A stretch of 44,304 nucleotides of DNA from Macrostomum lignano (taxonomy: Eukaryota), in contig NIVC01004492.1 in the NCBI GenBank assembly GCA_002269645.1, positions 1 to 44,304 on the forward strand. The letters run 5' to 3'. Positions 1 to 44,304 of this stretch are shown here, one piece after another (positions within the stretch are counted from its first letter, which is position 1; each line of letters opens with the position of its first letter). A program made the translations under genes and the position numbers. The notes under the pieces were generated by a model, which was not told where the DNA came from, ran no database searches, and saw nothing but the letters and a program-made list of their open reading frames with translations.

Positions 1-3000
1 CAGCCCCTACAATCTCATAGTGAGACACAACAGCCCCTACAATCTCATAGTGAGACACACAACCCTACAATCTCATAGTGAGACACACGAGCCCCTACAA
101 TCTCATAGTGAGACACAGCCCCTACAATCTCATAGTGAGACACACAGCCCCTATTATCTCATGGAGACACACGCCCCTACAATTCTCATAATGAGACACA
201 AGGCCCTACAATCTCATAGTGAGACACACAGCCCCTACAATCTCATAGTGAGACACACAGCCTCTACAATCTCATAGTGAGACACAGCCCCTACAATTCT
301 CATAATGAGACACAAGGCCCTACAATCTCATAGTGAGACACACAGCCCCTACAATCTCATAGTGAGACAACAGCCCCTACAATCTCATAGTGAGACACAC
401 AGCCCTACAATCTCATAGTGAGACACACAGCCCCTACAATCTCATAGTGAGACACAGCCCCTACAATCTCATAGTGAGACACACACAGCCCCTACAATCT
501 CATAGTGAGACACCAGCCCCTACAATCTAAGTGAGACACCCCCTACAATCTCATAGTGAGACACACAGCCCCTACAATCTCATAGTGAGACACACAGCCC
601 CTACAATCTCATAGTGAGACACACAGCCCCTACAATCTCATAGTGAGACACACAGCCCCTACAATCTCATAGTGAGACACACAGCCCCTACAATCTCATA
701 TTGAGACACACAGCCCCTACAATCTCATAGTGAGACACACAGCCCCTACAATCTCATAGTGAGACACAAGCCCCTACAATCTCATAGTGAGACACACAGC
801 CCCTATTATCTCATGGTGAGACACAGCCCCTACAATTCTCATAGTGAGACACACACAGCCCCTACAATCTCATAGTGAGACACACAGCCCTACAATCTCA
901 TAGTGAGACACAGCCCCTACAATCTCATAGTGAGACACAGCCCTACAATCTCATAGTGAGACACACAGCCCTACAATCTCATAGTGAGACACACAGCCCC
1001 TACAATCTCATAGTGAGACACAAGCCCCTACAATCTCATAGTGAGACACACAGCCCCTATTATCTCATAGTGAGACACAGCCCCTACAATCTCATAGTGA
1101 GACACAGCCCCTACAATCTCATAGTGAGACACACAGCCCCTACAATCTCATAGTGAGACACACAGCCCCTACAATCTCATAGTGAGACACAGCCCCTACA
1201 ATCTCATAGTGAGACACACAGCCCCTACAATCTCATAGTGAGACACACAGCCCTCAATTCTCATAGTGAGACACAAGCCCCTACAATCTCATAGTGAGAC
1301 ACAGCCCCTACAAATCTCATAGTGAGACACACAGCCCCTACATCTCATAGTGAGACACGGCCCCTACAATCTCATAGTGAGACACAGCCCCTACAATCTC
1401 ATAGTGAGACACACAGCCCCTATTATCTCATGTGAGACACAGCCCCTACAATTCATAGTGAGACACACAGCCCCTACAATCTCATAGTGAGACACACAGC
1501 CCCTACAATCTCATAGTGAGACACACAGCCCTACAATCTCATAGTGAGACACACAGCCCCTACAATCTCATAGTGAGACACACAGCCCTACAATCTCATA
1601 GTGAGACACACAGCCCCTACAATCTCATAGTGAGACACAAGCCCCTACAATCTCATAGTGAGACACACAGCCCCTATTATCTCATAGTGAGACACAGCCC
1701 CTACAATTCTCATAGTGAGACACAGCCCCTACAATCTCATAGTGAGACACACGCCCCCTACAATTCATAGTGAGACACACAGCCCCTACAATCTCATAGT
1801 GAGACACAGCCCCTACAATCTCATAGTGAGACACACAGCCCCTACAATCTCATAGTGAGACACACAGCCCCTACAATCTCATAGTGAGACACACAGCCCC
1901 TACAATCTCATAGTGAGACACAGCCCCTACAATCTCATAGTGAGACACACAGCCCCTACAATCTCATGAGACACAGCCCTACAATCTCATAATGAGACAC
2001 AAGCCCCAATCTCATAGTGAGACACACAGCCCCTACAATCTCATAGTGAGACACACAGCCCTACAATCTCATAGTGAGACACACAGCCCCTACAATCTCA
2101 TAGTGAGACACACAGCCCTACAATCTCATAGTGAGACACACAGCCCCTACAATCTCATAGTGAGACACACAGCCCTACAATCTCATAGTGAGACACACAG
2201 CCCCTATTATCTCATGTGAGACACAGCCCCTACAATTCTCATAGTGAGACACACAGCCCCTACAATCTCATAGTGAGACACACAGCCCCTACAATTCCCA
2301 TAGTGAGACACACAGCCCCTACAATCTCATAGTGAGACACACACCCCCTACAATCTCATAGTGAGACACACAACCCCTACAATTCTCATAGTGAGACACG
2401 AAGCCCCTACAATCTCATAGTGAGACACGCCCCTACAATCTCATAGTGAGACACACAGCCCCTATTATCTCATGGCTAGACACGGCCCCTACAATTCTCA
2501 TAATGAGACACAAGGCCTACAATCTCATAGTGAGACACACAGCCCCTATTATCTCATGGCTAGACACGGCCCCTACAATTCTCATAATGAGACACAAGGC
2601 CCTACAATCTCATAGTGAGACACACAGCCCCTACAATCTCATAGTGAGACAACAGCCCCTACAATCTCATAGTGAGACACACAGCCTCTACAATTCTCAT
2701 AGTGAGACACACAGCCCCTACAATCTCATAGTGAGACACAGCCCCTACAATCTCATAGTGAGACACGCAGCCCCTATTATCTCATGGTGAGACACAGCCC
2801 TACAATCTCATAGTGAGACAACAGCCCCTACAATCTCATATGAGACACACAGCCTCTACAATTCTCATAGTGAGACACACAGCCCCTACAATCTCATAGT
2901 GAGACACAGCCCCTACAATCTCATAGTGAGACACGCAGCCCTATTATCTCATGGTGAGACACAGCCCTACAATTCTCATAGTGAGACACACAGCCCCTAC

Positions 3001-3125
3001 AAACTCATAGTGAGACACACAGCCCCTTAATTCTCATAGTGAGACACACAGCCCTTACAATCTCATAGTGAGACACACAGCCCCTTACAATTCTCATAGT
3101 GAGACACACAGCCCTTACAATTCTC
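1..3125. repeat. Minisatellite array, ~29-bp unit CACACAGCCCCTACAATCTCATAGTGAGA (27-31 bp variants), about 100 copies, truncated by the window edge
   Basis: Directly visible tandem repeat; period 29 at 542/571; length variation arises in the CA run and the C run. Confidence 0.97.
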
Positions 3126-3634
3126 AACAGCAGAAGCCTCCATAATTCATTGACTCGCAAGTCAGACATTATGGAACAATCATTCAGTCGGAGCTTTCGC
3201 TCTGACACAAATATTGTCCGCAAAAATTATGGCGGCGGAATGAATACCCATGGAAAATTTGCATACCCCATTACTTGCAGCGGCTTGCACTGGGGTCCGG
3301 AGTTGGAGAAGGGGGGGGGGGGTTGACGGACCCCATAGCCTCACTTATCCCTGATATCGAGGGGTTCTGATACTGCAGCTGATCATTATTCCACTGGGCC
3401 AGCGGCTGCCACTAGGATTATTGTAGGCTGGGAGAAAGTCCCAACTATACCGGCCTACTCACCCCCAGGGGAGGTTTTTTGAGTCCAAGTACTCCCTGCT
3501 TGGGATGCGACAGTCTGCAATGAATTGGCTGCAGCGATCGTGGCAGCAATTTTGCGGCACACTCAAGTCTGCCGCCTCTTGCTTTCCTGTGGGAAACCCC
3601 TGTGGAGTCTGGGGACTGTGGTGTCTTAGCTGTC

Positions 3635-4420
3635 GTCTCTTCTCTCTCCTCTCTCCTCTCTTCTCTCTTCTCTCTCCTCTTCTCTCTCCTCTCTTCTCTC
3701 CTCTCTCTCTCCTCTCTTCTCTCTCCTCTCTTCTCTCTCCTCCTCTCCTCTCTCCCCTCCCCTCTCCTCTCCTCTCCTCTCCTCTCATCTCATCTCCTCT
3801 CCTCTCCTCTCCTCTCCTCTCCTCTCCTCTCTCTCTCCTCTCCTCTCCTCCCTCTCCTCTCCTCTCCTCTCCTCTCCTCTTCTCTCCTCTCCTCTCTCCT
3901 CTTCTCTCTCCTCTCCTCTCCTCTCCTCTCTCCTCTCCTCTCTCCTCTCTCTCTCCTCTCCTCTCTCCTCTCCTCTCTCTCTCTCCTCTCCTCTCTCCTC
4001 TCCTCTCTCCTCTCCTCCTCTCTTCTCTCTCCTCTCCTCTCTCCTCTCCTCTCTCCTCTCCTCTCTCCTCTCCTCTCTTCTCTCTCCTCTTCTCTCTCCT
4101 CTCCTCTCCTCTCCCTCTCCTCTTCTCTCTCTTATCTCCTCTCTCCTCTTCTCTCTCCTCTCCTCTCCTTTCCTCTCTCCTCTCCTCTCTCCTCTCCTCT
4201 CTCCTCTCCTCTCTCCTCTCCTCTCTTCTCTCTCCTCTCCTCTCTCCTCTCCTCTCTCCTCTCCTCTCTCCTCTCCTCTCTTCTCTCTCCTCTTCTCTCT
4301 CCTCTCCTCTCTCCTCTCCCCTCTCCTCTTCTCTCTCTTATCTCCTCTCTCCTCTTTTCTCTCTTGTCTCTCCTCTCCTCTTCATTCTCCCTTTTTTCTC
4401 CTTCCCTCTCCCTCTCTCCT
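3635..4420. repeat. Low-complexity polypyrimidine (CT/CCT/CTCTC) tract
   Basis: Almost exclusively C and T for ~790 bp; produces the spurious S/L/P ORFs 3505-4494 and 3602-4426. Confidence 0.95.
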
Positions 4421-4601
4421 CTCTAATAAATTTCCAAAGCTCAACCTCCTCTAATAACTTCTCTAATCCACTAATTAAGCAACCAAGAAAATGAGCCAGA
4501 ATAAAAAACTTTGTAATGACTTTTCCGTGTCCGAAAGAGAGATAAAAGGCAATATGAGCACGGATTTCTTAATAATCCCCACAAAAAATTAAATCTCCCT
4601 T

Positions 4602-4647
<46 letters not shown>
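4602..4647. repeat. (CT)n microsatellite
   Basis: Perfect CT run of about 22 units. Confidence 0.95.
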
Positions 4648-4649
<2 letters not shown>

Positions 4650-5094
4650 CAGGCGGTGCGCTTGTCGGACCGTCACGAACGAGCGTGACTCGATACAGTG
4701 AGTCTGCAGTAGCCACCGAAACTATAGGGGAGGCAGCTTAGGCAGGCAAAAGCGCGAGTCAAAGCCCCCTACATCTCCCCCCCTCTCTCTGTCCCAATAT
4801 AATTTTTTCAATCGCACCGCTCCTATGAAACCTCCGCCGCAAATGCCCGGGGGAGATTCTGCAACTGGGCGTGGCGCACTGGGAGATGAGAAGAATAAGA
4901 CTTGAGCAAGAGAGAATGAGTAACACTATTAAGTTACCAGACTGAACTAGTAGGTACGCTCGAAATAGTTTTAATTTTCGGTTTAAAAATGCCCCTAATG
5001 TGTGGAAATAAGCAGCAATTGTGTATATAATAAAAAATAGAATGAGAAATGGCAGAAGACCCCAGAGAAACAAGAGAGGGAAGGGTAGTGTATT

Positions 5095-5375
5095 GGAGAG
5101 GGTAGGGGAGAAGGTAGGGGAGAGGGTAGGGGAGCGGATGGGAGAGAGTCAGTGGAGAGGTTAGGGAGAGGGTAGGGAGAGGGTAGGGAGAGGGTAGGGG
5201 AGAGAGTAGGGGAGAGGGTAGGGGAGAGGGTAGGGGAGAGGGTAGGACAGAGAGTAGGGCAGAGGGTAGGGGAGAGAGTAGGGGAGAGGGTAGGGGAGAG
5301 GGTAGGGGAGAGGGTAGGACAGAGAGTAGGGCAGAGGGTAGGGGAGAGAGTAGGGGAGAGGGTAGGGGAGAGGCT
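5095..5375. repeat. 12-bp G-rich minisatellite GGGGAGAGGGTA, G-quadruplex-prone
   Basis: Tandem units visible; repeated G3-4 runs separated by 2-3 nt loops match the canonical G4 pattern. Confidence 0.9.
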
Positions 5376-6374
5376 GGAGGAGAGGGTATGAGAGAAAGAG
5401 AGAGTAGAGGTGTGAAAGCGTGTGAGAAATAAGTGGAAAAAGACTGTGTATTGAAGATAAAATGAGAGATTAGCGGAGAGAGAGCTATAGGAGTCGCAGC
5501 GGTGACACTGATTGCATTAGGATCCTGCGTCCACAAAGCGCTGGGTCCTCCCCAAGTACCCGAATTGGGAATGCAGGAGGATCCACGTCATGCTTGCAGC
5601 TCTCAGCTCAGTCAGTGAGAACAGCATTCATCCCTTTCGGTGGGGAGTAGAAAAGAGAGAGTGAGACGACACCCCACCGAAAGAAGATTCTCTGAGAGCC
5701 GGGGAACATCCTCATTAGATTTACGATCGGCTGCCCGGCGTGCTTCTGATGGATGGCCGGCGACTGCTGCAGATCCTGCGCCTGGATCAACCCGCGCCCA
5801 TGCAAGCGTATCATGCTTGGAGACATGATTAAAGATTCGATTCGAGTTTAAATCTTTTTTTCTGAGTGTGAAGCTACGGAGGTGGATATTAAAAGCAACT
5901 AATACTTTGACATTTATTTATGAACAATAGACGACTTAGCAGACTTTTATTTATTTATTTCTGGCTCAGGAAAGGCGACGGCTTATAAAAGAATTATCTG
6001 AGCCCGTCAGATTACGGAAGATGCCTGTGCCCCACTGCGGACCTTTGCCAGCTTATGAATGAGCGAAATTCAAGTGGAGAGTTTGGGACAGAGGAAGTTG
6101 CCCCCACAAGGAGAGATGGGAGCAGAGAGAATGGGATTTTGCGGGGCTGGCCCTCCGGGGGGAAACAAAGCCGCTTTACTTAATCCATCATCATCAACTT
6201 CGCTCAACACGGGCGGGACCCCCCCCCCCCGAGGGGGACGGGGGGCACCCAGCGTCCCATGCCTGGTCAGTGGGGTAGGGCTGCCGAACTTCTCGAATCT
6301 CATTAAGTCCTGGGCGACCCCGCGCGGCTCACGAGAGCAGCTGCGCGGGGCCGGAGTTGTGCCCGGTTTTGATT

Positions 6375-6410
6375 AGAGAGAGAGAGAGAGGGAGAGGGAG
6401 AGAGAGAGAG
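6375..6410. repeat. (GA)n microsatellite, interrupted
   Basis: Visible GA run with GG interruptions. Confidence 0.85.
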
Positions 6411-6775
6411 CGCGCCAGTCTCCCCGGCAATCTCGGAGCCAAGCAGTCAGTCGCTTACAATTTGCTTCAATTCTAGCTAGCTGTCTATCTTTTTCCCGTG
6501 TCTATATTTTTTATCCCTTGAATATAAGCACCGCCGCGGCTTTACCGAGGGTGTGAATATTTATGCTGCACTTCAATCGGTCCCCCCGCTTGGTTGCTGG
6601 GCAGACAGGAAGCAGTAGCCTTTCTCCATTGTTACAGCGATGGTTATTGCAAGAAGACAATTGGCACTGGTGGGTCTTTAATTAACAAATCAGCCATGAG
6701 GGTCGCCTGTGTTTTTGACACAGCAGAGAATGCAGCAAAATGTCAGGAAAATTTCCGCGGCTACAGAATAGAAAA

Positions 6776-6985
6776 CTGTGAGATTCTCAATGAGATTTCT
6801 TGTAGATTTTTCCGTGGGATTTCCTGTGAAACTTCCCGTAAGATTTCTGAGATTTCCTGTGAGGCTTACTGTAAGATTTCTGAGATTTCCTGTGAGACTT
6901 CCCGTAAGATTTCTGAGATTTCCTAAGAGACTTCCCGTAATATTTCTGAGATTTTCTTTGTGGCTTACTGTAAGATTTCCATGAG
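6776..6985. repeat. Degenerate ~33-bp tandem repeat GAGATTTCCTGTGAGACTTCCCGTAAGATTTCT
   Basis: About 5-6 copies; the ORF track shows the 11-aa period ISCETSRKISE. Confidence 0.85.
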
Positions 6986-7607
6986 GCTTTCAGAGACTTT
7001 CTGGGAATTCTCACGCTAAGGAAGAGACGAATTAGACAAAAACGAGCCCAAGGAGCCGGGAGATTAATGAGAAAGCACTCAAAATCTGCTGCTTTTACAG
7101 CCATGACTGGCGAAAGGGAGGAACACACAGAGCAGGAGATCCAACAATGAGCCAAAACGCTCCTGCGCTCCCTCCAGTGCTTAATGGACGCCCCCACGAC
7201 TTGACACATCCGCTCTCCCCTTTCTCTGCCCCCCTCTCTCCCTGCTCAAGCCCCGAGGCACCAATGTCAGACCCCCTTGCTTCTCGTTTTATTTCTGCTG
7301 CAGACAGGCCGGCCGTTCGTAGCATTTTTCATCTCTCCCTCTGCCCCTGTCCCTAAGCCTGATCGGCAATCTCATTTGAGCCCATGAATACATTACAGCT
7401 CTGGTGTGTAAGGCAACGCGATGCCTGTCCTATGCGGGCTGGGAGCCCTGGTTCTAGTTAATCTAATTGAAATTAGTAGGTACAATAGGCAGTGGTGGTA
7501 CTATATTATATAATGGCATATTTGAGATTCGAAAAATCTGCCGAATAAATTCTAGGCCCTATAAAAAGTTCTTTCTATTTTTTTCTTAATTTAATGCTTT
7601 TTAACTT

Positions 7608-8857
7608 CTCCATATTGTCCACTGATAGACATTGTCCACTGATATCCTAAAGACACTGTCTACTGATATACTTAAGACATTCTCTACTGATATCCTATAG
7701 ACATTGTCCACTGATATCCTATAGACATTGTCCACTGATATCCTATAGACATTGTCCACAGATATCCCATAGACATTGTCCACTGACATCCTATAGACAT
7801 TGTCCACTGATATCCTATAGACATTGTCCACTGCTATCCCATAGACATTGTTCACTGATATCCTAAAGACATTGTCTACTGATATCCCCTAGACATTGTC
7901 CACTGATATACTAAAGACATTGTCTACTGATATCCTATAGATATTGTCCACTGATATCCTATAGACATTGTCCACTGACATCCTATAGACATTGTCCACT
8001 GCTATCCCATAGACATTGTTCACTGATATCCTATAGACATTGTCCACTGCTATCCCATAGACATTGTTCACTGATATCCTAAAGACATTGTCTACTGATA
8101 TCCCATAGACATTGTCCACTGATATCCTATAGACATTGTGCACTGATATCCCATAGACATTGTCCACTGATATACTAAAGACATTGTCTACTGATATCCT
8201 ATAGATATTGTCCACTGATATCCTATAGACATTGTTTCCACTGATATCCTATAGACATTGTTTTCACTGATATCCTATAGACATTGTTTCCACTGATATC
8301 CCCTAGACATTGTCCACTGATATACTAAAGACATTGTCCACTGATGTCCTATAGACATTGTTTACTGCTATCCCATAGACATTGTCCACTGACATCCTAT
8401 AGACATTGGCCACTGATATCCTATAGACATTGTCCACTGATATCCTATAGACATTGTCCACTGATATCCCATAGACATTGTCCACTGATATACTAAAGAC
8501 ATTGTCCACTGCTATCCCATAGACATTGTCCACTGACATCCTATAGACATTGTCCACTGCTATCCCATAGACATTGTCCACTGACATCCTATAGACATTG
8601 GTCACTGATATCCTATAGACATTGTCCACTGACATCCTATAGACATTGGTCACTGATATCCTATAGACATTGTCCACTGACATCCTATAGACATTGTCTA
8701 CTGATATCCTATCGATATTGGCCACTGATATCACATAGACATTGTCCACTGATGGCCAAGATATCCCATGGACATTGTCCACTGATATCACATAGAAATT
8801 GGCCACTGATACCCTATAGACATTGTCCACTGAAATCCTATCGATATTGTCCACTGA
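7608..8857. repeat. 24-bp minisatellite CTGATATCCTATAGACATTGTCCA, about 50 copies
   Basis: Visible tandem array; 8-aa period ISVDNVYR in the antisense ORFs. Confidence 0.96.
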
Positions 8858-9516
8858 CAGCTCCAGACAATGCGACCCGAGTTCTCACCGAGAGCTTGTC
8901 CTGGCCTCAACAGTAACTCGCACCGCAACAGCGGAGCATCATCATATCGTCTCAATTCCAACTTCGGTCAGCTTTGCTCCCCTGCCGTGGCAGCAGCAGC
9001 AGCAGCAGCAACCGCAGCAGCACTGTAAAACGCGGTCGCTCTCGAGTCGGAACAAAATCAGTCCGTCAGTAAGTCTGTAGCTGAATGCAATACAAAGAGG
9101 AGCATCTGGCATGATTGAGATTCAGGCCAGCATTGCATCTATAATCTCTGGGGCTGAGTGGGAATACAACAGGAACAAAGTCAGCAACTGTGCAACATCC
9201 ACCGCCCCTTCCCAGAGTAGCAGACTAAGTAGCAACCGTCTCCCATACTTGAAATCTGGGCAGGCTTCCCACTGCTTCCCTTCCCTACGGCTCTCGGTTC
9301 CCCCCGTCACCGTCAGTGTGTGTCTGCTCAAAGTCTCCAATGCGATTGGAACAGGATTTGAGCAAGGAGAAGAAAAACGATTGGCCAGGCCAGCCCCTGA
9401 AACGCCAGTCAGGGGGAAGGTGGCAGCGAACAGTCAGCAGGAATCCAATGAGGCTGAGGTGCTGCGATCCGCTAGTAGTATGTGATGCGCGGGACAGTCA
9501 TCAATGGGCTCGCACT

Positions 9517-10515
<999 letters not shown>

Positions 10516-11968
10516 GCAAACAGAAGCTAGAATAGCTTTGCCACGGTCACCCATCACAGCCCAAAACCGCCACGCAAGGTCTGGGAGACGCATCTGTGGC
10601 AATGGTCAGATGGGGCAGCAGACGAAGAGACAGAGCAGAGGGTCTTGAAACAGTCGACTCGTTCGCCTCTGTTCTTCTCTCCCCCCAGACCCGTCGAGTT
10701 TCGTTTGCAATAATCAGCCCCGGAGACTCGGCTACCTCACGCGATAAGCCGCGGGTCCTAATCTGCAATATTCCCCGTGCCATTTCTGTCCCATCCCTTC
10801 CTGCCCGCCCAGCTACTCGGCCCTGACTTGGCCGCATCTTTTCTCGGAGTCTGTGTGTTTTTTGCGCGTCCCCCCTCCTTGCTTCCCCCCTCTGTCATCC
10901 TCGAGCTCATATCCCGAGAGTTGAAGACTGAAAACTCGGCTGAGTAGCGTCTCATCGTGATTCACCAAATAAGAGGGGAAAGGGTTTTGGGCAAACACAG
11001 GAAATGTCTACCTTGTGAGTTTGTATGCTGAAGAGCAGTCTTAAGTAGCTAGACAGACTCTAATGCAGAAAAAAATATGGCTAGTGATTAATTAGGTTGG
11101 AAAAAGAATGTCGTGATTGCTCTGTTCTGTAAAAGACTTCTGATTGATTCTCAGTGGCATGTCATGCTGACATTAGCCTATAAAGCGAGCCCGTTCTAGT
11201 TCATCTGAAACGAAAGACATTGATATACCTTCCGGGATCAGATCCACGCGGGTAAAGTGCAGAGAGTCTCTCCCTAGCTGAGTCGGTTACAGATTAGGAC
11301 GATATAGAATGCAGAAAACATGACCGTTGGAAAGAAGAGATTCAGGTAGAGGCAGAGAGAGAGACGGGATGCCCGACAATTGTGGCTCGATCCCCTCCCA
11401 GACTGACGGGTCTCGGAACCTGGGGGCCGTCTTACTCGTGCATGTCAAGCAAATTAATTAAGGATTAACGGGATAAGCCTTTCTCTTCCTTTCTTCTCAT
11501 TATTTCACTATGGGAGGGCCGGGCCCACAGAAGATGCGCTGGCTCAAGTCTGGTCTGCCGGTCTGTCCCGGGATTTGCGGCTGCCATCGAGCGCACGCAT
11601 CCACTAGTTTTACGACGCAACTGGGAACTCGAATGTATCGCGAAGAAGATTTTCTGTCTCGACTCGAATGAATTGGAATTGGAAAAAACAGCAAAATTTC
11701 CCCCTGCTCAGGCAAGTTTCAGTCAGTCTTAGTTAGGAACTCCTTGAGCTAAAGTGCAATTTTTCCTGGTTTGAAGACTCCCATGTGTTCTGTTTCTGTC
11801 CCTTAGCTTTCCACTTCACTCTTTCCGTTGAGTTATGGCTCTAGGGGTTATGGATATTTTAGCTTCAAAGGCTTGCCTCCTTATTTTACAAAGGCACAGC
11901 AGCCGCAACAAAGGACTTGCGGTCTCGACTCCTCAATTCATTACCTTTCTCTAGCTCGATTTCCCTAA

Positions 11969-13122
11969 CTCGACTACATCATGGAGATCTGGAACAGGAA
12001 CCTAGCTTGACTACATCATGGAGATCTGGAATCAGAACCTAGCTTGACTAGATCATGGAGATCTGGAACAAGAAACTAGCTTGACTAGACCATGGAGATC
12101 TGGAATCAGAACCTAGCTTGACTAGATCATGGAGATCTGGAATCAGAACCTAGCTTGACTACATCATGGAGATCTGGAACAGGAACCTGGCTCGACTAGA
12201 TCATGGAGATCTGGAACAAGAACCTAGCTCGACTACATCATGGAGATCTGGAACAAGAACCTGGCTCGACTACATCATGGAGATCTGGAACAAGAACCTG
12301 GCTCGACTACATCATGGAGATCTGGAACAAGAACCTGGCTCGACTACATCATGGAGATCTTTAATCAGAACCTGGCTCGACTATATCATGGAGATCTGGA
12401 ACAAGAACCTAGCTTGACTAGATCATGGAGATCTGGAACAAGAACCTAGCTTGACTAGATCATGGAGATCTAGAACCAGAACCTGGCTCGACTAGATCAT
12501 GGAGATCTGGAACAAGAACCTGGCTCGACTACATCATGGAGATCTGGAACAAGAACCTGGCTCGACTACATCATGGAGATCTGGAACAAGAACCTAGCTC
12601 GACTACATCATGGAGATCTAGAACCAGAACCTGGCTCGACTATATCATGGAGATCTGGAACAAGAACCTAGCTTGACTAGATCATGGAGATCTGGAACAA
12701 GAACCAAGCTCGACTACATCATGGAGATCTGGAATCAGAACCTGGCTCGACTACATCATGGAGATCTGGAACAAGAACCTGGCTCGAATACATCATGGAG
12801 ATCTGGAATCAGAACCTGGCTCGACTACATCATGGAGATCTGGAACCAGAACCTAGCTTGACTAGATCATTGAGATCTGGAACAAGAACCTAGCTTGACT
12901 AGATCATGGAGATCTAGAACCAGAACCTGGCTCGACTAGATCATGGAGATCTGGAACAAGAACCTAGCTTGACTAGATCATGGAGATTTGGAACAAGAAC
13001 CTAGCTTGACTAGATCATGGAGATCTGGAATCAGAACCTGGATCGACTACATCACGGAGATATAGAACCAGAACCTGGCTCGACAAGATCATGGAGATCT
13101 GCATGGAACCAGAACCTGGCTA
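11969..13122. repeat. 37-bp minisatellite CTCGACTACATCATGGAGATCTGGAACAAGAACCTGG, about 31 copies
   Basis: Visible tandem array; the 37-aa cycle in the ORF track equals 3 units; AGATCT occurs in nearly every unit. Confidence 0.96.
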
Positions 13123-13816
13123 CAACTTTCCAGCCTAAAAAGATTCTGCTTAGTCTCAGAGAAAGATCATTTACATTCTAAGCAATCCGACCAATACTTA
13201 TGAGCTAGTCCCGATCTAAGTTTTTTTCTGATGCTACACCGATTTTGAGTCAAAGATTCAGCACTCCGGGTTCTGGCTCTGTGTCTCCCTGGCTGTATCG
13301 ATCAGAAAGCAACAATTTTTATTTTTATATTGTCACTGTCCCTTTTGTCGATTTCTCTCTCTCTGCCTGTGCAGCATGCTCGCGTGGGTTCCGCGTTCTG
13401 TCTGGGTGACCGATCATGCGCCCCGCTTTTTTGAGATCACTGTTAGCTACAATGTCTCTCCTCGATTTCCTTCAAACCAGCTACACCGCTGATAGGGAAT
13501 CAATGCCAACTGCAGGGACGATGAGGCAGCGGGTTTTGCTGCGATACAATCTGATTAAAAGCGAAAATCAACGCGTGTGGAAACGCAGTCATCCGAAACC
13601 GATTTAGTGAATATTAAAACTGTATGCCGCATGGTTCCTGCTTTGATGCTGATTTCAGGAATGAGGCTGAAAATGGCTTTTTCTAATTTGATAGAGTTGA
13701 GAGTGACGCATTGTTTTAAACAGGATGAAAAACTGAGCGCTTTACGTTCGGGATGGAGAACTATATATTGTACATTCAGAGTACGCAAAGAACTAAAAGA
13801 ACTACATTGATAGTAC

Positions 13817-13966
13817 GTGCAGAACTGTACATCCGGGGTAGAGAATTGTCCATCCGGGGTTAGAGAACTGTACATCCGGGGTAGAGAATTGTCTATCCGG
13901 GATAGAGAACTGTACATCCGGGATAGAGAACTGTACATCCGGGATAGAGAACTGTACATCCGGGAT
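13817..13966. repeat. 21-bp tandem repeat AGAGAACTGTACATCCGGGAT, about 7 copies
   Basis: Visible; 7-aa period MYSSLSR on the minus strand. Confidence 0.92.
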
Positions 13967-15539
13967 ATAAAAAAACTAATTTATAACTAAGCCACAGCAA
14001 TGAGAAGCAAAAAAAGCTCCAATTGACAATCAGCCAAGTTAAGAACATTAGTACGGACTTGATAAAGTCAAGCCAAATGTACTTTTAGCGAATTAGCCGT
14101 CATCAAAGATTTAGACATATGGAAAACTATTAAGAAATTCTAGTCGCTGTAGAAACGTGGCTTCGCTACGTAGGAATGACGAGTGGGTTGATGAATCGGG
14201 CTCAATGAACACTAGAGCAAGCTCAAAAGTAACTTAATCCCAACCACCTTATTACAAAACGGCACAGTGAATCTTGTCACCTTCCGTCAGTAGGAGTACA
14301 GGTGTAGGAGCAACCCAAGCTATAAAGGCAGGTGTAAAGTCTTAGGGGTAAGAATATGCGCATTTTTACGCTCATAAACTATATACAATGATTTTACCCA
14401 TCTACAGTATTATAACCAACAGAAATACGCTATTTTTCCTTCTAATAAACAATTTATTGCTTGTCGTCCGCATTGAGGTTGAATTCAAATTAATTGCCGC
14501 TAGCAACTAGGAGAGAAACATTCGGAATGCGGAATTGCAGCAGCAAAATTGGGTTTAAGCGATGGCCAATGTATGGCTCTGTTTATCAGAAGCAGTCCGG
14601 CAAAACCCCAAAATATATTTTTCTGGCGAATTTCACATCCCAGCTGCCGCATTTTGTGTCTCCTCTCTCTCTCCCTCTGCCCACTCCGGCGGATGCACAG
14701 GATACCGCTAAGCGTGGTTTCAGTGCGCATTCCTGGAAATTGCCTGGATGCAAGCCTAGTGGGCAGCGTGAACGATCGGCCTTAGCCTCACTTCCTCTCT
14801 CTGTTCAGCATGATTAAGGCGGCGGCTCTCTTCAAACTGCTGATGGAATTTAGTTTGCAAATAATAAATACAAGCTGAAAAAACTGGCTTATCTAGATGC
14901 ATCCATGCACCGTCTCTTTTCTTGTAAACATTTATAAACTTGTAGAAAGCTTCCAGGTTTCTTCTCGTCTTTTTGCCTGCTAAAGCTCTGTCCGAAAATG
15001 GTGCCCCTCCAGCTTCTCGCGATAATTTCTTCTTTTTGGATCTGGGTTTTGAGATGAGAGATTATAAAAAGTTGAACTTTCTTATAGCTAGCTGCCTACA
15101 ATACTCACCTAGATTGATCCTCAAAACCATTGGACAAGAAATAACTTTCAAAAGGCTTGATCGCCAGGTAGGTTTAAAACACGAATTAGGCTTTAGGAAG
15201 CTACCAGCCTATGAAAGAGACGCCGATTTATACGAGGCCGTCCGGCCCGAGGCGAATTGCGTGGGCGCTCGAGAGCTGCGGATGTGCAGGGGTTGGGGAG
15301 CTGCTGCAGTTCTGCCGGTTGGCTGCTGGGATGGCGCAGACGGAGCTGCCTCCGCGGAAACTGCGGAGTGCAGAGGGCCCGCTTTCTATTTGGTGTTTCA
15401 CTCCCCCCATGCGGTGACTAGAGGGGCGGGCGTGGCGTGCGTGTCCCTGGGCGACCCAATCCGAGGTCAGAGTGGGGTACACGCCGCACGCATTCCTTCC
15501 CACGTCTGCTGCCATGTGCCTGCTCTGTCGTTGTCTCCC

Positions 15540-15885
15540 CTCGCGTCTCTGTGACTCTCCCAGGCGTCTCTGTGACTCTACTCGCATCTCGGTGTCTCTC
15601 CCCGCGTCTCTGTGTCTCTCCCCGCATCTCTGTGACTCTCCTCGCGTCACTGTGACTCTCCTCGCGTCTCTGTGTCTCTCCTAGCGTCTCTGTGACGCTC
15701 CTCGCGTCTCTGTGAATCTCCCAGGCGTCTCTGTGACTCTCCTCTGTGACGCTCCTAGCGTCTCTGTGACTCTCCCCGCGTCTCTGTGACTCTCCTCGCG
15801 TCTCTGTGACTCTCCTCGCGTCTCTGTGAATCTCCCAGGCGTCTCTGTGACTCTCCTCGCGTCTCTGTGACTCTCCCCGCTTCTG
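15540..15885. repeat. 20-bp tandem repeat TCTCTGTGACTCTCCTCGCG, about 16 copies
   Basis: Visible tandem array. Confidence 0.92.
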
Positions 15886-16640
15886 TCTCTCGATTATTCA
15901 GATTTTTCTGTTTGAATCTCCCTCTGTTTTCGCGCTTTGTAAACTGCTTTCAGGGTTTCAATTTTTTGCCACTGATTCTGTTATGATCTTTGTGTATTCC
16001 TTTTTTAGCTATTTCTTCAGTTCTGAAGCATTAAATTTATACATCCTCCATTTGAAATTTATGCGATTCCTTTACCTCTTCAGCCCCAAGCACACATGAC
16101 TGACACCTTAGGTATTTAACGAACGTACTAGTGACATTCACATTATTACGAGTATTAGGGACTATCGTTGGTCGACTGCGGGCTCGATGAAGCCGGAACC
16201 CCGTGTGTGTGTGGTGGGTGTCCGCCCTTAAAAAGAGAGCGAGAAAGAGAGAGAGACAAACATAAGGCCGTCGCCATCTTTTTAGCCACCTGAATCGCTC
16301 GCTATACTGTACAGTAGCTTCTAGCTGCTGGGATGACTCTCTGATATCATAGGCGGGGCGCCAGTGTGATTGACAGGTGCTCTTCCTCTCTCCTTTTCCC
16401 TGCACCTGGCGTGGCTTAACGGGGCAGCTTTGGTGCTGACTAAATAAGAACAGCTCGATAAGAGCGCGGTATACATGCGATATGAGCGATTGATATAGAG
16501 GTGAAATCAACAGATGGTCAGGTGTGTGTGTATATTTGTACGATAACTACGTGGGTGGCTGCATTATCTTGCTAGGGTGCAAAGAAAGTCTGTTGATCTG
16601 ATGCGCTTTACAAATGCAAAAAACTTGGGTCCTATTGTAA

Positions 16641-16950
16641 GGCATCGCTACCTCCAGGGAATGCAAATTCTGCCGCTTCGGTGTTGAGAATGCGGAGCAC
16701 TTCATCGATGTCTCTACTCAGGACCTAATTTACTCAGGACAGGCTCACCCAGTTGGGGGGAAACTTGGACCCTTCAGACATTTTCAGGCCCGAGAATCTC
16801 TGCCAGCTCGTCCGCTCCCTCTCTGGAGGAGGACCGCGTTGCGGACGCCGGCACCACCGGATCTCCCTACGCGACATCAGCTGCCCGCGGTCGCTAGGGC
16901 TCGCTGTATCCCGATGCCGGAACCCCCTGCAGCCGAGTCCGGTAAGTAAA
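16641..16950 (+). mobile_element. Decayed 3' end of an RNase H-type non-LTR retrotransposon
   Basis: Translates as GIATSRECKFCRFGVENAEHFI, then after a frameshift RLTQLGGNLDPSDIFRPENLCQLVRSLSG. This parallels [15 protein letters not shown]...[29 protein letters not shown] of the element at 21-22 kb. It ends in GTAAGTAA, a TAAG-tail remnant. Confidence 0.6.
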
Positions 16951-17089
16951 TCACAAAGTTCTGTTAGAATCTAGTTTAGATATAAAACCGCCACAAGATA
17001 CGCTGTAGGAAGTCTCAGAATGAGAACAGCGTCACAGGGCTTGGGCGCGAACGTAGACTTTGCCAGACCTTGATGGGTAAGGCCACGTC

Positions 17090-18490
17090 CACAGAAATTA
17101 CACAGAATGCTCAGTCAGCGTTTTTTTGAGAATAGAACTGAGTATAAATAGATGCGCGCTCATACTACTTTGTCGATGAAGAGGAATGAGTAGCCATAGG
17201 TTTGTCTATGGCCAAAACCTCGGGGTTTCCGCGAGCGCCTATGAGGCGAAGGCTTAGTATGTTGCGAGAGTCTAAAGTTACCCATCTAGATAATACAAAA
17301 TCTGTGCTTTGGACTGCGTGGTTTTGAGTATTAAGAGAGGAAGAAGAATTTTTGCTAAGCAAAATGCAGAGAAGCTACGGCTGCCCAAACTACGCTTTTG
17401 AATGTCCACCTGGAACACGATCCACAGGTTTCCATCAGACCGTGATCGGTGAGTTGCAGATTGCGAAATGACCAACTTCGTCATTCTCTCTGTAGAAGCC
17501 TTCGTACCTTTCGTACCTTTATCTACATTTAGCAACTGCGACTGATATAATTAAAACTACAGGTGTGAAGATTGGGCTCGACGGATATTCCGAGCTGACC
17601 TTATAGGCAGAATTGTTCGAGCACAAATGGGCGAATGCTGTTGTATGCAGTCAGCACTTTGAGGACCACATGTACGAGGCTCACAGTCGACTTGCTTGGA
17701 ATTCCATTCCTACGCTAAAGCTCTACAAGCAAGCCGTAACAAAGCAAATACATCGGCCGCCTCCAAAGCAGAGAACTGATTCTCCAGCATCTCTGCATCA
17801 AACTCGCGTAAGTGGTAAAGTACAAAACGAAAACGATGTTTCTGGTTTTGCCGAGACTGCAAGTGAGCGGGATGATTAGCCAAAGGGAAGGAAACCCGTC
17901 CCAAGAGCAACTTTGGTTCGCCTGCTAAAAGAAAACCGGAATAATGGATAAATAATCAGCGGTCCCAGTGCGTGATAACGATTGTCTGGCGAGCGCCGGT
18001 AGGCGCGAGCCATAGACAAATCGTTGTCACGTGCTGCGACCGCTGATTCTTTGCATTGTTTTTCTGTTTGACGATCCTACAGACAATGCATTGTTTGTAG
18101 TAGTGGATTGTTCTGCATTAAAAATGTGAATAATGATCGTCAAATTGCTAAACAATGAATAATTCTTGTATTGCATTGCCTACATTGTTCTTATGACGGA
18201 CTTTATCAAAGTATGTTTTCCTTTTATGAGCATGTATACTTGCATCATTTGAATAAAAACGTACATTTAAACCATTTAAAACAGTATGATACATAAAAAG
18301 ATATGATACCTTGAGTTAGTGCCTTTTGTACTGCAAAATCGACAATCGCATAGCAGTTTTAACGCAAGTCACAGCTATAGTCTATGGCTACTCATTCCTC
18401 TTCATCGACAAAGTAGTGTGAGCGCGCATCTATTTCTACTCAGTTTTATTCTAAAAAAACGCTGACTGAGCATTCTGTATAAGTTCTGTG
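17090..18490 (+). mobile_element. Non-autonomous TIR DNA transposon (1401 bp), P-superfamily-like, carrying a THAP domain
   Basis: Left TIR 17090-17199 and right TIR 18382-18490 are reverse complements (5 substitutions and 1 indel in ~110 bp). Termini are CACAG...CTGTG. An 8-bp direct repeat GCCACGTC lies at 17082-17089 and 18491-18498. There is an internal THAP coding remnant and no catalytic transposase domain was found. Confidence 0.88.
17364..17879 (+). pseudogene. THAP zinc-finger domain, split by a 114-nt intron (17449-17562), with at least two apparent frameshifts
   Basis: Motifs in order: SYGCPN; IHRFPSDRD-R (donor CG|GTGAGT at 17449; acceptor TACAG|G at 17562); CEDWARRIFRADL; VVCSQHFEDHMY; LAWNSIPTL. 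These match the THAP hallmarks GCxN, FP, W..i.R, CSxHF and vPTl. A further donor CGC|GTAAGT lies at 17808. Confidence 0.75.
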
Positions 18491-19470
18491 GCCACGTCAG
18501 CAGCAGGATGAAGTGACCTGCCGGCTGGAGTCCCCGCCGGCGCAACAGGTCGCTTGGACGGGACAGGGCGCGATGACGACAGAGGGTCGCGTCGTCGACA
18601 TTAATATTCGGTTTTATACTAGATTCTTCTGAAATTAATTTTAACTGTGAATCTGCTTCGCTGGGAAAAGCACTAATAGTTAGATTAGAAAGTAGTAAAA
18701 AGCTCACATATGTGGTCATTAGGATTAATTGGTTGACTTTTTCGACTCATCACTAGGACATACCAGTACGTCTCTCGGAGAACACTACAAGCAGCACATC
18801 TATGCATAGTGAAGGTTATCGAGGTATTCATCAAGCGACTTTTTATACATAACCAGTAGGCCTACAAGATCAAAGCCTCCACTTCATCATATGTGTGCTA
18901 CCATGCCACTACTGCCTCTACACAACGCAATTTCTTCCCTTTGATGGAGTCGACAGTCTCGACAGTCTCACAGGAAGTGTAGAAGCTCAACAGATAGGGG
19001 CCTGAGCTGTGCAGCTCTGATTACAGGCTTTGATGAGACCAAGCAGACAGGTCCAAAAAATACTAATTCAACGGAGTCAGGATTGAATCATGAGCTTGGC
19101 CAAAGGTTTGATACAAGAGTCTTGTTAGTGCTTACCGAAAAGATGAAAGAAAAGTGTCTGTGGGTGATAAGCAATACTGTGCTATAAATTTAAAACTTTA
19201 TTCCCGCTGTAGCCTAAGATAGAGCGCCAAATTCTGACTATCTCCACTTCTGGACATCTGAATTCCGTGTTAAGCAAGTGTGCGTTTCCTTCAAGGTGCA
19301 GTCGCAAGTTTGTTGAGGAAAAATTTTGAAAACTATCTCATACTGCACAGCGCTGATTCGGATTTTGTCATAGACAAATTCGGCAGAAATTTTAGCAGAA
19401 CAGGCCCATGTTCATGAACTGATGGTGTGTCAGTGTTGCTGGCCATCCGGCCGCCGGAAGTTACCATGCT

Positions 19471-19737
19471 AGGTTGGATATGAGATATGAGTCGGATTCA
19501 CGACTGAAAGGTCGGAGGTTCGATTCTCGACCCACTCGGAACAATTTGTGTCCTTGAGCAAGACACTTAACTCTGCATTGCTTCAGTTCACCCAGCTGTA
19601 AAATGGGTGGGTGCCAGCATTAGCTGGGGTAATTGAGGGTGTGTGTGGCGACCCCCCAGTCATTGGACTGAACAGCCGTACGCAGCCTTCAGATGCGCCG
19701 CGCGATAGCGGGTGTAATCAATTATTATTATTAATTA
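19471..19737 (+). mobile_element. tRNA-derived SINE with CORE (MIR-like) central domain and (ATT)n tail
   Basis: B-box GGTTCGATTC at 19517-19526. The segment 19548-19607, GTGTCCTTGAGCAAGACACTTAACTCTGCATTGCTTCAGTTCACCCAGCTGTAAAATGGG, resembles the MIR core as remembered (GTGACCTTGGGCAAGTTACTTAACC...CAGTTTCCTCATCTGTAAAATGGG). ATT repeats occur at 19721-19735. Confidence 0.75.
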
Positions 19738-20397
19738 TAGCTAAAACCTGTTCATAAGTTTATTGTCGACGACCACAAAGACAACACCGCTAAAGGGCAA
19801 ACAACACCTAAAACTTTCTAGAGTAAAAGGTTTCAAGCATTACAGGGGTTGGTACTTAACAAGCAAAATTAGTGCTTTCGCAGCAACATAGGTGCACTTA
19901 AGACGTATAGGTACTGTTGCTAGGAATACGGTCTTCCAAAAGCGTCAATCATGACGTGTTAAACAAGGGTGGAATTCCTGACAGGACTCTGCAGGCCTTG
20001 GTGGCGTCAAGGCCACAGATAATTGCTCTGCAACCGTAAGCCATCGGATAGGGGAAGCGGGAATGGGCATTTTCCTCTTTTTTCAGGATCGAATTTCTCT
20101 CCCCGTCCAGCCCATGCAGATCGCCTCTGTCGTTTTTGTTTCTTTTGTTTATCCTTTTTCTGCTCCCGCCTGTGCTGAGGACCTACCACAAACAGGATTG
20201 CGCTGAAGATTGCAGCCTCAAAGGGAGGAGTTGCCTTTGGCTAGAACAACTATTATGATTTATTCTGTTTGATAAAATCATTTTAGAGTCCCGATAAAGG
20301 CCAAAACAAACTGTAAGTACAGACCTTAAAGATTTCTCGTTTGAATTGCGCAAAATCAATCAAGCTATTTGTTTGTGTATGCATATTTGACTGTCTT

Positions 20398-20597
20398 AAT
20401 CGGAATCTCCCTTCTAAAGATGAGCACTGAGTTGTGGATTGAGAATCGGAATCTCCCTTCTAAAGATGAGCACTGAGTTGTGGATTGAGAATCGGAATCT
20501 CCCTTCTAAAGATGAGCACTGAGTTGTGGATTGAGAATTGGAATCTCCCTTCTAAAGATGAGCACTGAGTTTTGGATTGAGAATCGGAATCTCCCTT
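20398..20597 (+). repeat. 46-bp tandem repeat CGGAATCTCCCTTCTAAAGATGAGCACTGAGTTGTGGATTGAGAAT, about 4.3 copies
   Basis: Units start at 20401, 20447, 20493, 20539 and 20585. Confidence 0.96.
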
Positions 20598-21077
20598 TTT
20601 ATCAAAACTGCAGGAGTAATCTGATGAAATAGGGCTATTGTGTATTGTACGTTGATTGATATGCTATTTTCAATTGATAGAGAATAAATTTAGTATTGTG
20701 CGGGCTAGGAAAAAAGCGATTTGGTAACTCTCCGCTGGACGAATGCGTTCACGCACGCTGCTGCAAGTAGCTGACACTCTAACAAGTAGCGGTTCGACGA
20801 AAGATTTGATGGAGACTGGGCTAGGCTAAATTTGCAGCTATTTGGTCAGCGAAAGCATTCCAACTATGCTGCCATCCATCTTCAGTGCACGCCTGCTAGG
20901 CTTTAGGCACTTCGGCTGCTATGCCGTTCTGCATGGTCGGGGCGCACGACTTCGGGCCTGTAAGCTGCAGTCTAACTTGACCCCGGCTGACCCACAAAGC
21001 CCAAGCCTTTCGCCGACTTTGGGCATAAACAGCTACTCCCCCCTTTCAAGCAGATGCGCAGTTTAGCGTCCGATTCC

Positions 21078-22237
21078 CGCATATGGACTTTGTCCGCCGC
21101 GACCTTAACAACATCCACATGGACCTGGGCAATGTGGATAGTCGACCTCCCGCCCTCAACATCAGGAGGGGCTTCAAGACCGCCATCCCTGGCCGAGACA
21201 ACATTCCGCTGGATGTCGGTGTGAACCGGCGCAGCCAGGGCATTCACTGCTTCACCGACGGCTCGCTGTTCAACGGCCGCGCTGGAGCGGGTATTGCCAT
21301 TTTCCACGAGGGTAAGATGCTTCTCCAGGAAAGTCTGCACCTCGGTGAGAACACCTCAGTTTTCCAAGCTGAAATTTGCGCCATTGAGCAGTGTGCCCAG
21401 CAACTGTTTCAGGCGAACATTAATAATTTTGACATTAATTTCTACACTGATAGCCAAGCTGCTATTAAGGCCTTAACCACTGAGAATATCTCCGCTGCTA
21501 CAGTATCTCAATGCCACCGCAGTGTGCAATCTCTCTCAGTCCTTAACAGGATTAGAATTATCTGGACACCTGGTCACAGCAACATCCTGGGCAACGAGCT
21601 CGCGGACTCTCTCGCCAAGGAGGGCAGCAACCCAGACGGCAACCACCGTCTGATGAGGCTACCCACCCCCAGGTCGCAAGTCACCCGCCATATCAACAGG
21701 TGGCTCCATCAGCAGCACCAGCTCCACTGGAACAGCTGCACCGAGTACAGGCAGAGCCGCTCTGCCATGCCTAACCTGAACAGGAAAGTCTCTGATTATC
21801 TGATTTCGCTTAACAGAACCGACCTCAGGGAGATGTGCATGGTCCTAACCGGCCACGGATTCTTCCAGAGACATATATCGTTGCAAACCGGTTGCCCTCC
21901 CACCTGTCCCTTCTGTGGCATAGGAGAGGAGACCGCGGAGCATCACGTCACCTTCTGCCCTTACTTCAACAAGGCGCGGCACAAATACCTCGGCCACCCC
22001 CAGCGGATGGACGAGCTGACCACCGCGGACAATATCCGAGACCTCCGCGCCTTCGTCCGGGACTCCGGCCGGATGAGGGTCGCCGATGCCTCCACTGCGG
22101 ACCTGCCGACTACTGGCGGGGACTGGGCGCACCCCCAAGGCTAATCCTTGTGCTCTTTTACCTTGGGGTTGCGATAGGGGCCTCGCGGCCTATTCGCGGC
22201 GCCTGCGCCCCCCGTCAGTAGTAAGTAAGTAAGTAAG
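21078..22237 (+). mobile_element. 5'-truncated non-LTR retrotransposon (I/Loa-group-like) with (TAAG)n tail and 14-bp TSD
   Basis: Direct repeat TAGCGTCCGATTCC at 21064-21077 and 22238-22251; (GTAA)n tail at 22220-22237; contains the RNase H and zinc-knuckle ORF. Confidence 0.9.
21083..22144 (+). CDS. C-terminal part of LINE ORF2: RNase H domain plus CCHC zinc knuckle (RT domain lost by 5' truncation)
   Basis: [26 protein letters not shown] and [19 protein letters not shown] give the D-E-D-D RNase H core. Downstream are LTGHG and [18 protein letters not shown]. The ORF is open for 353 codons. Confidence 0.88.
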
Positions 22238-22689
22238 TAGCGTCCGATTCCTTGCGCCGAATGCCATATAATACCTGGGGGAGGGGCCCATTACGCACCG
22301 GCTGGTGTAATTGTTGGCCTGCTTGGGGAAATAAGGAGAACGGAACAGCGGAAGAAAGAACATGACGAACCGTCGGCAACAAATTCGTCTCTGTACAGAT
22401 TTTTCTCGCACTTTCAAGTTTCCTCCGAAATTGCTGCAACGTTTTTTGCCTCTGGTCTGGCTCTTCCATATCTGAAAATTCTGACCAATTCTTTTAGTAA
22501 GCATTTCAATCTTAACGGTTTTACCCATTGGCAATTGAAGTTGAGGGTCGACCGCTACACTTGCGAATCGTGAAACTTTGTTGGTTTTCGCTGCAAAATG
22601 CATTAGCAAGATTCCTACTAATATGGTAAACCTTTAAGACCTTCAGCATGATGAGAAGCTTTAAAATAAGGAGTCATTCTGTTATTGAT

Positions 22690-23550
22690 TTCTCAATCCA
22701 CAACTCAGTGCTCATCTTTAGAAGGGAGGTTCCAATTCTCAATCCACAACTCAGTGCTCATCTTTAGAAGGGAGATTCCAATTCTCAATCCACAACTCAG
22801 TGCTCATCTTTAGAAGGGAGATTCCAATTCTCAATCCACAACTCAATGCTCATCTTTAGAAGGGAGATTCCAATTCTCAATCCACAACTCAATGCTCATC
22901 TTTAGAAGGGAGATTCCAATTCTCAATCCATAACTCAGTGCTCATCTTTAGAAGGGAGATTCCAATTCTCAATCCACAACTCAATGCTCATCTTTAGAAG
23001 GGAGATTCCAATTCTCAATCCATAACTCAGTGCTCATCTTTAGAAGGGAGATTCCAATTCTCAATCCACAACTCAATGCTCATCTTTAGAAGGGAGATTC
23101 CGATTCTCAATCCACAACTCAGTGCTCATCTTTAGAAGGGAGATTCCAATTCTCAATCCACAACTCAATGCTCATCTTTAGAAGGGAGATTCCAATTCTC
23201 AATCCAAAACTCAATGCTCATCTTTAGAAGGGAGATTCCAATTCTCAATCCACAACTCAATGCTCATCTTTAGAAGGGAGATTCCGATTCTCAATCCATA
23301 ACTCAGTGCTCATCTTTAGAAGGGAGATTCCAATTCTCAATCCATAACTCAGTGCTCATCTTTAGAAGGGAGATTCCAATTCTCAATCCATAACTCAGTG
23401 CTCATCTTTAGAAGGGAGATTCCAATTCTCAATCCATAACTCAGTGCTCATCTTTAGAAGGGAGATTCCAATTCTCAATCCACAACTCAGTGCTCATCTT
23501 TAGAAGGGAGATTCCAATTCTCAATCCAGAACTCATTGCTCATCTTCAGA
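22690..23550 (-). repeat. Same 46-bp repeat as 20398-20597, in inverted orientation, about 18-19 copies
   Basis: The unit TCTCAATCCACAACTCAGTGCTCATCTTTAGAAGGGAGATTCCAAT is the reverse complement of the left array unit. Confidence 0.96.
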
Positions 23551-24039
23551 CCCAGCTTTCAAGATCTGAACCGACCATGCACTGAGATTGTAACAAGAAC
23601 AAGAATGGCTCAATAGTAAGGTGTAGTATAGTTTCTATTTGTGTAAGTTGTCAGGCAAATAAATGTATTATCTCTCCGACTCAAGCAACACTTGCCAACT
23701 CAGTCGTGGATAAATTTGCTGTATAATCAAAAGCTTGAAAGAAGGCAGTTAGTACAAAATACAAAAACAACAAGGAAGCCGAAGCCAACAGCAGAAACTT
23801 TGCAAAAACTTGATGAAGAAAAGTTTTCACTCAAAAATAAAAGTTTTTCCTTAATTTGATTGCAAAGCTAATTTAAAAATCAAACAAAAACTGTCCAAAT
23901 GACTTGCTATAGTTACTATGAAAATAAATACGCTCGTATTATTTACAAGTACTACAGACAATGTTTATATTAAACAAAACCTGTGGGAAATCTCGCTAAT
24001 TCGGCTTCTGAGTGCGAAATAGAAAAATTGTTTGATTGT

Positions 24040-24290
24040 GATTGGGGTGCGTATAATGGGGGAAGGGGTTCATCGGGTGTGTGTACATTGGGGGGTTGAT
24101 TAGGGTGTGTACATTGGGGGAAGGAGTTGATTGGAGAGCGAACATTGAGGGAAGGGTTGATTGGGGTGTGTACATTAGGGGGGAGTTAATTGGGATGCGT
24201 ACATTGGGGAAAGAAGTTGATTGGGGTATGTACTCTGGAGAAAAAGGTTGATTGGAGTGTGTACATTGGGGAAGGAGTTGATTGGGAAGT
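24040..24290. repeat. Degenerate ~29-bp G-rich repeat (GGGGAAGGAGTTGATTGGGGTGTGTACATT-like)
   Basis: GTTGATTGG and GTACATTGG recur about 8 times. Confidence 0.75.
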
Positions 24291-24632
24291 TTTTCTAAAT
24301 TATTTTTCTAACCCCTGGAAAATAGAATTAAGAATGGTTATCTTAAGCCGGAACTTTTCAGAACTAATGCCCATTATTGAACTCGAAAAGGAAAAGATGA
24401 CGAATGACTGATGAAATGAAAGCCAAAAAATCAATATCAAGAAACACGATTTCGAAAAAAAAGTAACGCGTATAGTAAAGCTATATTGATAAATAATGAC
24501 AAAATTTCAAATCAATGTAAAAAATGCTCGTGATGACCGAAAAAGCTTACTTATATAGTAGCTATTTAATGATTCTTTTAAAACGTTCTCGTATGATACA
24601 AGCGCAGAAAAAAAGAGTATAAACTCTCCAGC

Positions 24633-25014
24633 CTACACAAAATCGGCAGCCACCTCGTTCAGCCGCTGGTTAAGATCCCGCCTGAGCCGACTGGCGGTCA
24701 GAGTAGACAGCCAGCGCTGAAATTTTTCTCGAAATTCCACCGAGTCAAAACCGGCGTCGCCGCCGTTGCCATTAGCAACCGCGGCACCGTTAGCTTCATT
24801 GCAGTCTGCGTCTAAAACTGCTCGACGAAAACTATCAACAAGCAGACCCCCGATTAGGCGGTGAAACAGCACTGCGCCGGGGTCACCCGAGGTCAGGCGG
24901 TCGCGCGAGTAAGCCTCAAGGCCAGCTGATAGACTGTCCGACTCAGACTGAGACTTTTGATAAAGAAGCTGATGCTGTCGCTGTTGTAGAACCACTTGAA
25001 AGCGCAGACCTTGC
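24633..25014 (-). CDS. bHLH-LZ gene exon 3 (DCD-like C-terminus, TAG stop)
   Basis: Acceptor CATCAG|G completes the phase-2 codon; matches ORF 24633-25025. Confidence 0.75.
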
Positions 25015-28000
25015 CTGATGTGCAATTTTTACGACAAACTTAATAAATCTTAAATAAATTTTAGGTTCACTTCGACCTCAAACAATACACTTTCAGGGAA
25101 GTTTAAGTAAAATGGACCCAAAGGACAGGATGTCACAGGGACTTGAGGACAGGATGTCAAAGGGACTTGAGGACAGGATGTCAAAGGGACATGAGGACAG
25201 GATGCCAAAGGGACATGAGGACAGGATGTCAAAGGGACTTGAGGACAGGATGTCAAAGGGACATGAGGACAGGATGTCAAAGGGACTTGATGACAGGATG
25301 TCAAAGGGACTTGAGGACAGGATGTCAAAGGGACTTGAGGACAGGATGTCAAAGGGACTTGAGGACAGGATGTCAAAGGGACTTGATGACAGGATGTCAA
25401 AGGGACTTGATGACAGGATGTCAAAGGGACATGAGGACAGGATGTCAAAGGGACTTGAGGACAGGATGTCAAAGGGACATGAGGACAGGATGTCAAAGGG
25501 ACTTGAGGACAGGATGTCAAAGAGACTTGAGGACAGGATGTCAAAGGGACTTGAGGACAGGATGTCAAAGGGACATGAGGACAGGATGTCAAAGGGACTT
25601 GAGGACAGGATGTCAAAGGGACTTGAGGACAGGATGTCAAAGGGACATGAGGACAGGATGTCAAAGGGACTTGAGGACAGGATGTCAAAGGGACTTGATG
25701 ACAGGATGTCAAAGGGACTTGATGACAGGATATCAAAGGGACTCGATGACAGGATGTCAAAGGGTCTTGATGACAGGATGTCAAAGGGACTTGATGACAG
25801 GATGTCAAAGGGACATGAGGACAGATGTCAAAGGGACTTGATGACAGGATGTCAAAGGGACTTGATGACAGGATGTCAAAGGGACTTGAGGACAGGATGT
25901 CAAAGGGACTTGAGGACAGGATGTCAAAGGGACTTGAGGACAGGATGTCAAAGGGACTTGATGACAGGATGTCAAAGGGACTTGAGGACAGGATGTCAAA
26001 GGGACTTGATGACAGGATGTCAAAGGGACTTGATGACAGGATGTCAAAGGGACATGAGGACAGGATGTCAAAGGGACTTGAGGACAGGATGTCAAAGGGA
26101 CTTGAGGACAGGATGTCAAAGGGACATGAGGACAGGATGTCAAAGGGACATTAGGACAGGATGTCAAAGGGACTTGAGGACAGGATGTCAAAGGGACTTG
26201 AGGACAGGATGTCAAAGGGACATGAGGACAGGATGTCAAAGGGACTTGAGGACAGGATGTCAAAGGGACTTGAGGACAGGATGTCAAAGGGACTTGATGA
26301 CAGGATATCAAAGGGACTTGATGACAGGATGTCAAAGGGTCTTGATGACAGGATGTCAAAGGGACTTGATGACAGGATGTCAAAGGGACATGAGGACAGA
26401 TGTCAAAGGGACTTGATGACAGGATGTCAAAGGGACTTGATGACAGGATGTTAAAGGGACTTGAGGACAGGATGTCAAAGGGACATGAGGACAGGATGTC
26501 AAAGGGACATGATGACAGGATGTCAAAGGGACTTGAGGACAGGATGTCAAAGGGCAAGTGCGAAATAATGGCTTTTAAAAAGTTTCAAGAAAAAGCCATT
26601 AGAACACCTGTTACCCCAATCCGCAAGATTACCTGCAGTCGTGAGTAATGGTAGTCTCCGAAGTCATCTCGCAGTCCTCGGACGGTGTGCCAGCCTCATC
26701 GCCCGATTCAAACTTGACGCCGCTGAAGTCTTCAATAGCGGAGTCGCCATCCGCGTCAACTTTATGATCCGCAGCGGCCTCGTCGTCAAGGGCTTCGAGA
26801 AGGGTCTTCTGCTCGGATTCGAGCTCCGAAAGACGAGCCTGGGGAGGGGCGGATTAAGCTGTAGAGATTTTGATATGCTGCATTAGACAGATTTGATTGT
26901 CGCTAAACACACTCCGAGTTTAACGAGTCAAGCAGATAAACACACTCCAAGTTAAATGCGGAAAGCCGATAAACACACTCTGAGTTTAATGAGTCGAGCA
27001 GATAAACACACTCCGAGTTTAACGACAGAGGCCGATAAACACACTCCAAATTTGATGCGCAAATCCGATAAACACACTCCGAGTTTAATGAGTCAGGCCG
27101 ATAAACACACTCATAGTTTAATGAGTCAGGCCGATAAACACACTCAGAGTTTAATGAGTCAGGCCGATAAACACACTCCGAGTTTAACGAGCCACGCCGA
27201 AAAACACACCCAGAGTTCAATGACTCAGGTCGATAAACACACTACAACAGACTGCCTACTGAACAGTAACAAGATATGAATGTAGGAATCTAATCTCTCA
27301 AAGTAAGAGATATTCAAAGTGAGAGCACTCAAGTTATTACGAGTTCAGTTACCTGAAGCGCATTAGCTTCATCAGCGGATCGCCTGTTAGCCAACTGAAG
27401 CTCCCGAATGCAGCCCAGCACTCGAGTCAGCAGTTTCGCTTCTGACCGATCAGCTGCGCCGCCGCCGCCGCCGATGCCGCACAGCTCACGCAGCTGGTCG
27501 AGTCTCTGACGAATTTTTTCAACGCGCTTCTTCTCAGCCTTTTTATGCGGCTCTCGCTGGTGACGCGGCAGCCGCGACGGCGTTGAGGGCGGCGTCGCTG
27601 GCTCGTCTTTCAGGTGGACGCCGACGCCGACAGCGGCGGACAGGCCAACAACGTCGGGATTGTCGGCGACGGAAACGGCTGCCGCAGCGCCTGAGGCAGC
27701 GCCGCCAACGGAGAAGCCGGCAGCTGACGAGCTGGACGATGTTGCACCGCCACTGCCGCCGCTGTGATGATGATGATGCTGCTGCTGCTGCTGCCATCGC
27801 GGCGAATCCGACGTGTCCGAAGGCGACGAGACGCCGTCGCCGAAGCCACCGCCGCTGGAACTGCCAACCCGCCTCAGGCGACGATTGAGTGTGTCGAACA
27901 ACTCCTGTCGGGACAGACTGTTCACGTCAGCGTAGCGCCGCCTGCGCTCGTCAGGATCGATCGGAACGGCGGCGGCGGCTGTGGCGTCGGCGCGCACGGC

Positions 28001-28470
28001 GGCGGCGGAGGAGGCGCCATAGACAGTCGGGCGGGCTGTCCATTCCGCGGGTGCGCCGGAGTGCTGAAGCCGCTCAGTAGCGAAGGAGTTGAGGCTACGG
28101 ATGGCACCGAGCTGGAGAAGTTTGAGTAGCTTGAGCAGCTGGAGTGACTGCGGTACTGTTGGAAGGCCGAGTTGCTGGTGTTAGATGTCAGTGAAGGCTC
28201 CTGCGGTTGCGGCATGGTGAGCTGTTGCCACAGTATGCTAGCGGAAGTAGCAGTGCCATTGCTGTCATTGGCTACAGAAGTGGGGAATTGGAACAAATCA
28301 TAAGACGGCTCAATGTCTTCAAGCGCGGTGCTCTGGTGCTGCTGCAAATGACCAGCGCCAGATGCTGCATCCATCATTGGCTCATCCTGATGCTGCTGCA
28401 CATTGCCAGCGTCTGAGGATATTAGATCAAGCAGAAAGGACATGCTGTCCTCTCCATTGCCAGTGTCCAT
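24633..28470 (-). CDS. bHLH-leucine zipper transcription factor, Mlx/Mondo (Max network)-like; 3 coding exons (28470-27353, 26838-26633, 25014-24633), one apparent frameshift in exon 1
   Basis: Basic-helix1 REPHKKAEKKRVEKIRQRLDQLRELC; helix2 SEAKLLTRVLGCIRELQ; a zipper joined across the intron (ADEANALQ|ARLSELESEQKTLL). Splice phases 0 and 2 are consistent. The last exon LFHRLIGGLLVDSFRRAV...FQRWLSTLTASRLRRDL resembles the Mlx/Mondo C-terminal DCD pattern as remembered. Confidence 0.75.
25110..26555. repeat. 24-bp minisatellite GGGACTTGAGGACAGGATGTCAAA, about 60 copies, filling intron 2 of the bHLH gene
   Basis: Visible tandem array; 8-aa period MSKGLEDR. Confidence 0.97.
26633..26838 (-). 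CDS. bHLH-LZ gene exon 2 (zipper plus acidic linker)
   Basis: Acceptor CCTCCCCAG|GCT and donor CAG|GTAATC; open frame ARLSELESEQKTLLEALDDE...THDC. Confidence 0.8.
26903..27245. repeat. 33-bp tandem repeat GATAAACACACTCCGAGTTTAATGAGTCAGGCC, about 10 copies, in intron 1 of the bHLH gene
   Basis: Visible; 11-aa period ADKHTPSLMSQ. Confidence 0.92.
27353..28470 (-). CDS. bHLH-LZ gene exon 1 (acidic/S/P-rich N-terminus plus bHLH)
   Basis: ORF 27922-28470 overlaps ORF 27329-27997 in another frame. Donor CAG|GTAACT at 27352. The start codon is uncertain. Confidence 0.7.
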
Positions 28471-28713
28471 GAAAAGTGCAAACTCAAAGAAGTTCTCAAA
28501 AAATGGAATCAGCTGTCAGTGTCTTGTAGTATTAACCATATTGCATGCAATAAATTGAAAATATGATTGCTTGTTTATAAACATAGCTTTTATATTATAT
28601 GTTGCATTATCTAATTAGATATTATATCATCATAAAACATTTACTACTATGCTAGACATCCATGCGCAACCCCCTGAATTACACCAGCCTTGCAACTTCC
28701 TAAAAAAACTTTT

Positions 28714-28776
28714 GGGTAAACGGCAGGAGTAACTATAACTCTTTTATCAAGGCTAAATGCTTCGTCATCTAATTAG
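28714..28776 (+). pseudogene. 63-bp 28S rRNA gene fragment (helix 68-71 region)
   Basis: 53/63 identical without gaps to the conserved eukaryotic 28S sequence as remembered: GGGTAAACGGCGGGAGTAACTATGACTCTCTTAAGGTAGCCAAATGCCTCGTCATCTAATTAG. No flanking rDNA is present. Confidence 0.85.
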
Positions 28777-31700
28777 TTTTTATATCTATTTTGGTGTATA
28801 TTTTTTCAACTTATCATGGCTGGGCCCTTGCCAATCAGCTAGATCGGCCAAGTGTTGCGCATGTATGAATGTCTAGTACAATTAAAGCTATTACTTGTGT
28901 GCAAAATTGGTACTATTTTACTTGTATATAACTAGAATCTTATAATTATATCTAAAAATGATTACAATAGTTTGTTTGAACTTATGAAAGACTTTTACTA
29001 GGCCTGTTTTGGTAAAAAATGGAAAATGAATCATTTGAAAATAGTTTTCTATAGTGCCTAATACAATAAAAAACAAATATACTGCTATCTCTTTTTTTAT
29101 TAGATCATTTATATCAAGGCTAATTCAAGACTAGAAGTTTCTAATATAAACAACAAACTGGACTATAGATTGACTGATTGCAAAGTTTAATTTTTTTCAA
29201 TAGCCAAATAGTTGAATTGCTAAATTAGCCCACTAAGTATCAAATATGTTGCAAATGATTAAATATAAAAAAAATATTAATTTCATTATGAAAAAGGCAA
29301 CAAAAATGGATGATTTTCTAATTTTGAACATTTAATTTGATTTTATACCAAGTTATATATCAAGCTATTGATGTGGTAAAAAGCATAAATAATATATCTA
29401 GATAGATATTTTTTAATTTGATTTTGTGCCAAGCTTAGTCATGCCAACTTTTACCAATGTTAAGTTAATTATACAATAGTTTAAGCATAAAATTCATGTC
29501 TACAGCTGTGTCTATATGTAAAAGTCTGCCAAATTGCAAATATAATAAAATAAAAAAGTTAAATAATAAATATAATATAATAAGTTTTGCCTCTTAACTT
29601 AAAGGTTTACAACATTATTAAAATGTTAATTAAATTAAAGCTGCAATAGTCGCAAGTTGAAAAATAATCAAATGGGCAAAACTAAAAGATTGCCAAAATG
29701 ATATACTGTTTTCAATATGAACTAATATAGGTTTTAGTCATCATAAATTTCGATAAAAGTTTGATCTTAAACAATAACAGTTTGCCGCCATGGACATGGC
29801 AGATGGGATGGCACATGAGATATATCTGAATAAATTCAAAAAAATAAATATGATATAAAATGGATTAGTCCTAGATCTTTAGTAGGCCTACTAGAGAGCC
29901 TATCTGGGCCTATAGTAAATTGCAAGCAAAATAAAATAAGGAACTTTAGCAGATTTTATTAATTTTCGGCATTGATAAGATTAAGATAATGCACTGCTTC
30001 GATTCCACAATTACTCTTGGACAGGACAACCTCTACGGCCTTCAAAAAAGGTAAAATAGATCCTATGAAAAATACACGAACTTATATACGTGGTTCTCCC
30101 ACTCTAAGTTACAAACTGTACATGTCAAATGTGACGTCATGCAAAAATGTCGCTCGCATTCTCAATACTCTCTCTCACACAGCTTTTACGAGTTCCTGCA
30201 ATTGGAAGTTTTTGACTTTGAAACATTTTATCTATAGTTTAATCAAAACAAAAAATGCAACTTCTGAGAATAGAATATACTTTCTTTGATAATTATTAAA
30301 AAAATTTAATTAATAGTAAAGCAGTAACTTGCGTTAAAAATAAAAAAGTATAAAATTAAGAGTCGTTAGCAAGTTGATCACGATTTATCGGACAAGGCCA
30401 CTGTCTTTTTATGTGTCTTACTCTTAGGCGCGGCTTGCACATCTGCAAATCTGAATATATCATAATTTAGATGTGCCGAACATGAGCTACATGTAGCTCC
30501 TATTACCTAAGAAAGTATACAGCGAGAGACAAGCAGGAGAATTTTAAAGGCAAAAACAGCTAATCCGTAGATTAAGCTAATCAGCTGGCCACCAACTCAT
30601 GCAAAAACTGGCTCACCAAACCTGCCGCTCGGCTCTCTCTCGAATCGGGTTACCACGACTCAAGGAGAGGCTCTGAACTGATGTGCCAACTGGTGTCTTT
30701 TAGTTGAATCTCGAAGTCAGCCGAAAAGGGACGGTACTCGGACTGGATAGCATATTTTTGCAGAGGGGTTCTTCTTGTTGCTAGGCTGCAAGACTATAGG
30801 TTCGTGAAATATACACATATATGTACTACATTATCAAATTCCTATGCATGCGATTGATTCTGGCCATAAAATGTGACTATAAACTAATATATTAGCCCTA
30901 GCTCTGAGACCCTTACATGTAGCTGGTGGGTTCTAGCTTACATACATGTAGATATATAAGCCGCTTTGATGCCTAAGTTAGCAATAAAGTACATGACTGA
31001 CTTGAATTCTGATTCAAAATGGTTGGTTGACTGAATACTGTTTGGAACCAATTATGCTCGTAGCTTGGGTTGGGATTTGTTACAATTAGAACACATCGAT
31101 TTTGATTGGCTGAGCCGATTTGTTAAAACGCCCTGTCTAATTTTCTGATCGGCTGAAGCATTTAGCTACCACGACCTGAAAAGCCGAGAGATCCTACAGG
31201 TCCCTGGGGAATCCTCAAAAAGCGATATAGGTGCGGCCATAAATCATCCAATTTTATTTATATAAATTTATTTATGAGTTTTAGCAATTTCAAGTCCAAA
31301 ATTAACATGAAATATGCATTAGATCGGGGATGAAGAGGAGAGGTGATTTTGCCAAATCCGCGAGATGATTGTAGGATTAAAACGAATATACATGTACTTT
31401 TAGTGTAGGGGCAAAGTTCACAGCTGTCAAAATATATCGTCACACGTGCCAAATTATTATGTGATTGACAAATGAGAAATTCTCCCAGACCATCAGGAAC
31501 CTGTATACCCACAGGCATGCATGCCAGGTGTCCGTCTAATACCTTGACAATCTGGTGATTTATATGATCATGATCCGAAAAAAGTATGCTGGTATACAAT
31601 CCCGATGAAAAAGAAGAAAAACATAAAAGTAGCGAAGGTAATTAGTAGGGGAGACAAAGGATAGGAAGAAGCGAAGATAGGAGAGAGGAAAGGTAAATAT

Positions 31701-33027
31701 ATTGAAAAGATCCGATAATAAAAAGGGAAGAAGAAATTTCTATTTCTACTGGCAGTAATAGGGGACGTGCCATCAAATTAGTGCTGATGCTGAAAGTCTG
31801 ATATCTCATAAAGTAGAAATTAGGAGTCAATTAGGCCTTTAATTGTCATGCAGCTAGATATGCTATTACTACTAGCTAAAATCTAACGAGAAGAAACTAC
31901 TGCAGCGACCAAATAGTATGAGCCCGTATACTGCTACATGTAGGTCCAAAATATATTTTGCTGCATTACAGTGTGCCTTGCCGGTTGTCACAACCATCAT
32001 CTCTTTAACATGCTAAAGATTTTAACAGATTAAGTCGTACTATCAATCTCTACAGGGTCCTACATGTAATGTAGTTTTTTAAAGCAAGACAAAAACGACA
32101 TAAAGATGAACACCAGTTTGTATATCATGAGCACAAAAGTTTGTACATGTACATCTAGCTATTAAAGTTCGGCTGGTGAAGCGTACAGCCCCTTTCCAAC
32201 AGGAATATCCGTTGTCTGGGCATCAATGCAGCGTTGGGGAGTTGGCCGATCGAATGGAGCTCTAAATGCAATGTCTGGATGTTCGGGGACTAGTGTTAAA
32301 GTCAATAAAGATGACGAACCAAAGTAAAAAATAAAAGGAAACAGAGACAAAAATGTACTTCTATTTGTTTCATTTTATGACCAACCCATGAAACCTGATA
32401 ATATCGCAGCTCATGATATATTAAAAAATCGAACTACCTCTCCAGATCGCTGGTTTGTAGAACGCCACAAGACGTACATACCAGATTTCAGCATCTGACG
32501 CACCCTCTTCCTTCTGCAGTATTGATCCGAACTAGACTGCAATATGGGCGGTGGGGGCCTGGGGAAGGGCTGGGTCGGCGAACCACAGCGGTCTTTTCTC
32601 TCTTACCTCCCTGCGCATTCAGGCAAGGCGGACAGGGGCTAGCAGGAAACGAGGTCCGTGGTAAGGGGTTGTAGCCTTAGCCTATATGGGCCTGTTGCTT
32701 TTGTCTGTAGAGAGAGCCTCGATGGGATTGGGGATGAGGTAGGGTACTGGGGTCTGGCAGTCCAGATGAGGCAAGTGTGTGCAGCGTGTGCGCCAAGCAA
32801 TGGCCCGTCTTTGAACGCTTTGTCACCCACCATCTGCCCGAGCCGCAGCCCCAACCAGCCTCCGACTATTTAGGCCGAAAGAAAATCCTTCCCAACCATC
32901 TTGGTCCTCCTTCATTTTTCATCCTTTCCTCTCTCCTTATAGCTATCTTCATCGTTTCATTTTGGAGCCGCCAGCCATATTCACCCTACTAATTATTAGA
33001 GACAAACTACAACTTTAGCCGCATGAG

Positions 33028-44304
<11,277 letters not shown>

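What the first reader, a model, noticed from the sequence alone, without database searches (positions are those of the whole stretch)
17082..18498. Complete P-like TIR element retaining only an intron-split THAP DNA-binding domain (KP-repressor-like architecture)
Seen: ~110-bp TIRs about 95% identical, CACAG termini, a perfect 8-bp TSD (GCCACGTC), a THAP domain interrupted by a phase-2 GT-AG intron, a second donor at 17808 with no matching downstream exon, and no catalytic domain. The motif GCCATAG/CTATGGC occurs four times (17193, 17206, 18009, 18382), and TTTGTCTATGGC at 17201 is mirrored at 18009-18020. Established: THAP plus 7-8-bp TSD plus CANRG termini fits the P superfamily; in Drosophila, internally deleted KP elements encode THAP-containing repressors. 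Inference: this is a deletion derivative of a possibly undescribed P/Galileo-like family that could encode a THAP-only regulator, and the repeated heptamer could be its binding site. A THAP-bearing hAT element is the main alternative. Two frameshifts and the unrecovered first Cys mean it may simply be dead, or be affected by assembly indels.
Basis: partly seen in the sequence, partly recalled or inferred. Interest (0 to 1): 0.75.

Follow-up and report, generated by a model that had tools for sequence, protein, structure and literature searches.

The report
Dead P-type transposon in a flatworm
This is a 1.4-kb internally deleted, decayed copy of a P-element-type cut-and-paste transposon in the flatworm Macrostomum lignano; it is a real mobile-element insertion of a known kind and cannot make a working protein.

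Summary
The sequence features are real. The element spans 17090-18490, with 110/109-nt inverted ends that are 94.5% identical, CACAG...CTGTG tips and a perfect GCCACGTC duplication. A THAP reading frame is split by a GT-AG intron at 17449-17562. The host is Macrostomum lignano.

The P-versus-hAT question is settled for P. Related elements share the same ~30-nt tip and a subterminal block. They encode THAP, a coiled coil, the P-transposase HTH, the TNP-like RNase H domain and a GTP-binding insertion domain. One relative matches the Drosophila P transposase structure 6P5A.

Three complete insertions have 8-bp duplications; 9 bp is not excluded. The THAP intron sits at the same phase-2 position in four loci.

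- GTAAGT at 17808 is coding, not a splice donor.
- The frame stays colinear with a relative's transposase up to about 17945, which is the deletion breakpoint. A 103-nt palindrome follows.
- This copy has five lesions: no first zinc Cys, two frameshifts, a 7-residue deletion and a TAG stop. A KP-like repressor from this copy is therefore not supported.

GCCATAG extends to a 9-mer, GCCATAGAC, that is conserved near the ends of related families. This is a new member of a known kind, of modest interest.

The parts
17082..17089 (.). Left target-site duplication GCCACGTC
   Evidence: Identical to 18491-18498. The preceding G at 17081 makes 9 bp possible.
17090..17199 (+). Left terminal inverted repeat, 110 nt, tip CACAG
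   Evidence: 94.5% identical to the right arm. The first ~30 nt are conserved in the L001, L002, L004 and L005 ends.
17165..17193 (+). Conserved subterminal block CTACT..TG..(G/A)TGAAG...AGTAG within the left TIR; candidate transposase-binding region
   Evidence: CTACT, TGAA and AG.AG columns are invariant across 7 ends from 5 loci.
17193..17212 (.). Small palindrome GCCATAG-GTTTGT-CTATGGC at the inner edge of the left TIR
17364..17448 (+). THAP exon 1 (decayed): first zinc Cys absent, -1 frameshift at 17421-17422
   Evidence: Alignment to L002, P0001, P0055 and P0057: QCAAYGC versus QRS-YGC.
17449..17562 (+). Phase-2 GT-AG intron, 114 nt, inside the THAP domain
   Evidence: Same position and phase in L002 (649-720), L004 (1694-1764) and the L001 acceptor. 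Five relatives' gene models lose homology exactly here.
17563..17945 (+). Exon 2 remnant: THAP C-terminal half, linker and first residues of the coiled coil. Carries a +1 frameshift at ~17612-17615, a 7-residue in-frame deletion and a TAG stop at 17877-17879.
   Evidence: tblastn colinearity with the L002 transposase, residues 12-168, E = 5e-22; with P0056, residues 34-146, E = 1e-15.
17950..18052 (.). 103-nt imperfect palindrome at the deletion breakpoint, with GCCATAGAC near its centre
   Evidence: Self-complementary at 77%. The DNA hairpin folds at -41.6 kcal/mol, z = -8.7.
18053..18381 (+). AT-rich non-coding 3' region (32% GC), AATAAA at 18252
   Evidence: No Pfam or tblastn match.
18382..18490 (-). 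Right terminal inverted repeat, 109 nt, tip CTGTG. Conserved block at 18388-18416, GCCATAGAC at 18380-18388(-).
18491..18498 (.). Right target-site duplication GCCACGTC

Best explanation
A non-autonomous, internally deleted and mutationally dead copy of a P-superfamily (P element / THAP9-type) cut-and-paste DNA transposon in the Macrostomum lignano genome.

Inferred history: a full-length ancestor encoded a transposase with a THAP domain, a coiled coil, an HTH and an RNase H domain carrying a GTP-binding insertion. Everything from the start of the coiled coil to the 3' untranslated region was lost. The likely cause is interrupted gap repair after excision, as happens for Drosophila P deletion derivatives. 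A 103-nt palindrome sits at the junction.

The copy inserted by staggered target cleavage, giving an 8-bp (possibly 9-bp) duplication. It then accumulated about 5% divergence between its TIRs and five disabling lesions in the THAP frame.

With both ends intact, it could at most be moved in trans by a related transposase. That enzyme would bind the conserved subterminal sequences and cut at the CACAG tips. The copy cannot make a DNA-binding protein.

Shown: the anatomy, the superfamily assignment, the conserved intron and the lesions. Inferred: the deletion mechanism, mobilisation in trans and the identity of the binding sites.
For: Host: the LINE ORF at 21083-22144 is 96-99% identical to many M. 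lignano proteins.

Element anatomy. THAP: Pfam E = 1.3e-10. The nearest proteins are M. lignano THAP proteins.

P0056 / L002: it carries the same THAP clade, the P-specific PF21787 domain at E = 1.6e-20, and matches the Drosophila P transposase 6P5A at E = 5e-6. Its contig starts with CACAGAATATACAACAGAATGG.

Relatives with the same tip:
- L004 has the P HTH (PF12017, E = 1.5e-4, 22.5 bits, just under the 23-bit cutoff) and PF21787.
- L005 has PF21787 and the GTP-binding insertion domain PF21788 at E = 2e-19.

End alignment: 7 ends from 5 loci share the ~30-nt tip and a subterminal block.

Duplications in three independent complete insertions: GCCACGTC (window), GTTGCAAG (L001) and GTCTTTGC (nested in L002).

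Intron: same position and phase in the window, L002, L004 and L001.

Colinearity and lesions: colinear to residue ~167, with the listed lesions. L001 is a second deletion derivative with different breakpoints.

Literature: the P element has 8-bp TSDs, and relatives have 7-9 bp (PMC3698922). The GTP-binding insertion is unique to P transposase (PMC8230255).
Against: - No full-length autonomous partner of this exact family was found. Every relative recovered is partial or itself defective, and they are only 32-64% identical in protein.
- The assignment therefore rests on shared termini plus THAP homology, not on a cognate transposase.
- The genome could not be searched, so copy number, the family consensus and activity are unknown.
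- The frameshifts might be assembly errors.
- An 8-bp versus 9-bp TSD is unresolved.
- The origin of the palindrome is not established. Its similarity to the left subterminal region is not significant.
Confidence: 0.88

Rival explanations
1. A KP-like repressor element. The deletion derivative is kept because it expresses a THAP-only protein that binds the family's ends and damps transposition.
For: The architecture resembles KP: the N-terminal DNA-binding part is retained and the catalytic part deleted. M. lignano has several short THAP-only gene models of the same clade with intact C2CH residues, such as P0001 (144 aa) and P0055 (141 aa). The TAG at 17877 would give a product of similar size.
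Against: This copy lacks the first zinc ligand and has two frameshifts and a 7-residue deletion within THAP. The coiled coil that KP uses for dimerisation is cut after about 8 residues. No expression data are available. Only the indels could be assembly artefacts.
Confidence: 0.04
2. A THAP-bearing hAT element.
For: hAT elements also make 8-bp target-site duplications.
Against: Relatives with the same termini carry P-specific domains and no hAT or BED domain. The tip CACAG does not fit the hAT YARNG pattern, which is recalled from memory. A 25-nt remnant in L002 keeps 12-13 nt of each tip between duplicated targets. That is the footprint type expected from P-type staggered cleavage (PMC10983969), not from hAT hairpin excision.
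Confidence: 0.02
3. An amplified MITE-like family that still moves. The coding remnant is irrelevant and the element is an active non-autonomous parasite of a living P-like transposase.
For: Both ends and the conserved subterminal blocks are intact. The TSD is perfect. A footprint-like remnant in a relative suggests that excision happens in this lineage.
Against: The TIR arms differ by about 5% and the frame is heavily decayed, so this insertion is not recent. There is only one copy in 44 kb. No intact transposase was found.
Confidence: 0.12

Closest known systems
Drosophila melanogaster P element and its internal-deletion derivatives (KP and others)
   Same: N-terminal THAP followed by a coiled coil. 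Relatives carry the RNase H core with a GTP-binding insertion. TSD of 8 bp, with TIRs plus conserved subterminal sequences. Deletion derivatives keep both ends and the 5' coding part. A relative shows a footprint-like remnant that retains at most 17 nt of each tip.
   Different: TIRs are 110 nt against 31 nt. The tip is CACAG against CATGA. An intron lies inside the THAP domain at a position conserved in this lineage. Protein similarity to DmTNP is low (E = 5e-6 for a relative). This copy's frame is dead, and its coiled coil is truncated, unlike KP.
THAP9 / Pdre-type P-like elements of vertebrates and other metazoans
   Same: Same superfamily domain set: THAP, TNP-like RNase H N-terminal domain and insertion domain.
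   Different: Those are mostly domesticated or fish elements. This is a flatworm lineage with its own termini. I found no paper describing it.
Galileo / 1360 (P superfamily, Drosophila)
   Same: THAP-bearing P-superfamily elements with TIRs longer than those of P and several THAP sites in the ends (PMC3688188).
   Different: Galileo TIRs reach hundreds of nt to over 1 kb. Their TSDs are 7 bp and the transposase gene has no intron (PMC3698922). Here the TIR is 110 nt, the TSD is 8-9 bp and the gene has an intron.
BuT5 and its divergent P element (Drosophila repleta group)
   Same: A non-autonomous partner about 1 kb long that shares only its ends with a P-like master. TSD of 8 or 9 bp (PMC3698922).
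   Different: BuT5 has no coding remnant and 3-bp TIRs. This element keeps a recognisable THAP frame and long TIRs.

Membership tests
P superfamily of DNA transposons | N-terminal THAP (C2CH) DNA-binding domain | tested here: met
   Pfam THAP at 42.3 bits, E = 1.3e-10, on the spliced and frame-corrected translation. Homology is clear, but the first Cys is missing in this copy.
P superfamily of DNA transposons | RNase H-like catalytic core with a GTP-binding insertion domain | tested here: inconclusive
   Absent from this copy because it is deleted. Present in relatives that share the terminal sequence: PF21787 in P0056, P0154 and P0155, PF21788 in P0155, and a PDB 6P5A match. No cognate full-length copy of this exact family was found.
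P superfamily of DNA transposons | Target-site duplication of 7-9 bp (8 bp for P) | tested here: met
   GCCACGTC here, GTTGCAAG in L001 and GTCTTTGC in L002. A 9-bp reading is possible because a G precedes each left copy.
P superfamily of DNA transposons | TIRs with a CANRG tip (Repbase convention, recalled from memory) | tested here: met
   CACAG at both ends here, and in L001, L002, L004 and L005.
P superfamily of DNA transposons | Staggered 17-nt cleavage within the TIR and GTP dependence | not testable with these tools
   Only an indirect hint exists: a 25-nt remnant (12 + 1 + 12 nt of the tips) between duplicated 8-bp targets at L002 378-418. The 17-nt stagger is cited from PMC10983969.
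hAT superfamily | hAT-type transposase (BED finger, hAT C-terminal dimerisation domain) | tested here: not met
   There is no such domain in this copy or in any relative sharing its ends. P-specific domains are found instead.
hAT superfamily | 8-bp TSD and a YARNG tip | tested here: not met
   The TSD length fits, but the tip CACAG has C at the third position. The tip rule is recalled from memory.
KP-type repressor derivative | Open frame encoding an intact THAP plus a dimerising leucine zipper | tested here: not met
   Missing Cys1, -1 and +1 frameshifts, a 7-residue deletion and a TAG at 17877. The coiled coil is cut at about residue 167 of the L002 protein.
KP-type repressor derivative | Represses transposition of the parent family | not testable with these tools
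   This needs expression and transposition assays.
Galileo / Foldback-like | Very long TIRs (hundreds of nt to over 1 kb) and a 7-bp TSD | tested here: not met
   The TIR is 110 nt and the TSD is 8 or 9 bp.

The most novel reading that the evidence does not exclude
Macrostomum lignano hosts a still-active, undescribed P-superfamily lineage. It is marked by the CACAGAATATAC..CAGAATG tips and an ancient intron inside THAP. Its recurrent THAP-only derivatives, meaning intact gene models such as P0001 and P0055 rather than this dead copy, would act as KP-like repressors. That would be an independent re-invention of P-element self-regulation in a flatworm, and a possible endogenous source or hazard for transgenesis in this model.
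Probability: 0.1. Interest if true: 0.55.

Novelty: new member of a known kind. Interest (0 to 1): 0.3.

Why it matters
P-like transposons are known from protists to vertebrates, so finding one in a flatworm is no surprise.

The useful yield is descriptive:
- It gives defined ends, a TSD length, a conserved THAP intron and candidate binding motifs for a P-like lineage in M. lignano. This is a regeneration and transgenesis model with a very repeat-rich genome.
- Proper annotation of such elements avoids mistaking their THAP fragments for host transcription-factor genes. Several UniProt 'THAP-type domain-containing proteins' of this species appear to be such fragments.
- If an intact partner exists, the lineage could matter for transgene stability or as a tool.

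Tried and rejected
- Look-ups of the genomic loci of P0001 and P0002 found nothing on record.
- The scan of bacterial and archaeal genome contigs with a transposase alignment found no relative.
- The metagenome scan gave two distant P-like loci, L006 and L007, without the conserved tips. They were not informative.
- An empty-site test through a paralogous locus failed because the neighbouring ORF is not on record.
- Rfam and tRNA scans of 16000-20400 and of the whole window were negative.
- I considered that the breakpoint palindrome copies the left subterminal region. The local alignment is not significant: 4/300 and 28/300 shuffles reach the observed scores.
- I considered that the element is nested in another TIR element, based on a 13-nt inverted match at 16966/18615. 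This was rejected as a short chance-level match with no BLAST support.
- No other copy of the element, and no transposase remnant, lies elsewhere in the window.

Full report
**Observation**

The region holds a textbook TIR insertion.
- The arms 17090-17199 and 18382-18490 align over 110 columns with 5 mismatches and one gap. Self-BLAST gives 94.5% identity, E = 8e-44.
- The 31-nt tip occurs nowhere else in the 44-kb window.
- The tips are CACAG/CTGTG, flanked by a perfect GCCACGTC repeat at 17082-17089 and 18491-18498.
- The base 5' of the left repeat is also G, so a 9-bp duplication cannot be excluded. The same ambiguity recurs in the related insertions described below.

**Host**

A LINE RNase H ORF at 21083-22144 is 96-99% identical to many Macrostomum lignano proteins. 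The window is therefore flatworm DNA. It is extremely rich in minisatellites.

**Coding remnant**

- After splicing out 17449-17562 and bridging two frameshifts, the translation matches Pfam THAP at 42.3 bits, E = 1.3e-10.
- A word-indexed search found two M. lignano THAP proteins at 60-64% identity.
- An exhaustive phmmer search with one of them found a small clade. Most members are M. lignano gene models.
- One member, P0056 (363 aa), comes from a 1788-bp Logan contig, L002. It joins this THAP clade to the P-specific TNP-like RNase H N-terminal domain, PF21787, at E = 1.6e-20.
- P0056 also matches the Drosophila P transposase structure 6P5A, at E = 5e-6.

**Linking the relatives to this element**

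- L002 starts with CACAGAATATACAACAGAATGG.
- Two further relatives start with almost the same 30 nt. L004 is a JGI metagenome contig. L005 is a contig binned in a 'Kangiellaceae' MAG.
- L004 and L005 carry PF21787. L004 also matches the P HTH model PF12017 at 22.5 bits, just under its 23-bit cutoff. L005 carries the GTP-binding insertion domain PF21788, E = 2e-19.
- The GTP-binding insertion is described as unique to P transposase (PMC8230255).
- An M. lignano genomic locus, L001, holds a 1020-bp element at 9761-10780. It has the same tips, the 8-bp duplication GTTGCAAG, and a frame retaining THAP exon 2 plus the coiled coil. L003 is a duplicated copy of this same insertion.
- An alignment of 7 ends from 5 loci shows two conserved parts. 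One is the ~30-nt tip. The other is a subterminal block, CTACT..TG..GTGAAG...AGTAG, 75-105 nt from the end.
- Together with the 8-bp TSD, this places the element in the P superfamily (P = 8 bp; relatives 7-9 bp, PMC3698922). It rejects hAT: no hAT or BED domain appears anywhere.

**Intron**

- The phase-2 GT-AG intron at 17449-17562 lies between ...R and CEDW.
- L002 has a 72-nt intron at the same codon position. Removing it gives an uninterrupted 385-residue frame, whereas retaining it gives an immediate stop.
- L004 has a 71-nt intron at that position.
- L001 keeps the acceptor at that position.
- Five relatives' gene models lose THAP homology exactly at that boundary.
- The intron is therefore real and old in this lineage.

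- The GTAAGT at 17808 is not a donor. It lies in codons RVSGKVQ, which align with RVEKVQ of the L002 protein.
- Colinearity continues through GRKPVPRATLVRLLKENRNN, matching GRKPTPPVAMIRKLKAEQREN, to residue ~167 at window ~17945.
- So the element keeps THAP, the linker and the first residues of the coiled coil. Everything downstream is deleted.
- A 103-nt imperfect palindrome at 17950-18052 sits at the breakpoint, with a hairpin z-score of -8.7.
- After it come 329 nt of AT-rich non-coding DNA with an AATAAA.
- Nothing in the rest of the element or the window matches a transposase.

**Integrity**

Relative to the clade, the copy has five lesions:
1. It lacks the first zinc-binding Cys (QCAAYGC has become QRS-YGC).
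2. It has a -1 frameshift at 17421-17422.
3. It has a +1 frameshift at ~17612-17615.
4. It has a 7-residue in-frame deletion after HMY.
5. It has a TAG stop at 17877-17879.

Assembly indels could explain at most the two frameshifts. With about 5% divergence between the arms, this is an old, dead copy. A KP-like repressor encoded by this copy is therefore not supported. The genome does contain short, apparently intact THAP-only gene models of the same clade, such as P0001 and P0055. The general idea thus stays open for the lineage.

**Motifs**

- The heptamer count in the window, 6 against 4.45 expected, is not remarkable by itself.
- The 9-mer GCCATAGAC occurs 5 times against 0.31 expected, 3 of them in the element.
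- It also occurs facing inward near the left ends of L001, L002 and L005. A one-mismatch version lies near the right end of L001.
- That conservation, in otherwise unalignable sequence, fits a protein-binding site.
- The CTACT..GTGAAG..AGTAG block is conserved in all 7 ends and is at least as good a candidate.
- In P and Galileo, THAP sites are likewise subterminal (PMC3688188). Which motif the THAP domain binds is untested.

**Mechanism**

- Shown: the anatomy, the superfamily, the intron and the decay.
- Inferred: a full-length P-like ancestor lost its interior by incomplete gap repair. The derivative was inserted by a related transposase with an 8-bp (or 9-bp) staggered target cut. It has since decayed. 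It could now at most be mobilised in trans.
- L001 is a second derivative with different breakpoints, so such deletions recur in this lineage.
- L002 378-418 reads GTCTTTGC-CACAGAATATAC-A-GTATATTCTGTG-GTCTTTGC.
- This remnant looks like a P-type excision footprint, because P transposase cuts 17 nt inside the ends (PMC10983969). It could also be an extreme mini-derivative.

**Novelty**

I found no paper describing P-like elements in Macrostomum. Repbase and Dfam could not be consulted. P-like elements are widespread, so this is a new member of a known kind, with modest interest.

**Limits**

The M. lignano genome, reads and transcriptomes could not be searched. Copy number, the cognate autonomous partner, activity and empty sites remain unknown.

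Noticed in passing
L002 378-418: A 25-nt perfect palindrome made of 12 + 1 + 12 nt of the element tips (CACAGAATATAC A GTATATTCTGTG). It is flanked by a duplicated GTCTTTGC and lies inside the 5' region of a related P-like element. It looks like a P-type excision footprint or an extreme mini-derivative.
   Followed up: partly
L005 (GCA_036350755.1, JAZBNS010000480.1), whole contig; nt 1-88: A eukaryotic P-like transposon contig is binned in a 'Kangiellaceae bacterium' MAG, which is probably contamination. Its first 88 nt are tandem ATTCTGTAAA(C/T)GC units that resemble the inverted element tip.
   Followed up: no
window 17081; L001 9752; L002 377; L004 1392: The base just 5' of the left target duplication is G in four of five related ends. 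It equals the terminal G of the right end, so the TSD could be 9 bp, or the target has a G preference.
   Followed up: partly
window 20398-20597 and 22690-23550: Two arrays of the same 46-bp unit, in inverted orientation, flank the 2.1-kb segment holding the LINE RNase H ORF at 21083-22144.
   Followed up: no
window 27329-28470 (-): Two overlapping ORFs lie in different frames. The downstream one carries an HLH domain (Pfam E = 1e-4). This is either a frameshifted bHLH gene or an assembly indel, which bears on how far the frameshifts in the element can be trusted.
   Followed up: partly
window 28016-28024, 36061-36076, 19360-19378: Further GCCATAGAC-type sites lie outside the element. 36061 reads GTCTATGGCAAAACC, like 17204-17219, and 19360 reads GGATTTTGTCATAGACAAA. 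No P-like tips are nearby. They may be remnants of related elements or chance matches.
   Followed up: partly
window 19440-19700: A stretch with a tRNA-like B box (GGTTCGATTC) followed by GTCCTTGAGCAAGACACTTAAC. It resembles a tRNA-derived SINE core (from memory). ARAGORN finds no tRNA.
   Followed up: no
window 1-3126, 7625-8753, 9517-10515, 11964-13101, 25122-26554, 36895-37709: Very dense minisatellite and microsatellite content: a 29-bp unit x110, two 24-bp arrays, (GACA)n x250, a 37-bp unit x31 and (TTAG)n x203.
   Followed up: no
UniProt M. lignano entries P0001, P0002, P0055, P0057, P0060, P0061; NCBI PAA65982.1 / PAA78298.1: Several annotated 'THAP-type domain-containing' or hypothetical proteins of M. 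lignano appear to be fragments of P-like transposons. L001 shows one inside a TIR- and TSD-bounded element. They are probably not host genes.
   Followed up: partly
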